DNA from: an uncultured virus (IMG/VR IMGVR_UViG_3300036835_000208)
Lineage: Duplodnaviria; Heunggongvirae; Uroviricota; Caudoviricetes
Direction: 5' to 3' (one strand)
Virus record (IMG/VR): IMGVR_UViG_3300036835_000208
DNA: 64,000 nucleotides
In this document: one piece after another, positions 1 to 64,000 of the stretch
Layout of the letters: each line of letters begins with the position of its first letter
Numbering within the stretch: position 1 is the first letter of the stretch
Translations under genes and position numbers: made by a program
The notes under the pieces: generated by a model
What the model was told of the DNA's origin: nothing
Database searches by the model: none
What the model saw: only the letters and a program-made list of their open reading frames with translations

Positions 1-350
1 TCAGCCTCGGCAGCCAGCATGTTAATTGTCTTGTTGCTGATGCCGAACAGCTTGAGCTGATCACCGGCCGCATTGTCCGGGTAGTACCAGACGGTGATGG
101 CGCGCGTCCAGGGATTGTCGTTGATGCGGCAGAACGGGCAGTCATCCCCAGCACAGGGAACATTTTGCTTTACCGACTGATCCCAGTGCGAGTAATACTC
201 GAAGTAGCCGGGGTTGTTGTCCAGCTCCGGATCGGGCTCAAACATGGCATGGGCGACAAACTGCTCATCCACCTTGAGCGATGTAAAAACGGACGGTCGC
301 TTGCGATCTTCCTTGCTGCGAACCTTGCGAACCGTGAACTCACGAGCCAT
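1..350 (-). CDS. ssDNA-binding protein, T4 gp32-like (N-terminal part; runs off the window)
   Basis: Manual translation MAREFTVRKVRSKEDRKRPSVF...YYSHWDQ...VPCAGDDCPFC...TRAITVWYY. H...CxxxxCPxC Zn motif, RBS AAAGGAG upstream, follows primase. Confidence 0.65.
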   Translation of the reverse strand, partial: MAREFTVRKVRSKEDRKRPSVFTSLKVDEQFVAHAMFEPDPELDNNPGYFEYYSHWDQSVKQNVPCAGDDCPFCRINDNPWTRAITVWYYPDNAAGDQLKLFGISNKTINMLAAEA

Positions 351-623
351 AAATACTTCTCCTTTACGTTCACGTACAGACTTCTTGTAATGACAACCAG
401 GGCAGAGTAACTGATAGTTGTGGCTTACCTCCTCCAATAGACGACTAAGCGACCAACCAAATAGAAATGAATTGATATACCGACGAGGGAGCCGACGATC
501 AATGTGATCAAATTGCAATCCATTCAAACACCCACACCAGACACACTCTCCACCCAACTCTAGGATTAACCGATCACGATGAAAACGAATTCGCTGCTTG
601 GCGTATGCGCTTCTGCTTCGCAA
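351..623 (-). CDS. HNH endonuclease domain, open in frame into the SSB gene
   Basis: Manual translation from TTG at 623: ...LGGECVWCG...LQFDHID...YQLLCPGCHYKKS. CxxC/DH/CxxCH pattern, no stop before the SSB ATG. Confidence 0.8.
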
Positions 624-1575
624 CTACAGCCCGCTTCCATTCCCGGTATGGTAGAGCGCCAGCAAGAGCGGCATCAATCTCCTGTTTATTACATTCCGCA
701 GGGTCGGATCGCTCTTTGGGATATCGAACAACAAATGTGGGATACCTCCGTCCGATACCCATTCGACTGGCAATTTCAATTCCTCTGACTCCGGCGGCAT
801 CTCTGTCGAAGAACAGGTACACGCGAGAAGGACGCAGCAATGCGAAGATTCGAGCTTGATGCTCACTGATACCAGTCCCAAGTGTGGCCGTTGCTGTTGT
901 ATGTCCACACTGATGGAGCCAAATTGCATCAAGCGCCCCCTCTACCAACACGATTCCGTGGGATCTTACAAGAGAACGATCAGATTCGCAAGCCCCAAAC
1001 AGCAGCCGCGACTTAGGATACTCGGTGTAGAGGTATTTGGGCTGGCGGTCTGAGACCGTGCGCTTGATCAGAAAGCGCGTGCTGCCGCTCAGATCCCTGG
1101 CTGGAATTACAAGACGCAGGTCACGATCATCCCAGCCGATGTCGAACTTTGCTATGGACTCGGGGCCGATTCCCCGGGAACGGAGGTATTCGATTCCGAC
1201 TGGGGGGATGAGTCTGGCATAGCCTGGAGCATGTCGATCCTCAGTTGCTCTGGGTCTTGATCGACGGTGAAGGACAGTTGGTGATGAATGACGAGTGGCG
1301 TATCCAAGGATGAAGCGTCGGACTCGTTTGGGTTCCCAGCCTGTGACAATTTGTATCGCCCTTTCGTATGAGCCTGAGATACCGCACCGCGCGAAGCAAT
1401 GCACCAGGCCGTCGTCGATGTTGATTTGAAAGTGACGTTTCTGTGTCTCGTGCTCGGGATTGGGGCAGCGCACCTTGTCCAGGTACGGCCCCTCCGGGTT
1501 CATGTTGTCCGAAAAGTCAACAAAGTTTTCCCACATAGCGATATCGTCAATCGTCTTTCCCCGGTACTTGCTCAT
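574..1575 (-). CDS. dnaG: DNA primase (Zn finger + TOPRIM)
   Basis: CPNPEH...HCFARC Zn finger, YLRSRGI, PKYLY, LVEGALDAI, FFDRDAAG. Start trimmed to MSKYRGK. Confidence 0.9.
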   Translation of the reverse strand: MSKYRGKTIDDIAMWENFVDFSDNMNPEGPYLDKVRCPNPEHETQKRHFQINIDDGLVHCFARCGISGSYERAIQIVTGWEPKRVRRFILGYATRHSSPTVLHRRSRPRATEDRHAPGYARLIPPVGIEYLRSRGIGPESIAKFDIGWDDRDLRLVIPARDLSGSTRFLIKRTVSDRQPKYLYTEYPKSRLLFGACESDRSLVRSHGIVLVEGALDAIWLHQCGHTTATATLGTGISEHQARIFALLRPSRVYLFFDRDAAGVRGIEIASRMGIGRRYPTFVVRYPKERSDPAECNKQEIDAALAGALPYREWKRAVVAKQKRIRQAANSFSS

Positions 1576-1759
1576 CTTCCAGTATTTCCGTAGGCCGCTC
1601 TGCCGAATAGCCCGACCAGTGCCCGACAATGATCGCATAGACGGACAGAAAGACCAGCCAGGCAATTGAATTTCTCAGATAGTAGGAGACAGGGATGCCG
1701 ACCACTGTCCAGAGAATGAGCAGGGTCAGATGAATACGTCGTCCTGTCTGGGGAGACAT
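1547..1759 (-). CDS. small membrane protein (two predicted TM segments)
   Basis: Two hydrophobic stretches in 70 aa, operon-like spacing. Confidence 0.6.
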   Translation of the reverse strand: MSPQTGRRIHLTLLILWTVVGIPVSYYLRNSIAWLVFLSVYAIIVGHWSGYSAERPTEILEDEQVPGKDD

Positions 1760-1762
1760 GAG

Positions 1763-1927
1763 TCAATGCGCGTCAACCGTAATCATGGGCGTTGTATAGG
1801 GGACAGTAGGTGAAATAGTAGGTGCAGGAGTAGGTGCAGGTGACCAGGGTGCAGGCTCAGAATGATTGGCGTATAATGCAATTATTACCAGCATGGCCAA
1901 CACAGCCAGCATCACGACCAGGGTCAT
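1763..1927 (-). CDS. small membrane-anchored Pro/Thr-rich protein (54 aa)
   Basis: Manual translation MTLVVMLAVLAMLVIIALYANHSEPAPWSPAPTPAPT..., ATGA overlap with the helicase stop. Confidence 0.55.
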   Translation of the reverse strand: MTLVVMLAVLAMLVIIALYANHSEPAPWSPAPTPAPTISPTVPYTTPMITVDAH

Positions 1928-3237
1928 GCTTCTTCTTCCATCCTGGAGAGCAGAGCATGAGCCTCTTCCGGTGTGATGCCTTCGTTGAAGTGGGGAATGT
2001 CCTCCTGCATGAAGCCGGTGTTGGGGTTGAGTCGCACCTCCAGCTTGAATGCTTTACCGAATCGCGACTTGCTGCATTTCAGATAGAGCATCTCATCATC
2101 GGGGTCATACTTCACCCCAATTACATAATCTGCCTCCTGGACAGGAACATCCGATCCGTAGGACGTATCCTTGGAGGGCACCTCTCCCTTACCACCGACC
2201 AGTGCCCTGTTGGCCTGATTGGTAACGATGACAGGGATGTCGTAGAACTGAGCGATGTCCTCGATCGCATCTACGATGTCACCCAGCTCTGCGTATTTAC
2301 TCTCTCTCCTACGCGGAGCACGGATCTTGTAGATGGGGTCGATGATCAGTAGGTCGATCCGGGAGCGTTCTACCCATCCCTCCAGGTTCCCGATTGTGGG
2401 CTTCCTGCGAAAGCGTGAGGAGTAGAGCTGAATTTCTCCCTCTATCTCCTCGTGGACGTACTCCAGAAAGCGCTGATAGGATTTTATGTTGTAGCCGGTA
2501 CCATCCATCAATGCACGATTTTTGAATGGCCGCACCAGCCCAACTGCTTCCTGGATCTTGGCATTGGCAGAGAGGAGAGTGTTAATTCTGGCCCGGTGTT
2601 GATGCTCATTCATCTCCGGGGAGAAGAAACCTACTCTCCTTCCGTCCAGCATTGCCTCCACTGCCAGCTTGGAGAGAAAATACGATTTACCATCTCCCGG
2701 CCTACCCAGGATCAGATACAGATTCTCTCCCTGGAGACCACCCAGGTGAAAATCCAGCGTCGGTAGGCCGGTGGGGATACCTGGAGATTCACCCGCTTCC
2801 CTCATCAGCATCAGTTGACGCATGTAGAGGAGGTGTTTTTTGTAATCCCTCAACTCGGTATGAGGTACCGTACCGTGAACCTTGATTACCTCTCCCAGAA
2901 TGTCTTTTAGCTCCTCTGCTTTCTCCAATGCGTTGTCGAAATCCAGCTTGGCTCCAATTTCATCCAGAGCAGAGCTGACCGATACGAATGCCCGTTCCCT
3001 GCGAAATGACTCCACCAGTACCGAGAAGGACTGATCAGAGGAGATCATCTCAAAGTCAGGGAATTTCCTTTTGAAATCCTCAACCGAGATCCCGTGCCTC
3101 TTCTCATACTCCCCGATGATCCATTCCATCTCCTCCTCGAACACCTCAAAATCCTCCAGGGTAAGACCCGCCTGAAAGATTTTCCGGGGAGATCCTGTGC
3201 GAACCGTCTCCACGACCAGATACTGTTCTGCACTCAC
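1924..3237 (-). CDS. dnaB: replicative DNA helicase, DnaB family
   Basis: GIPTG..LD...GG, Walker A GRPGDGKS, FFSPEM, LLIIDP, TNQANR, KSRFG. Confidence 0.92.
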   Translation of the reverse strand: MSAEQYLVVETVRTGSPRKIFQAGLTLEDFEVFEEEMEWIIGEYEKRHGISVEDFKRKFPDFEMISSDQSFSVLVESFRRERAFVSVSSALDEIGAKLDFDNALEKAEELKDILGEVIKVHGTVPHTELRDYKKHLLYMRQLMLMREAGESPGIPTGLPTLDFHLGGLQGENLYLILGRPGDGKSYFLSKLAVEAMLDGRRVGFFSPEMNEHQHRARINTLLSANAKIQEAVGLVRPFKNRALMDGTGYNIKSYQRFLEYVHEEIEGEIQLYSSRFRRKPTIGNLEGWVERSRIDLLIIDPIYKIRAPRRRESKYAELGDIVDAIEDIAQFYDIPVIVTNQANRALVGGKGEVPSKDTSYGSDVPVQEADYVIGVKYDPDDEMLYLKCSKSRFGKAFKLEVRLNPNTGFMQEDIPHFNEGITPEEAHALLSRMEEEA

Positions 3238-3609
3238 TTACTATCCCCTAACTAATAAATAGTTATTGCCTCCCCAGCCCCCACCCTACCGGGGGCAGCC
3301 GGGAAGAAGGTAATTACATATAAGGAACAGCTACGAGCCACGTCCCGTTTCCCTAGCCTCTCGGCCGGTCTATGCATAGGTTGCGGCCTACGTTGCTCTG
3401 TGGTATTGTCCTCCGCGAATTAGGCTCCTTTCGTGGTCTTTGCCAGATTGCGGGGGAGCCTAACTCATGTGCGGGGACGTTGCAAACTCCCTGCACAGAG
3501 CGGGAAACGACGGCGAGCCGGGCGCGCATGGGCTCGGAGGGAGAAGTCGTCGTCGTCTCCCCTTTCTCCATCCTGTAGAGCCTTCTCTCAACTGGCTAGA
3601 GCCCGCGTC

Positions 3610-3652
3610 TTGACAGACCTGATGCCATCCAGTACAAGTCAATATGGCATCA
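3610..3652 (+). promoter_or_regulatory. candidate sigma70 promoter overlapped by an inverted-repeat operator
   Basis: TTGACA-17-TACAAG (imperfect -10). TGATGCCAT-N15-ATGGCATCA palindrome at 3620-3652. Confidence 0.45.
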
Positions 3653-3802
3653 AACGAGAGAGATGGAGTCACGTCACCCAGACCGGGTGAGGCCAGTACG
3701 GAAGGCTGCCCTCTTCATCTCTCCGTTTGATGTCAAATCAACGGGCCACGAACCCCCAATTCGAGGAGGAAGCTCGCGGCCCGAGAGGAGGTTATAGCGC
3801 CT

Positions 3803-4561
3803 ATGAGCGCAACCGAGGAAGAATTGTCGTCTATGGTCATCGCCCAAGACTGGGAATGGGAGGCCAAGCAGGACGGCGCTACTGAAGGGCTCGCCAAGCA
3901 CCGTTGGCACTGGACACTAGACGAGTCCAATCCCAAGCGGGTATCAATTCGTTCCTATGCACGTCAGGTAGAGCGAGGAGAAACAACTATCCGCAACATG
4001 GTCAACGGTTACGCTGACTGGATTGCGCGCCCCAGGGCGCGCACCCTCTCTGAGTGCATCGAGCGAGCCAAGGTCGGTACAGAGAAGGCAATCGCCATCG
4101 AGGCTGTAGCTCAGGCTCGCGATATTACCTTCAAGACCGCCGCTAGTAGTAAATACAAGGACGATGTGCGGTGGGTTCGCGACACAGCCCTGGAAGAAGT
4201 CGAGAAGGGCAAGGAATATGAGAAGGTCGCACTCTCGACCGCCAAGATCATCGTCAAGAATGAGGAGAAACAGAAGAAGGCTGATAGGGAGCGGCGAGAG
4301 GAGATCAGGGCTCATCCCATCGAGCCAGCCTCGACCATGCTTTTGTCCTTCGGCTACATCCTCAAGAAAGAGAAGGAGGCGCTGAAATTCAGTCAGCAGA
4401 CTCTCGGCGAGGACTACGAGTGGGACGAGGAGCAGCGTGAGATCCTGCTGTCAACTCTAGAGCGGATCAAAGCGCTTAGCGACCTTCTCGTTCAGGCCAT
4501 CGAGGGTATCCCGGACATCGACTGGGATGCTGAATTCGCAAAGCTCGGTGATCTGAAGTGA
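3803..4561 (+). CDS. hypothetical helical protein with a possible HTH
   Basis: RBS AGGAGGT. SIRSYARQVERGETTIRNMV resembles an HTH. Confidence 0.6.
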   Translation: MSATEEELSSMVIAQDWEWEAKQDGATEGLAKHRWHWTLDESNPKRVSIRSYARQVERGETTIRNMVNGYADWIARPRARTLSECIERAKVGTEKAIAIEAVAQARDITFKTAASSKYKDDVRWVRDTALEEVEKGKEYEKVALSTAKIIVKNEEKQKKADRERREEIRAHPIEPASTMLLSFGYILKKEKEALKFSQQTLGEDYEWDEEQREILLSTLERIKALSDLLVQAIEGIPDIDWDAEFAKLGDLK

Positions 4562-5043
4562 AACGTCCAACGTTGAAGGAAAATGCATTCGAGCTGGTCT
4601 ACTACGCCTATGAGCAGCAGCCGTATGAGTGGTACTACGATGACATCGAAGAAGAGTTCGGATGGAATCGAAGTACCTTCGGTGCAGTCCGGCGTCAGGC
4701 TGTCCTGGATCTGACCTACGGCATTGATCTCAGTGAGGAAGTCAGCTTGGCCCCAGGGGAATACACGATTGTCCCCGTCCCCAACGGGCCGAACCCTTGG
4801 CCCTACAAGTTGACTGCTGACCCAGAGGAAATTGCTCTCTGGGGAAATAACCGAAGGAAAGACGCTCAGACACGAGTCCGCACGATGCGGCACACTGCCG
4901 TGCCGCTGCGCACAAATACCGATGGGCGCACCAAGCGAGGCAGGGCGGGGATCGAGGCCATCATTCGCCTAAATGCAATCGACAGAGAGCTGACCTCAGT
5001 CGGATCTGCATTTATTCGCGCCATGAACGGTCAGAAGCCCTAA
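4558..5043 (+). CDS. hypothetical protein, translationally coupled to the upstream gene
   Basis: GTGA overlap, followed by a terminator. Confidence 0.6.
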   Translation: MKRPTLKENAFELVYYAYEQQPYEWYYDDIEEEFGWNRSTFGAVRRQAVLDLTYGIDLSEEVSLAPGEYTIVPVPNGPNPWPYKLTADPEEIALWGNNRRKDAQTRVRTMRHTAVPLRTNTDGRTKRGRAGIEAIIRLNAIDRELTSVGSAFIRAMNGQKP

Positions 5044-5063
5044 CAGATCCAGAAAGGGGAGAG

Positions 5064-5096
5064 AGGGCCGGGGGTAGTTGACCCGGCCCTTTTTTT
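5064..5096 (+). terminator. intrinsic terminator
   Basis: AGGGCCGGG-loop-CCCGGCCCT followed by a T run. Confidence 0.8.
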
Positions 5097-5104
5097 ACAT
5101 CATG

Positions 5105-5198
5105 GATAGAGGACAAGCCCTCATTTTTGTCCCCGATCGTCAAAACAATTGACAGCAGATTCGAGACAGGGGACAAAAATTGGGGCTTGTCCCCTATC
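5105..5198. repeat. long imperfect inverted repeat (cruciform)
   Basis: GATAGAGGACAAGCCCTCATTTTTGTCCCC ... GGGGACAAAAATTGGGGCTTGTCCCTATC. Confidence 0.75.
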
Positions 5199-5249
5199 GA
5201 GTTTTCGTGTAAGATGTGTAAGTCAACCACACAGGAAGGGGATAGCAGC

Positions 5250-6347
5250 ATGAGCAAGTCCAACTCGCCCCGCGCATCAGACGTGCGGGCCGAACGACAG
5301 AAATTCCTTTGGGGAGGACGGATCCCGATTGGTCACATCACGGTCATCGCCGGGATGCCCGACATCGGCAAGTCCACGCTCGGCTACCACATCGGAGCCG
5401 CTGTTAACGAGCCTACTATTTACGTTTCTACCGAGGAGGATAGAAAGACTCTCTGGAAGCCGCGCATCCTTGCCGCCGGTTGTGATCAGAGCAAATCCTT
5501 TCATCACCCGGAGATCAAATTCGGGAAGGGGCGGGAAGATGAGCTAGCCGAACTCGTGGAGGAGTACGGCGCGAAGCTCGTCATCGTTGACCCGCTTGCC
5601 AATCATCTCCAGGGGGCGTCCATTCACCGTGACGAGCAGGTGCGCAACGTGCTCGAACCGTACATGGCCCTCATGGGGGAGTTGAAATTCGCCATCATCT
5701 TCGAGCTTCACGTCCTGCGAGATGTAGCGAAGAATGCCCATCCGCTCAAGGCCATCCCGGCCGGAGTCGTTTCCTCGGCCAAGGCGGTCTACCTGTTCGG
5801 AGAGGATCCTGGGATAGCAGCCGACCCTGATGTACGAATTCTCGCCTGTGCCGATAAATTCAACTTCGGCAAAAAGCCCAACTCACTCCTGTTCGAGTTT
5901 CAGACCGTCCGCGTGAAGGTGTACGACGAGGAGACGAAAGGCCACCCCAGTGACGAGTACACTCGATTTTTGAATCGGGGAGAAGTGAAAATTCCAGCTC
6001 GGGCTCTGCTCATCAAGATGCGGCCCGAGGACAAGGAGCGCAAGCAAGACAGGGTGGTTCACGCACTCCTTCAGGCTCTCCGCGATGGCCCCCGGCCAGT
6101 GCCGGAACTCCAGAAGCTAGTGGCAGGACTCGATCCACCTGTGTCCTGGAGAACAGCCAGACGAGTAGCTGATGAAATGGGCATCATCAAGGAGAAAGAC
6201 GAGAAGGACAAGCGCAGCCTGACCTGGGCTCTCCCCCAGCAAGTATTCGATGAGTTACAGGAGGCCGGGACTGATCCCGTGGACATCATCGAGATCGACA
6301 TTCCGGACACGGTGCCCGAGGAGTGGGAAGAGGGGTCGGGGCGATAG
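5250..6347 (+). CDS. RecA-family AAA ATPase (AAA_25/RepA-like helicase) with C-terminal wHTH-like region
   Basis: FLWGGRIP, Walker A GMPDIGKS, STEED, Walker B LVIVDP, KFNFG. Start set at the ATG after AGGGGATAGC. Confidence 0.8.
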   Translation: MSKSNSPRASDVRAERQKFLWGGRIPIGHITVIAGMPDIGKSTLGYHIGAAVNEPTIYVSTEEDRKTLWKPRILAAGCDQSKSFHHPEIKFGKGREDELAELVEEYGAKLVIVDPLANHLQGASIHRDEQVRNVLEPYMALMGELKFAIIFELHVLRDVAKNAHPLKAIPAGVVSSAKAVYLFGEDPGIAADPDVRILACADKFNFGKKPNSLLFEFQTVRVKVYDEETKGHPSDEYTRFLNRGEVKIPARALLIKMRPEDKERKQDRVVHALLQALRDGPRPVPELQKLVAGLDPPVSWRTARRVADEMGIIKEKDEKDKRSLTWALPQQVFDELQEAGTDPVDIIEIDIPDTVPEEWEEGSGR

Positions 6348-6431
6348 GAGCCCTTCTCAGGCCCTGCCAGGGGGTACCCCTAGCTGGAGTGCCCCCTGGC
6401 CCTTCCAGGGCCTCTCAGGGCCTTACAGGGC

Positions 6432-8750
6432 TCAGGGCGTGGCCTTCTTGGCCGCGTCGAGATCAGCGAACGCCTTACCCCACTCCGTCTTGGAGCGATC
6501 CACGTAGTTCGTGTTCAACCACTTCTGGTAGGTGGTCGTCGTTTTCTTCAGATGCGCGATCGCACTGTCGATGAGCGCATCAGGATCGGCGGGTGGCGTC
6601 GGCGGGGGTGGAGGAGGCTGAGGAGTCGGTGGCGGGGGAGGAGGCGGGGGCGGTTGAGGTGGTGGGGGAGGCGGGGGTGGAGGTGGCTGAGGAGGAGGCG
6701 GAGTCGTTCCGGTGTTGACAGTCGCGTAGAACGACCAATGCGAGGCTGTCGATTGTGGCGAGGTCGAGAACGTCGCTGGCAGTGATCCGTAGGTGAAGGT
6801 GTAAAAGCGGCCAGTCGAGGTTGAATCACTGGCCTTGCGGAAGCCGAGAGCATCCTTCTCGGGCAGATAGGCGAGCCAGTAGTCACCAGCACTGACCGGC
6901 ACCTGAGAAACGATTCGGGTATTCCAGCCAGCGATAGGCGTGAAGGCAGCAGTTTGTGCCAGGAGCTGACCGGGGCCTTTGTTGGGGCCGGTGGAATCGT
7001 AGAGGCCCAGTCGAAGCTCGCCTCCCGTCGTGGTCACGTAGAAGGACAGACTGATGAGCCCGCCGTCCTGAGTCAGAGTGGCCGACTGAGCGACGAGGAG
7101 ATTGCCATTCCCGTTGTCGTCATTAGGCAGTACCTTCGTTTCGCCCATCGTCGCCTGTCCCGCTGGCAATGTCGGCGGTGGCGGTGGAGGTGGAGGAGTC
7201 GGTGGGTTCGGAGGAGGAGGTGGCGGGGGTGGATTTGGGGGCGGAGGATTTGGGGGCGGTGGGGGAGGAGGTGGCGGTGGAGTTACTCCTCCGCGCGGAA
7301 CTTCATCCATGCCCGCATCCTGAGCCTGACCCTGGGGCCTGGGAATGCCCGTAAAGCCGATCGCCGGATAGGTGCTGTAGCCGTAGTTCTGAGCACAGGC
7401 GTCGCTATCGGACAGCCGAGGATCGGGTACCGGATTGGAAGCAGTCCAGTTGCCGAAGGTCGAAGGAGGACTGCCGCTGGCCCACTGCGGAGCGCAATGC
7501 TTGACTTCATTCCCACAGGCCGCTCCGGTAGCCGCAAAGACGTTGTGGATCATCGTCACCGGCGTCGGTAGCGAGCAGTTCGTGATCGAGCGCAAAAAGA
7601 TATTGCCGTACATCTGCTGTGCACTGGCCTGTTGACAGCCCGCGCCCGAGGCCGTGCCATAGGGGACAGCGGCATCGTTGTTTCTCCAGATCAGAGGAGG
7701 CTTGGAGCAATCCGTCATCCAGCTCCCGATCGCTCCACCACTCCCCCCGGCTCCATATCCGAAGAAGTTGTTTTCGTAGATGTTGTTGTAGAAGGCTCCT
7801 CCACCAAAAGCACCCTGCTGCCAGATTTGACCGGCGCAGTTGAAGAAGATGTTTCCTTGAACCAGGCTGTTGATCATCGAGGCTGACTGAGCGCAGTCGA
7901 TATGCGGCCCTTCACCCTGTCCGCCACAGATCGGAGGAGAGTTCTCAGAGTTATTAATGCCAAGAGCCTGTTGACCGATCACGCTGTTGCGCAATGTCAT
8001 GTGGTCATTCAGGTTCGGTGGAGCAACCCAGAAGCGGAAAGCATCCTGTTCGGCGGAACTCGAATGGGCAGGACTGGACGATCCCGTATAGCAGCCGTCA
8101 AAGCCACCGATGAACGTGTACTCGATGGTGACGTTCTGCGACGTGGACACGAAATCGCGTCCGTGGAAACCAGAGACAAGGATGTCTGTTTGCTGTGGTG
8201 AGCAGCCAGAGTATCCGCAGACGGACAATCCTCCACTTCCCTGATAGGGCAGATTAAATCCGTCCGACCTATTCGGGAAGGGAACTTTCTTCTCTTGTAT
8301 TCCGTAGATGTGTACGCGGTCAATGGAGCCGGTCAAAGAGAGAGTGCCGGTCAATAGGACACAGCTCGACGCATCCCAAACTCCGAGCGCGTCAGTCGGC
8401 TGATCATATTGCTCCGCGTAATAAGAGACAGCAGTGCTTTTTGTCCCGGAGTTGAGACTCTGCCCCGGATACGTTCCACATTTCACAACAATCTTGTCGC
8501 CGCCAAGAGCAACATTCTGAGCAGCTTGCATGGAGGAGCAGGCATTACCGTCGTTGTAGCCACCGGCCGGGCTCTGTCTCGTGCAGTTGCCGCCGTTGGT
8601 GTCCACCCAGACGTTTGCTGACGATGTTGTGGCCTGCTGAGAGGGTGCTCCCCCCTCAGTGGCCAGCAGTCCAGCAGCAATACCGCCACCGACAATGGCT
8701 GCAGCCCCAACGCCTGCCGCTATTTTCTTCTGGGTACTCGTGAGGTTCAT
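6432..8750 (-). CDS. membrane-anchored/secreted pectin-lyase-like beta-helix protein with poly-Pro linkers
   Basis: N-terminal TM segment, WVDTNG..C..ACSSMQAA..GGDKIVVKCGTY, HIDCAQ, repeated N-x-F beta-helix rungs, DAG motif, two poly-Pro tracts. Confidence 0.6.
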   Translation of the reverse strand: MNLTSTQKKIAAGVGAAAIVGGGIAAGLLATEGGAPSQQATTSSANVWVDTNGGNCTRQSPAGGYNDGNACSSMQAAQNVALGGDKIVVKCGTYPGQSLNSGTKSTAVSYYAEQYDQPTDALGVWDASSCVLLTGTLSLTGSIDRVHIYGIQEKKVPFPNRSDGFNLPYQGSGGLSVCGYSGCSPQQTDILVSGFHGRDFVSTSQNVTIEYTFIGGFDGCYTGSSSPAHSSSAEQDAFRFWVAPPNLNDHMTLRNSVIGQQALGINNSENSPPICGGQGEGPHIDCAQSASMINSLVQGNIFFNCAGQIWQQGAFGGGAFYNNIYENNFFGYGAGGSGGAIGSWMTDCSKPPLIWRNNDAAVPYGTASGAGCQQASAQQMYGNIFLRSITNCSLPTPVTMIHNVFAATGAACGNEVKHCAPQWASGSPPSTFGNWTASNPVPDPRLSDSDACAQNYGYSTYPAIGFTGIPRPQGQAQDAGMDEVPRGGVTPPPPPPPPPPNPPPPNPPPPPPPPNPPTPPPPPPPPTLPAGQATMGETKVLPNDDNGNGNLLVAQSATLTQDGGLISLSFYVTTTGGELRLGLYDSTGPNKGPGQLLAQTAAFTPIAGWNTRIVSQVPVSAGDYWLAYLPEKDALGFRKASDSTSTGRFYTFTYGSLPATFSTSPQSTASHWSFYATVNTGTTPPPPQPPPPPPPPPPQPPPPPPPPPTPQPPPPPPTPPADPDALIDSAIAHLKKTTTTYQKWLNTNYVDRSKTEWGKAFADLDAAKKATP

Positions 8751-8968
8751 CCGAGTAGCCAGCTAGCGGATAGCAGGAATCCTGTCGAGCCGAGTAGTAG
8801 GTAGCGGATCGCAGTCGCGATGGTGGAAGCTCCCTCCGGGTTCGAGCAGCCCACTATAGGGCGAGCCCCGGACATCGCCCTGGGAGCCTTCAGGAGCTAC
8901 TCTCAGGCCCTTCCAGGGGGTAGTCCGGTGGAGGCTGCCCCCTGGATCGTTTTGGGCCTTAGAACGGC

Positions 8969-9322
8969 TCAGGAACGACGGAGATAGTAATAGAAGCAAC
9001 TATTTCCGTAGCTGCCCCAGCCGGAGAAGCCGTACCTATGGTAGATCCGTAGAGCTACCATCCATTGCTGCCAGGGGGTAGCCCAATGCGCCTCCGAGGG
9101 GTAGCCTCTCGGACGGAACGCATCCCACGAGGAACGGGCAAAGCCAAACGCCCCCTGGAATCCGGAGTTGTAAAAACTCCAATTCAGCCCCGTCTCACAC
9201 ATCCCGATCGCGTACCAAACGCGGGGGAGCCAAGACGGTCGTGCCGGTGCTGCTGCTGCTCGTTCTGTTCCTGCTGCGGTTAGTGCTGCTACTGCGGCTA
9301 GTGTCGTAACCGCTAAACGCAT
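8969..9322 (-). CDS. Rpf-like lytic transglycosylase with signal peptide
   Basis: WYAIGMCETGLNW, GFQGAFGF...SW, ATPWQQWMVALRIY, GW match the Rpf domain pattern. Ala-rich signal peptide. Confidence 0.85.
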   Translation of the reverse strand: MRLAVTTLAAVAALTAAGTERAAAAPARPSWLPRVWYAIGMCETGLNWSFYNSGFQGAFGFARSSWDAFRPRGYPSEAHWATPWQQWMVALRIYHRYGFSGWGSYGNSCFYYYLRRS

Positions 9323-9396
9323 CACCCTCCGATTTCCGCAGGTCGGCGGTACCCGGTGCAATCACGGGTAGCCCTCAAGGAATTACCCTTCCTTCC

Positions 9397-10173
9397 TCAA
9401 CCTCCTTTCAGTTTAGGTTGCGGCATCCTAGCGAGCAGCCGTTGAATGTCAAGCCCATTATCGTGCTTCCATCTAGCCATATCATTTACTACTGCCCAGG
9501 CCTCATCACAGTAGCGTTTGATGAAGTCGTTGGAGACCTGTATTTCATTTCCCCAGGTGAGCACATAAAAATTGTCCAGGTCATAGCGCTTGGCAAAAAC
9601 AAGATGCTCGCCCCAGGTACCGGGCAAGTAGGCGGCTCGATCGGTGTCCAGGGGTACTTCCCAGCGACCGAGCTGGTACTGCTCCTGTGCCGCCAGAGGC
9701 AAGGCCAGGCCCAGGAACACGCCACCCAGGAGATAGCAAGCCTGACGGAGCTGAGCCTGGTCGAGAGGATCCAGCTCACCGTAGACCGCGATCTTGTGGA
9801 AGTACATCCAGGACGGTTTTGTAAATCCCCTACGTTGCCAGTGCTTCAGCATCCTCAGCACGGACAGCCCCTTGTCCCGCACATCACCGGGGCGCTTGCT
9901 ATCGGTCAGGGTCAGGTAGTGCTTGACGACATCGGCCTCATTCATAGCCGACGAGCGACGGGTCTCTATCCTGCGCAAGCGAGTCAGGCAATGAGCCTGA
10001 GCCACGGTCACGCAATTTTGCCATTTGTGATTTCCCCAGACTCCGTTTGGGAAAGCCGCCCTGCCCTTGTCAAAATCGTATTTCTCCGGAACGTAGGAAA
10101 CATCGAGGAAGGCCCCGAGGTCGATAGTACGCTCGTCATGTTCGTAGGGAAGCTTCCCCAGTTTCAGAGTCAA
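9397..10173 (-). CDS. papain-like cysteine peptidase
   Basis: GN..WQNCVTVA (catalytic Cys), WGEHLV (His), LTWG. Confidence 0.6.
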   Translation of the reverse strand: MTLKLGKLPYEHDERTIDLGAFLDVSYVPEKYDFDKGRAAFPNGVWGNHKWQNCVTVAQAHCLTRLRRIETRRSSAMNEADVVKHYLTLTDSKRPGDVRDKGLSVLRMLKHWQRRGFTKPSWMYFHKIAVYGELDPLDQAQLRQACYLLGGVFLGLALPLAAQEQYQLGRWEVPLDTDRAAYLPGTWGEHLVFAKRYDLDNFYVLTWGNEIQVSNDFIKRYCDEAWAVVNDMARWKHDNGLDIQRLLARMPQPKLKGG

Positions 10174-10340
10174 TCCCTGTCCCTTTCCAAAAAGACAAAT
10201 CGCGCTAGCCTACCCCAGAATCCTCTCTTCTCTTTGATGTCGTTCCTCTCCACCAGATGAGACTCAGTGGGCTGATGACGTAGCCAGCGCCAAATTCTCC
10301 GCAGCAACAGCCAGAGAACGAGTACGGCCTTCCAGGACAC
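10170..10340 (-). CDS. small hydrophobic/basic protein (56 aa), possibly holin-like
   Basis: Manual translation MSWKAVLVLWLLLRRIWRWLRHQ...GFWGRLARFVFLERDRD. Fills the gap between lysis genes. Confidence 0.4.
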   Translation of the reverse strand: MSWKAVLVLWLLLRRIWRWLRHQPTESHLVERNDIKEKRGFWGRLARFVFLERDRD

Positions 10341-10346
10341 GCACGT

Positions 10347-11486
10347 TCACGCCTGTCGGTACAAATTGATAGCCGTTCCATCAAAAGCCCACTCACCCGC
10401 ATGAGGTAGGCCCTTGGGGATCTTCGATGTCCTCAGAACCTCATGCGTTTTCCCGCCGTACCATCCTGTCGGCTGACAGGCCACGTATCTTTCTTGAAAT
10501 TCGGCCACGCCTGGCCCGTTCTTGGAGCTGCCGTGCGAGAATGAGTTTGAGTAATTCTCGTCGAACTCTTGCCACGTCCACAATCCCATTCTAGAAATTG
10601 CTCTTTTCACTGCCTTGACATCCGGCCCCGGTTTTGACGGGGATTTACCCTGCGCGGCTGAGTCCGGGGGATAGAGAGCACGCTGAAAGGGCAGATCGGG
10701 AGGTTTGCTTTCTGGGGGCATGGGGTCAGGAGGCAGCGGGGTGTCCCCGGCCGAGACACGGAGCACCGATTCACTCAGCGCTTCAACTGCTCCAGGCGTG
10801 GCCTGCTCCAGTATGTAAGGGACGACTCCGACTCCGTAGGTGTAAGAGTCATTATTGTAAATCTGTGGATCCGGAACGCTTCCATTCGTGGGGTAGACCT
10901 GTACCAACGGCCTTTGCCGATCCTTCGGCCAGCCCCACGACTCCATGAAGGGGACGGCCGCTGCAATCGTTGCTGTCCCATCCGTCACCTCTAGGGAGAA
11001 ACACTGCGGCATCATCGTGCAACCGGCCTGACGGGCTCCTGTGCCGTCTGAGGCCCATCTGGGGGTAGTGGTCAGTCCTAGCTCACACTGCCATTCCGGG
11101 ATCAGCGAACGAAATACATCCATGTAGCGATTGCACATAGAAAAACGAGGAGAAGATACATCTCCGTGGGCATCATATGGCTCTTCGCAATTCGCTATGA
11201 ATTTGTTTAATCCCAGATCCGTTACTGCCTGGACATGACGACGGGCCTCTCCCTCGACATCCTGACCATCACACCAGGCCCAGCCCGCTACATCCAGTCC
11301 TGCCTCTCTGGCCTCCCTGATTACACGAGCAGCATGTGAGCCATCAGGATCGACCCGAGGGTAGCCTGTACCCCAGGCGATCTGCGGGCAAACGATCCTG
11401 ATACAGCCCATAGGGAGGATGTGCTCGATGTGGACATTCTCCGAGGTGGCTGTAAAGCCGCAACCGATCCAGGCATCAGGATTCAT
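10347..11486 (-). CDS. endolysin-like protein: glycoside-hydrolase TIM barrel + C-terminal PG-binding domain
   Basis: AGLDVAGWAW, FIANCEEPY, MMPQCF, Pro linker, DVKAVKRAIS..GVAEFQ..TGWYG. Confidence 0.65.
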   Translation of the reverse strand: MNPDAWIGCGFTATSENVHIEHILPMGCIRIVCPQIAWGTGYPRVDPDGSHAARVIREAREAGLDVAGWAWCDGQDVEGEARRHVQAVTDLGLNKFIANCEEPYDAHGDVSSPRFSMCNRYMDVFRSLIPEWQCELGLTTTPRWASDGTGARQAGCTMMPQCFSLEVTDGTATIAAAVPFMESWGWPKDRQRPLVQVYPTNGSVPDPQIYNNDSYTYGVGVVPYILEQATPGAVEALSESVLRVSAGDTPLPPDPMPPESKPPDLPFQRALYPPDSAAQGKSPSKPGPDVKAVKRAISRMGLWTWQEFDENYSNSFSHGSSKNGPGVAEFQERYVACQPTGWYGGKTHEVLRTSKIPKGLPHAGEWAFDGTAINLYRQA

Positions 11487-12310
11487 TTTGCTGGCCTCAC
11501 AACTGCCACCAGATCCCCTCTGTAGTACAGGGCCACGCTATAAGGCCCGGCTTCGCTTCCATGTGAAACCCATTTGCTTGTTGAGTTATTACCTGCGACG
11601 TAGCAGGTGACGACGTGAGTGGTGTTGGAGGGGCTGGTACCGTAGATCGCAAGATCACCGACCTGGAAGGAGGAGCCTGTGTATTTGGGGTTGTTGATAA
11701 GAGTCCCAGTATAGCCACTACCGTTGTAATTAGAATGGTTAGGGTCATCCCAGCCCGCTTCATAAAAACAGGCCGTGGCGTGCCCGCTACAGTCACAGGT
11801 AAATCCATTTTCAGGAGAGACACCGAGATGATTCATCGGCCTGTTTTGCGAATAGTGAATTTTCGGCTCGTTGTTGATCGAGCGCCGCGCGTAATCGGTC
11901 AGTGCAGCAGCCCCACCTCCACCCCCGGAGGGCTTGTACTTCTTGAGCAGATCCAGCGCCGTCTTGTCTAGGAGGGGCTCACCGCTGTGGGGGAGCCCAT
12001 CTGGGACGAGACTTGTACGGATGGCGTTGAAGGTGTCGTTTCCGACCACTCCATCGTCGCCAAGGTCGGACTGACGTTGAAATCCCTTAACTCCTGAATC
12101 ACCAACGTTACCACCTGATTGTCCATTAGCGAAGGATTTACTATAGGTATCATCAAAAGATTGCCAAGGCCATCGCCCTCCACGAGATACGGCCCGCTTA
12201 TAGGCAACAATATCGTCTCCATCTTCACACCCCACTTTCACCAGGCGCGGAAGCTTTATGTCTGGCGGATTTTGGTTTTTCGGGTAGGGCGTCTGATACC
12301 ACTCAGGCAT
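11483..12310 (-). CDS. endolysin: PG-binding domain + NlpC/P60/CHAP-like peptidase
   Basis: VKGFQRQ..DGVVGNDT PG-binding motif, YSQ..R, DCSG, GYTGT, GDL, THV, SHGS. Confidence 0.8.
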   Translation of the reverse strand: MPEWYQTPYPKNQNPPDIKLPRLVKVGCEDGDDIVAYKRAVSRGGRWPWQSFDDTYSKSFANGQSGGNVGDSGVKGFQRQSDLGDDGVVGNDTFNAIRTSLVPDGLPHSGEPLLDKTALDLLKKYKPSGGGGGAAALTDYARRSINNEPKIHYSQNRPMNHLGVSPENGFTCDCSGHATACFYEAGWDDPNHSNYNGSGYTGTLINNPKYTGSSFQVGDLAIYGTSPSNTTHVVTCYVAGNNSTSKWVSHGSEAGPYSVALYYRGDLVAVVRPAK

Positions 12311-12503
12311 CGCTTTTTGCCTCCTCATCTCCGATCTCATCAGCAGGTGGACGGAGCCAGGGGCCAAGATCCCGATAGCCCTCCAGAATCTGCTGTGCCA
12401 CATTGGCCACAGCAATACGAATCACATCATCGTCAAACATCAGCTCATTTATGAATACCTGAATTTCCTCTTCAGCCCTTCTTATTTCTTCTTTCATCGT
12501 CAC
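12303..12503 (-). CDS. small acidic hypothetical protein
   Basis: 66 aa filling the gap between tail and lysin genes. Confidence 0.5.
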   Translation of the reverse strand: MTMKEEIRRAEEEIQVFINELMFDDDVIRIAVANVAQQILEGYRDLGPWLRPPADEIGDEEAKSDA

Positions 12504-12508
12504 CCCAA

Positions 12509-13465
12509 TCAGTCTTTCAAAAGCCGCAAGAAAATAGGTGATTTGTCTCCCGGTATCAGACCGGGGCCAGCACGAGTGTAGGCATCACCACTACCTGACA
12601 AAAATCCTCGTACTCCGAATGCTTTGGTACCGGCTGTTGGAACCCAGCGCTTCCAGAGGTTGATTCCATTCTCGGCACCCGTGGCTGAGGACATCCTTTG
12701 CCTGCCTATCTCCGGGCCGGGAGTAGAATCAATATAGAGGACAAAAATAGCCTCCAGGTCTGTCCCCGATGTCCAGTCCACCAAAGGAACATAGCAGTGC
12801 AGCAAATAGGTGGTCAAGCCGTCAACGGTAATAGCCGGTGCAGTTACAATTTCATTAGCAGTACCGTCAGTAGTCGCTGTGATATGGACATCGCTCGTGT
12901 GCTCGGTGTGACTAATCAGACTACTCACCGCAACGGCTCCCAGCCCGATCTTGGTATCACGGCGAACCTTGGTGTCGATGCCAGCAGAGGAAATTGTAGA
13001 CCCACTGACGAGGACATTAGCCAGCAGTGTTGTATTGGAAGGGATCGCTGCCGCGCCTGACAGGTTCGTGAGATCGGCCCCTGCGGTCGGTGTCCCGGCG
13101 ATGACTTTAAACTGCCCTTTCTTTCCAGAGCCGACCGGATCATCCTGAGATTCGTCAGTGACCAGAAAAACAACACGATCGACTCTAGGCTGAGCAGCAG
13201 GAGCGGTGAAATTGTTAGCCCAGTCGGGATTGGTAGCACCGGATTTGGACAGGGCTGAGTTTTTGACACAGCGCACATCTCCGGGGCCGTACTGGACATA
13301 GGCCCTGCCAGCCGTCACCTGCACACCCAGAGTGGCCGGGGACTGCGGCTGTACCTGGACATCACCGGAGACTGCTCCCGGTGAAAAAAGATCAGACAGC
13401 CATTCGTAAACGACATCGTAGTCGAACCAGATGTTCGGATCCTTCAATGGAAAAACTTGTAGCAT
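12509..13465 (-). CDS. minor tail protein
   Basis: LGVQVTAGRAYV, PRVDRVV, GTP, LLANVLV motifs typical of actinophage minor tail proteins, plus position. Confidence 0.7.
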   Translation of the reverse strand: MLQVFPLKDPNIWFDYDVVYEWLSDLFSPGAVSGDVQVQPQSPATLGVQVTAGRAYVQYGPGDVRCVKNSALSKSGATNPDWANNFTAPAAQPRVDRVVFLVTDESQDDPVGSGKKGQFKVIAGTPTAGADLTNLSGAAAIPSNTTLLANVLVSGSTISSAGIDTKVRRDTKIGLGAVAVSSLISHTEHTSDVHITATTDGTANEIVTAPAITVDGLTTYLLHCYVPLVDWTSGTDLEAIFVLYIDSTPGPEIGRQRMSSATGAENGINLWKRWVPTAGTKAFGVRGFLSGSGDAYTRAGPGLIPGDKSPIFLRLLKD

Positions 13466-14430
13466 TACGGCGTATGCACCGCCGGGTAGACACGGATGAT
13501 CCAGTTGAGCGTGATGAAGGCTGGCCGATCTTGATTATTTGTATCTCCCGATGTTTTTGCATTGACCTGAATGTCCGAGGGGTCAGAAGCCGAAGGGCCA
13601 ATGTGCGCAGGATTGATCGGCCGGTCATAGAGGTGATGGTGTGAGGCCGCACGTTGCGCATTGGCCAGGCCGTCGTTCTTGTTGAGTGCGTTGTGATGGA
13701 CATGCGCTCCTACACCGACGATCATCCGTCCCTGGATGTCGGGGATGTTGAAGCTGGATCCTGAGCCCCCGAAGGCATAGCCGAGGACATTGAACAGCGC
13801 CGCGTAGGTTGTGGTGGAAAGCGAGCGGCCATTGCAGATCATGTAATTGACAGGCTCGGAGCTACCAGGCCAGGCCGAGATCAGTCCTACCTGGGGATCA
13901 ACTGCTCCCCCTCCACCACCCCCGCCCCCACTAACGCCAGGAATGGTAATATCAAGACGACCGGAAGCTGGATTGTCGGTGACGGTTACACCAGATCCCT
14001 GGAAGTTGAGCGTATTGCGGGAAGGCATGGTGCTGCCCTCATCCTGAATGGCAATTACAGCCCCGGCTAGGTTTGTACTCCAGACCGGGACAGCATCAGT
14101 GCCGAGGTTGATCTCCAGACGGTTCGTGGACGAGTTGACGATGACCAGACCATAGGGTCGAGAGCCTGCCGGGATAGCGTCCCTCTGCGCCGTCGTAAAC
14201 TGACCGGGCACGATCCCGCCCAGCCCTCGGACAATGCCGTCTGCGCGTAGAGCAGCAGAGAGGCGGGCCTCCGATGCCCCGTACTTCAAGAGCTGGATGG
14301 TGCCGTCCCCGATGCGGACTGTAGCCAGGTCGATCGTCTGCGTGAAATCAGACAGACCAGCAGCAGCATCCTGAATCGCGTTCAAGTCTCCGGCATAGAG
14401 GCGACCGTTAGGGGCAGCACCAGTTGCCAC
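13465..14430 (-). CDS. tail fiber protein with tail-collar domain
   Basis: VGLISAWPG..P.NYMICNG..S.TTYAALFNVLG..FG...FNIPDIQGR, P..TLNWII. Confidence 0.88.
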   Translation of the reverse strand: MATGAAPNGRLYAGDLNAIQDAAAGLSDFTQTIDLATVRIGDGTIQLLKYGASEARLSAALRADGIVRGLGGIVPGQFTTAQRDAIPAGSRPYGLVIVNSSTNRLEINLGTDAVPVWSTNLAGAVIAIQDEGSTMPSRNTLNFQGSGVTVTDNPASGRLDITIPGVSGGGGGGGGAVDPQVGLISAWPGSSEPVNYMICNGRSLSTTTYAALFNVLGYAFGGSGSSFNIPDIQGRMIVGVGAHVHHNALNKNDGLANAQRAASHHHLYDRPINPAHIGPSASDPSDIQVNAKTSGDTNNQDRPAFITLNWIIRVYPAVHTP

Positions 14431-14463
14431 AAATGTTTTTACTTTTTGAATTTCAATCGCCTC

Positions 14464-16365
14464 CTATCCGGTAAGGATATCCCGTCCGGTATTGTAGCGT
14501 TGCTGTATTTGTTCTGGAGTCAGCCAGTTTTGCGAGAGCGAGACATAGCCTATGTTGCCCTGGAAGGTTGAGGAGTTGAACCCATCGTCACCAATCCACA
14601 ACGGCGTGCTAGTGCTGACACACGTTCCAGCAGAATCGACCACAGTCTGATCTACCGCATTTATGTAAATCTTGACATTTGACCCGGCCTTCTGGACGAC
14701 CAGATAGTAAAGACTGTTGTCAAGGTAATTGCTGGAGTGGGCCAGAAGTACCCCACCAGGAATCGCCACCCGGATCTGATCTCCACCCACTTGCACAAAG
14801 AAAGCACCGACGCCCTTGGAAACCAGATAGCCGTTGACACCAGCAGCAGTACGCTTGAACCAGCACTCGAAGCACCAGTTGTCACCGAGGTCTAGTCGAG
14901 GATGATCAGGTACCTGAATCCGCCCACCGGCAAGAAGAACGTTCTTGCTCGGCCTGGCTGCAATCGGTACCGAAGTTAAAATTGTCAGATCATCCACTGC
15001 GGCCGTACCTTCCGAAGCCATCAGGATCGGTCTGACCGTAGTCAGATTAGCATGAGTATTGTCAGTCCCCTCTATGACCTTGAACCACTGGCCACCGCTT
15101 CTGCGCCAGGCAGTAACTTTGCTCTTATCGTAGAAAATACCGAGGTCATCCCCGGCTAGAAACGTGGTCGCTGTTCCACCCAGGGTAGAGATCGTTCCAT
15201 TGATGACGCGATTAATGGAAATGTTGGCATTGCCGCCCGGGAAGCTGAGCACGACCTTGTACCAGTTGTCCGTTCCTCCCCCGGTGGGATCACCCAGACC
15301 TATCTGTATCTGCTGGCCGGACGGGGGAAGTGTCGACACCTTGACCGAAACACCAGAGGGGAAGGGATAGGAAGCTGAAGAGTAATACGTGGTGCTGGCT
15401 ACACCGCCGATATTCTTGGCCTGATTAGAACGCACCGCCCAGGAGCCGATCCACGTCGTCCAGCCTGTCATCGGCGGGCCTTGATCAGCCCGGTTGAAGT
15501 TATCAATTACAGAGCCGGCGCTGATGTAATTAATAGCTGGCTGTTGGTCGTTGACCAGCAAGGCCAGGTTGTCAAGCGTGTAGGCCCCACTGTACGTCCC
15601 GTGCAATGCATCGTAGGCGTAGTCGAGCGCCAGCGTACCCGTAGAAGCTACATCGTTCAGCTTCCAAAAGCCGTTTGGCTCCAGCATGTCGTAGGTCTCC
15701 CACTCATAGTTGAGCGGAGACGGCTTGCCGGTCGTGATCAGTCGGGTAATCCCAGCCGGGGTGAAATGGTCAAGATCCCGCTGCAATGCAAATACATCCG
15801 GTGTAAAATCCGAGTCGATACAGACGTTGTAGCGGAAGCGAGGGATGTCCTCGTAGATCCGGTACATATCCTTGACCAGCCCGGGCTCGCCGTAGATCGG
15901 CACACCGGGGACTCCTGCTACTCCACCCTCCGGGCCGAGATCGACGCCAGGCGGGAACAGCTTGATCGGCTCGCCATAGGCCAGCGAGAACAGATAGCTC
16001 TCCACGATGTTCCTGCGCTGTGTTCTTGTAAATGGGCCTTTGCGCAACCTGGCCAGTACCGCGTCTCTACGCTGCTGGAGCGTCTGATTAGGCGGATTCA
16101 TGGCCAGCCCGACTTCGCGCTCCCACTCGTCCAGGAATTGCGAGGAGGTCTGTGCGAAACGCTCAGCCCAGATCAGATCGAGCTGATCCTGGCCAAGCTG
16201 AATCCAGTCTGAGAAGATTCTGCGCAGAAGCCCCCAGTTGGAATCCTGATTGCCGGGAAAGAACTTGGGTGGCTCCTCGGCAATGAAACTCCACTCAGCA
16301 TCGGTCAGCGGTTTCTCAGCCGGGAGTATCGGTTGCTGTGTAATTGGATTGAGTTCTGTGGTCAT
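14464..16365 (-). CDS. baseplate wedge (YmfQ/DUF2313, P2 gpI-like) fused to LamG/lectin domains
   Basis: LDEWEREVGL..QRRDAVLARLR, TPAG, FWKLND, C-terminal LamG-type motifs. Confidence 0.8.
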   Translation of the reverse strand: MTTELNPITQQPILPAEKPLTDAEWSFIAEEPPKFFPGNQDSNWGLLRRIFSDWIQLGQDQLDLIWAERFAQTSSQFLDEWEREVGLAMNPPNQTLQQRRDAVLARLRKGPFTRTQRRNIVESYLFSLAYGEPIKLFPPGVDLGPEGGVAGVPGVPIYGEPGLVKDMYRIYEDIPRFRYNVCIDSDFTPDVFALQRDLDHFTPAGITRLITTGKPSPLNYEWETYDMLEPNGFWKLNDVASTGTLALDYAYDALHGTYSGAYTLDNLALLVNDQQPAINYISAGSVIDNFNRADQGPPMTGWTTWIGSWAVRSNQAKNIGGVASTTYYSSASYPFPSGVSVKVSTLPPSGQQIQIGLGDPTGGGTDNWYKVVLSFPGGNANISINRVINGTISTLGGTATTFLAGDDLGIFYDKSKVTAWRRSGGQWFKVIEGTDNTHANLTTVRPILMASEGTAAVDDLTILTSVPIAARPSKNVLLAGGRIQVPDHPRLDLGDNWCFECWFKRTAAGVNGYLVSKGVGAFFVQVGGDQIRVAIPGGVLLAHSSNYLDNSLYYLVVQKAGSNVKIYINAVDQTVVDSAGTCVSTSTPLWIGDDGFNSSTFQGNIGYVSLSQNWLTPEQIQQRYNTGRDILTG

Positions 16366-17781
16366 CTAGGTTACCGTGACGGTGCCGGGGATGAATTTCT
16401 GAGTGGAGGACGAGGTTTGATTTGTCGTCGGTGATGTGACGACTACATCCAGAACACCAGGCAAGCCGTAGACCGCATCGACAATCGCCGCCACGTAAAG
16501 AGTACCGCCGACTGGGATGCCCTCGATCAGGTCGGCAATTGCCTGCTGTATCGAAGGTGTAATGTCGACGAGGGTGTGAGTGGTATCAGGAGTCACGTCC
16601 ACTGTCACCGGCCGGATGCTAGGTGTAAACGTAGAGACGTGGATGGTGATGTTGGCGATGTCCTCGGCCTTGAGGAAATTGTAAACCTGCGTGACGATAC
16701 TGGGATCGGGAATCGCACCGCCTGGCCCTGCAATCCTAACCGTGACATGACCATTCGTTGGTACACCAAGGTTGTCGTTTTCAAAGACGGTGGCAGATTC
16801 CACACCTTCAATCGACTCGGCCCAGGATTCGAGGTCGGCTGCAGAGCCGGTCTGTGGATCGGCAATAGCCGTCATCAGCCTGATCCGATAGTCCTCCAGC
16901 TCCTCCGGATCGGATCCGCCGGTAAAGGCCATCAGATTTGTTACATCTGTAAAACCGGAGGGAAGGTCGATGATGATGTTGACCATACCGGGGACGATGT
17001 TTCCATCCGTGCCTACGGACTCGGCTATGGCACCGACCGTGACCGAATGAGCCGTATCCACCACAGGAGCGGATGCGCCTAGAGAAGCGTCCAACACGTT
17101 ATCGGTAAATGTGGTGGCCGTGTTGTTGGCCAGCGTGGTCACGAGCAGGTATGGCCCACTGCCGTTCTTCTGTCTGTAAATCTTGCGCGAGATAGTTCCC
17201 GGCCCACCGATCGGGATAGCAGTCAGGTCGATTTGCTGAGCTGTAACTGCCGTGGCATTGGAATCAATGCTCTGCAACGACTCCCCGGAGGCCGTCACAT
17301 ACGTGACCGCGTACTCATAGGTACCGGACAGATTCCCCGCCGTCGCATTCACGGCCGAGACAGGAGGTGTCGGCGTCCCCGGAGAGGGAATCTGTGCGTC
17401 ACCCATCAGCTCAAAGGCGATGGGCTGTAGACCGAATCCCCGTGGTGCTCCTACCAGCGACCCAGCAGGAGCAAAATCACCATCGCCGCCGGTCAGCGTT
17501 ACTTGACCTGACGCATACGTACCCAGCTTGCGCGGGACGGCATACATCTCACCGAACATCGCCAGGGCAGCACCAGAGGCTGTCTGGGGGAAGCAGTCCT
17601 GGAGAAGAAGTTGATTGGCCAGCAGGACATTTTCAATCTGCCCTGACTCAATCGCAAACAGGATATAGGTAATGCCGTCCGTGCCGATGTAGGCATCCGA
17701 GATCGCCCCTTGCAGCTCGGCCAGCATGTCTACCGTAATTTGCTGCCGGGACTGGTAGAGCGCAGTGTTGTTGATTGGCAT
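16366..17781 (-). CDS. baseplate J-like wedge protein
   Basis: TASGAALAMFGE, RK.GTYASG, GGSDPEELEDYRIR, WAESIEGV, VYGLPGV. Confidence 0.92.
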   Translation of the reverse strand: MPINNTALYQSRQQITVDMLAELQGAISDAYIGTDGITYILFAIESGQIENVLLANQLLLQDCFPQTASGAALAMFGEMYAVPRKLGTYASGQVTLTGGDGDFAPAGSLVGAPRGFGLQPIAFELMGDAQIPSPGTPTPPVSAVNATAGNLSGTYEYAVTYVTASGESLQSIDSNATAVTAQQIDLTAIPIGGPGTISRKIYRQKNGSGPYLLVTTLANNTATTFTDNVLDASLGASAPVVDTAHSVTVGAIAESVGTDGNIVPGMVNIIIDLPSGFTDVTNLMAFTGGSDPEELEDYRIRLMTAIADPQTGSAADLESWAESIEGVESATVFENDNLGVPTNGHVTVRIAGPGGAIPDPSIVTQVYNFLKAEDIANITIHVSTFTPSIRPVTVDVTPDTTHTLVDITPSIQQAIADLIEGIPVGGTLYVAAIVDAVYGLPGVLDVVVTSPTTNQTSSSTQKFIPGTVTVT

Positions 17782-17790
17782 AGTGCTCCT

Positions 17791-18192
17791 TTAGGGAAGC
17801 GTCACCGAGAGTCGGATCAGCTCACCAGGCAACGGGGCAACGTCAGGCGTCAGCCACAAGTAATCGACAATGACCTGGATCCGATCAAGCGGCTGTGGAA
17901 TGATGTGGATGTCCCTGATTTGAATTTCATTACGGATCGGATCAAGAGCCTCACGCACCAGGCCGTCGATATCACCTTCAGCCTCGGGCATGTCCTCGGA
18001 CAGAACCAAGTCGAGACGGCTGCCCAGTGTGCCTGCTTCATCGAACAGCCAGGAGCCACGCAGCATTCGCAAGCGCGTGATGATGCGCTGATTTATCAAC
18101 TCGATCCCGTCAACATAATCGAGGTCACGGTTAGAGGCAAAGAGCAAATCACCCGCCCGACTCATGGCGATATCCCAGGGAATGTCAATCAC
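17791..18192 (-). CDS. baseplate wedge/sheath initiator (gp25/gp46-like)
   Basis: GDL..DL..VDG..LINQRI..RL..GSW..GSRL, position before J. Confidence 0.75.
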   Translation of the reverse strand: MIDIPWDIAMSRAGDLLFASNRDLDYVDGIELINQRIITRLRMLRGSWLFDEAGTLGSRLDLVLSEDMPEAEGDIDGLVREALDPIRNEIQIRDIHIIPQPLDRIQVIVDYLWLTPDVAPLPGELIRLSVTLP

Positions 18193-18578
18193 TCTCCCTC
18201 ATCAATGGCAAAGTTGGTGCTGTTGAGAGCACCGAGACAACGGGGCATCCTGTTCGACCCCATTTCCCTAACGACGATGACCAGCTCTCCGACCTTCGGC
18301 ACCTTCAGCCTGGCCGTGGCTATCTTCACATCGGTAAAATAGTCGCCCCAGCCCCAGCCGGTGTTCTTCGGTGTCTCGTCGTAGTATTTCACTTCATACT
18401 CGAATCCATAGAGCGGAATCGGAACATCCTCCAGCTCTTTGATCCAGACCAGCCTGTTGTTGAGATCGTTCTTAGTAACGCGACTGATGATTACAGGGTC
18501 GCTGCGTCGTCCAGCAATTTCCTTCGTCAGCTTGGTGACGAACTCTCTGATCGAATCCCATTCGTGATCTTCAAGCAT
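18189..18578 (-). CDS. putative baseplate spike (OB-fold)
   Basis: PKVGELVIV...PRCLG motif, position between hub and wedge. Confidence 0.55.
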   Translation of the reverse strand: MLEDHEWDSIREFVTKLTKEIAGRRSDPVIISRVTKNDLNNRLVWIKELEDVPIPLYGFEYEVKYYDETPKNTGWGWGDYFTDVKIATARLKVPKVGELVIVVREMGSNRMPRCLGALNSTNFAIDEGE

Positions 18579-20851
18579 CAGTAGCCAATGTGAATGTGAT
18601 CCCAGTGGTCAGTAGTGATATGACAGGTATTTCCGCTGCCGTGTTCGGTATCCCACTGCTGGCAGGCTACGTCACTATCATCGTGGCCATTTCCATTACA
18701 AATGATCTGAGTCGGCAGCAAGCCTTGATCACCCAGACCTTTGAGGAATTGCATGATCGAAATAGTTACATCTTTTGATCCAGACCATTTGACAGGCTGA
18801 GCGCCAGTTTTCACCGTACCAACAAGGTCTACATCCACAGCCAGCCCCAGAGGATGCCTGCCCGAATTGCAGTGATGATCTTCGACAATGGCAAAAGTAC
18901 CGAGGCTGTAACCGGAATCCATCAGCGTGGAAAGGACAGCCGGTACTCGCCAGTCCAAATACACATCATTGCCGCACTGATTATGAAGAGTCTGCCCTTG
19001 GACAACTCTCGACAACTGATCATGCTCGTTGTTGCCAAGGCGGATCCTGCCAGCGGCCTCATAGTCGAGAACTCGCTGAGCCCAGTAAGGTGCCGACTTC
19101 TTGTTTTTATCAGCAGTGGGCGGCTTACCTGCGCCACCAGGAGGAACGGTGCCGGGTGGCCAGCCTCCCGGTGGAGGTTGCGGCTCTGAGCCGGGGATAG
19201 GAGTGCAGTCCAGGGCATCCCCGGCTAGGCCCAGAATTTTCTCTACACGACCACGGATGTCTGGAGCCCACTCAGGACAGCAATACTTTGGCCCGACATC
19301 CTCAATAGTATTGTTTTTTCCGCTCTTGTGATATGTACCGCTGAACGCCTTAGCATACTCCAGGTAAACATCACACCAGGAGTTAGAGCTAAAATCATAG
19401 GTATGGCCGGGACTACAATTCCAGCCCCAGGTATTGAACCAGCCGCACATCGACGTACCCAGGACACCCTCCAGGCGAGCGATAGCCGCAATCCAGACTG
19501 GATTCATGCCACCCTTGACGCCCTGCTCGACCATGCACTTACCCGTACCATTCATCGGTGAGTTAGGTTTCTCATCGCTAATGTATTTGTTAATGGCTGC
19601 GGCCAGCTTGTCAGCATCGACGATGTTCAAATACTGAGCGTTGCTCATGTCGCAGGTACCGTTGGGGCCTTTTCCTCCACCCTGACCGGGATTCAACGGC
19701 GCAGGAGCAGTACCCTTTCCCTGCTGTTGCACTGCGGTCGTCCACTGAGGATCGTCAGGAGTGCGCTGCGACAAAGCAAATCCTTCTTCGCGCAAGCGCA
19801 CCTCCTGGACAAACCCGGAGGCATCACCACGCACCGTAGTGCCGACAATGAAAAAGGTACCGTTGATGGCATAGGCGGGCAGGCGCACGGTACAGAGCGT
19901 ATTGCGCTCAATCAGAAATCCAGGATCAGGAATCGTCACTACCAGCTCCAGGGCTCCCACCTTGGATTCGTAAATTTCCTCGTCGGCAACCTTGCGCGCG
20001 CCCTTGGCATTGGTGACCGTACTGTTCTCGATGATCTTCACCGGCTTACGTAGCCAGTCCTGGATCTGCGTGTCGTAGGACGTGACTACCTGACGGCTGT
20101 TGTCGTCAGCCTGCTTACCCCAGACAACCTGTGCCTGCCAGATCCGCTGTTGAGCCGACTTGTGAAAGCTAAAATTTGTGATCGGCAGCTCATCATTCTT
20201 GAGAGGGACGGTGCCGAATGCGTACTTGGCCTGGCCTGATGTGAGCAAGGCCGAGGTCAGGGTACCGTCGGGCTCACACCACAGCCACAGTTTTTCCTTG
20301 CGGATCAGTCGGTACCAAAATTCCCAGTAGGTCTCCGAGCCATCGGTGTACTGACGCTTAGGCCCACCGGGAACAGGAGCCAGATTGAATTTCTCAAAAC
20401 CCAGCTCCTGAGCCTCTTGCCTGATGATCTCGGCAGCATTCAGACCCCGGTAGGTCTGGGGGATGTGAACAGAGTCGGTGGCAATCGAGGACAGATCCCT
20501 GCCGGAGAGCTGAATCGTGCCACTCTCGGTATAGGAGACATCATCGGTAATGCCGGTCATCAAATACACAATATCTGCACCGGCACCGAAAATCTGCACC
20601 CTGATCTCGGTATTGCGCGTCAGGGCATCGTTGAGATCCCCGTCGATATTGCCCAGCTCCAGCGACCAGGAATCAGCGTCGGTGTCGATCGCTGTCTCCA
20701 CGTTGTACTGCTCGACGCGGTGAACCGTCTGCGCCTTGTAGCTGCCACTACCTTCCCACTTGGACGTGAGTACGGCCTTGACCTGCGTGGGATCCAGAAC
20801 ACGCGGGCTCGGCGTGCTCAGAGGCTTGCTGGCCTCCTGTGCTACGGGCAC
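18578..20851 (-). CDS. baseplate hub (Mu gpP-like) fused to lysozyme-like and M15-like peptidase domains
   Basis: DADSWSLE, TGITD, LSGRD, W.EPDGTL (hub); NPVWIAAIARLE..NTWGW; SGRHPLGLAVD..HWDHIHIGY. Confidence 0.78.
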   Translation of the reverse strand: MPVAQEASKPLSTPSPRVLDPTQVKAVLTSKWEGSGSYKAQTVHRVEQYNVETAIDTDADSWSLELGNIDGDLNDALTRNTEIRVQIFGAGADIVYLMTGITDDVSYTESGTIQLSGRDLSSIATDSVHIPQTYRGLNAAEIIRQEAQELGFEKFNLAPVPGGPKRQYTDGSETYWEFWYRLIRKEKLWLWCEPDGTLTSALLTSGQAKYAFGTVPLKNDELPITNFSFHKSAQQRIWQAQVVWGKQADDNSRQVVTSYDTQIQDWLRKPVKIIENSTVTNAKGARKVADEEIYESKVGALELVVTIPDPGFLIERNTLCTVRLPAYAINGTFFIVGTTVRGDASGFVQEVRLREEGFALSQRTPDDPQWTTAVQQQGKGTAPAPLNPGQGGGKGPNGTCDMSNAQYLNIVDADKLAAAINKYISDEKPNSPMNGTGKCMVEQGVKGGMNPVWIAAIARLEGVLGTSMCGWFNTWGWNCSPGHTYDFSSNSWCDVYLEYAKAFSGTYHKSGKNNTIEDVGPKYCCPEWAPDIRGRVEKILGLAGDALDCTPIPGSEPQPPPGGWPPGTVPPGGAGKPPTADKNKKSAPYWAQRVLDYEAAGRIRLGNNEHDQLSRVVQGQTLHNQCGNDVYLDWRVPAVLSTLMDSGYSLGTFAIVEDHHCNSGRHPLGLAVDVDLVGTVKTGAQPVKWSGSKDVTISIMQFLKGLGDQGLLPTQIICNGNGHDDSDVACQQWDTEHGSGNTCHITTDHWDHIHIGY

Positions 20852-20960
20852 CTATGGCTCCAGGAGCCCCTGTAAGCCGTTCTAAGCCCCTCCAACGCCT
20901 CCATTGGGGTCGAGGCACACCCATACCGATGGAGAGGCTTAGAACGCCTTACACGGCTTC

Positions 20961-21137
20961 TCATAGCAAGCTCTGCAGGTAGGCCGAGTCGATGTAGGCG
21001 TCGAATTGCGCATAGCGCTTCTTCCGGGGCGCACGCGGATTGATCAGGAGCCAGGTCTTGTACGCCTCGATGGCCTGAGCATGACGCTGCTTGGCCAGCG
21101 CCTTCTTGCGCGGTCTAGTAAGCGACTCGCGTTCCAC
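20961..21137 (-). CDS. small basic hypothetical protein (58 aa)
   Basis: Manual translation MERESLTRPRKKALAKQRHAQAIEAYKTWLLINPRAPRKKRY... Confidence 0.45.
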   Translation of the reverse strand: MERESLTRPRKKALAKQRHAQAIEAYKTWLLINPRAPRKKRYAQFDAYIDSAYLQSLL

Positions 21138-21948
21138 GAGGCCACCTGTGGTAGATCAGCTCATAGGGTTTTACAGTCGAGCCCGGATTGTTCTTGGAAA
21201 TAACCTCCGTGTTGAGTTCCACCAACTTGGAGGCTTGGTCGGCGTCCCCATAGACGTACTGCGCAATCATGCGGAAGGTGTCCACGCCGTCGATGACCTG
21301 GAAGAAGCGAGCAGAGCGCGCCTGTGCCGAGCGAGTAGCGGTCAGCTCTGAGCGGCCCATCTCATAGGGCTCATCTTCCGGCCCGATCGGGACAGAGCGC
21401 CCTGACCGAAATTGCATCGTCGCCAGGGACTGAGATCCCCGCGCCGTGCTATGAGGAGTGGCAACAGTGGAAGGACGACCGCTGAGCGTGTCGATCCCTG
21501 CCGTATCGAGCACACCGGCAACCTCATCACCGCTGCCCACCTTGAGGAAGGAAATCGAATACTCGATGGAGTGACTGCGATCATCCGGCGAATGCGAGAA
21601 GTCATAATTCTCGGTCTCGACGTACTGCTCGCGGGGAAAGACGCCAGGAGCCCTGAGAATCTTCTTCTTGGTCGAGTGCAGCACGTCGATCAGGCTGGAC
21701 ATCCAGCGCGGCGAGGAGATACCGGGCAGTGTCCCGTTCAACTCGATGTGGCCCTCATCGAAGTGGATGACATTGGCAGCGACTACATTGTCCCCGATGT
21801 ATTTGTGAATTCCGATCTGGGAACTACCGGAACGACGGAATCCTTCCGGGCCGATCGGGAAGGTGAAGGTCATGCCTCCGGAGATGATCGTCGGAGGCTG
21901 AAACGTGAGCTGGCTGTCCGGGATTAGCTTGGCAACGGTATCGCTCAT
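21115..21948 (-). CDS. tail tube initiator (Mu gpN-like N-terminus + LysM/gpX-like C-terminus)
   Basis: Follows tape measure, HKYIG motif, DTFRMIAQYVYGD..LVELN. Confidence 0.7.
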   Translation of the reverse strand: MSDTVAKLIPDSQLTFQPPTIISGGMTFTFPIGPEGFRRSGSSQIGIHKYIGDNVVAANVIHFDEGHIELNGTLPGISSPRWMSSLIDVLHSTKKKILRAPGVFPREQYVETENYDFSHSPDDRSHSIEYSISFLKVGSGDEVAGVLDTAGIDTLSGRPSTVATPHSTARGSQSLATMQFRSGRSVPIGPEDEPYEMGRSELTATRSAQARSARFFQVIDGVDTFRMIAQYVYGDADQASKLVELNTEVISKNNPGSTVKPYELIYHRWPRGTRVAY

Positions 21949-24692
21949 CTGGGATCCTTCGGGCCGACTGTAATTGTGACCTTCTTCCTACCCACGTTCT
22001 TCTTGATCGCTTTCTTCTGCCCGCGCGTCTGTGGATGCGGCCCACCCTGCCAGACCTGAGAGGGATCGAAGTGCAGCTTGGCCTGATCCTTCTTCTTCGT
22101 CTCGTCGGTGAGATCGACGGTAATGGAAATATCTCCATCGAGCTGCACGCGCTTGTCTTTCGTCAGCTCCTTGAGCAGCCGTTGGTTGTGACTTTCCAGA
22201 TTGGCCTCAGCGCGACGAATCGCTGTCGGGCTTCCTCTGAGCGTCCTATGTAGAAATTGCGTTCCTTGAGGTGAGAGGTTGCCGCTGGCTGCCTGCTGCT
22301 CAAGAAAGGAAATGAGTGGATGGTCACTGCCGGGACGAAAGGGCAGGGTTTTGAAATTGACACGTTGCTTACGGTCTGTCGCAGCAACCAGGCCAAGACT
22401 CTGCAAGACCGTACTACCACGCACATCCTTGACCAGATTTTTCAACTCCTCGGGACTCGGCAAGCCTTTGTGAGTAGCCAGCCATTGCTCAAACTTGCCC
22501 ATCTTCATCATGCCCATCGGGCCACTGGTAACACGGAGCACCTGCTGGAGGAAGGCAACTCCCTGCGGGCTGAGATTGCCCTGCATGGCCTGTCGTGCCA
22601 TCGCTGAGATAAGAGGATGCCTACCGCCCGGATCCGTTCCGCTCTTGGGCTGCTGCTCCCGATCCGCTGCCAGGAAGCGAACCTGCCTGGCCTCGTCTAC
22701 CGTCATACCCAAACGCCGCGCGTTCTGTCTATTTTCTCGCTCCCGTCTTTTTCCTTCTTCATCGCTACCGATCAGTTTGTGAACAATCGTGCCCCCAATC
22801 CCTCGCTTGCCTGTTCGAGGATCAACGTCATGCAAAAACGCCCACCAGTCGCCATGACCAGTGACGTTCTTGCCATGAAACATATTTCTCAGCTCGATGG
22901 CCAGCCCTGCAGCAAAGGCCAAAGGCAGAGCACGCCCGAACAATCTCAACAGCCGACTATTGCCACCGGCAGCAACGATGGGAGGAATCCCCGTACCGCC
23001 GGTCAGATCGCCAACAGCACCAGCCACTCCAGTGGGGCGACCCATCAGCGACCCTACAATTACAACATACAGCGGGTCTATCGGAGACGTTCCCGGGCCT
23101 CGGCTACTCAAGAGAGCCTGTGCCGCCAAGAAATTCACCACGGTACGTGGCATTCTTCCACCCGCCAGCAGCGCCCCTAGCCCACCCTCAGCTCCAGCAG
23201 CGGCCTCTGCTGCCCCTCCTGCCCCACCACGCCTAAGGATTTTCATAATCGCGCCGCCGACCTTGCTAAAGATCCCCCTACCGATACCCAGACGTGAAGC
23301 GCCCACGCCAATCCCAATCGCAGCCAGCAGTCCTTCACCGATATGACGAATCGTGTTGTGATCCGCCGTAAAGGTAAATGTGCTAAATACCTTCTTGGCC
23401 GCAGTTTTAAGTCCGGGCACATTCATAATGTCGGTCATTATCGTCTGCCGGATACCGCCGATTGCCTGAGCCATCGACTTCAACGGTTGATCGGCCTGGT
23501 ACTGCTCCCATTCCTTACGCAGATACTCGCCGTCATTTTTGCTAGCATCTGTAATTTGATTAATCAGGTTTGTCAACTGGGTCGGGTCATTAGCACCTTT
23601 CACCCAGGACAGATAGGCAGAGAGGAAGGCACGTTGAGCAAAGGTCTGCGGAACGAGCTGCTGGATCAGCTCACGGCCCTTGCCTGAAATACCCAGACCG
23701 CCCAGTCCTTCGTTCTCAATCCCGGCCATTCCCTCCATGCGCATGATCGCTTCAGCGCGATCACCGCCTTTGACCCCTCCGGCTGCCCGAACAGCCTCAA
23801 ACATTTTCACCAGATTGTCGAAGCCCTTATTTTGTCCGAGCTTGTCCGGTGACAGGCCGATCCCTCGGAAGGCAGCCTGCGTATCCTTGGTCATGTGCTG
23901 CATGCCACCGATCAGGCGGATCAGGTAAGCGTTACTGCGACCAATTTGTCCCGGAGTCAAACCGGAGACCACACCGGCACCAGTCAGGCCGAGTACCTGC
24001 TCCGGTGTCATCCTGGCCGAGACACCAGGAAGTGTCTGTGGAGCGAGCTGCTGAATGAGCTGTGGTGCAATTTGTGGCCCGCCCGGGACGGTCTGGATCA
24101 GCTTGACCCACTCGGCCATCAGGCGTTGAGCCACCTTCGGATCTTTTACATTCTGACCGAAGATGCGCGGCAGGGTAGTGGCTACACCGGCTAGTGACTC
24201 AGCAGGAGTCTGGGCTAGCTGAGCGGCTTCCAGGATCGGCCGTGCGATTCCTGTAATCGCTTGAGGGCTTTGCATGCCGCTGATGGAGGAAACGATGTTC
24301 GTAACCGCCGCGACCACATCCTGCGAGGATGAAAGTGTTTCCACCCCCAGCCTGACCATGCTCGACGCCAGCTCATCGACACGACTGCGCAGTGTGCCCA
24401 GACCAGTCTGGCCCTGATCGGCAGTAATGGTAATCAGGGCAAGCTGCGACTGGAATTGCGATGCTCCCCGGACGAGGTTGAACAATCCATAGACCGCTCC
24501 CCCGGCGAAGGCATAGCGCAGTGTGGTGCCGATCGCTCTGAATTGCTGATTGAGCAACCCGGTCTGCCGGGTAGTGCCCTGGACAGTATTTCCTAGCTGC
24601 TTGAATACACCAGACGCCCGACCAACGCCAGTGCTTAGCCCAGAGGTGTCAGAGACCCAGGCAGTGACCAGTTTGCCGACGACGGTACTCAT
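21945..24692 (-). CDS. tail tape measure protein
   Basis: 915 aa Ala/Gly-rich helical protein after the chaperone genes. Confidence 0.85.
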   Translation of the reverse strand: MSTVVGKLVTAWVSDTSGLSTGVGRASGVFKQLGNTVQGTTRQTGLLNQQFRAIGTTLRYAFAGGAVYGLFNLVRGASQFQSQLALITITADQGQTGLGTLRSRVDELASSMVRLGVETLSSSQDVVAAVTNIVSSISGMQSPQAITGIARPILEAAQLAQTPAESLAGVATTLPRIFGQNVKDPKVAQRLMAEWVKLIQTVPGGPQIAPQLIQQLAPQTLPGVSARMTPEQVLGLTGAGVVSGLTPGQIGRSNAYLIRLIGGMQHMTKDTQAAFRGIGLSPDKLGQNKGFDNLVKMFEAVRAAGGVKGGDRAEAIMRMEGMAGIENEGLGGLGISGKGRELIQQLVPQTFAQRAFLSAYLSWVKGANDPTQLTNLINQITDASKNDGEYLRKEWEQYQADQPLKSMAQAIGGIRQTIMTDIMNVPGLKTAAKKVFSTFTFTADHNTIRHIGEGLLAAIGIGVGASRLGIGRGIFSKVGGAIMKILRRGGAGGAAEAAAGAEGGLGALLAGGRMPRTVVNFLAAQALLSSRGPGTSPIDPLYVVIVGSLMGRPTGVAGAVGDLTGGTGIPPIVAAGGNSRLLRLFGRALPLAFAAGLAIELRNMFHGKNVTGHGDWWAFLHDVDPRTGKRGIGGTIVHKLIGSDEEGKRRERENRQNARRLGMTVDEARQVRFLAADREQQPKSGTDPGGRHPLISAMARQAMQGNLSPQGVAFLQQVLRVTSGPMGMMKMGKFEQWLATHKGLPSPEELKNLVKDVRGSTVLQSLGLVAATDRKQRVNFKTLPFRPGSDHPLISFLEQQAASGNLSPQGTQFLHRTLRGSPTAIRRAEANLESHNQRLLKELTKDKRVQLDGDISITVDLTDETKKKDQAKLHFDPSQVWQGGPHPQTRGQKKAIKKNVGRKKVTITVGPKDPR

Positions 24693-25031
24693 CTAGCGCT
24701 TGAAGCCTCGTGATGTCGTCCGCTGTAGATCAATCTCCCAGTCCTCATCGTCCTCACCCGGTCGGTAGACCAGCTCCTGCAGCTCCTCGGGCAAATCAGC
24801 AATAACCGACACCGGCTCCCCACAGATTTCACACGTATCCTGATTGAATTTGGTCATGCAGTGGGTGTGGATCTTTGCAATTCGTTCGTCATAGTCGATG
24901 AGTTGGTTGAGATAGATCCAAGTAAGTTGTCCGTGAGTGGCTCTGGACTCAATGCTAAAAGGAGCCGTTTCACCGCGTACCATTGCCTTCCAGACAAATC
25001 TTTCCAGTCCATTTCCTGCAAGGCTTTTTTT
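24693..25031 (-). CDS. tail assembly chaperone, -1 frameshifted (GT) extension
   Basis: The -1 frame is open from the slippery site CTA AAA AAA G (25025-25031) to the stop at 24693. Confidence 0.75.
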   Translation of the reverse strand, partial: KKSLAGNGLERFVWKAMVRGETAPFSIESRATHGQLTWIYLNQLIDYDERIAKIHTHCMTKFNQDTCEICGEPVSVIADLPEELQELVYRPGEDDEDWEIDLQRTTSRGFKR

Positions 25032-25441
25032 AGCTTGTCCAGCTCCTCATCACCAAGACCGTCAACGGAGGGCGATGTCCTGTCCACCATCTCGAAGTAG
25101 GCATCAATCAGAAAATTGATGTCCTGCACCTCCAGAGTCTCTCCAACTTCCTTGCCGGTCTTGAATACCTTTTCCAGTGTGTCGGGGCTGCGGATGGAGT
25201 AGGCCAGAACCTCGGCTATCTGCATCCGCTCGCGAAGCTGCACACCAATGTCGCCATCGGGCACAGTCAGTTGTGCCCCCAGCATCATGCAGTTGATGTA
25301 CTCCGATTCCAGCAGTGGCACCAGGGCCACTCTCACTTCCGGGTCTGAGAGCAATTCAAAATAGGCACAGACTTGCTGACCGAGCCGCATTTTGGTCAGT
25401 CTGCGCTCTGTGAGAAACTCACGGCTGATCGCCGTTGCCAC
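24854..25441 (-). CDS. tail assembly chaperone (G)
   Basis: Position between tube and tape measure, contains a slippery heptamer. Confidence 0.75.
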   Translation of the reverse strand: MATAISREFLTERRLTKMRLGQQVCAYFELLSDPEVRVALVPLLESEYINCMMLGAQLTVPDGDIGVQLRERMQIAEVLAYSIRSPDTLEKVFKTGKEVGETLEVQDINFLIDAYFEMVDRTSPSVDGLGDEELDKLKKALQEMDWKDLSGRQWYAVKRLLLALSPEPLTDNLLGSISTNSSTMTNELQRSTPTA

Positions 25442-25727
25442 TTATCCTCCCTTCCAGCTCTGCCCTCAGCGTCATCGTCTCTTGGTGCATGCTCCATTGG
25501 ACGGGCACTCCAAAGAAGCCGGTATTACATTCGAGGCAGTAGAACTGGACTGCAAATTCAAAAAGACGGCCAGTAGCTTCGCTCACGTCCGTCTTGACTC
25601 GGGGATTGACCTTGTTGCAGTGCGGGCAGACAGGAGGGCCGACTTCCATCTGGATGACCGGATCTTCGGCCAGGTGCTCCAGAGCGGAAACGGCCCTCCG
25701 CATCAGCTCCCTCGTTTCTGAGTCCAC
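25419..25727 (-). CDS. Zn-finger protein
   Basis: CPHC...CLEC, GTG start overlapping the tube stop codon. Confidence 0.55.
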   Translation of the reverse strand: MDSETRELMRRAVSALEHLAEDPVIQMEVGPPVCPHCNKVNPRVKTDVSEATGRLFEFAVQFYCLECNTGFFGVPVQWSMHQETMTLRAELEGRISGNGDQP

Positions 25728-26140
25728 TAGGGCCGATCTGGGTTCTTGATCCCTACATAGCCCGGAATGGAAATGTCGGCGTCGATCGTGACCTGATCCA
25801 ACGTCGAGCGCATGGAGATCCGGTTCCAGTTGCAGCCCGTGTAGGTAGCTGTTCTGGATCCGCGTGTGCATTTCACTTCAAAGTCCTTCATGGCCAGCAA
25901 CGTCTTTTCGTCATTCATGCCCGCAGCCTGACCGGCCTTGAGCAGAATGGCCGAGAAGCTGACCGTGCCCTCATCTGCCTTACGCAGACGCCGAAGGACA
26001 GGGCCATCAGTACCGAACGCTCCCTGGTACGTGATTTCCTGCCGCAGCTCCTCAGTCATTTCCTGAGTCGCTGTGAAATGCACACCGCCCTCAAACTCCA
26101 GGTTGAGGTTAACAGCAGTCAGACCTTCGAGCCACGCCAT
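25727..26140 (-). CDS. tail tube protein
   Basis: 137 aa beta-rich, GTVSFS..TYTGC, strong RBS AAGGAGGT, downstream of sheath. Confidence 0.75.
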   Translation of the reverse strand: MAWLEGLTAVNLNLEFEGGVHFTATQEMTEELRQEITYQGAFGTDGPVLRRLRKADEGTVSFSAILLKAGQAAGMNDEKTLLAMKDFEVKCTRGSRTATYTGCNWNRISMRSTLDQVTIDADISIPGYVGIKNPDRP

Positions 26141-26156
26141 TTATTTCACCTCCTTA

Positions 26157-26624
26157 TCAGGTAACAGTGAAGTCACCCGGCACTGTTGCCGCCGAGCCAC
26201 GAACACGGATCCGCACCGGGCCGGTGAAATCAGCCGGGTACGTCACCGAAGATGAGCCAGTGTTGGGGACAGAGCGAACGTTGCGCCAGGTACCCTCGCC
26301 GTCGAAGTTAGCCTCGTCATCAGGCACCCAGGCGTCAACACCCACTTCCTCGCCCTCGGTACCAACTGTATTTTGGTTCCAGTTGAACCCGAGTGTGACT
26401 CTCTGGAAGAAATCCAATTCCTCTTCCTCGGACACAGGAGGCTCGGTATCCGGTGGCACCTCGGGCTGATCCGGTGGCTCTGTCTCCGGTACATCCGGCG
26501 GCAGAACGATCGGGTGCTCGGGATGAGGCTCCTCGCCAGGCATCTCGATGGGATGCTCTGGATGTGGCTCCTCTCCTGGCATTTCAATCGGGTGCTCGGG
26601 ATGCGGTTCGTCGGTGCTTGACAT
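26157..26624 (-). CDS. acidic protein with EPHPEHPI tandem repeats
   Basis: Three 13-aa repeats followed by a short beta-rich domain, RBS AAGGAA. Confidence 0.65.
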   Translation of the reverse strand: MSSTDEPHPEHPIEMPGEEPHPEHPIEMPGEEPHPEHPIVLPPDVPETEPPDQPEVPPDTEPPVSEEEELDFFQRVTLGFNWNQNTVGTEGEEVGVDAWVPDDEANFDGEGTWRNVRSVPNTGSSSVTYPADFTGPVRIRVRGSAATVPGDFTVT

Positions 26625-26634
26625 ATTTTCCTTT

Positions 26635-27768
26635 CTAGACAGAGATGATGAGCTGTGCGGAGACGAGAATCGTCTGCACGCCCCGGACAACAACGCCAGT
26701 GAAGGAGACGATGATCTGCCGCATGTCCGGCGAAGCAGTTGCGGACACGTTGTAGCCCAGCGTTCCGTCTGGCTGCACGACGGCTTGAACCCAGTCCTGC
26801 CGCAGGAGCAGCAGAGACTCAACGCCGGAAGCGATCAGGTTGCGCGTGGTCTCCGTATTGCCACGACGCAGATAGCCACCTGCGTAGATGTAATTCTTGA
26901 CATCGACAAAGACCTGATCCACGATCAGACGAGTGGACAGTGCATCGTAGGTCGAGTCGGTCACCCAGGCCATACGCAGGTGAGTCGTCATCACACCGCC
27001 CGGGGTGAAGCTCGGCTGCAGCGGGGAGACACCGCCCTGGAGCAGATCCTCGTAGTCGTTGGTGGCCACGCCGGAGACGATCTTCTCCCGGAAGATCGGA
27101 AAACCGGAAGCATCTTTTTCAATTCCGGTCAGGAAGGGGATCGTCCACAGGTCGAGGTCATTGGACGGATCAGAGTTCTTGGAAACCTCCGCAGCAACGC
27201 AAGCCGCTGTAAAAGGCCCAGCTTGAAGGACACCCTGTTCGTCGTAGACACCAGGGCCGACCAACACACCGCGCTTACTGGCAATCGCACCGGCGGCTGT
27301 GATGTAAGTCGCCTTTGGAGTGGCTGTAGCCAGACCGACGATACAAAACTGCTTGTTCTGTACTTGCTCGGCCGCTTCACAGGAATCAGCGAGGGCAGCA
27401 TGATCGGCCTGAGCCGTGGAGTCCGTGAGCCGGATCCTGATGTTCCTGTCTCCGGCCATGTTGTCCCAGACTGTCTGCCGATCGGTGAGCAGTGGCGCAG
27501 TGCCCTTCTTTGACGCCGCCGCAATTACAGGAGACGATCCCCTGTTAATTACAGCCGAGCAAAGCAACGTCAAGGACGATGCTGGCCCGAATGCAGTTAC
27601 AGCATCCCCGATGGTCTTGATCTGATACGGCACACCTACCGCTGCCGAACCAGCCGCGTCTGCCTGACCCTCGATTCCGACTGGAAGGAAAATCGGCTGA
27701 GCCGCGACGGCAGTAAGGGTACTACCGTCAAGAACCTCCGGGTACAACTGAAGTGAGCTTGTTGGCAC
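26635..27768 (-). CDS. contractile tail sheath protein
   Basis: FGPASSL, LLQGGVSPL, RLIVDQV C-terminal sheath motifs. Confidence 0.85.
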   Translation of the reverse strand: MPTSSLQLYPEVLDGSTLTAVAAQPIFLPVGIEGQADAAGSAAVGVPYQIKTIGDAVTAFGPASSLTLLCSAVINRGSSPVIAAASKKGTAPLLTDRQTVWDNMAGDRNIRIRLTDSTAQADHAALADSCEAAEQVQNKQFCIVGLATATPKATYITAAGAIASKRGVLVGPGVYDEQGVLQAGPFTAACVAAEVSKNSDPSNDLDLWTIPFLTGIEKDASGFPIFREKIVSGVATNDYEDLLQGGVSPLQPSFTPGGVMTTHLRMAWVTDSTYDALSTRLIVDQVFVDVKNYIYAGGYLRRGNTETTRNLIASGVESLLLLRQDWVQAVVQPDGTLGYNVSATASPDMRQIIVSFTGVVVRGVQTILVSAQLIISV

Positions 27769-27788
27769 CTTGAAAAACCTCCTCTCGG

Positions 27789-28454
27789 TTAATCGAGTAG
27801 AATCAAGTCAGGCAGCAGTACAAGCTCTGCCTCGATACCGATGTCGTCTGGAATGACAATCTCAAACGGCGTCGGCGTCCTGCTAAAGACACGAACTCTC
27901 AACTCGCAATTCAACATCCGGAAAACACGGATGTCCCCGATCGTTTCCGTGGCAAAATTGCCACCCATGAAGCTCAGTAGCTCAACCTGGCCATCACCCC
28001 CATCGGTTGCTGTGCGCAGAGCGTTTGTAGCCTGAGCGCCCTGGAAGAGATTGAGAAGCACCTGATAGGCCCTGAGACGCGCTGTAGAGCCTCCTGCGCG
28101 GTCGGCAGTCCAGATCCCGACATCGAAGTTGATCTCCTGCCTGCGGCCCTCCTGCTCGAAGAGGACACCGAGCAGAGGATCGCTGATTCGCTTGGCCGTG
28201 TTGTCACCGAAGCCCAGGACAGAGCTTTCGATGGTGTCAATTTCAAAATGGATCACCGTCTTGCCCAACGGCACCATTTTCATAATGTGGTCGGTCTCCG
28301 GAAACTCCATGATGATGTCGTAGACTTCATGGCCCTTGTCGAATCCGGCAATGTGGACAGACTTGTCGAAGCCGTTGAAGGCGTAGTCCTGAATTCCTCT
28401 AGTTGCTGACTCCAGCCAGGTCTCAGGAGCAAATTTGGTAACAGGGCCAGCCAT
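27789..28454 (-). CDS. putative tail terminator
   Basis: Position just upstream of sheath. Confidence 0.55.
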   Translation of the reverse strand: MAGPVTKFAPETWLESATRGIQDYAFNGFDKSVHIAGFDKGHEVYDIIMEFPETDHIMKMVPLGKTVIHFEIDTIESSVLGFGDNTAKRISDPLLGVLFEQEGRRQEINFDVGIWTADRAGGSTARLRAYQVLLNLFQGAQATNALRTATDGGDGQVELLSFMGGNFATETIGDIRVFRMLNCELRVRVFSRTPTPFEIVIPDDIGIEAELVLLPDLILLD

Positions 28455-29125
28455 CAGGAGAGGATCATCGGTGTGCCCATGACACCGAAGCCTGGTATCC
28501 CAGTCATAGGTGCAGACGGTGCGTGCATGTACCAGCGCAGATTCCTGGCGCGCGTACCCGGCTGCCCCGGTCTAGGGTAGAAGGTGTTGGCCCAGACCCG
28601 CGACTCTAGCGATGTCCGGTAGGTAGAAGTCATCACCTTGCGGAAGGCCAATTTCATCACTGGCCTACGCACCTTGCGCGTGGCAGTCTGATGGAGACCG
28701 AACTCGATGTAAAAAGCCTCGCGAGAGTCGTTATACATGATCCAGTAGCCGGTACGTATTTTTTTCACCTGCCAGCCCAGGTAGTAGCGCCAGGTGATTC
28801 TCGGTACAGGAGTCACCCAGGCCCTGCGGGTGTCCTTGGGGTCACGCTTCCAGCCTGCGCTGTATTTCTGCGCAAAACCCATGTCCAGCGTGGCCAGCAT
28901 CCGGCAGAGCTGATCGGCTGCCTTGGGAAAGAGCCGAGGCCGGTATTGCACCCACCGGAGCAGCTCCTCGATCGCCTCCAGGGACTCCAGGGTGATGTCC
29001 AGCGGTCTCTTACCCGGGACATTTTCATACATATAGCTCTGTTTGATATTGAACTGCCCGCCGTAGGGGCCACCAGTGACCGTCCGCGCCCTGCTACCCA
29101 TCTGAGTCCGGAAATTGGCTGCCAT
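28454..29125 (-). CDS. neck/tail completion protein (HK97 gp10-like)
   Basis: AFYIEFG...RRPVMKLA motif. Confidence 0.65.
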   Translation of the reverse strand: MAANFRTQMGSRARTVTGGPYGGQFNIKQSYMYENVPGKRPLDITLESLEAIEELLRWVQYRPRLFPKAADQLCRMLATLDMGFAQKYSAGWKRDPKDTRRAWVTPVPRITWRYYLGWQVKKIRTGYWIMYNDSREAFYIEFGLHQTATRKVRRPVMKLAFRKVMTSTYRTSLESRVWANTFYPRPGQPGTRARNLRWYMHAPSAPMTGIPGFGVMGTPMILS

Positions 29126-29622
29126 CAGAGCGGATCCTGGTTGATCAGCCTCAGCCCCACCTCATAGTGATGAAATGGGTTTCCATCGGCCGGGTCAGGG
29201 ATCAAGTTCGTGTTGACGACCATGAAGCGGCGATTCACGTATTCGATCCAGTCCTCCCCAGAGGTTGACCAGTCAGAGAAGTCGAGCGTGATCCCTTGCC
29301 AGTCGCAGGGGAAGATGCCCAGGTGGTCGTCCTCCTCGATCTGCCCGAACAGCACCAGCAGCTCCTCAGAGCGCAAGCGGGTAGCCCGTGTGGACTGGAT
29401 CGGCTGCACAAAAGCTTTCACCTGATAATGCTTGATGTCGGTACCGGGGAGAAAGCCAGCCTCATTACATATCGGCTCAACCGTATGGTTCAAATGCCAT
29501 ATAGGATCTCGATAGCCCTCTGGGGTTCGGCAAGGACAGGGCAAGGTCGAGTCATCTCGATGGAAGATTACATCGGAGCCCGACACGTTGAGCAAGTCCA
29601 GAAACCGAGGCACATTGCTCAA
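29125..29622 (-). CDS. head closure/neck protein
   Basis: CPC...C.E.GF motif, position. Confidence 0.55.
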   Translation of the reverse strand: MSNVPRFLDLLNVSGSDVIFHRDDSTLPCPCRTPEGYRDPIWHLNHTVEPICNEAGFLPGTDIKHYQVKAFVQPIQSTRATRLRSEELLVLFGQIEEDDHLGIFPCDWQGITLDFSDWSTSGEDWIEYVNRRFMVVNTNLIPDPADGNPFHHYEVGLRLINQDPL

Positions 29623-30321
29623 CTAGAGAACCTCCACCAGCAGGCGTGTCTGATCCAGCTCTGCGCCGAACAGTCGCGGTTTCCCAGTCCCACAGAGCCC
29701 ATTATCGTTAGCCAGGGCCATCAGAGCCACGACGCTGTAGTCAAGGCCGAGATCCTTGTTGGCCGCAGCAATGAGAGCCTTAATTGCATCTTGCCGCCCC
29801 TTCAGTGCGGTATCGCTGATTTTTTGACTGACAATTCCAGCGATGTATTCCGAAGCCGTAACTGCACCCGCGCCAGTGACCACATAGCACATGGCCAGGG
29901 TCATGTTGGTCAGGCCACGGGTCTGAGTCGGCGTCATCTGTTCGGCAGGCCCGTAGGGATCAATCCCCATCTGGTACAGGGCAGCCTCAGCCTCCTGGAC
30001 AACGATCTCCCGGTTCAACGTGGGATCCCTGAGCATCACCCTGTCCACGATCGCACCCAGGGCAGTCTGCGTATCGCCCTTGACTGGCTGTGAGAGATCG
30101 CTCGTGGCTCCCTTGGAGTCGATCCACTCGATGGCGAACCAGTTGGTCTCACTGACAGCATTGGCCGTCGTGTACTCAGAAATGTAATCCGGGTAGCTGC
30201 CGATCCCGGTAACGGAATCGATGATCGTGAACGGGCCAAGAGAACTCGAAGATTCGTAGATGTGCAGCGATACCAAGTCCTGCACATCCGGTGCCACAAA
30301 CTCAAGATGTACGGATGCCAT
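29623..30321 (-). CDS. head-tail adaptor with N-terminal Ig/FnIII-like domain
   Basis: Beta-rich N-terminus, helical C-terminus, position. Confidence 0.5.
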   Translation of the reverse strand: MASVHLEFVAPDVQDLVSLHIYESSSSLGPFTIIDSVTGIGSYPDYISEYTTANAVSETNWFAIEWIDSKGATSDLSQPVKGDTQTALGAIVDRVMLRDPTLNREIVVQEAEAALYQMGIDPYGPAEQMTPTQTRGLTNMTLAMCYVVTGAGAVTASEYIAGIVSQKISDTALKGRQDAIKALIAAANKDLGLDYSVVALMALANDNGLCGTGKPRLFGAELDQTRLLVEVL

Positions 30322-30323
30322 AG

Positions 30324-32453
30324 CTACCTCTCGTACCAGATCGGTTTAACAGCACTGATGAGTACATTTTCATACATACCAACTGAGAGCAGAATATTGT
30401 CTTTCCTGCCAAATTCATTCAGGATCAGATGTGGAGGAATCCCGTCAAGCGTGAGGATGCCCACAGGAGCGTCCACAAAGACGTTGATGATCTGGCCAGA
30501 GATCGGTGGAACTCCAGTCAGAGTCAGTGAGCCCACAGGCACCTGGAAGCGCACAGTGCTCCCTGGAGGCACTCCTGCCAGCGTCAGCAGACCAGCAGAA
30601 GCGACGACAGTGCTCCCGCCGGAGAATGCCGGGTCTGCAGCTATCAGATTGAGAATTCCAGCCGTAGCTGAAATAACACCGGATACCGGAAAAGTTACAG
30701 TAGAGATTGTGAGTGTGAGTACCCCTGCCGTAGGCTGAACAAATACCGTACTGGCTACCGTGATCGTCGGTGTGGGAGCAGTCAGATTAAGAACACCCGC
30801 AGGAGCTGCCGTCTGGGTAACGACTCCCGCTGTGGGCGCAACAGCAGTCAGGTTGAGCACACCAGCAGGCGCTGTAGCTCCCTGAGAAATACTCAACGAC
30901 GGCGCGGAGGCCGTCAGACTAAGGGTGCCCGCAGGAGCTGCGACTACTGTTGCTGAAACGGGAGTCGGAGCAGGAGCTGTAAGATTGAGAACACCGGCCG
31001 TGGCAGTGACAATGCTGTTTGCCGTCGCATAACCTGTAAGGCTGAGCTGAGTGCTAGGAAGCAGCGAACTCCGACCATAGTTGTAATGCGCAAGAATCTG
31101 AGCCGGTGTCAGAACAACGTTGTATAGGGCGATTTCATCGACCGCACCATTATGGAACCCGCTGACGCTATAGGGAGCTGCGCAGATTCGCAACGGCATC
31201 GTAGAGCTAGGAACAAAAACAGCACTCATGGGCGCGCCTGCTGATACCCCATTTATATAAAAGCGCCCCGTGGTACCGTCATGCGTAAAGACCGCGTGGT
31301 ACCACGTACCGGAAACCATATTTACCCCATTGACAATTTTCTGAACTGATCCATCTCCCCAGACAAGGTACAAAAGCTGCGTATTCGACTGTTTGATAAA
31401 TCCCCAGCCAGTCATATTTCCAGAGCTAACTGTGCAGACGACAAAAGTGTAAGCCGTGGGGTTTCCACCATCCCAACGAACCCAAGCCTCCGCAGAGAAC
31501 GGAGCACTGGGGTTGAGCGCAGCGGCGTAGGGGGTATTCAGGTATGCACTCGTACCGTTGAATACAACAGCATTGTCACCGGCAAGCAGCGGCCCTGCCG
31601 AGCCCAGAGTAGGCGAACCGAACGTTGTAAAATTGCGACCCCCGATCCGATCTACCATCGGGCCTGTCGTCTCTTCCAGCCGCCAGTAGGCAATAGGCGA
31701 ATCCTTCATCACCACATCCTGATACGAGTCGCTTTGTGCAACTACCTTAGGGACAGGTGTTGGCGCTGTAGCCGTGAGGCTAAGCTGACCTGCCGTAGCC
31801 GTAACCGTTGCGCCAGCAGACGGAGGTTTGAAGGCGACAGTAGCGGAGAACCCACTGTCTATAGTATTACAAGTCCAGTCACAAAAATAGCTACCTGAGG
31901 TAGTCTTACGATCAGCAGCGGGACAGAACACCCACGCCTGATCGCCGTCATTTGCGTAGCGATTCGTAAATCCTTGGCCAGTAGAAATGAGATCGGCACC
32001 ACCGTAGGTGACTCCGTTGGCCAGCACCAGTCCCGCCGCAGTGACCGTGACCGTAGGGGACTGAACTACTGTGTTGATGGACGGTGAATTCAGAGTGGTG
32101 TAGCCGAATACGTCAAGAGCGGCTGGGCCTACATACTCAAAAACACAGGGGATGACTGTTACCCCTGCCGAAACAAACGTCACAGTTGTGGCACCGGCGG
32201 CAGCATTGGCAAAATAGAACGTCTGCAAACGCCAGGCATTCAACCCTCCCATCGATGCAGAGTAAGGGCTGCCTACTGCTGTCCATGCCCCATTTACATT
32301 ATCTGACACTGTGCAGGCTTGAGTAGTCGAATTCCAGAATACATGACCGACTAGCAAATTGCCAGCCGCCACGTTACTGGGAAAAACGAGAGACTGTGGC
32401 GAGCTACCTACCGAGGCAATCGTTTTCTTCTGGACGAAATCACCGAAAGCCAT
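30324..32453 (-). CDS. virion fiber-like protein with LamG domain and AG.L.LTA repeats
   Basis: PIAYWRLEE, FSAEAWV, WYHAVFTHDG..FYING, DEIALYN; ~22-aa repeats. Confidence 0.75.
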   Translation of the reverse strand: MAFGDFVQKKTIASVGSSPQSLVFPSNVAAGNLLVGHVFWNSTTQACTVSDNVNGAWTAVGSPYSASMGGLNAWRLQTFYFANAAAGATTVTFVSAGVTVIPCVFEYVGPAALDVFGYTTLNSPSINTVVQSPTVTVTAAGLVLANGVTYGGADLISTGQGFTNRYANDGDQAWVFCPAADRKTTSGSYFCDWTCNTIDSGFSATVAFKPPSAGATVTATAGQLSLTATAPTPVPKVVAQSDSYQDVVMKDSPIAYWRLEETTGPMVDRIGGRNFTTFGSPTLGSAGPLLAGDNAVVFNGTSAYLNTPYAAALNPSAPFSAEAWVRWDGGNPTAYTFVVCTVSSGNMTGWGFIKQSNTQLLYLVWGDGSVQKIVNGVNMVSGTWYHAVFTHDGTTGRFYINGVSAGAPMSAVFVPSSTMPLRICAAPYSVSGFHNGAVDEIALYNVVLTPAQILAHYNYGRSSLLPSTQLSLTGYATANSIVTATAGVLNLTAPAPTPVSATVVAAPAGTLSLTASAPSLSISQGATAPAGVLNLTAVAPTAGVVTQTAAPAGVLNLTAPTPTITVASTVFVQPTAGVLTLTISTVTFPVSGVISATAGILNLIAADPAFSGGSTVVASAGLLTLAGVPPGSTVRFQVPVGSLTLTGVPPISGQIINVFVDAPVGILTLDGIPPHLILNEFGRKDNILLSVGMYENVLISAVKPIWYER

Positions 32454-34528
32454 CAGGGCACCACGATCTTCAAGCCGTCAACCGAAGTAATGTAACCTGG
32501 AGAAATCCCTACGGAGAGAATGTAATGATCATGGCCGAGGACAGGCCGGATGATGTGAACCGTGGTCACAGCAAAGTTGAGAACCCCGGATTGCTGTTTC
32601 GTGGCAATAGCCGGGAAGGGAGTCGTCCGGGCCAGAGTCAACAGGCCATAGGGAGCACGCACGATACTGGCGCGCAGTACCAGCGGAGCAACAGCCAGCA
32701 GGTTCAACAAGCTCGCAGTAGTAACAGATGTAATCCGAAGAACTGACGCACTACCGCCGCGCAACGTGACCAGACCCACAGGAGCCCGCGTAACGGTCAC
32801 GGTCGAAGAAGAGGGGGCAACGCCTGTCAGCGTCAGAATCCCAGCAGGAGGCTTTGCTGCTAGCCCCGCGCTAGGCACGGACACAGCCAGACTGAGAACA
32901 CCAGCGGCCGCGATCGGGCCGACACCAGGAGCCGGAACAGTGCGGGCCAGGTTGAGGATCCCCGGTGGGGTAACGGTAATTCTCTTGAACGTCGGCGTGG
33001 TACTGACCAAATTGAGAATCCCTGCAGTCGTGCTCAGAACTGACTTGAAAACTACTGAGCTGGCAGTCAGTGTCAGACGACCAGCCAGCGCAGACACAAC
33101 CGACGCGACTAGGAAGTTGACAGGGGGAACAGCAGTCAGGGTGAGAATCCCGGCCGGTACAGTGTATTTAGCTAACGATGAAGCTTTTGCTGCTGAGGCT
33201 GTCAGGTTGAGAACTCCAGCAGTCACCGGATACGCAGCCTTGACCAGCGGTATCGCCACCGAAAGAGTCAGAGATCCCGCAAGTGTAATAATGCGCGAGC
33301 CCGCAGAGAACACAGGACTGGCTGCGGTAAAATTCAACACTGCTGCTGGAGTCACAATGCGAACCAGCACACTGACCAAGGGGTTAGCAGCAGCCAGGTT
33401 GAGAATACCGACGGGCGCAATCTTTTTCAGACCCGGCTGTGGTGCTGTTGCAGTCAGGGTCAGAATCCCAACTGGCGCAATTACCTTAGAACCCATGACC
33501 AGGCCAGGACTGACTACTGCCAGGTTGAGAATCCCCGCAGGAGATGCGGAGATCGTTTTCGACATCCGTGGCGTTGGCGGGCTGGCAGTGAGGCTGAGCG
33601 AGGCAGGAACGGCCACAACCGTCTGCCCACCCGATGCATTCGCTACTCCCGACGTGAGAGAAAGCGAGCCGACCGGAGCAGTTACTTTCAGTGTCGGTGC
33701 CGGTGTAGTAGAAGCGAGATTGAGCCTAGCGGCTGTAGCTGGAACGAGCCCTGACTGAATTACAGAAACAACCGGAGTCGTACTGGCCAGGGATAGCGAG
33801 CCCGCCGGAGCCACAAAGGTACGCTTGAAGGATGGATCGGCGCTGGCCAGATTCAACAGGCCAGCAGTAGCAAATGTAATAACCTGGACAGGAGGAATCG
33901 GGAAGGCTGCTTCCAACAGCGTCCAGCCGATGTTGGAAGTCGTACTAGCCTGGAAGTTGTACGTCCCCGTAGCGGCTACCTGACGGGCATAGATTTCCGT
34001 TCGCTGATTGGAGAAGTTGCCCGTGTTGCCCACCTGTGTCCAGCCACTTGAAATACCAGTCAGGTTAGCCGGGGCCGAAGCGCCCCCGGTACCGAATATC
34101 GTGAACAGCATGGCATCAGCAATCGTGGTCGTCAGGAACTCACCAGAGTCCGGCCTGATCGCGGGAGTGATGTCGAAGCCAAGCGCTGTGTCGTTGACCG
34201 TAAGAGCGCCTACGCTGTCGCAGGAGACCGCCACACAGGTACGGATTACCGTCCCAGTATCACTGATCGTGATGGTATCACCGACTACCAGTGCCGCCGT
34301 TATCTTCGAGATCCAGAAGCTTGTAAAATAGCTCCCGGATCCCGAGATGTGGCTCATCACGGTCGTGTAGGTATTTCCTTTACTGTCCGTGAGCGTGCAG
34401 TCAGTCGTGTTCGTCCCTGCACGAGTCATGGCCACAATTACAACAGAATCAATGGCTACCGCCGACCCTATCGTTATGACAGGGTTTGCTGTAGAGACGT
34501 TTCTGGTACCGAGCTGAGTTAATGCCAC
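32453..34528 (-). CDS. virion fiber-like repeat protein
   Basis: About 20 copies of a PAG(I/S)L(N/T)L.A..P repeat. Confidence 0.7.
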   Translation of the reverse strand: MALTQLGTRNVSTANPVITIGSAVAIDSVVIVAMTRAGTNTTDCTLTDSKGNTYTTVMSHISGSGSYFTSFWISKITAALVVGDTITISDTGTVIRTCVAVSCDSVGALTVNDTALGFDITPAIRPDSGEFLTTTIADAMLFTIFGTGGASAPANLTGISSGWTQVGNTGNFSNQRTEIYARQVAATGTYNFQASTTSNIGWTLLEAAFPIPPVQVITFATAGLLNLASADPSFKRTFVAPAGSLSLASTTPVVSVIQSGLVPATAARLNLASTTPAPTLKVTAPVGSLSLTSGVANASGGQTVVAVPASLSLTASPPTPRMSKTISASPAGILNLAVVSPGLVMGSKVIAPVGILTLTATAPQPGLKKIAPVGILNLAAANPLVSVLVRIVTPAAVLNFTAASPVFSAGSRIITLAGSLTLSVAIPLVKAAYPVTAGVLNLTASAAKASSLAKYTVPAGILTLTAVPPVNFLVASVVSALAGRLTLTASSVVFKSVLSTTAGILNLVSTTPTFKRITVTPPGILNLARTVPAPGVGPIAAAGVLSLAVSVPSAGLAAKPPAGILTLTGVAPSSSTVTVTRAPVGLVTLRGGSASVLRITSVTTASLLNLLAVAPLVLRASIVRAPYGLLTLARTTPFPAIATKQQSGVLNFAVTTVHIIRPVLGHDHYILSVGISPGYITSVDGLKIVVP

Positions 34529-34888
34529 TTACTCAGTGGGAAGTTCCTCGACACTCTCCACTTGCCACTGGCTTGCCATGATTTCATCAAGGTTGTCCCA
34601 CTCAGCTTGAAATTCCTCGTCAGTGATGTCCCCGTCCTGGAGCTTCTGCTCCAGCTCCTGACGCTTCTCAGGAGATTGCCAGGAAGCCGTTGCTTCCCTG
34701 AGAGCTTGCTGCTCTGCACGGAGCTGTGCCGTCTTTTCGTTGGAGGCAATAACGTGGTGATAGCTGATGTTCTCCCTCGTGACCGTCCTCTCCTCTGAGT
34801 CAGGAACGGCCGGATCAGGGGGAAGCGTCTCCTCGTACTGGTAAGGAGTACCTTCTGGCGGACGCATTACAACTTGATAGTAGCCCAA
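34529..34888 (-). CDS. acidic hypothetical protein
   Basis: RBS GGAGGAG before a TTG start. Confidence 0.55.
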   Translation of the reverse strand: MGYYQVVMRPPEGTPYQYEETLPPDPAVPDSEERTVTRENISYHHVIASNEKTAQLRAEQQALREATASWQSPEKRQELEQKLQDGDITDEEFQAEWDNLDEIMASQWQVESVEELPTE

Positions 34889-34889
34889 T

Positions 34890-35240
34890 TTATTCTCCTC
34901 CGATCTTCTGCACCTTGTACGGCTCACGTTCGGTGTACTTCACCTGCACATCACGATCCAGGTTTTCACCGATTGTAATTTGCGCTCCTCGCATCCGTTC
35001 CACCAGCCAGCGAGGAATCGTCAGTGCCTCTGCTCCGGTGTTCTGCTGGATGACCCAGGCGAAGCAGATAGCCACGTTGGCGACCGACTCCATTCCGTAT
35101 TTCAGACTGGCCACTTCTGCAGACAGCTCTTTGATTTGAGCTGCCTGCACCTTGACCATCTCTTCAGGCGTAGGCAGCTCAAATCGACCTTCCTTCGTTT
35201 TTGCAGGAGGCCAGACCCCAGCCGGAGCTTTGACAATCAC
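34890..35240 (-). CDS. hypothetical protein
   Basis: ORF in the structural operon, start uncertain. Confidence 0.5.
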   Translation of the reverse strand: MIVKAPAGVWPPAKTKEGRFELPTPEEMVKVQAAQIKELSAEVASLKYGMESVANVAICFAWVIQQNTGAEALTIPRWLVERMRGAQITIGENLDRDVQVKYTEREPYKVQKIGGE

Positions 35241-35269
35241 TTCATTCGGACTGGGGCGGATTATCCGGC

Positions 35270-35719
35270 TCACGCTGCTACAGCTTTCAGCGCCCCCGTC
35301 GCGTCCCACTGGATTGTAAATGTCCCGGCCGTGACAGAGACATTCCCGGCAAAGTCCACATAGCCCATCAGCGGACTCGTCGTTGCGGTACCCGTATCTT
35401 TCCTGATGATCGCGAAGGCCGCTGTAATTGTCGCGGAGGTTGCCGACCAGTCCGTCGCAATCAGTCTGACCTCATTCGTCGCACCGTTGTAGCTCGTGCT
35501 TCGTCCCGGCAGAGCCAGTCCACCGGACACGTAGGTACCGCTGGCCCCGACCTCATTCGTGGCCGAGGGGCTGAAATAGTGGTCAGTGTCCTGATTGGGA
35601 GCGTAGGAGGACGTGTGCAGGCTGACCTTGATCGAATCTGTTACCCAGTCGATCCGCTCAGCAGCAGTAGCGCCCCACTGGCCCAGTGCTGTCAGTCCGT
35701 ACCATTTAGTCGAAGCCAT
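35270..35719 (-). CDS. virion structural protein
   Basis: IDWVTDSIKVSL..NEV..GTYVSGG..PLMGYVDF..GTFTIQW, a family commonly found before head-fiber genes. Confidence 0.6.
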   Translation of the reverse strand: MASTKWYGLTALGQWGATAAERIDWVTDSIKVSLHTSSYAPNQDTDHYFSPSATNEVGASGTYVSGGLALPGRSTSYNGATNEVRLIATDWSATSATITAAFAIIRKDTGTATTSPLMGYVDFAGNVSVTAGTFTIQWDATGALKAVAA

Positions 35720-35729
35720 TTCACATCAC

Positions 35730-36776
35730 CTACGGAAGGGTGATCTTCTGGACGGAATTGGCCATGTCCGCGTACAGGCCCCGGCGCGCCCTTCCTACTT
35801 GCTGCCCTTCGATCAAGCGGGAGATGTCAGGCGGGCCGATGTCGATGCGCAGATCGTGATGCACGAACTCCTTGAAGCGCTGCTTGGGGAAGATGAAATA
35901 GCACGTCCCCGTGGTCACACCCGGATAGGTGATCAGCTTGACGCCGTTCTGGATCGAGGAGCCGTTGTAGTAGATGATGGTGTCCACGGGCACCCGGGCC
36001 AGTGGATTGCCCTGAGAGTCCCTTACAGGGGCGAGTAGGGCATCCTCGATCTTGAAGCGATCGGCCTCATTGGCGAGGATGATGCTGGGCGTGCGCTGCG
36101 GAGTGGCCTGCACCGCAGCTACATAAGCAGCCTGGAAGGTGAGCAGAACCTTCTCGCTGAGAGTTGCGCCCGTGGCGTTAGCCGCCGTCGAGTTCCCACC
36201 CGCATAGCTGAAGCCGGTGATCGGGCTGATGTGCAGATGGTTGAGGAGGTAATTGTAGCTTCGACCGAAGGCCCGGTTGTTGAGCGTGATGTCCCAGGTC
36301 TTGTCGAACTCAATTACATCCTCAGTCCACTCGAAGCCCGCCGCATAGGTCTGAATCGAGACGGTAGCCGGAACACCCTTAGCCAGCGTACCGAATACAA
36401 CCTCGCCACCCTCAAACTTCTCCAGGAAGTGAACGTTGGCCTGGAGGGTGTACTCGTTGAGCTGAATTACACCGCCGGGGAAGGGGCCGGGGATCATGTC
36501 GTAGATCGGGCCGTAGAGGAGCGGTACCTCAGCGAGACCGAAATCGACATCGACCCTGACCTTCTCCAGCAGATCCATCGAGCCAACAGCGGTTGTGATC
36601 ATTTCCGAGATCGGCCGCTTCAGCTCAACCTCATACATCTCGTCCAGGAAGGCGTCTACCTGAGCCTGCATCTCCCGAACGTTGTAAATCCGAATCGGGC
36701 CGTAGTCTGTCCGCCGCACCTCAGGTTTCCACACCTGATGTGCCAGCTCGACAAACTCCTCTGTTGCGATCGCCAT
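35730..36776 (-). CDS. major capsid protein (HK97 fold, inferred)
   Basis: 348 aa after scaffold and decoration genes, EGGEV.FG, TYAAGFEWT. Confidence 0.8.
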   Translation of the reverse strand: MAIATEEFVELAHQVWKPEVRRTDYGPIRIYNVREMQAQVDAFLDEMYEVELKRPISEMITTAVGSMDLLEKVRVDVDFGLAEVPLLYGPIYDMIPGPFPGGVIQLNEYTLQANVHFLEKFEGGEVVFGTLAKGVPATVSIQTYAAGFEWTEDVIEFDKTWDITLNNRAFGRSYNYLLNHLHISPITGFSYAGGNSTAANATGATLSEKVLLTFQAAYVAAVQATPQRTPSIILANEADRFKIEDALLAPVRDSQGNPLARVPVDTIIYYNGSSIQNGVKLITYPGVTTGTCYFIFPKQRFKEFVHHDLRIDIGPPDISRLIEGQQVGRARRGLYADMANSVQKITLP

Positions 36777-37163
36777 TTAGGATCCTCCGTTTAGAGCCCG
36801 CACACCGACGTAGTTATTTGCATCCTTGGCCTCCTCGACCTTGCAGGCCGGGGGATCTCCGGCCGTACCTGCCGTGGCCTGGAGATCAGTCAGGCAGTCA
36901 CAGAACTGCGGGTTTGTAGCCAGTGAGGCCGTAGTCCAGTAGAGCAGTGCTCCCTTGGCAGCGGCTAGACCAGCCGGGATTTTCACATACCAGATCCGCT
37001 CAGCCGTCTCAATGGCCATGTTACGGATCGCATCCGAAGCGCCGATGGTGTCCATCGCAAAGCCGTTCCAGCCCTCGATCCGGTACAGCTCACCGAAGGT
37101 CACGGCCTTGGTGGCCGGAACCGCCACGTTTACAGCTCGTCCATCTGTTTTCAACTGGCCCAT
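36777..37163 (-). CDS. capsid decoration/cement protein (DUF2190-like)
   Basis: DG..V.V..A...FGE...GFA, GALLYW. Confidence 0.65.
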   Translation of the reverse strand: MGQLKTDGRAVNVAVPATKAVTFGELYRIEGWNGFAMDTIGASDAIRNMAIETAERIWYVKIPAGLAAAKGALLYWTTASLATNPQFCDCLTDLQATAGTAGDPPACKVEEAKDANNYVGVRALNGGS

Positions 37164-37194
37164 CTAGATCCCTCCTGTTCGGGGAGTGGTGGTG

Positions 37195-37515
37195 CTATGA
37201 CGTTGCATCATCTTCTTCCAAGCGCGTGATGAGATCAGCCTTGAGGGCATTGGAGTCGTAGACGATCTCGCGATTGTCCAGCTCAGCTTTCAGATCAGCC
37301 ACGGTCATGTCGCTGTAAAACATGGCCTCTGCAGTCGGCTCCTCGGCATCACCAACGACTCCCTGCTGGAGAGTGCCATCCTCGTTGACCGTGGCCACCA
37401 TACCTGCCGCCAGGATCGTCTCAGCCCCTTCTGTGAGCGGAAGCCAGCCGACCGACTGCTCACCTTCGACCGGCGTGTACTCACTGGGCGGAACAACTAC
37501 CGGATCCATGTCCAT
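37195..37515 (-). CDS. acidic protein with C-terminal HeH/LEM(SAP)-like domain
   Basis: MTVADLKAELDNREI...KADLITRL. Confidence 0.75.
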   Translation of the reverse strand: MDMDPVVVPPSEYTPVEGEQSVGWLPLTEGAETILAAGMVATVNEDGTLQQGVVGDAEEPTAEAMFYSDMTVADLKAELDNREIVYDSNALKADLITRLEEDDATS

Positions 37516-37518
37516 TAA

Positions 37519-37935
37519 TTACACTCCTGCATCGTCATCTTCCAGCAGACTGATGAGATCAGCCTTGCTGGCATTGCTGGCATAGCTGATGCCTCGGTTG
37601 TCCAGCTCGGCCTTGAGATCGGTAACAGTCATGGCGTTGTAATCGACAGACTGAACCGTACCTCCATTCCCTGAATCCTCACCATCGGCAGCAGGCTCCG
37701 ACAGCTCATCCTGCGCGTAATCAGGAGAAAGCTCCATTCCTGCCTCTTCCGCAACCTCCAGCGACACCATCACCTGCCCCGATGTCGCAGGGTCAGGAGA
37801 AGCATACGCGCCTGGAGTCAGAATTACAGGCTCCATCTCCACTTCTTGATCCTCCGGTCGCAGATTTGGATTGTTCATATCCACATCGCTCGGATTGACC
37901 ACATCGGGGGTCGGCTCCGGCACTGGTTCGGACAT
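37519..37935 (-). CDS. acidic protein with C-terminal HeH/LEM(SAP)-like domain
   Basis: MTVTDLKAELDNRGI...KADLISLL. Confidence 0.75.
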   Translation of the reverse strand: MSEPVPEPTPDVVNPSDVDMNNPNLRPEDQEVEMEPVILTPGAYASPDPATSGQVMVSLEVAEEAGMELSPDYAQDELSEPAADGEDSGNGGTVQSVDYNAMTVTDLKAELDNRGISYASNASKADLISLLEDDDAGV

Positions 37936-37937
37936 TT

Positions 37938-39065
37938 TTACCTCCTCGCCCCTACTTTGCGAACCCGGATACGATCATCTTCATATCCAGCTTCGATCTT
38001 GCGCGGATCGCGCCGGGAAGAACCGTTGGCCATGCTCCGGCCACTGCCCTCCATCTCATCGACCATGCGCTTGAGATCGTCGTCGGCGTTGATCTGCTCG
38101 TTGACAAATTCCTCTACCTTGTCCTCCGCAACTGATGTGGAAACCATCTCCGCGACCAGTACGCGGCGCACGAGCTTACGAGTGCCCTCGTCCTTGAATT
38201 TCTTACCGAGAACGTCATCGAGGATCTTCTCGCGGGTTTCCTTAGCCGTACCGTGAACCTTGGTCATCAGACTGCCCAGAACGTCGAGCACGTCGGCCTT
38301 CTCGTCTAGGCCGAGCTTTTCCCTGATTCCTTCGAGGAGGCTGGCGTTCCCTTCGGCTTCCACAGCCCCTTCAGCCATTTCCTGAACCTTTTTATCAAGG
38401 GGATCCCTCACCTTCGTCTCGATCTCCTTGACGAGTAGAGGCGCGTGCTGCCTCAGCTCATCTTCAGTGAGCGCAGCAATGTCTTTCGGCTCCACCGTCC
38501 CTCCTTCGTCCATTTCACTTGTCAGCCCTCCTACCAGCCGTGCAGACATCCCTGCCTTGCGTGGCCGTGATAGGTCGATTGACTCCAGTTGAAAATCTGT
38601 TACCTGACTTCCTCCCCTCACCGGCTTCATTGCCGCCTTCCCCGACCAGGAGACGGTACGAACGAGCTTGCGAGACAAATACTCACGGCCCTTGGTGTCG
38701 GGGAGGACGTATGCCTTGGCGTACATCTGACACTTGTCCGACATCACGTTGAGACGAGCCTTGAGCCACTGGAGCTGAATCTCCGGGAAGCTGTAGCCGT
38801 CGTCCTCAGGCTTGATGTGGCCGAGGTAGCCGACGACAGGCTCGCTGGAATTGTTGATTTGCTCACAGACCTTGTTGAAGATTTCAGGAGACCAAATGCG
38901 CCCGTTCTTGGACGTACCGGATTCGATGACGAAAGTGGCGAATTTAGGATCTGGGTCTCCCTCGGCCACTGCACTGACCGTATCCTGATCAAGCACGACA
39001 AGCGTCCCCGTCGAGCCCATCTCAGCCACGATGCAGTCAAATTGATCTGTAATTTCTTCGTACAT
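37938..39065 (-). CDS. capsid maturation protease/scaffold
   Basis: GTSKNGRIW, GYLGH, VSWSG, LESID followed by a coiled-coil C-terminus. Confidence 0.75.
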   Translation of the reverse strand: MYEEITDQFDCIVAEMGSTGTLVVLDQDTVSAVAEGDPDPKFATFVIESGTSKNGRIWSPEIFNKVCEQINNSSEPVVGYLGHIKPEDDGYSFPEIQLQWLKARLNVMSDKCQMYAKAYVLPDTKGREYLSRKLVRTVSWSGKAAMKPVRGGSQVTDFQLESIDLSRPRKAGMSARLVGGLTSEMDEGGTVEPKDIAALTEDELRQHAPLLVKEIETKVRDPLDKKVQEMAEGAVEAEGNASLLEGIREKLGLDEKADVLDVLGSLMTKVHGTAKETREKILDDVLGKKFKDEGTRKLVRRVLVAEMVSTSVAEDKVEEFVNEQINADDDLKRMVDEMEGSGRSMANGSSRRDPRKIEAGYEDDRIRVRKVGARR

Positions 39066-39067
39066 CG

Positions 39068-39460
39068 CTAGCGCTTCTTGATTCCGCCCGAACCTGTTGG
39101 CCGTGGAGGGCGAATGACCTTCTTGGCCGAACCCACAGAGCGCGTCGGATCCGGAGCACGAACGATCCGGGGATTTACCGGCCCATAGAGATCGACGTGA
39201 ATGTTGGGATCCGCGATCATCTTGTCAGCAACCGGGAGCGATGTTCCCCGGGCCGGATCCCTCTGCATGACTCGACGCACCGAGGTTTTCCCATCCTGGG
39301 GGCCAGCGATGAGATGACCGAATCCAGGACGACCGACCTGATTAGCGTTCTCCGAGGACAGTCGGCGCACAGAGCCGGTGCTGTAGATCCCTGAGTTGTC
39401 GTTGCGGCGCGCAGAACCCTTCTTCGGGCCTGGCCGCTGCATTCCCTTCGCTCTCGCCAT
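39068..39460 (-). CDS. basic hypothetical protein
   Basis: 130 aa, Arg/Lys/Gly/Pro-rich. Confidence 0.6.
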   Translation of the reverse strand: MARAKGMQRPGPKKGSARRNDNSGIYSTGSVRRLSSENANQVGRPGFGHLIAGPQDGKTSVRRVMQRDPARGTSLPVADKMIADPNIHVDLYGPVNPRIVRAPDPTRSVGSAKKVIRPPRPTGSGGIKKR

Positions 39461-39461
39461 A

Positions 39462-39629
39462 TTACAATCCTCTCGTTGCGTTGATGGTGCCCTTCGGCCT
39501 CATACCTTTCCTGGGGCCTGACTTGGCCTGTTTTCCAATACGCACCACACCGACACTGGGGTTAGCCGACTTGAGAACCGCCCGAGGCGGCGGGGTGATC
39601 TTGTGAATCGTTCCTCTGGAAAGCGCCAT
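39462..39629 (-). CDS. small basic protein (55 aa)
   Basis: Manual translation MALSRGTIHKITPPPRAVLKSANPSVGVVRIGKQAKSGPRKGMRPKGTINATRGL, RBS GAGGGGGT. Confidence 0.6.
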   Translation of the reverse strand: MALSRGTIHKITPPPRAVLKSANPSVGVVRIGKQAKSGPRKGMRPKGTINATRGL

Positions 39630-39641
39630 TTACACCCCCTC

Positions 39642-41555
39642 TCAGTTGGCGTAGAGCAGTAGCATTCCCGACACCGGCGGCATCGTGATCGAGTCGAAGA
39701 TGATCGTCCCATCCGGCTGAGCATAGGCCCGTCCTGGCTCCAGGGTAACGACCTGCGAAGTGATCGAGGCCGGATTAACAATCGCGAGGCCAAGAGTGTA
39801 TTTACGAATCCAGGCCCAGCCTTCACTATATTTGGTACCAAGAGGAAGGCCAAGGTCGATCTGCCACTCTTTGTACTCGTAGGGATCAGCAGGGCCGTAG
39901 AAGGGCTCCCAGATGAAAGCAGAGCCATCCCTGCCATTCCACTCCAGGTAGAAGCTGCCCTTACCGTACAACTGCGCATTTTCCCAGCCGGGTGAGTCTG
40001 CCAGCCAGCCATCCCCGTAGAGAATCGGGTAGACGTTCTTGTTGAAGGGGATGATGGCAGCATCCATCAGTGAAAAGTCGTCTATGCGCCAGTCATCCTC
40101 TTCAAAAACAAGTGCAGGCCGAATTCCCTCAAAATCAGCAAATGTCCCATCCGTAGCTGCAGCAATCTGTTTCAAGTCCGTGCCGCGCTGTCTCCAGAGC
40201 TGAATCGAGGTATTGTCATAGTAGGCGATGGCTATATCCCCGACCTGGAACCAGAGGGTGTCGTCACTGATATTTTGCTCAGACAGCATTGTTGCCACAC
40301 CACTTTTCCAGACCCAGAGGCGATAGCGAAACGTATCACTTGCCCAGACCGGAGGATGCTGGGTGCGAATGTCAAGCTGATAGCCGTTGGCGTTTCCCGG
40401 CTGATCGGTCAGGTAGATTTGAAAATAGTTGTTGATCGGGCTAGCAGGAACGGCGGCGATCGTGACCCCGATGGCTAGAGGAAACTTGAACGTCTGAGCG
40501 TTCCAGTAGGAGCCCATGAAACCGCCGGGGTAATAGCCGCCAGCCTGATTGCCAAGAACAGACATTCCAGAGGTGCCACCCCATGTCCGCCAGTTACCCG
40601 CCAGGGCAAGACCAGGCGCACCCTCATTAGCCCGGTTGAAATTATCGAGAAGCGTATTGACGGTGAACGTGGCCTTATCAGTCTGACCAATGCGAATGTA
40701 AACCTGGCAGACATCCTCCCAGCCGTTCGGGCCAGCATTGTCCACTTCGTTCATCTGGTAATTACCACCAGCGATACTGGGATCGTTGTTTTGGTACTTG
40801 GCATAGTTCTCGATCAGGAAGGCATCCATGAATTGCAGCCAGTCAGCCAGTGAGTTGTTCTCGTAGGGCCATTGATGTTGAACGTTGCAGCACGTCTCAA
40901 ACCCGGCCGATCTCAACGCCGGGCCGATATAGGAAATTTGAGAACGCACCTTGGCCTCATAGGCCGCTCGATCAGCGCAAGTGTCATAGGGGTAGGAGGC
41001 AATCCCGGCTGTGTTGAAGTTCACGTCATCCAGCATCACCCCTGACCACATGCCACCACGCAGCTCATTGAGAAGGTACTGGGTAAATTCCTGCTGGTAG
41101 GAGGCCAGGCCAATGTCGATCAGAAAGACGCCGGGAAAGTACGGATTCTCGATCCTCGCCCCGCCCTTTTGCATGAACCACTCCGGGTGCGTCGAATCCA
41201 TGTAATTCCAGTCTATGTTCATCCCGTGCTCCATGCCAGCCTGGTAGGTCGGCACATAGGACGAGTTGAAATAGGCCAGAGTCTTGACACCGGCTTTCTT
41301 CAGACGAGCGGCAAGATCACGCTCGAAGGCATGGATGATGATGACCTTGGCACGAGTGAAGCCCTCGACGGCAGTGGTCGAATCCCCGGTCTGGATGCGC
41401 AGCAGACCCGTATTCACCCAGGGAGAGCCATTGAAGGGTACAGCGGGTGGAAATTCCGCATTCGGAGGCATGGTCAAATTTCCATACTCCTGCAGGGACG
41501 GATACCCGCTATAGGCGAGCGGGAACGGATCAGGGAGGGCAAAAGGCAGCGTCAT
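39642..41555 (-). CDS. putative glycoside hydrolase (TIM barrel) with an inserted lectin-like domain
   Basis: HPEWF, IDIG...YQ, WSGVMLDD, FLIENY, WIRKY..G.AIVNP. Confidence 0.65.
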   Translation of the reverse strand: MTLPFALPDPFPLAYSGYPSLQEYGNLTMPPNAEFPPAVPFNGSPWVNTGLLRIQTGDSTTAVEGFTRAKVIIIHAFERDLAARLKKAGVKTLAYFNSSYVPTYQAGMEHGMNIDWNYMDSTHPEWFMQKGGARIENPYFPGVFLIDIGLASYQQEFTQYLLNELRGGMWSGVMLDDVNFNTAGIASYPYDTCADRAAYEAKVRSQISYIGPALRSAGFETCCNVQHQWPYENNSLADWLQFMDAFLIENYAKYQNNDPSIAGGNYQMNEVDNAGPNGWEDVCQVYIRIGQTDKATFTVNTLLDNFNRANEGAPGLALAGNWRTWGGTSGMSVLGNQAGGYYPGGFMGSYWNAQTFKFPLAIGVTIAAVPASPINNYFQIYLTDQPGNANGYQLDIRTQHPPVWASDTFRYRLWVWKSGVATMLSEQNISDDTLWFQVGDIAIAYYDNTSIQLWRQRGTDLKQIAAATDGTFADFEGIRPALVFEEDDWRIDDFSLMDAAIIPFNKNVYPILYGDGWLADSPGWENAQLYGKGSFYLEWNGRDGSAFIWEPFYGPADPYEYKEWQIDLGLPLGTKYSEGWAWIRKYTLGLAIVNPASITSQVVTLEPGRAYAQPDGTIIFDSITMPPVSGMLLLYAN

Positions 41556-41562
41556 CGAGGGC

Positions 41563-42204
41563 CTAGATAGCTCCCATCCAAACTGCAAAGCCCTGGTAAT
41601 TCTGGGTGAGATCAAGTTGATCCGGCAGATCAGCGAGATGTACGGAGCCAAAGGGCGACGGATTGCCAGGCAAATTGTAGGCAGCAGGCTCTGGGCTCTT
41701 ACCGGCCAGAACCACTTGCCTGCTCGAATTACCACTGGCCAGGGCAAAAGCATAAGCGCCCTCGGCCGGGATCGTGTAGGGGGACTGAAGATTGGCCGTC
41801 TGCACAAGCCCGGACTGACTGGGATCAAAGGCCACACCTGCAGCCGTCGTAGCGGCTTTCGTCCCCAGAGAGCCTTCGACGCTGTAGATACCGGCCCGGT
41901 AGACCGTAGGGAGCGCCCCTGAGCCTGTCGGCGGCAGTACACTGCAAATGGCAATTCCAGTAACCACATCGCCTTCGTAAAACCCGATCAGGGTAAAATA
42001 AACGCTGGCTGGGCAGTAAACTGCAACACTATCCTCGATCGGCCAGGACTGACCCTCATAGCCCAGGGATTCGGTAACGATGTGATCCGGTGAATTACCG
42101 CTGCCAGTATCGGTACCGCCACTCCCGCTCACTTGCGTCCTCTTCATCGGAGGTACCGGCTTGATAATTTTTGTACCCGGGGCGAGAGAGCGTGTTCGAG
42201 GCAT
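41563..42204 (-). CDS. putative virion beta-sandwich protein
   Basis: VTGIAI..YRAGIYS..PYTIP..GAYAFAL. Confidence 0.5.
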   Translation of the reverse strand: MPRTRSLAPGTKIIKPVPPMKRTQVSGSGGTDTGSGNSPDHIVTESLGYEGQSWPIEDSVAVYCPASVYFTLIGFYEGDVVTGIAICSVLPPTGSGALPTVYRAGIYSVEGSLGTKAATTAAGVAFDPSQSGLVQTANLQSPYTIPAEGAYAFALASGNSSRQVVLAGKSPEPAAYNLPGNPSPFGSVHLADLPDQLDLTQNYQGFAVWMGAI

Positions 42205-42286
42205 TATCGCCTCACCGTACTGACCATACGAACATGCAATTCACGGACTCCGGGCCGATTACGCTTTTTTCTCTTGATCTTCGCCA

Positions 42287-42493
42287 TCAACGCCTCTTTC
42301 TCCTTCTTCCTGCTGCCGACATCTTGGCCATTTTACGTTTCCCGTACTTTTTTCTTCCTATGTACGCTGCCAGAGCCTTGGGATTGCGGACACCCTTTCG
42401 GCCCTTCAATTGCCTCGTCAATTTCCTGAACCTGGCCCCCGAACCCAATTTTGCTTTGCGTCCTGTACTCTTTTTCCTTCTGCGTGCCATCAC
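42287..42493 (-). CDS. very basic small protein
   Basis: MARRRKKSTGRKAKLGSGARF..NPKALAAYIGRKKYG..RRRKRR. Confidence 0.7.
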   Translation of the reverse strand: MMARRRKKSTGRKAKLGSGARFRKLTRQLKGRKGVRNPKALAAYIGRKKYGKRKMAKMSAAGRRRKRR

Positions 42494-42935
42494 GGCCCCT
42501 TCGATTCAAAGCTGCCATCTCTTGCACTAGATAGCGCCGATATTCAACTGTCTCAAGAGGATGTCCAGCACGTCCTACAAGTTTGTGGGTTTTTATCATC
42601 GCAAGCGCAACATCAGCCTGCTTTTGCTTTAGCTTCAAATACGGATAGACATTTCTAAGCAACCGTAACGCCTTTTTGCTAGAAACCTTCCACTGATAGT
42701 GCGTTCTGTTATTTCCAGTACCTTCAACAGTAAAAACATGCCCTTCAGGGAAATTTTTGACCAAATAATCAATTAGGCGCTTATCCGTATTGGAAATTGA
42801 GATAACAAGGTTCCAATTCTCCCACTTACGAACGCCAGGCTTCGGCTTGACGTGAATCAGCATGATGCTGCCCTCGCCGTCCACAATCCCCGCCAAATAG
42901 GCCCGATCTACTGGTTTGAGCATTTTCTTGACCAT
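42333..42935 (-). CDS. LAGLIDADG homing endonuclease (single motif)
   Basis: AYLAGIVDGEGSI, ISISNTD, YQWKV, PYLKLKQKQA; AT-richer than its flanks. Confidence 0.9.
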   Translation of the reverse strand: MVKKMLKPVDRAYLAGIVDGEGSIMLIHVKPKPGVRKWENWNLVISISNTDKRLIDYLVKNFPEGHVFTVEGTGNNRTHYQWKVSSKKALRLLRNVYPYLKLKQKQADVALAMIKTHKLVGRAGHPLETVEYRRYLVQEMAALNRRGRDGTQKEKEYRTQSKIGFGGQVQEIDEAIEGPKGCPQSQGSGSVHRKKKVRET

Positions 42936-43045
42936 AGAACCGATCCTACACCCCCCTAGATGGCGCTGTAAGCCCTTCTAAGGCCCTCCGGGGGTAAGGA
43001 TGGGACATCTCCACCCTCAGAGCCAGGAGGGCCTTACAGGGGCTC

Positions 43046-43189
43046 CTAGCGCCTTCTACGTCGTACTCGTCTCCTGCCCACCGTCGCTGCCACCTGCTTC
43101 GGGTTTCTCGCTCCACGTCCAATCGCCCCATAGCGGCGACGTTTGTACTGCTTCTTCACCCTCAGCTTGGCAGGACGGCCACTCTTCAT
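43046..43189 (-). CDS. very basic small protein (47 aa)
   Basis: Manual translation MKSGRPAKLRVKKQYKRRRYGAIGRGARNPKQVAATVGRRRVRRRRR, ATGA overlap with the portal stop. Confidence 0.65.
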   Translation of the reverse strand: MKSGRPAKLRVKKQYKRRRYGAIGRGARNPKQVAATVGRRRVRRRRR

Positions 43190-44724
43190 TCGTTCTTTCC
43201 TTGCTGCCCTTGCGTAACCGGGACGTTGCGCGGATTGCCGCTGCCGTTGGGCGTAGGCTCCGGAAGCGTGTTGAAATTATCCTTGGCGTCGGTAGCCTCC
43301 TGTCCGGGGTTCTTCATCGCTGGCAGGAAGGGCCTGACGATCTCCCGGTAGGTCTCGTCGGAGATGATCTGCCTCTGGGCCAGAACCTCCAGGGACATGA
43401 CCAGCATCTGCATGCCCTGAGCCATGTTGGTCAGCTCGTCGGCACGCTGCACGTCCCAGGAGATGGCCGGACAGACAACCGGGCGGTTGTTGGCCAGCAT
43501 GATGATCTTGAGCAGCTTCTGGATCGGCTCCACGTAATTTTTTCGCTTGCGGTCGATTTTTTTCATAAAGGGGACAGTTTGCGCGTTGTTGCTCTGATTG
43601 GCAGAGCCGGGCTCGATCAGCATGAAGGCCCAGCGGGGAGTCTCGGAGGCGACAACGATGCAGTCGATCAGGAAGGTGAGCAGCTCCTTGGAGTCGTTGA
43701 GCACCGAGCGAGCCTCCACGAAGGAAGCATCCTCGGTCGCCTGCAAGAAAAGAATCTCACGGCCTTGCCAGGAAATCTCGGCCCGGGCCTTGATCGTGCC
43801 CGTCTCGGCATCCCAGGCTTCGGGGAAGTTGTTGCGGATGAAGGTGGAGACTTCCTCCAGCTTGAACATGATCTTCGGCACTGAATGGTATTTGTGGGCC
43901 TGCAGGGACTGGCACATGACATCGTGGAAGGCACGGATGAAGGGCAGCAGAGGCTCCAGATCCGATTGCCCGCCGGACAGGGAGCTGTCGTATTCGTTCC
44001 AGACTTCGACCAGGGGGACGATGCCCCAGGTGTTGGGGCGGGCCATGTCCTCCAGCCAGCGGCGGTCGGTACGGTCGAAGTAGCGGTAACCCTCTTGTGA
44101 GATAATCTCCAGGATCTCATGCTCCGTCTCTTTGGGCAGAATCCCGTTGACCAGATCCTCTTCTTCCTCCACGAAGAGGACGTGGCGGGTGATGAAGGCT
44201 TTTTCAATTACATCCTTGTTACCCGGATCGTATTCCAGAACGACACGCTCGGGGTCTACGACCTCCAGCCTGCCGTACTGGCGCTCCTGAAGCGTCATCA
44301 GTGGATTGTCGAGATCGGGGAACTTGACGTAGACGATGGTCTTGCTATCACGCATTGCGTTCCGCAGCATCTCCTGGATTGGCTCCAGCCAATAGTCCTT
44401 GAGACAGGTGTTGAGGAAATCGTCCAGATCCGCGTCCTCGGTAGCAGCTTGGGGCTGTCCGGTGAAATTCACAGCAAGGTCGATGACCGGCTTGCAGAAC
44501 TGAGCACCCAGCGACCATTCCGTACCCTCGTTGCGATAGAGGGAGCGAGCTTCGTCGTAATGGATCAGTGTGCCGTCATAGCGTGGCCGGTCACCCCAGA
44601 ATTTCATCGTTAGCGAGCGCGTCAGCGAGCGCAGCCCTGACCAGGGCCAGCCCCAGGTAGGCATGATGCCGCTGGGGAACATCTCGGTAATTCTAGTTCT
44701 CAGACTCACCGGCGGATGCCTCAA
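43186..44724 (-). CDS. portal protein (SPP1 gp6-like)
   Basis: CKPVID, PNTWGIVPLVEV, GQSDLE, SETP; 512 aa after terminase. Confidence 0.85.
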   Translation of the reverse strand: MRHPPVSLRTRITEMFPSGIMPTWGWPWSGLRSLTRSLTMKFWGDRPRYDGTLIHYDEARSLYRNEGTEWSLGAQFCKPVIDLAVNFTGQPQAATEDADLDDFLNTCLKDYWLEPIQEMLRNAMRDSKTIVYVKFPDLDNPLMTLQERQYGRLEVVDPERVVLEYDPGNKDVIEKAFITRHVLFVEEEEDLVNGILPKETEHEILEIISQEGYRYFDRTDRRWLEDMARPNTWGIVPLVEVWNEYDSSLSGGQSDLEPLLPFIRAFHDVMCQSLQAHKYHSVPKIMFKLEEVSTFIRNNFPEAWDAETGTIKARAEISWQGREILFLQATEDASFVEARSVLNDSKELLTFLIDCIVVASETPRWAFMLIEPGSANQSNNAQTVPFMKKIDRKRKNYVEPIQKLLKIIMLANNRPVVCPAISWDVQRADELTNMAQGMQMLVMSLEVLAQRQIISDETYREIVRPFLPAMKNPGQEATDAKDNFNTLPEPTPNGSGNPRNVPVTQGQQGKNE

Positions 44725-45286
44725 GCAGCGACTCCATCTGCTCGATTAGCTGTGCAGCCTTCTCCTGCACCTCGGGGGAGGCATTGCGCAGGGAGTCGGT
44801 AATTCCGTCGTCGGAGAAGGTGGTCATCTGCTCCTCGGTCTTGTGCACGGTGGCCTCGGAGCGGGACATCTTCGGCAGCCCGCAGCGATCGAGGATGTCC
44901 GAGGCAGCCTGCAGGATCCACTTGTCGTCCGTGGAGGAGCGCATGACATCGACAATCGCCTGCACGGCCTCGATCGAGTAGGACTGCAGGAGGTTGTAGG
45001 CGGCGGCGGGGATTTTCTCCCTCAGCTCGACCAACAGCTCCTGCATGTCCGGCGTGCGCATGAACTCGTTGACCTGCGTGTGGGCGAGACCGACCACGGC
45101 ACCAATTTGCTGATTGCTGTAACCGGCGATTTTGAGAATGGCAGCCATCTCCTTGAGGTGCTGCTCCTCGCCGGTGACCAGCTTGCGACGGCGCTCGTGG
45201 GTGAGCTTGTACTGACGGCGGATGCGGTTGCTGCCCTCCTCCAGGATCAACTGCCTGGACTCGGGATCGCGTGGAGTTCTAGGCAA
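44693..45286 (-). CDS. putative terminase small subunit (HTH + oligomerisation helices)
   Basis: GYSNQQIGAVVGL HTH, LQAASDILDRCG motif. Confidence 0.6.
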   Translation of the reverse strand: MPRTPRDPESRQLILEEGSNRIRRQYKLTHERRRKLVTGEEQHLKEMAAILKIAGYSNQQIGAVVGLAHTQVNEFMRTPDMQELLVELREKIPAAAYNLLQSYSIEAVQAIVDVMRSSTDDKWILQAASDILDRCGLPKMSRSEATVHKTEEQMTTFSDDGITDSLRNASPEVQEKAAQLIEQMESLLEASAGESEN

Positions 45287-46955
45287 CGAAATTACCTCCT
45301 CGTTGAAATGCCTCACCCAGGGCAGCAGGGACGGCCAGGCCGGGATTCCTGAGCGTGGCCACTGTGCAGAACATATCGGCGTGGTGCCAGTGGTCGAGAT
45401 TGCGGTTCTTTTTCCACCTGGCCACCATCCGGCCCTGGACATCCTCCTCCTCGACCCTGACCTGCTGGATCATTTGGTAATAGAAACCGTTGTATTCACG
45501 GTTCTCGATGTTCTCCCCGATCTCGCGAGCGTAGTGGGGGAGGATGACCTGCCCGTGGATGTACTGGTAGATGACGGTGTCGAAGGCCAGGGTGCGGTCG
45601 ATCACGCAGCGAGCCGCCTCCCGGTGCTTGATCGTGTGCCAGTGAGCGATCTCCTCCGTCTGCGGACGATCCTGCTCGAAACCGAGCCAGACCCGGCCAG
45701 GGTATTTCAAAGAGAGATCCCGAGCCGCTCTTTTTTCCGGATGAGCGTCGATCACGCACATGAAGCCGATCAGGCCGCTGAGGAAATTATCGAGTTCGCT
45801 CCATTCGCGGAAGATCCGAAAGGCCCACGCTTTGCGGTGCCCGTGGCGGGTGAGGGTGTCTGCACGGACGTGCAGATGGGTGCCCACATCCACCCCAACG
45901 AAAACGGGGCCTTCCGGGATCCCGCCCTCTCGATGTCCTGAAACCCGACACTTGTCCAGGATCTCGGGCGTCAGTTGGTCTCCCTCGGCGACATAGGGGA
46001 GACCAAGGTTGTTGTTGAAAAAAGACTTGAGCCGCTTGGAATCCCGCTGCCCGGCGAAGTAGCCCTTGAGGATGTCGGTCAGCGGCTGCGTGGGCGAGTT
46101 GAATTGATTGATGTGGTAGCCACGCAGATGACCGTTGAGATTCTGGGGAGTCCAGCGACCGAACTCGTTGAGGGCAAAGCGGTGCCTGTCCTGGATCTGC
46201 TGGCGGCAGTGCTGGCAGACGAGCACAGACTCATCGGGGGTATCCCCCAGTTTTACATTTTCATCGAAATTGAAAGCCTGGAAGCGACCGCAGTGCGGGC
46301 AGGGGACTTCCCAGTGGTGCTGATCGGAGGCCCACCAGGCATCCTCGGCATCGACCCCATGACCGGGGGCGGTGGGAGTAGAGAGTTGGACGAGCTTCTT
46401 GATCCTGGAGCCGTCCATGCGGTGGCGGGCGTCATCGAGGTTTTCCTCGATCATGCGATCGCGCTCGTCCCAGACTTCGACATCGACAGGAATTTCCTGC
46501 AGCTCGCGATTGATATTGGTACCCCGGATGTAAACGGAGATGCCGTCCCGGGTCTGCTTGTGCAGGCGGTTATCGACGGTGGAGAAAATCTCCCTGATCT
46601 CCGGATTGCTCTCGATGATGGGGTCGATACGGGCCTGCACGAAGGGGACTGCTCCCGTCTTTAGCGGCAGGAGGTAGAGGTGGTGCCAGCGGCGCTGTGT
46701 CGTCCAGTGCAGCGTGCGGGTGAGGAAGGTGACGGTGAAGGCCATCTGCGCCGCCTTGGGGATGATGATTTCATCGGACATATCCCTGATCACGGCCGTG
46801 ACGTACTCCCGACCCGCAAGGCTGAAAGGTTTGCCGTCCACTCTCAGTCCCATACTGAGTGCCCACTCATCGGGGCGTGCTAGTTGCCTGACCTGAGAGA
46901 ATTGCTTCCGTTTCCTGAGCGATTGCCTGCTCGGAGCTGAAGAAGCCGACGACAT
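45279..46955 (-). CDS. terL: terminase large subunit, lambda GpA-like
   Basis: KAAQMAFT, DERDRM, LSTPT, SDQ..W.VPCPHCG, CQHC, GYHINQ, FFNNNLG, GVDVG, DHWHHA. Confidence 0.92.
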   Translation of the reverse strand: MSSASSAPSRQSLRKRKQFSQVRQLARPDEWALSMGLRVDGKPFSLAGREYVTAVIRDMSDEIIIPKAAQMAFTVTFLTRTLHWTTQRRWHHLYLLPLKTGAVPFVQARIDPIIESNPEIREIFSTVDNRLHKQTRDGISVYIRGTNINRELQEIPVDVEVWDERDRMIEENLDDARHRMDGSRIKKLVQLSTPTAPGHGVDAEDAWWASDQHHWEVPCPHCGRFQAFNFDENVKLGDTPDESVLVCQHCRQQIQDRHRFALNEFGRWTPQNLNGHLRGYHINQFNSPTQPLTDILKGYFAGQRDSKRLKSFFNNNLGLPYVAEGDQLTPEILDKCRVSGHREGGIPEGPVFVGVDVGTHLHVRADTLTRHGHRKAWAFRIFREWSELDNFLSGLIGFMCVIDAHPEKRAARDLSLKYPGRVWLGFEQDRPQTEEIAHWHTIKHREAARCVIDRTLAFDTVIYQYIHGQVILPHYAREIGENIENREYNGFYYQMIQQVRVEEEDVQGRMVARWKKNRNLDHWHHADMFCTVATLRNPGLAVPAALGEAFQRGGNFVA

Positions 46956-46970
46956 CGAATGCAGTCTAGT

Positions 46971-47031
46971 GGGAGAGGAAAAAAGAGAGGAGGGAGAAAG
47001 GAGGGGAGAGAGGGAAGGGAGGAGGAGGGAG
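46971..47031. repeat. 61-nt pure polypurine/polypyrimidine tract
   Basis: Only G and A on the plus strand from 46971 to 47031. Confidence 0.9.
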
Positions 47032-47084
47032 CGAGTTGCAGAAGCCTCCACTCCCTCCCCCGGGGGGAACAGCGAGGTTAGCTG

Positions 47085-47273
47085 TTAGCGTCTGCGCCTG
47101 CGGGTACGGGTTCGAGTTCGATAAGTGGAGTTTACCCGCTGTTTCCGTGATTTACCTTTTCCACGTTTATTTGCCAATGCAAAAAAGACCTGCCTGCCCT
47201 TCTTTGCGCCATACTGCTTCTGCATGGCTCGATAAGCCTTGCGGGCTCCCTTGTTATAGGACTTGATGGGCAT
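47085..47273 (-). CDS. very basic small protein
   Basis: ...MQKQYGAKKGRQVFFALANK...RTRTRTRRRRR, RBS AGGAGG. Confidence 0.7.
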   Translation of the reverse strand: MPIKSYNKGARKAYRAMQKQYGAKKGRQVFFALANKRGKGKSRKQRVNSTYRTRTRTRRRRR

Positions 47274-47635
47274 TGGAGCCTCCTCGCAACGGAGATGCGG
47301 AAGTGGTGCTCGGTGCAGAGCTGTTGAGCGTAGTCGAGAGGTGGGTGCGGGTAGAGTCGATCGAGCACCCCTGGGACACGTATGGGCAAGCCTGGGTGGG
47401 CGCAGTCAGAGACGTAATAACACCATTGCAATGGCTGGCTGCAGAGGCGGGCTACACACTGCGCTCGCTGCACAGGATCACCCACCAGGAGTACGTAGGA
47501 TTGAGGGCAGCGGACAGGATCCTGACAGCGATCGGCTGGCAGCATATGTTGGTGAATGGTGAAATTCATGTGGTGCCCAATCCCAGTTGGTCGCAGGAAG
47601 GCTGGATGCGCTGGATGAAGGAGCGAGGATGCTGA
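47273..47635 (+). CDS. hypothetical protein with a possible HTH
   Basis: LQWLAAEAGYTLRSLHRI...AADRIL. Confidence 0.5.
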   Translation: MEPPRNGDAEVVLGAELLSVVERWVRVESIEHPWDTYGQAWVGAVRDVITPLQWLAAEAGYTLRSLHRITHQEYVGLRAADRILTAIGWQHMLVNGEIHVVPNPSWSQEGWMRWMKERGC

Positions 47636-47889
47636 GGAAGCTAGCCTTTGAAGTCAGTGCCGAATCCCCAGAGCGGGCAGAGGAGGAGCTAGAGCGGATA
47701 AGCCAGATCCTCAGTAAGGCCCTGCGCGATGCGCAAGTGGGCAAGGAAGAGTGGGAGTGCATCTTCGACGCCATCGTCAAAGAATCATCGACAGTCTGGC
47801 TAGGCCGCCGCAAATTCGAGCCAATGGAAATTCCCCAAAGCGGGGAAGAAGAAACCCTCTACTGGCCGTATAGAGGAGTGGAGAAGTAA
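47629..47889 (+). CDS. hypothetical protein
   Basis: RBS AAGGAG, overlaps the upstream stop. Confidence 0.5.
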   Translation: MLRKLAFEVSAESPERAEEELERISQILSKALRDAQVGKEEWECIFDAIVKESSTVWLGRRKFEPMEIPQSGEEETLYWPYRGVEK

Positions 47890-48588
47890 CCCCGTTGATC
47901 TACCCAAAAAATTTTCCCAATTACATTTGGTAATTCATAGATGGTGTGCTACTACGCCCACACAGAATTACAATGTGAAACTCATTGGCGGTGTACCTAT
48001 ACGCCCCCCGGCCCGATCGTCTGCTTGTAAGTGCCCACTCACCTTCCCGGTAAACCCTCCCGGTATCCCCTCGGACAAATACATTTGTAAGTGGTGACTT
48101 ACATCATCCTGAATTACCTGTGAAATTGTGGTTTCGTGTGGCCCATGAAGGAGCCATGATTGAGAAACGAGAGAACAGGGGTTCATCCTCAGTAGTACCC
48201 CAAGGGTTAGATAGGGGGACAATTTCAAGCCCGCCCTGGGGGAATTCCTGAGAGAATCAGTGAGGGAACATCACTTCCTCATTCTCTTCCTGCTACTGGC
48301 AAGGGAGAAAGCCTGTGAGGTCTCTTGCAGGGACGGTTCTTTCTTGGCCCGCATTGGAAGAATTTCTATCCTTGGGAATTACCAAATAGAGCCGAAAGGA
48401 GAGGGTACTGTGCTCCTGCTGGCTCCTCTGTTCCTGCTAGCTCTCACTCAGGCCCGCCCTGGGCAATTGCTTATGTAATCCACTGGCTAGCGCTGGCCCT
48501 ACCGATGCTTGACAGCGCGGCTTCAGGAGCCTCCCCTGCTGCGCTAGGGAAACGCCGACCTAGCGATCTTCCTTCACCTTGCTTCACC

Positions 48589-48618
48589 CAAGCCCCGGTT
48601 TCCGCCGGGGCTTTTTCT
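48589..48618 (+). terminator. intrinsic terminator
   Basis: AAGCCCCGG-loop-CCGGGGCTTTTTCTT. Confidence 0.7.
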
Positions 48619-48793
48619 TGCTCCTGCGCTCTTGCCAGGGAGAGACATCACCCTGGAATGCCCCTAGAACGCCACAGGAGCGATTCTCACGCCATCCTAC
48701 GCGGGATGTGGGTCAGTTGGTCATCTAGGCGGTTTCAGGAGCTTAGAACGCCTTAGAACGCTCTGTTGTCCCTGGTGACAACTACGTGAGCAA

Positions 48794-48821
48794 GAAAAAA
48801 GCCCCGTTTTGCGAGGCTTTT
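48794..48821 (-). terminator. intrinsic terminator ending the 51-48.8 kb operon
   Basis: Plus strand A7-GCCCCG-TTTTG-CGAGGC-TTTT. Confidence 0.65.
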
Positions 48822-48867
48822 CTCGATTCGTTCCTACCTGTGCGTTTTGCATGGCTCCCTGCTTTCC

Positions 48868-49125
48868 CTACGATCCTGCCCGGAGCCGCTCGATTCGCTC
48901 CATGTAGGCTCCCGGCCGTGGCTGCGCTGACGTGAGCCACTTGCCGTAAACGTCCCACCCGGGCCATTCAAGACGGAATGCCTCCCACAGCCGCAAGCGC
49001 AAGCCTGCTAGGTGGCTATGCTGTGGATCGCTCGGGTGATACTGCTCTGCCTCGTCTCGCAAGAGATTCGCCAGCTTTTCCACGTCATAACAGCGCGGAT
49101 AGAGCCAGTCTGGACGATTTTCCAC
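48868..49125 (-). CDS. hypothetical protein
   Basis: RBS GGGGAGG before a GTG start. Confidence 0.55.
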   Translation of the reverse strand: MENRPDWLYPRCYDVEKLANLLRDEAEQYHPSDPQHSHLAGLRLRLWEAFRLEWPGWDVYGKWLTSAQPRPGAYMERIERLRAGS

Positions 49126-49220
49126 TTTGTAATCCTCCCCGTGTGTGTCTGGAACTAGCAGGCTGCTAGCTCCGGGATGACTCCCCGTGACGGGAGCCAC
49201 CCGCAGCTACTTCCTACTTC

Positions 49221-50231
49221 CTACGCGCAGACATCCGCCAGCACGCGCAAAACTTCCGTGTCGGCTGCTGCCTGCGATCCGTTCACAGCGTTTTCCATGT
49301 TGCGCACAGCGCGCGGGATACCCTTACGTACCTGTGCGTAGTGATGCGACCATGTGTTAAACGCCTGCAGGACACCGAGTGCCGTACCTTTCCACTGCGC
49401 GGCTCGCTCGTCATGGCGATAGAGCGCCATCATCTGATCCTGTTTGGTAATAGCCACTGTCCTACCGCGTCCCTCGTCTTGCGGAACAGGCACAAGGATG
49501 TCCAGGGCCTTCGTCCACTGGCTCTCAGACACTTTCCACGCAGCGAGCCTCTCTAGCTCTTCTGCGAAGTCATCCGCCAAGGAGTAGACAAGCTGGAGAG
49601 CCTCTCGCGCATCCTGCAGCCGCATACCGCTGTATTTGGTATGCCGCAGCCGGAAAGCTTGATCCCGTTCGCCAAGCGCAGCCGACAGCGTGTTATCGCA
49701 GACGACGGCCGTCACGGTGCGCTTGTAGGTCGTGGCAAGCGAACCGTCAAACGATGTGCAGGCCAGAAGATGCGGCCGGTACTCCATTCCGACAGCCGAG
49801 GAATTCTCCTCCACTTCCACGCTCACCCAAGCCTGTGCCCGATTGCGCAGCAGACCGGCCGAGCCAATCTGCAGCGTGTCGTCCAGGATCGTCGCCACGT
49901 TCGACAAGAGCCATTCGCTGTACTGATGGCCCTGATAGCCACTTTTGAAAACGCCGAGGACATCGCCCGTGTCGGACGTTACCAGCGCTTTCCGATCGGG
50001 AATGCCGACATAGGACAGAATGCCGTCCGTCTCGATCGTGGTGAATAGCTCACGCTCCTCGACTGTGAAATCGAACAGCCTGCGCTGAACGTCGTCCACG
50101 GGGATGGCTCCAGGGTAATGATTCGACTCTTCTCCCTGCTCCGTCTCCCGGTAGTGCCAAGCATGGCCGCGCTTCTCAGTGAATCCGATCAGCGTATGCG
50201 TGTTGAGCCATTTGCTCGACTCTTGCGACAT
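49221..50231 (-). CDS. DUF932 (TIGR03299-like) protein
   Basis: AWH, DTGDVLGV...Y, SAGLL, SFDGS, VVCDNTL, RHT, GTALGV. Confidence 0.88.
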   Translation of the reverse strand: MSQESSKWLNTHTLIGFTEKRGHAWHYRETEQGEESNHYPGAIPVDDVQRRLFDFTVEERELFTTIETDGILSYVGIPDRKALVTSDTGDVLGVFKSGYQGHQYSEWLLSNVATILDDTLQIGSAGLLRNRAQAWVSVEVEENSSAVGMEYRPHLLACTSFDGSLATTYKRTVTAVVCDNTLSAALGERDQAFRLRHTKYSGMRLQDAREALQLVYSLADDFAEELERLAAWKVSESQWTKALDILVPVPQDEGRGRTVAITKQDQMMALYRHDERAAQWKGTALGVLQAFNTWSHHYAQVRKGIPRAVRNMENAVNGSQAAADTEVLRVLADVCA

Positions 50232-50361
50232 TGTGAAACCTCCCGTGTGCGTGGATAGAACGGTATTGCTCTATCCCGTCTGGCTCCTTGTGAGAGCCAC
50301 GCGGGATAGCCGCAGACAACGGGGAGACTTGAAGCAGAGCAGCTCCGTTCGCATTACCTGT

Positions 50362-50643
50362 CTAGAGTGTTAGCTGCGGGTCTGGCCCGAGCAGGATCGA
50401 ATTTTCGTTCGGCTCCTCAATGGTGTCGTCCATGCAGGGACGACGATTCACTAGCTCCAGCACCGAGGCCGGAGCCTGCAGATACGGGTGGTAATAATCG
50501 CTGTACGCCTGCTCCCGATCCGTGTCGAACGTGAAGCTTCGCCCGGGCACATTGTCCCGAACGACGATTCGCAAGTCTCCCTGCCGATCCTGGAGCAGCA
50601 CGAGCGAGCCGATACCGTCCACCCGCCGACCAAGCAGGATCAC
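50362..50643 (-). CDS. hypothetical protein
   Basis: GTGA coupling with upstream gene, YYHPY motif. Confidence 0.5.
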   Translation of the reverse strand: MILLGRRVDGIGSLVLLQDRQGDLRIVVRDNVPGRSFTFDTDREQAYSDYYHPYLQAPASVLELVNRRPCMDDTIEEPNENSILLGPDPQLTL

Positions 50644-50744
50644 TCTTGCTCCTCGGCCGGTGTGACCCCTAGCACGAGCAGGACACCGAGTGAGACTGCG
50701 AGGCAGGCTATTACCACTGCCGCGCCGATCAGATTCGCGATCAC
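50640..50744 (-). CDS. 34-aa membrane peptide
   Basis: RBS GGAGGAG, one TM helix, coupled overlaps at both ends. Confidence 0.5.
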   Translation of the reverse strand: MIANLIGAAVVIACLAVSLGVLLVLGVTPAEEQE

Positions 50745-50899
50745 TGCTCCTCCTCCTGTGACGGAGGAGGAATGCGACCGGCTCCAGGAGGAGCCATACC
50801 GGCCGCCGTTCGATTGCCGTACAGCCGCGATGCGGCACGCTCCTGAAAACGGAGCCATGCTGCCTCGCTCTTGCGCAAGTTGCTTCCCGTGTGAGTCAT
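50741..50899 (-). CDS. small hypothetical protein (alternative TTG start at 50878)
   Basis: Manual translation MTHTGSNLRKSEAAWLRFQERAASRLYG... Confidence 0.4.
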   Translation of the reverse strand: MTHTGSNLRKSEAAWLRFQERAASRLYGNRTAAGMAPPGAGRIPPPSQEEEQ

Positions 50900-51181
50900 T
50901 CGTGAACTAGCTCCATTCCGGAGCTGCTCTCATTCAAGTCTCCCCCATGCCTGCGAATCGGCTCCATGCGGGAGCCATGCAAAACGCACACATCAGGGGA
51001 TTACCGATTAGTGCGCTGGAGTCCTAACGGCCGTGAGGCGGTTTCGTGAATCCCTTGCGGGGCACTTGACGTCCTCCAGCTATGTCCGCCCCGCGCCTGC
51101 GAGGCAGGCAGAGCTTACACCCTGCACAGGAAATTGCAAGCCCTACCGTCGCGGGCGCAATTATCGGGACAGTCTAATTTC

Positions 51182-51210
51182 TTGACAGACGGGCTCGGGG
51201 CTGTTACCGT
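51182..51210 (+). promoter_or_regulatory. sigma70-type promoter with no clear downstream ORF
   Basis: TTGACA-17-TACCGT with a TGn extension. Confidence 0.55.
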
Positions 51211-51904
51211 TAGCCGCAGCATGATGTAATTAGTAGCGGTAAGTAGCGGGTCGGATTAGAGCGCAGGATTATAATTACAATCTATAGCAGATTGTTTTTG
51301 TATTCCTGCAGGGATTGGCCGGGACTATCGCCAGCTCAATTCCATCCCATTAATTACATCATCTCAGCGAAATACGGGTTTGGCAAATTGAGCCACCCGG
51401 GAGCGGGTCGCCCTGACACCAGCCAGACACCGGAATTTTTGCTCAATTTTTTGGGCCTCGGCCGGAGAGGAGGGATGCTCGGCAACGTGGAGGCCTGGTC
51501 TGCCGCGCGGACAGGGGAGAGAACCCACGTGGACTCTCCTCTCCAGTCGTCTGGCCCGCTTACGATCCTAGCAGCTCTCTGTGCATTCCTCTTGCGTCGG
51601 CGCGTCGGCAGTTGTGGAGCTAGGATCACCTGGCCCGGAGGCTGAGGGAGCTTCCTGTAGTTATCTGTACCAATACGGCCAGTATCCCGGTGCGCGGATG
51701 ACACAGGAGGCTCTCTGAGCCCCTGCGAGGCCCCGGGGGTAGGTCTGACTAGGGTTCGACCTACGATCGCCTGAGAATGGCTCCTGTGCCCGTACAGAGG
51801 CATATTCCCGTGACTGCTCAGACTTGGCGCTCGGAGCGGCGCGGCGTCAGAATTCGAGACCGACGTTAATACCGACGCCGATCCCAGGGCAGGCAATTAA
51901 CTAG

Positions 51905-52050
51905 AGGAAAAGCAAAGAGCCCCGGGATGTGAGTCCCGAGGCTCTCGCTTGTGACTTACCCGGACGGTCTCAGCCGTTAATGGTGCCGGGTCATCACGCT
52001 CCGATATGGGGATAGCCGCATCGGAACTTTGACACACACAGGAAGAACCT
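51905..52050 (-). ncRNA. candidate structured sRNA / 3' UTR with anti-RBS seeds
   Basis: Successive hairpins. Contains CGGCUAUCCCC and CUUCCUGUGUGUGUC, complementary to early-gene RBS motifs. Confidence 0.4.
51908..51950 (-). terminator. intrinsic terminator of the early operon
   Basis: Minus strand GAGAGCCTCGGGAC-loop-TCCCGGGGCTCTTTGCTTTT. Confidence 0.65.
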
Positions 52051-52545
52051 TCACAGTAGCACAGGCTGGAAGATAGCGGCGACCGTAACTCTCAGTACAT
52101 TCTTTTTCAGCGGCGTCACTCGATGTTCCCACTGGCTAGGAAACACTACTAGGTCTCCATAAATAGCAGGACAGAGAGTAGGCATCCTGGCAATCGGGTT
52201 TCTTCTCGGTTTCTTTATTTGTAGCGCGCCGCCGTCTGTCTTGTAATCAAGGTTGCTGAGAAAGAGCGTGGCGCTGAGTGTGTCCGGCCTGCCTTCCCTA
52301 TGCCATCCAAAGTCATGGCTCTGGCGCGTGAGGATGTGAACCCTGCAGCCGCCGACGCCTGACATCAGCTCCATCGGATGATCGGCCAGCGTGGAGGCGA
52401 TACCCTCCAGAGTCGGCGCGAGCTGTTCCCACCAGGGGATACTCGTACGGTCTCGCATCTCGGGCTTGTCACCTGGCTTCAGATCCTCGGCCAGCCAGCC
52501 ATCGGAAACAAAATTGATAAGCGGAGCAAGAGTCAGTCGGATCAT
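52051..52545 (-). CDS. 2OG-Fe(II) oxygenase (prolyl-4-hydroxylase-like)
   Basis: FGWHRE, TLFLS..DGGAL, GDLVVFPS..HRVTP..RVTV. Confidence 0.8.
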   Translation of the reverse strand: MIRLTLAPLINFVSDGWLAEDLKPGDKPEMRDRTSIPWWEQLAPTLEGIASTLADHPMELMSGVGGCRVHILTRQSHDFGWHREGRPDTLSATLFLSNLDYKTDGGALQIKKPRRNPIARMPTLCPAIYGDLVVFPSQWEHRVTPLKKNVLRVTVAAIFQPVLL

Positions 52546-52724
52546 CTTTTTTCCTCGGTCGCCTTATCCTGCTCCTCTTTCCAGATCCGTGCCCGTAAAC
52601 GCTCGCCCGCTTCCCATTGCCGTATCTGCTGCTCCCTACTTGGGCCAATGATCCCAAGCAAGAGCACAATACCAATACCTACAAATACGACCAAGAAGAT
52701 CATGTCATAAACAATTCCCATCAC
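52542..52724 (-). CDS. small membrane protein
   Basis: N-terminal TM segment. Confidence 0.55.
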   Translation of the reverse strand: MMGIVYDMIFLVVFVGIGIVLLLGIIGPSREQQIRQWEAGERLRARIWKEEQDKATEEKR

Positions 52725-52967
52725 TCAGTTCACCGGCCTTGCGATGATTGCATCGGCCTCTTGCTCAGACCGGATGCGCAGGATTACTGCCTCTGCTGTT
52801 TTCACAGACATCTTAGTGCCAAGTTGAAAACCGACCTCATACATCTGTCTGTCTGGAGTAATGACAAGAGCAGCCATCGGGGCCAAGAAGGATTGCACAT
52901 TCTTGAACTCTACGATGTACTCTCCATCCCCGTACATATAACCGCCTAGATAATTTACCGTTGCCAT
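52725..52967 (-). CDS. hypothetical protein
   Basis: AGGGGATAGC directly before the ATG. Confidence 0.6.
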   Translation of the reverse strand: MATVNYLGGYMYGDGEYIVEFKNVQSFLAPMAALVITPDRQMYEVGFQLGTKMSVKTAEAVILRIRSEQEADAIIARPVN

Positions 52968-53001
52968 GCTATCCCCTTTGGTCGAATTACCTTATAGCCC
53001 T

Positions 53002-53030
53002 ACGGTAGCATAATTACATCTAGCTGTCAG
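53002..53030 (-). promoter_or_regulatory. sigma70-type promoter
   Basis: CTGACA-17-TACCGT, TGTAATT in the spacer. Confidence 0.6.
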
Positions 53031-53364
53031 CCTGAACGTAGTAGGTCTGACCAAGAAACTCCACAGTCATGTAATCCCTCTTCAGCGCGTCGGCTGCTGC
53101 TTCCCAGTCAATATGATAGAGCGGCCACCCGATTTCCCTAGGAACAGCACCGATGTCCTCGGCTAGCTCTTGCGCATACTCCGTGAAATAGTCCTCCCGG
53201 ATCAAAGTTGCCCCGTCGTACCAGTCCGGGATACCATCGTCAATCAGAGATTCGATTGCCTGCAACCGCTCACGTTCCTCCTCCCCAAGATCATCCTTAT
53301 CCTGGAGAAGCAGATTCAATTCGTCAATCAGACACCGGCTGTCAATAATCCTATCGTCAGTCAT
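53020..53364 (-). CDS. ArdA-like acidic antirestriction (DNA-mimic) protein, C-terminal-domain type
   Basis: FTEYAQELAEDIG..P...WPLYHIDWEAAADALKRDY..VEF..YY; very acidic. Confidence 0.7.
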   Translation of the reverse strand: MTDDRIIDSRCLIDELNLLLQDKDDLGEEERERLQAIESLIDDGIPDWYDGATLIREDYFTEYAQELAEDIGAVPREIGWPLYHIDWEAAADALKRDYMTVEFLGQTYYVQADS

Positions 53365-53407
53365 TTTGCTATCCCCTCTCGTTCGCTGATTACATCTTAC
53401 TCGCTCT

Positions 53408-53436
53408 AGGATACACAATTACACTTTACCTGTCAA
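53408..53436 (-). promoter_or_regulatory. sigma70-type promoter
   Basis: TTGACA-17-TATCCT, TGTAATT in the spacer. Confidence 0.75.
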
Positions 53437-53594
53437 GACTCCTCGCGCGGCTGTACTGCGACAAATTCCCAAGGGCTACCGTAGACGTGACTCAGTGCGT
53501 CGCCATCGCTCTCTGCAACCTCCTCCTCACTGAATGGCCCGTACAGCGTCAGACCGTCAAAGGCATTACCGACTGCCAAAATATAATCCTTCAT
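53433..53594 (-). CDS. small acidic protein (53 aa)
   Basis: Manual translation MKDYILAVGNAFDGLTLYGPFSEEEVA..., AGGGGATAGC upstream. Confidence 0.65.
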   Translation of the reverse strand: MKDYILAVGNAFDGLTLYGPFSEEEVAESDGDALSHVYGSPWEFVAVQPREES

Positions 53595-53608
53595 TTTGCT
53601 ATCCCCTT

Positions 53609-54061
53609 TCAGGCCCGAACCCAGGCGTCGAATTCATTTATATAAACAGATTCAATCATCTCTACAGGAATGTAATCGGCAGTAGCGCGAGCATAGCGCT
53701 CGAAGCGTCTCCACCTTGCCAGGTCGATCGCATCCCAATCCTCCACATCGCTGAGACCGGCTACCGCAGCCCAGCCTCCAGAACGGCCCTCACTGTAGAC
53801 TTTGACACTATTATCGGGCCAGATTTCCTCGGCCTCCTGCTGAAGATCCTCCCACCTGTACTCACAGGTGCCCCAAAAGAGCGAATCAATCTGCTCCTCA
53901 CTTACATGCTGTTCGATCCACTTCTGTGTGAAGTGAGGATTGGCATTCGGGTTTTCCTTCTGCCACTTGGGCAAGCCCGACCACAAACCGCTATGCACCT
54001 TCACGTTCGCGGCAGGCATCCCGCTGCGTGAGTCAACGTCCTGTTTCGTATACGTCCGCAT
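53609..54061 (-). CDS. acidic hypothetical protein
   Basis: AGGGGATAGC upstream, EGRSGGW motif. Confidence 0.65.
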   Translation of the reverse strand: MRTYTKQDVDSRSGMPAANVKVHSGLWSGLPKWQKENPNANPHFTQKWIEQHVSEEQIDSLFWGTCEYRWEDLQQEAEEIWPDNSVKVYSEGRSGGWAAVAGLSDVEDWDAIDLARWRRFERYARATADYIPVEMIESVYINEFDAWVRA

Positions 54062-54272
54062 TTTTGCTATCCCCTCTCTCAAACCGCGCAGTGAGAATAT
54101 CGTTCTCATTGTTAATTGGAAGCCCTGGGTCAGCCAGGCTGAAGCCAGCCGCAGGAGTTACATAGAAAATACTACGCTCTCCTAGCTTGTCCCAAGACAG
54201 GACAACAAAACCGACAGGCGTCTCTACTAGCACCTGCTCCCGGGGCTCTGTGAGCTTAACAGTTACGGCCAT
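54033..54272 (-). CDS. hypothetical protein
   Basis: Variant motif GGGATAAC upstream. Confidence 0.5.
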   Translation of the reverse strand: MAVTVKLTEPREQVLVETPVGFVVLSWDKLGERSIFYVTPAAGFSLADPGLPINNENDILTARFERGDSKNADVYETGR

Positions 54273-54277
54273 TTCAG

Positions 54278-54514
54278 TTATCCCACCCTCTCGAACGGCG
54301 ACGAGAAATGCAGCAGCGCACCGGGAGGGAACGGGGCCTGTAGATCCTCCCCAAACCATTCCTGGAGCCGCTCAAGCGTATCGGGCTCCTCGTCCACGTC
54401 TATGCGCGTATCTGTCTCGAAGCAGTGAATCAGGTAGGTATTCACGAACCCATGCTTCCACGCTGCATCAAACGCTACGCGCTTATTTCCTTTTACAATC
54501 AGTGACCTTCTCAC
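54278..54514 (-). CDS. hypothetical protein
   Basis: AGGGGATAGCC before the GTG. Confidence 0.6.
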   Translation of the reverse strand: MRRSLIVKGNKRVAFDAAWKHGFVNTYLIHCFETDTRIDVDEEPDTLERLQEWFGEDLQAPFPPGALLHFSSPFERVG

Positions 54515-54550
54515 GGCTATCCCCTCTCACTCGAATTACACACTGAGCGG

Positions 54551-54579
54551 AGTCTACAGAATTACACTTCACCTGTCAA
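54551..54579 (-). promoter_or_regulatory. sigma70-type promoter
   Basis: TTGACA-17-TAGACT, TGTAATT in the spacer. Confidence 0.75.
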
Positions 54580-54592
54580 GCCCGTGCTATCG

Positions 54593-55615
54593 TCACCGTG
54601 TCCAGCTATAGGCTCGACTCGGGTGAAGCAGTAGCGGGAGACTTTCATCTCCTACTATTGTTTCCTCGATCCAAACCTGCCTATGCATCTTCAGAGAGGG
54701 ATAAAATTGATTGCGCCAATGACCGACACGATAGTGGCGATAGTGCAGCTCGCGTTTTCCCTCACCATTTTCTTTCGGTATGCGTACTGATTCTCGCCGC
54801 AGTCTGACCACGAGCACGCCCAGGTTCTCCACATCCCGGCGGATGGCACGCTTCCTGACACCGCGTGGTGCATCAATTTTTTGGACGACTGCGACCTTCT
54901 GAGCCATCATCCGGAAGAAGGTCTGCAGCGTGGCCCAGAGGCCCGCGTAATACTGCCTGAAGGCAGGATCGACAAGACGGCCCAAGCGATCTCCAGTCTC
55001 CGGGAGCGCATCCACCACCGCCTGTGTATCTGCCATCTCCTGCTCGAAGCTGAGACCAAAGGTGAGCTGCGTATGGTGGAACAGAGACCACTTTGTCTCA
55101 CCTGCCCACGCTCCACCCATCTTTTTCAATTCAAGATATGGCTCCAGGAAGTCATCCAGGCCGACATCATCGTCGTGACTGTAAATAGAGAAATGGACGC
55201 CATCACGTTCTTTGCCAGTGCCCATATCGACTGCGCGCGTATGCGCCCAAGCGATAGCTCTCGCAGCGGCGCGGCCCGCATAGCTATCGTAAACAATCAG
55301 AGGCGACCCATCCCCGGGGGTACCGAGGATGGCAAACCCGGGGGCGATGAAGAGGTCGGATTCCACGAACGGCTCGGGCTGGAAGCTCTCAGCGGCGTGA
55401 ACGATCAGATCCTTGACCTCACCGGATATCCACATCGGAGCCCCGTATTTCATTTTGCCAGCTTCCAAAGCACACATCACCTCGGGCTCCAGAGCAGCGC
55501 AGCCGTACTTTTCTAAATTACTCTTTTGCCAGCCAGTAGCAAAACTATGGCCCGGCTTGCTAGTCCAGAACTGAGCCAGCTCGGTCTTGGCATCCAGTGC
55601 GTCGTACCAACTCAT
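54593..55615 (-). CDS. hypothetical protein
   Basis: 340 aa, C-terminal HYRVGHWRNQFYP...WI motif, AGGGGATAGC upstream. Confidence 0.7.
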   Translation of the reverse strand: MSWYDALDAKTELAQFWTSKPGHSFATGWQKSNLEKYGCAALEPEVMCALEAGKMKYGAPMWISGEVKDLIVHAAESFQPEPFVESDLFIAPGFAILGTPGDGSPLIVYDSYAGRAAARAIAWAHTRAVDMGTGKERDGVHFSIYSHDDDVGLDDFLEPYLELKKMGGAWAGETKWSLFHHTQLTFGLSFEQEMADTQAVVDALPETGDRLGRLVDPAFRQYYAGLWATLQTFFRMMAQKVAVVQKIDAPRGVRKRAIRRDVENLGVLVVRLRRESVRIPKENGEGKRELHYRHYRVGHWRNQFYPSLKMHRQVWIEETIVGDESLPLLLHPSRAYSWTR

Positions 55616-55633
55616 TGCTATCCCCTTTTGAAA

Positions 55634-55816
55634 TTAAGCCCTGCGGAAGAAAATCTTAGCCAGCTCATCGGCCTGTGCCTTGGCGATGTTGAGCCCGAAG
55701 GTCAGCCGACGTAGATGGGCCATCGCCGGATCATCCAGCTTGGGGTCGTGCGGTACGGTTCGGTCGTACCACTCCTGCATGGACTCTTGCTCCGTGGCCC
55801 ATTCGTAATCGCTCAC
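55634..55816 (-). CDS. hypothetical protein
   Basis: Coupled small ORF. Confidence 0.5.
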   Translation of the reverse strand: MSDYEWATEQESMQEWYDRTVPHDPKLDDPAMAHLRRLTFGLNIAKAQADELAKIFFRRA

Positions 55817-56103
55817 GTTCGTGTCACCTGCTTAATCGGTACCGTGCGCTCGTCAACTGGTTCCACCACAATTACACTCAGTTTCGTCTCCTTTGTATTT
55901 GTCGGCTCGAACAGCAGAGTTAGATTCGCACCCTCCAGGGCATGATCGTCACATAGGTATGCGTTGCTTTCCGGTGCAAACATGGCAGCAGTCTTGCTCT
56001 TGTCCGGGTGCCCGTTATGCCAGACCCGACAGCGAACACCGATCCGGTTTTTCCCTTCTCGGGCACAGTTGTGGACAATACAGAACGGATAACTGTCACT
56101 CAT
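55813..56103 (-). CDS. putative Zn-binding protein
   Basis: CIVHNC...LCDDH. Confidence 0.55.
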   Translation of the reverse strand: MSDSYPFCIVHNCAREGKNRIGVRCRVWHNGHPDKSKTAAMFAPESNAYLCDDHALEGANLTLLFEPTNTKETKLSVIVVEPVDERTVPIKQVTRT

Positions 56104-56386
56104 ACTCCCTCATCTTTCTCCGTTGCGCTAGCTCGTCTGGCATCGGATCAGGAATGGTCGGGTCAGGATGATTGAACTCCCAATCCCGCATCCATATTTC
56201 CATTATCTCGTTTATTTCCTCTTGCCGTCTACCCTCACGGAGCGGAGCCAAGCACCAATTATTTACAGCTACCCCGATTCCGACGATGACTGGTAGCACG
56301 AGCCAACAGAGCGCAGCATCCCATGCGCTGTAGGCCAGCATCGTGATTAGACCGGCGATCCAGAACATCCACAGAAGTATTTTCAT
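56096..56386 (-). CDS. membrane protein (two TM segments)
   Basis: Two hydrophobic segments. Confidence 0.55.
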   Translation of the reverse strand: MKILLWMFWIAGLITMLAYSAWDAALCWLVLPVIVGIGVAVNNWCLAPLREGRRQEEINEIMEIWMRDWEFNHPDPTIPDPMPDELAQRRKMREYE

Positions 56387-56452
56387 TTTTGTAAATATGC
56401 TATCACTAGGATAGTTGGAGGGGGCGGAAAAAGATGCTATCCGCCCCACTCC

Positions 56453-57268
56453 CTACTTCTTCGCTGTCCGCTTCGGCGGTCTCGTCGCCTTGGCAGGCTT
56501 GCGACCCACAGGCTTGCGGGCCGGTGCGCGTGACTCAGGCTTGGCTGCTGCTGCCACTCGCTGAGCCCTGGCCTTGCCACCGAAATTCGGATTCTTCTTG
56601 TGCTGCCCGGTCTTGAGAGCGAAATCCCAGGCCGTGCGAGCGATGCGATAGCGGAGATAATTCTCCTTCTCCTCCTTCGAGCGCAGCTCGCCATTCGCCT
56701 TCCGTGGCCCGACAAACCCGAACTCGATCAGCTCCCGGCCGGGATATTCCTCCATGATGTACTGGAGCGTCTTTTCCCGATCGCCCTTGTAGAACTTGAG
56801 GGCGTCGAACATGATCTCGACTGCCGAACCCTGCCTCGGCTTCCAGCCACCGCCCGGGCCAGTCGTGCGCTCCCAGTCGATATCCGTGAGCATGTTGCGG
56901 TAGGTAATGCCGTTGTCGCTAGCCGTAGCCATGCTCCTCGATTGACGCTTGGCCGGAGACGGCGCAGACTTCGGCTTGGCCTTGGCCGCAACCGGAGCCT
57001 GCCGCTTCTTCGGCTTCCTCGTCGCCGGGGCTGTACGGGCCGCAGGACTCGCCACAGGGGCCTCCTGCTTCGTGCGCTTGGCCGGTGCAGTCTGCTTCTT
57101 CTTGACAGGCACTCTCGATGTCACCTCCTCCACGTGTCGTTGTCCATTTTGAAACTGCGAGATCAGCTCTCGCAGCTCCTCCTCCGTGCTGGCAACCCGC
57201 AGGGCTCCGACAGGAATCCCCATCATCCTCGCCCGCAGTCTCAGTGTTGCCGTGTCCTCGTTCTTCAT
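56453..57268 (-). CDS. protein with Lys/Ala/Pro-rich H1-like tails around a globular core
   Basis: KKKQTAPAKRTK...AAKAKPK and PARKPVGRKPAKA tracts. Confidence 0.7.
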   Translation of the reverse strand: MKNEDTATLRLRARMMGIPVGALRVASTEEELRELISQFQNGQRHVEEVTSRVPVKKKQTAPAKRTKQEAPVASPAARTAPATRKPKKRQAPVAAKAKPKSAPSPAKRQSRSMATASDNGITYRNMLTDIDWERTTGPGGGWKPRQGSAVEIMFDALKFYKGDREKTLQYIMEEYPGRELIEFGFVGPRKANGELRSKEEKENYLRYRIARTAWDFALKTGQHKKNPNFGGKARAQRVAAAAKPESRAPARKPVGRKPAKATRPPKRTAKK

Positions 57269-57299
57269 TTTCTCAGGCTAGCAGCCAGGGTGATAATTG

Positions 57300-57629
57300 T
57301 CAAACCCTCTGAGCCTTTTTCAGAACGACGAATATTTCCCCCATGCCACGCTCGGGATCGAGCTTCTCCAGCCGGGCCTGCTGTACCTTTCTGGTACCAT
57401 TATCTAGCCCCCCGGCGAGCACAGCAGCCACCTGCCTGCGCAGGTAGCCGACGAAATACCTCTGACGCAAGCGGTCATCAACGACCATCACCTTGATCGC
57501 ATTCTCGTCATGCGGATTCTCAGGTTGCCGCTCCAGGACGGCATGAAGTGGCACGAGCTGAGCCAGCTTCTCCTGATCCTCTTTTTTCAAGTGGTGATTG
57601 ACGCCGACAACATCGAAGCTAACGCCCAT
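57300..57629 (-). CDS. HIRAN domain protein
   Basis: VVGVNH, LERQPENPHDENAIKV, VGYL. Confidence 0.88.
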   Translation of the reverse strand: MGVSFDVVGVNHHLKKEDQEKLAQLVPLHAVLERQPENPHDENAIKVMVVDDRLRQRYFVGYLRRQVAAVLAGGLDNGTRKVQQARLEKLDPERGMGEIFVVLKKAQRV

Positions 57630-58041
57630 AACGCCTTCCTATTTTCATAGTCGCGAATATCTCCTCGATCTCCTCAACCTGCTCCGGGCTCCAGAGCCGT
57701 ACCTGTAGCTCGCCGCACTGCACCCGGGAAGCGTGCGGGAGTCTGCCCTGCCTGTCCAGCTTGCGAATCCAGGTAATGTCCTTGCCGACGATCTTGGACA
57801 GCTCAGCCACAGTTACATAGTCCTGGAACTTGGCCGGTTTGAAGTAGGACATATCGCGGACGCCATTGAAGGTCTCACTGTTCCGTTGCCACTCCCGCCT
57901 GCGACAGCGTTCGTGATTATTACACATATATTCCCAGGTACCATTCTCCAGCTTGACCGAATGGAATGCACGGACACCGACACGCCCGCAGCGAATACAC
58001 TCCTTCTCTACGTACTCAATGTATCGACGGTTGTTCCGCAT
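57619..58041 (-). CDS. MerR-like HTH protein with N-terminal Zn-binding segment (possible internal start at 57852)
   Basis: CIRC...C..H..C; TVAELSKIVGKDITWIRKLDRQGRLP..RLWS.EQVE. Confidence 0.7.
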   Translation of the reverse strand: MRNNRRYIEYVEKECIRCGRVGVRAFHSVKLENGTWEYMCNNHERCRRREWQRNSETFNGVRDMSYFKPAKFQDYVTVAELSKIVGKDITWIRKLDRQGRLPHASRVQCGELQVRLWSPEQVEEIEEIFATMKIGRRYGR

Positions 58042-58498
58042 TGAACACTCGAATGTACGGGGCCTTCATTCGCTCGTAGTAGGCCGGAGCCAGATCCTCC
58101 GTCGCTACCAATCCCTCCTCAACTGCCTCCAGGATTTTCTCCGGGTCAGCCACTCGCTTGGTCAGCATCAAGAAGGTCGCCTTGTCAAAGATCGACTTCA
58201 GCGACCTCTTACCGGGAGGATCTACCGGCACGTCATCATCCTCGGCAATCCACACGCGCTCCGCTGTAGCCTCGATCAACCGTGCGTGCTTGCCCGGGCC
58301 TGCCTCGATGCGGGACGTGTCCGTCTCCACCATGTAGGCGGTCAGAGAGCTACGCATGACCTTGACTTGCTCACGCTTGTCGAGCAGCCCGGACTGTCTT
58401 TCGATCTCAGCAATTTCATCTTGTAGAATACCTAACTTCACGGCCAGGGCCTCAGCTTGACGCTTGCTGAGACCCTTCTTCTTTGCTCGTACAGCCAT
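58016..58498 (-). CDS. hypothetical protein (coiled-coil N-terminus)
   Basis: RBS GAGGAGG. Confidence 0.6.
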   Translation of the reverse strand: MAVRAKKKGLSKRQAEALAVKLGILQDEIAEIERQSGLLDKREQVKVMRSSLTAYMVETDTSRIEAGPGKHARLIEATAERVWIAEDDDVPVDPPGKRSLKSIFDKATFLMLTKRVADPEKILEAVEEGLVATEDLAPAYYERMKAPYIRVFNAEQPSIH

Positions 58499-58518
58499 CT
58501 TACCCTCCTCGGACTTGA

Positions 58519-58821
58519 CTACCATTCTCCCTCCTCCGCGATCGGTGCTTCCTTGAGCATCCGGCGCAGGGCACGGAAGCGCTCATGCATCCGGCGCAGG
58601 TCATAAGCGAGACGACTGGCCTCGATGCCCTCCGGCTGCTCGCGTAGCTCCAGCCAGTCAGCCAACTCGTCGGCAAGGCGGATCGTTACCTCCAGCCGGT
58701 CGAGCACCTGACTGGTGCAGTTGTAGGCGACAACGGTTGCGTAACGGTTCATCTCCAGACCAACTTTCGCTTGATAATCGGAATCCGCAATTTGTGGTAA
58801 GTCTGCTTGCGCTGTTTCCAT
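58519..58821 (-). CDS. hypothetical protein
   Basis: ORF within the operon. Confidence 0.5.
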   Translation of the reverse strand: METAQADLPQIADSDYQAKVGLEMNRYATVVAYNCTSQVLDRLEVTIRLADELADWLELREQPEGIEASRLAYDLRRMHERFRALRRMLKEAPIAEEGEW

Positions 58822-60068
58822 TGGAAATTGAGGACACCGATCCGTCTGTCTACGATGTCGAAGATCCTCGCGTTTTCTTTACCTGGGTGTTGGCGAAGCG
58901 TTCGTCCGATTTGCTGGACGATTCTTCCCTCATGCTTTCCAGGATATGTGAGCATGACTCTATTGCATCTTGGCACATCGAGAGCTTCGTCTGCAAGCTG
59001 AGTAGCAAGGAGACATTTAATCCTGCCTTCTTTGAAATCTCGAAGGACTCGCCTTCGATCAGCCACTGAATGCTCTCCTGTAAGAACCTCAGCCGGGTAT
59101 TGTAAATGATCAGCGATTCGTCTAAGGTGCTCAATTCTGCGGCTAAGAACGAGGATACTATTTCCCCCAGCAGTCTCTCTGTCGATGATATCTGCAATTA
59201 ACCCATTCCTCCTCTCATCGGTAACCAGCGCGTTAAGCAGGTCGTGCCAATCCCAGCGACCACGATACGGGTAACGAAAATCGGTATAGACCGGCTTTAC
59301 CTTCAGCTCAATCGGGCTGGTAAATTTCTGTTTGTGAATGACCGGGCCAATCAGGATCGGCAGGTAGGGGTGCAAACCATCGGCCCGCTTGTCCGTGGCC
59401 GTGAATCCGAAGCGATAGTGAGCGGGCAGGTTATTGAGCACCTTCTCATACGTATCCGCAGCGGAGTGATGGCCTTCATCGACCACAACGGCTCCCCACT
59501 GAGCCCACCATTCGTCCGGCCTATTACCGAGCTGTCGGTGCAAGGTCTGAATCGTCCCGATCGTGATATGCCCGACCGTCTTGCTCCCGGAAGCAATCAC
59601 TCCAGGCTCAACCTCGGGCATCGAGTCACGGATGTAATCAAGCCACTGATTGAGAATATCCTTGGTGTGAACAATTACCAAGGTGCGCGTGCGGGCTCTG
59701 GCAGCAAAGGCCAGGGCGATGTTAGACTTTCCGGTACCAGGGGGGCGCAGGATGATGCCCTGCTCGTAGCGGAGCATGGCGTCAACCGCATCTTTCTGGC
59801 CCGCAAACCTCTGATCCTTGGCCGTGTTGTCGAGCTGCACGTTGAAGCTCAGCGCGGGCAGGTTTGGCTTGCTGCGCTTGTCTATGTAATTAAGATCATC
59901 GACAAACTGCCAGGCTCCGCGTGGCATCTCAATCGCCGCACCGTAGTGCAAGCGGTAACAGGTACAGGTCTGATCCCCCACGGGGAACGTGAGCTGTCGA
60001 AGCAGTTTTTTCCTTCGAGCCTCAGGCAACTCATTCCAGCCGAGGGTGATAATGCTATCTACTCGCAT
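58749..60068 (-). CDS. SF2 DNA helicase (UvsW/ResIII-like)
   Basis: PPGTGKS, DEGHH, GFTAT..RADG, EALDVP, QQIGRTLR. Confidence 0.92.
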   Translation of the reverse strand: MRVDSIITLGWNELPEARRKKLLRQLTFPVGDQTCTCYRLHYGAAIEMPRGAWQFVDDLNYIDKRSKPNLPALSFNVQLDNTAKDQRFAGQKDAVDAMLRYEQGIILRPPGTGKSNIALAFAARARTRTLVIVHTKDILNQWLDYIRDSMPEVEPGVIASGSKTVGHITIGTIQTLHRQLGNRPDEWWAQWGAVVVDEGHHSAADTYEKVLNNLPAHYRFGFTATDKRADGLHPYLPILIGPVIHKQKFTSPIELKVKPVYTDFRYPYRGRWDWHDLLNALVTDERRNGLIADIIDRETAGGNSILVLSRRIEHLRRIADHLQYPAEVLTGEHSVADRRRVLRDFKEGRIKCLLATQLADEALDVPRCNRVMLTYPGKHEGRIVQQIGRTLRQHPGKENARIFDIVDRRIGVLNFQWKQRKQTYHKLRIPIIKRKLVWR

Positions 60069-60120
60069 GGGCCAAAAGTAGCAGTCTTAGAGATAGGTGT
60101 CAAGACTGCCCCGGGAAATT

Positions 60121-60843
60121 TTATTGCAGATAGTTTTCCTTCAGCCAGACTGCCATAGCGAGCGCGTCGTACCTGTCGTCAGGCTGTACCGGATTGGCAT
60201 GACTTTCATCTGGCCGAGGAATCTTACCACGGGAAGTCAGGATCAGATCGGGGAAGTCAGGTACCTCCCGATCAAAGACATGCATGAAGGCGTAGCCAGG
60301 GTTGAGCAGAGCCCACTCCTTAGCCCGCCACTTACCCCGGCCATCGTGATTCCACTGCCTGTGACCGATGGTAATTCCTAGCCCCTCAGCGACCAGCTTT
60401 CTCCACCACGTATTGTGAATCTGGTAGATGTTGCGGAAGCCGTATCGAATCAGCCCTGCCATCACTGCCCCACTGATCTCGGCCTGCTGCTTGAGCGCGC
60501 TGGACTGAAACTTCCCTCGACCAGCCATCCCCAACGGCCAGGGCTCCTCGATGGCGATGTAAATATCGCTAGCTTCAATCGTCGTGCGCAGATCGCCTTG
60601 CACGTCCAGGATCAGCTCGTGACTTCTTGCGCAGTCCAGCAGCCGGTCGAAGTAGTGATCCTCCTTCACCCACCTGCGGATCGCGAATGCCGGGCCGAGA
60701 GACTTCTGCAAAGTGGAATCGTAAGCCACAGCGGCTACAGCGAGGGAGGACATGCTTGTGTCGATTCCTACCCACAATCCCTCTCTTTGCTTTGGCTTTT
60801 TCTTAACCGGCCTCGTTACATTTTGTGCAGAGTGGCGGGTCAT
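60121..60843 (-). CDS. RuvC-like Holliday junction resolvase
   Basis: VGIDTS, IAIEEP, E..G, W+K, DDRYDALAMA. Confidence 0.75.
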   Translation of the reverse strand: MTRHSAQNVTRPVKKKPKQREGLWVGIDTSMSSLAVAAVAYDSTLQKSLGPAFAIRRWVKEDHYFDRLLDCARSHELILDVQGDLRTTIEASDIYIAIEEPWPLGMAGRGKFQSSALKQQAEISGAVMAGLIRYGFRNIYQIHNTWWRKLVAEGLGITIGHRQWNHDGRGKWRAKEWALLNPGYAFMHVFDREVPDFPDLILTSRGKIPRPDESHANPVQPDDRYDALAMAVWLKENYLQ

Positions 60844-61033
60844 ATTTTCCCTCGACTACTCGGGTACCGGATTCTGCCCCATCCCCATACTTGATCGTGG
60901 TAGCGACAAAGCGAGCCCTGTCCACCGCATTCAGCCGGTCTAGCTCCATGCCGTACTCGTCACGGTAGAGACGCTGCAGGGTGTCGGCAATGATATTGAT
61001 TACCTCGGCTGTCGCTACCTCAGTCGCCGCCAC
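60803..61033 (-). CDS. small hypothetical protein
   Basis: GGGGATAG upstream of the GTG, C-terminal CTKC. Confidence 0.5.
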   Translation of the reverse strand: MAATEVATAEVINIIADTLQRLYRDEYGMELDRLNAVDRARFVATTIKYGDGAESGTRVVEGKYDPPLCTKCNEAG

Positions 61034-61433
61034 GGAGCCTATCCCCACAGTTAACGCAATAGACCTTCGGGAACTTGTAATTAGCAACCTTGACATCGAA
61101 CAGGGCCAGGTCTTTGAGAATTTCAGTTGCGATAAAGAGAATGTTCTTGTCCTGAAACTCCAGATTGATGGGGATGGCGACGGAAGGATTCCGTTTACCA
61201 TTCGGAAAGATTCGGATGTAGCCAGAGCCCGCCGTCTTGAGACGATCACAGACCATATCCAAAATCCTGCGAGTCTCGCTGTCCTGAGCTTCGTAGGCCA
61301 GACGGGCTATCCGGTACCTGGCATTGGTGGCTTGCTCAAAAATTTCGAGCTGCTGCTTGATCACATCCTCGGGGATGCGCTGCTTCTTCTTGACGATTTT
61401 GGTTTGCTTGGGCTTTTTCTTGACGGGCCTCAT
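61020..61433 (-). CDS. hypothetical protein
   Basis: Basic N-terminus, C-terminal CVNC. Confidence 0.55.
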   Translation of the reverse strand: MRPVKKKPKQTKIVKKKQRIPEDVIKQQLEIFEQATNARYRIARLAYEAQDSETRRILDMVCDRLKTAGSGYIRIFPNGKRNPSVAIPINLEFQDKNILFIATEILKDLALFDVKVANYKFPKVYCVNCGDRLRGGD

Positions 61434-61444
61434 GGTCAGAGATT

Positions 61445-61900
61445 CTAGTCCTTGGGGGCCACTTCCGCAAATCGGCGCGTCATCTCCCGGGAGGCAGCAC
61501 GGAACAAATCTTCATAGCCCTTGAGCAGAGCGTCGAGCATCTCCGTTCGGGCCGAGGCTTCAAGGATCTGCTCCTCCAGCTTGGCGATGTTGGTATCGAG
61601 AGCCATCGCATCGTCCAGCTCATATTTTGTTTTGTAATCACCCTTGTGCAGATGTCGGTACTGAGCCTGCTCGAAACGGAGATCCCTTTGCAGAGCCGCC
61701 AGCTCCGTGGCGTAGCGAGCAGTGACAAACAGGGCGTGGGCGTGGCGAACGGCGTAGCGTGAGTGTACCGACCCGATTTCCCTGTTGTTCAAGCGCGTGA
61801 AGTCAAGAGGCACCGCATCATCCGTGGTGGCGATCTCATCGGGCGCGATTAACCCTTCGCTTTTTAGGAACAGCAATGCGGAATTTTTTGGGGTAGCCAC
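61445..61900 (-). CDS. coiled-coil protein, possibly UvsY-like recombination mediator
   Basis: Helical, ASREMTRR C-terminal motif, near RecA; start uncertain. Confidence 0.45.
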   Translation of the reverse strand: MATPKNSALLFLKSEGLIAPDEIATTDDAVPLDFTRLNNREIGSVHSRYAVRHAHALFVTARYATELAALQRDLRFEQAQYRHLHKGDYKTKYELDDAMALDTNIAKLEEQILEASARTEMLDALLKGYEDLFRAASREMTRRFAEVAPKD

Positions 61901-62729
61901 TGTCAGCAGGGGCTTCTTCAATGGCGCGGACTTCCCCCCGACAGTAGGTGCGGAAGGGACATGAGACAAATTGGGCTTGCGTGATCGACGTGCATTCCGG
62001 GTGAGGGATGGTATGGGCTTTGGCATGTTGCTCTAGCTCCTCGATTCGTTGGCGTACCTTCTTGCCGTTGACTCTCAGGCTCACCCTGTATTCGCACAGG
62101 GCCGCTGGGAAATCCGGTGTTGGGCCTGACTTGCGCTCGGCAATCAAGAAGGCCCCATCGACCTCACCGTGCAGGAGCGCGTAATCGGCAACCTGAATCT
62201 TGTACTGCTCCGACACGTCCTTGTCAGCGACCATTTGGAAATAGCGATCGTTGAGGTATTTGAAGTCAATGATGTAGCGACTGCCCTTGATGTCCACGAC
62301 GGCATCAAGCGTACCGCTGTGTCCATCACCGCCTACCGGAAGCTCCGCACCGACCAGGCTCAGGTAACCCCGCTTGCTCAGTTGGTGCAGCCTGAGCTGG
62401 AGGCGCAGATGAGCCCAGGTGCCCGTCCAGAATAGATGCTTGGTCTCCGGGCGCACGACCTTGCTGACACCGACGTTGTACTCCGCGTGATAGCGGCTAA
62501 GGAAGGTGCGCCTGCGGCATCCACCCAGGAGCGAGGGACTGTAGACGCGCGCCCGTTTCCTTTCCTTCTCCCGACGTTTGTCCGCGCGCATCAGCTCGAC
62601 CAGGAATTCCTGATCATCCTCATCCCAGTAGTCATAGTTGTAATTGGACAGATAGTCCTCGAACAGAGGGACGATCACGCCCTTACGTTTTTGCTTCTGA
62701 GCCAACTGCTTCTCAACTTGGTTTCTCAT
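61836..62729 (-). CDS. Cas4-like PD-(D/E)XK exonuclease
   Basis: SPS..GGC.R, GT..H, E, GTLD, IIDFK, Q...Y, C...CPFR.YC. Confidence 0.85.
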   Translation of the reverse strand: MRNQVEKQLAQKQKRKGVIVPLFEDYLSNYNYDYWDEDDQEFLVELMRADKRREKERKRARVYSPSLLGGCRRRTFLSRYHAEYNVGVSKVVRPETKHLFWTGTWAHLRLQLRLHQLSKRGYLSLVGAELPVGGDGHSGTLDAVVDIKGSRYIIDFKYLNDRYFQMVADKDVSEQYKIQVADYALLHGEVDGAFLIAERKSGPTPDFPAALCEYRVSLRVNGKKVRQRIEELEQHAKAHTIPHPECTSITQAQFVSCPFRTYCRGEVRAIEEAPADSGYPKKFRIAVPKKRRVNRAR

Positions 62730-63114
62730 ACTCTCCCGGTTCGATCGGAGCGTCGATGCCTAGCCGTGCCTCTGCGTTGCGCAGCCGTGTCATCAGACTT
62801 TGAAAATCTGTCAGTCGAATGGTCATCAACTGAAGATCCTTGATGTCAATTTGCATGGCCGGTAGCAGTCCAGGAGGTGTGCGGTAGGCATCCGTGGTAA
62901 TCCGCTTGAATTCATCATACTCGATCCGGTAGCCGGATGTCTGCGTATCCCTGGCCTCGATCAGGAAGCCGTACAGCTTGCCGTCGCGCTTGAAGCGCCA
63001 GAGACGGCCACTAGCTATGCCCTGCTGTCCTCCCGTGGTGCGAGCCAGGCGTTCTTCCTGCCTGCGATGCCGCTGCTTGCGAGCACGCCGCCAGGGAGGC
63101 TCTACATCCGTCAC
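62713..63114 (-). CDS. PD-(D/E)XK nuclease / Hjc-like resolvase
   Basis: QEERLA..GG...ASG..KRD..LIEAR..T...Y.I. Confidence 0.65.
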   Translation of the reverse strand: MTDVEPPWRRARKQRHRRQEERLARTTGGQQGIASGRLWRFKRDGKLYGFLIEARDTQTSGYRIEYDEFKRITTDAYRTPPGLLPAMQIDIKDLQLMTIRLTDFQSLMTRLRNAEARLGIDAPIEPGEYEKPS

Positions 63115-63365
63115 GGTTTACCAGCCGGGTAGACCTGATTGCGCTTGCGCGAATCCTGATACTCGCTGAAGGTCTGCCGCTTCTGAAAGGAGAACACCTT
63201 GAAAATCTTGTCCTTGCAGCAAGCACCGACATCAGCATGGTGAGTGTAATTAGAATGGACGAGCTTGGTCACGCCGGGGATGGACGGGATCCAGTGCAGC
63301 TTGCCCACGATCGTGTCGGTCTCTCGCTTGCAGATGTCACAGCGCTTCACTATTTTCCTACTCAT
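63111..63365 (-). CDS. small Zn-binding protein
   Basis: CDIC...GACC. Confidence 0.5.
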   Translation of the reverse strand: MSRKIVKRCDICKRETDTIVGKLHWIPSIPGVTKLVHSNYTHHADVGACCKDKIFKVFSFQKRQTFSEYQDSRKRNQVYPAGKP

Positions 63366-64000
63366 AGTCTCCCGCCCTCTCGGTGTTGGCCACAATCCCC
63401 GCAATCAACTCCTCCCCTAGGTGCGTCTGGCTCAGCCACATCTGGAATTTGCTTCTTGTCCCCTTCCACTGCTTTCCTGCGTCGTCGTCGTAGATATAGG
63501 TATTTCCTGAGAGGGTGATTAGCCCATCTTCCAGTCCAAGGTGAAGGATCTCGCTTGATTGGTCTATTCCTCCCACATCCGAATCGAAGAGAAAACTACC
63601 TTCACGGTATGGTCGGGTTGACTTATCTTTTTCCACTCGACATTGAATCCAACGTGCAGTTGCCATGTCCCTTTGTACGAGCCGTCCATCTTTTGCAACG
63701 GGACGCTTAGCCTTAACGACCCCTCCCCGTCTGACCTCCACCCGGGTTGTAGCGTAAAATCGAAGGGCGCGGCCTCCAGATGTTGTTTTAGGGTTTCCAA
63801 AACGGACGCCAATGTTAGTACGTTCTTGGTTCGTCCAGAGGAAGAGAGTACGGCGGTTGACTGCTGTGATTCTTCTGAGGGCACGAGACATCATCCTCGC
63901 TTGTCCGGCGATCCTGTCCTCATCCCGTGGGTCGCGCTCCAATTCCTCCGCAGGGATGAGGGAGGCCACCGAGTCGATTGTAATAACCTCCAGGGATCTG
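63358..64000 (-). CDS. recA: RecA/UvsX recombinase (C-terminal part; starts beyond the window)
   Basis: IDSVASL, QARMMSRALR, NQ.R..IGV.FGNP.TT.GGRALRFYA..R.EVRR. Confidence 0.95.
   Translation of the reverse strand, partial: RSLEVITIDSVASLIPAEELERDPRDEDRIAGQARMMSRALRRITAVNRRTLFLWTNQERTNIGVRFGNPKTTSGGRALRFYATTRVEVRRGGVVKAKRPVAKDGRLVQRDMATARWIQCRVEKDKSTRPYREGSFLFDSDVGGIDQSSEILHLGLEDGLITLSGNTYIYDDDAGKQWKGTRSKFQMWLSQTHLGEELIAGIVANTERAGDYE

Follow-up and report, generated by a model that had tools for sequence, protein, structure and literature searches.

The tail of the early minus-strand message of an uncultured soil phage, downstream of a 2OG-Fe(II) oxygenase gene, carries the reverse complements of two short tags that stand at the starts of its early and replication genes. 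We propose that this tail may be an antisense RNA directed against the tags, called here an anti-SAS RNA after the over-conserved start-associated sequences (SAS) of actinophages, and that it would act as a 3' untranslated region (3'UTR) or as a processed small RNA (sRNA), pairing with the tagged starts to hold back their translation. From the predicted folds and pairing energies described below, the probability of this reading is estimated at about 0.45, a little short of even odds. The window referred to throughout is the whole stretch of 64,000 nt that was analysed, and the coordinates of its relevant features are collected in Table 1.

Nearly all genes of the window are on the minus strand. 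The phage encodes capsid, baseplate J, Mu gp48-like and tail-collar proteins and is myovirus-like by its baseplate J and Mu gp48 proteins, and it also has a replication set with DnaB-like, primase, RecA-like and helicase genes. The oxygenase gene closes the minus-strand early block, and its stop codon is the TGA at 52053-52051. No DNA similarity to mycobacteriophages, Cluster K included, was found. As a separate observation, two small genes are present in 50343-50923, one for a 72-aa membrane-like protein and one for a 93-aa protein; they are joined by a GTGA overlap and are probably coding, and a 28-nt inverted repeat flanks this region.

The first tag, GGGGATAGC, is present in exactly eight copies in the window, against a Markov expectation of 0.13-0.54 per strand. 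Six copies on the minus strand precede small, early, non-homologous genes between 52.7 and 55.6 kb, for which the scans gave no common family, and another precedes a gene for an AAA_25/KaiC-like ATPase on the plus strand. Together with a near copy ahead of the DnaB-like helicase gene, seven exact tags and one near tag are located 0-4 nt ahead of the starts of early or replication genes, which confirms the preliminary description, where the motif was assigned to the starts of at least seven genes. Six of these eight tagged starts are ATG. Flanking RARA letters and an A-rich spacer are also common to the copies, and the structural block (9-47 kb) is devoid of any copy of the start tag. Judged from the sequence, the SAS-like tag RARAGGGGATAGC marks eight non-structural genes and is more conserved than a ribosome binding site (RBS) needs to be. 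The tag is carried by non-homologous genes, and among its conserved positions are some that appear to have no obvious rRNA partner, which calls for a sequence-specific reader of the tag. A reading of the tag as a T7-like promoter was dropped, as the tagged genes have sigma-70-like promoters; no Pfam match to an RNA polymerase family was obtained among the 67 proteins scanned, a subset of the window ORFs. The remaining exact copy, at 52008 on the plus strand, is an orphan within the oxygenase tail and, as had been described, has no start codon at the usual spacing.

The second tag, CACACRGGRRG, occurs exactly five times in the window, at 5228 (+), 52035 (+), 49135 (-), 50239 (-) and 50883 (-), so that four sites are outside the tail. 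This tag, in its CACAC-GGRRG form, is by its positions a mark of the DUF932 operon and of the ATPase gene. In the ATPase leader it is located immediately upstream of GGGGATAGC, and the back-to-back arrangement of both targets in the ATPase RBS (5228-5246) is thus present as claimed earlier. The minus-strand sites had been proposed to be RBSs that pair with the tail. This assignment stands for 49135, where the 15-bp pairing with two G-U pairs at 49135-49149 was found in the sequence, and for 50239. It does not stand for 50883, because this site is 25-35 nt ahead of the likely start, ATG 50858, which has a GAGG of its own.

Table 1 Features of the window and net energies predicted for pairing of start regions with the tail
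Feature	Position	Strand	Description	Net energy (kcal/mol), seed
Near copy of first tag, GGGGATAGT	3240-3248	minus	2 nt ahead of GTG of DnaB-like helicase gene	-6.0
Both tags back to back (CACACAGGAAG-GGGATAGC)	5228-5246	plus	3 nt ahead of ATPase ATG	
First tag, GGGGATAGC	5238-5246	plus	before ATG 5250 of AAA_25/KaiC-like ATPase	-9.1 (ATPase), seed 1
gpA-type large terminase (TerL) gene	45279-47051	minus		
CACAC tag (GACACACACGGGGAG)	49135-49149	minus	ahead of GTG 49125 of 85-aa gene (48868-49125)	
Leader of 85-aa gene (48868-49125)	49131-49149		19 bp, 5 G-U	-22.1, seed 1
CACAC tag, RBS of DUF932 gene	50239-50252	minus	ATG 50231	-15.5 (DUF932), seed 1
Second anti-tag copy, UGCGGCUAUCCC	50303-50314	minus	DUF932 gene leader; 12/12 nt identical to loop element (blastn-short)	
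CACAC motif	50883-50893	minus	25-35 nt ahead of likely start ATG 50858	-11.9 (leader of 50858 gene), seed 1
Promoter cassette TTGACA-N17-TACCGT-N13-ATGTAATT	51182-51231	plus	faces tail; no credible ORF behind	
Structured non-coding RNA (likely)	51217-51950	plus	converges on tail	
Structured 3'UTR, candidate anti-SAS RNA	51905-52050	minus	open 5' stretch, three hairpins, U tract	
Intrinsic terminator stem	51915-51946	minus	13 pairs, 8 G-C (terminator scan); followed by TTTGCTTTTCC	
Hairpin displaying seed 2	51998-52027	minus	stem 9 + 2 pairs, loop CUAUCC; MFE and centroid structures	
Seed 2, UGCGGCUAUCCCC	52008-52020	minus	exact 9-nt complement of seven GGGGATAGC start sites	
Orphan copy of first tag, GGGGATAGC	52008-52016	plus	followed by CGC ATC; no start codon, no ORF	
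Seed 1, GGUUCUUCCUGUGUGUGUC (core CUUCCUGUGUG)	52031-52049	minus	complement of CACACRGGRRG sites	
2OG-Fe(II) oxygenase gene	52051-52545	minus	Pfam PF13640 (2OG-FeII_Oxy_3), E 2.1e-6; PHROG 81; ORF list	
First tag, GGGGATAGC, six copies	52968-52976, 53368-53376, 53598-53606, 54066-54074, 54516-54524, 55617-55625	minus	0-4 nt before start codons	
Tagged gene	54278-54514		13 bp covering its GUG	-10.7, seed 2
Other tagged genes				-6.0 to -8.9, seed 2

The oxygenase stop (52051) and the terminator stem are separated by 105 nt, and the reverse complements of both tags are found inside this interval, 27 nt apart and both within 40 nt. By our own arithmetic with uniform base frequencies, a same-strand pattern of a 9-mer and an 11-mer within 50 nt is expected about 1e-4 times per window, and on this sequence-based estimate the proximity of the two reversed tags is not explained by chance. 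Its location between a gene stop and the terminator of that gene means that minus-strand transcription must cover the stretch. The U tract of the terminator, TTTGCTTTTCC, extends to about 51905 and is good in the minus direction only. No promoter dedicated to a tail RNA was detected at the scan threshold.

The minus-strand RNA from 52053 to 51905 was folded to -65.4 kcal/mol (z -4.71), and 0 of 200 shuffles were as stable. The plus strand of the tail reached -56.7 kcal/mol (z -2.8), which leaves the minus strand better by 8.7 kcal/mol, and G-U pairs lengthen the hairpin of seed 2 on the minus strand only. The structured non-coding stretch reported between the oxygenase stop and a minus-strand terminator was thereby recovered, the terminator running from 51946 to 51915. 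The UCCGAU/AUCGGA hairpin said to hold the 52008-52018 seed was also found, its TCCGAT/ATCGGA arms spanning 52001-52026. In the predicted structure both seeds are exposed: the 15-mer of seed 1 can be opened for 1.3 kcal/mol (rank 3 of 132), the seed-2 loop CUAUCC ranks 2 of 141 at 0.99 unpaired, and the whole 9-nt seed 2 requires about 4.6 kcal/mol. When 150 nt of upstream coding sequence were attached, seed 1 was predicted to be paired at an opening cost of 6.6, so that processing or ribosome traffic would be needed to free it. The second anti-tag copy, at 50303-50314, can pair in cis with GGGAUAG at 50277-50283 in one of two alternative hairpins given by the fold. The Rfam search gave no match at the gathering score in the window and seven weak, chance-level matches at E up to 10 in 50200-52100. 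Coding readings of the tail (46-aa and 51-aa ORFs on the minus strand, an 8-codon mini-ORF on the plus strand and an ATC-started frame of 19 codons) were rejected, as they had neither support nor a family match.

Pairing of the tail was scored from ungapped helices and opening energies on 75 start regions with a cut-off of -8 kcal/mol. This scoring was adopted because plain RNAduplex energies were uninformative, all 75 targets reaching -15 kcal/mol or below through long looped structures. Twelve of the 75 start regions scored at the cut-off or better. The 150 dinucleotide shuffles gave a mean of 1.6 such targets and a maximum of 7, and none of them reached 12, so that the claimed pairing with translation-initiation regions held against shuffled controls. 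For 438 natural minus-strand windows a mean of 1.2 targets was obtained, and the tail window was in the top four. Three other natural windows scored about as well: two of them, at 46867 and 7155, are coding segments, and the third is simply antisense to the ATPase leader. The predicted pairing thus greatly exceeds chance, yet other parts of the genome equal it. The best helices run past the shared cores: the one at 49131-49149 has 19 bp, and the one that covers the GUG of 54514 has 13 bp. The 11-nt seed match at 54514-54524 that had been pointed out is present. Most of the tagged genes, by contrast, attain a net energy of only -6 to -9 kcal/mol. On the ATPase leader the order of the seeds seems wrong for one continuous duplex.

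On the proposed antisense reading, the tail of the early minus-strand message would present one antisense copy per tag, the first displayed by a single-stranded 5' stretch and the second by a hairpin loop. It would base-pair with the tagged start regions in vivo and thereby block ribosome entry and repress translation. The acting form might be a part of the mRNA, or a terminator-protected fragment that would accumulate and outlive the mRNA. The outcome would be a delayed negative feedback on the early genes together with control of the next operon. The preliminary description had likewise proposed a 3'UTR-derived RNA that occludes the RBSs of a regulon. The terminator and the predicted fold, seed exposure and pairing support this in part, whereas the motif at 50883 that is not an RBS, the three rival windows and the seed order on the ATPase leader limit it.

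Unstranded RNA contigs from four soil metatranscriptomes covered 50343-50923 in all four runs, and contigs 51348-51501 and 51398-51624 were present in two of the four. In the same four metatranscriptomes no RNA contig was found over 51905-52050, the tagged early genes or DUF932; since the depth elsewhere was only 2-4, the lack of a contig over the tail says little. Relatives were sought in viral, metagenome and genome collections, both by scans anchored on proteins (the oxygenase, DUF932, TerL and that of a 340-aa tagged gene) and by DNA-pattern scans for the tag plus start and for the promoter cassette. These scans gave no close relative carrying the tail region; apart from an identical IMG/VR record of 44 kb, what they returned were distant phages. 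The nearest other phages have TerL (71% or less) and DUF932 (61%) in common with this phage, and only these two; one TerL relative (55%) is located within a metagenome-assembled genome (MAG) labelled Acidobacteria. When 47-57 kb was compared by blastn with 54 relative loci, DUF932 and a stretch next to the small terminase were the only matches. The 16-mer tag scan returned 53 loci, with more than one tag only in the phage's own record. Repeated 9-mers of the relatives (GAATTACAC, TGAAATT) were promoter- or operator-like and not start tags.

The strand of the tail that matters may be the other one. A plus-strand decoy transcribed from 51182 had been suggested previously, and in an extended form this would be an RNA from the promoter P51182 that reads through the 51915-51946 hairpin and whose sense tags serve as a decoy or sponge for a protein, the 30S subunit or the minus-strand tail, or that acts as an antisense RNA on the 3' end of the oxygenase message. 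The promoter does belong to the early family. The pattern TTGACA-N17-TAnnnT-N9-13-RTGTAATY has three matches in the window, at 54579 (-), 53436 (-) and 51182 (+), the first two of which precede tagged early genes; the cassette precedes at least three tagged genes, and its RTGTAATY repeats are direct, not inverted. The contigs at 51348-51624 are behind P51182, and the region 51217-51950 folds better on the plus strand (-326.7, z -5.4) than on the minus strand (-291.5, z -4.4), by 35 kcal/mol. A structured plus-strand RNA from P51182 thus probably converges on the tail, and it may overlap the tail because the terminator hairpin, read in the plus direction, lacks a U tract. The plus-strand tags, too, are fairly accessible (opening costs 1.6 and 6.3), and the orphan copy at 52008 agrees with the ATPase RBS-plus-start in 13 of 14 positions, ATC replacing ATG. 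While the promoter and the contigs behind it stand, the contigs stop at 51624, short of 52008, and at the tail itself the minus strand folds better. Moreover, the anti-tag at 50303 would require plus-strand transcription inside the leader of the DUF932 operon, of which there is no sign, and no tag-binding protein is known. We regard the decoy as unlikely, although it is the foremost of the alternatives.

The resemblance of the 52008 copy to a start region whose start codon is dead would also suit a functionless relic, in which recombination at the acquisition of the oxygenase gene left two inverted start cassettes behind; their loop and open placement would then be coincidental. Phage genomes are mosaic, the oxygenase is a typical accessory gene, and no conservation of the reversed copies is demonstrable, all of which agrees with a relic. 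It is difficult, however, to obtain two different cassettes 27 nt apart and without ORFs from one event. Their order is swapped relative to 5228-5246, the sole other joint site, and the 18-nt spacer forms a hairpin exactly round one copy. Both copies are exact or near-exact where a relic should have decayed, and a second anti-tag copy of 12 nt is present at 50303. A relic is accordingly judged less probable than the decoy. Lowest in probability is a protein reader of the tags, which could be a RegA-like translational repressor acting on RNA or else a DNA binder of the stoperator kind, and for which the reversed copies would be further sites in DNA or plus-strand RNA. Pope et al. (2011, PMC3203893) leave both RNA and protein possible as the reader of SAS. 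The conservation of the tags would fit a protein site equally, and the tags are side by side at 5228-5246 and 52008-52045, as expected of a composite site. The tight spacing to the start codon nevertheless favours action on mRNA, and the 52008 copy, which is antisense on the minus-strand mRNA, would be invisible to an RNA-binding protein. No candidate binder was found among the proteins scanned, and the display of the complement in a loop, here and in the mycobacteriophage Anaya described below, is left without explanation.

The antisense tail has counterparts among known 3'UTR and antisense RNAs. The 3'UTR of the Staphylococcus aureus icaR mRNA contains a pyrimidine-rich anti-Shine-Dalgarno sequence pairing with a Shine-Dalgarno region, and RNAIII and RsaE are sRNAs with C-rich loops that pair with the Shine-Dalgarno regions of several targets. 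The seeds of these RNAs match the generic Shine-Dalgarno sequence, whereas the seeds of the tail also match the letters AUAGC and CACAC outside it, so that the regulon would be private to the phage. CpxQ, SdhX and DapZ are 3'UTR-derived enterobacterial sRNAs that act on host regulons with Hfq. They and the tail are alike in being flanked by a stop codon and an intrinsic terminator, in having a seed in the open 5' part and in using a terminator common to the mRNA; they differ in that the tail is predicted to target genes of the phage itself, including some carried by the same transcript. Among phages, the CI RNA of P4 is an antisense system of the c4 kind. In two reviews, the c4 antisense RNA of phages P1 and P7 is described as processed from the 5' part of an operon, with loop-displayed complements that pair around the RBS and block translation, and as controlling one operon (icd-ant) for immunity (PMC12197685, PMC8546580). 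Like the proposed tail, c4 is a phage RNA that shares a transcription unit with its targets and has short loop-displayed complements at the RBS, whereas the tail is a 3'UTR element with about a dozen dispersed predicted targets of two sequence classes. The C4 family (Rfam RF01695) had no match in the window and was not among the seven weak matches at E up to 10 in 50200-52100. The mechanism proposed for the tail resembles that of P1 c4 and that of the anti-Shine-Dalgarno elements of 3'UTRs, but the tail is not a member of the C4 family.

Over-conserved start tags of the SAS type occur in hundreds of actinophage genomes. According to Pope et al. (2011, PMC3203893), the Cluster K SAS is a 13-bp sequence, GGGATAGGAGCCC, with 11-19 copies per genome that share one orientation and lie 3-7 bp ahead of where non-structural genes start; in addition, four K1 phages each have one reversed SAS away from gene starts. 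The ESAS located upstream is described as a SigA-like promoter with an inverted repeat in the text of a 2024 study on Adephagia (PMC11373665), which gives the role of SAS as not known. The texts of papers of 2011, 2020, 2024 and 2025 all call this role unknown, SAS being described in a 2025 paper as still in need of experimental verification, and Microbacterium EF phages are reported to have a SAS of their own. In the main texts of the papers searched on SAS we found no link to antisense RNA.

We searched 28-60.8 kb of Anaya and found 17 SAS matches with two mismatches or fewer, 16 forward and one reversed. The reversed SAS is in an apical hairpin loop on the transcribed strand of a 385-nt unannotated gap (region z -5.96), and this region is present in 135 mycobacteriophage records; in Adephagia the reversed-SAS hairpin is at about 58.6-58.8 kb. 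Nine relatives were sampled down the identity ranking of these 135; the loop CCUCCUAUCCC is kept in seven of the nine, and in the outer stem of the hairpin one pair is changed on both sides and several on one side. In the part of AnnaSerena (Microbacterium, Cluster EF) that was searched, nine forward SAS copies with at most one mismatch were found; no reversed SAS was detected at two or fewer mismatches, only pieces of 8-9 nt. The anti-tag is thus not universal, since AnnaSerena has SAS tags without a reversed copy.

The tag and promoter cassette of the soil phage closely resemble, in sequence and position, the SAS and ESAS of Cluster K. Both systems have an over-conserved asymmetric motif at the RBS position of many non-homologous non-structural genes, and the first seven letters, GGGATAG, are common to the Cluster K SAS and the GGGGATAGC-type tag. 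A subset of tags in both carries a sigma-70/SigA-like promoter cassette with a repeated operator-like motif (ESAS in Cluster K; TTGACA-N17-TAnnnT plus RTGTAATY here), and both have a single reversed copy away from a gene start, in Anaya within a loop. The tag of this phage is shorter (9-13 nt against 13), lacks the GAGCCC half of the Cluster K consensus and differs in its 3' half, and it has eight copies against 11-19. The operator-like repeats are direct here and inverted in ESAS, and, unlike Cluster K, this phage has two tags of different sequence whose complements share one 3'UTR. The same logic as that of SAS is seen in an unrelated soil phage, with mirror copies placed where an RNA regulator would need them. 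A broader and more doubtful reading is that SAS are addresses read by phage antisense RNA: in this phage one dual-seed tail of an early message would read two classes of address and time the translation of a dozen genes, perhaps with the plus-strand RNA as its antidote, and the reversed-SAS hairpin of Cluster K would be the same device. If this were true, one small RNA element would give a phage private post-transcriptional control of a gene set. The placement of the mirror copies turns the puzzle of SAS into a concrete model, testable in the Cluster K phages of Mycobacterium smegmatis that have the conserved hairpin loop.

The early-type promoter cassette at 51182 on the plus strand is followed by a stretch that probably represents a large structured non-coding RNA. 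The ~700 nt downstream of the promoter gave a plus-strand fold of -326.7 (z -5.4), which was much better than the minus-strand fold, and RNA contigs from two soil metatranscriptomes were present at 51348-51624. Rfam gave no match for the stretch, and no similarity to it was found among the relatives compared. The motif RTGTAATY, which is operator-like, occurs on both strands at ~51.2-51.4 kb, and each early promoter carries two copies, one in the spacer and one immediately downstream. Since related repeated 9-mers (GAATTACAC, TGAAATT) were found on both strands in phages related through the large terminase, RTGTAATY looks like a conserved regulator site of this phage group.

Coordinates of the features (window positions unless a phage is named)
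Feature	Position	Strand	Remark
Promoter cassette and folded stretch	51182-51950	+	no ORF behind promoter
RTGTAATY, operator-like	54534-54567, 53388-53424, 52985-53019, 51224-51231, 51352-51359		
DUF932 gene leader	50255-50314	-	GCUAUCCC, GGGAUAGAGC, GUUCUAUCC in series
8-mer GGGATAGC away from gene starts	5811, 14171, 17213, 33790, 50303, 52009	all +	
Inverted repeat, ~28 nt	50316-50343 and 50918-50945		arms match at ~25/28; encloses two small genes
Small gene	50362-50643		93-aa protein
Small gene	50640-50858		72-aa protein with hydrophobic C-terminal helix
Gap 3' of gp96	Anaya 59682-60066 (31683-32067 of sequence L118)		385 nt, unannotated

In the leader of the DUF932 gene, the three serial elements form two mutually exclusive predicted hairpins directly upstream of the CACAC-type RBS. 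This arrangement, made of a tag (one of two motifs at the starts of this phage's own genes) and its complement, appears attenuator-like. All six copies of GGGATAGC away from gene starts in the window lie on the plus strand, and four of them are within coding sequence. When the copy at the RBS of the AAA_25/KaiC-like ATPase gene is counted in, seven were observed on this strand versus ~1-1.7 expected, an excess that may reflect chance or codon usage.

The two small genes are joined by a GTGA overlap, and the stretch that holds them, flanked by the inverted repeat, is the only one with RNA contigs in all four metatranscriptomes; where these contigs stop at the repeats, the assembly may have broken off.

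Elsewhere in the window, a LAGLIDADG homing endonuclease ORF (42333-42935, minus strand; Pfam E 9e-6) has the portal/terminase block on one side and, on the other, a 775-aa protein that carries a glycosyl-hydrolase-like domain. ARAGORN called a tRNA-Ser (GGA) at 19419-19502 (minus strand) within a 757-aa baseplate-hub-like ORF (18578-20851); this prediction is probably either spurious or a case of overlap.

In Mycobacterium phage Anaya, a strong terminator-like hairpin opens the unannotated gap (fold z -5.96), and a hairpin loop in the gap contains a reversed SAS (start-associated sequence, as known from Cluster K mycobacteriophages). This region was found in 135 mycobacteriophage records, in most of which it is unannotated. 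In Microbacterium phage AnnaSerena (Cluster EF; sequence L120, 11321-11345), GGGGTCCTT pairs with GAAAGGAC directly upstream of the gp20 ATG, so that a partial anti-SAS could mask an SAS-like RBS in cis.
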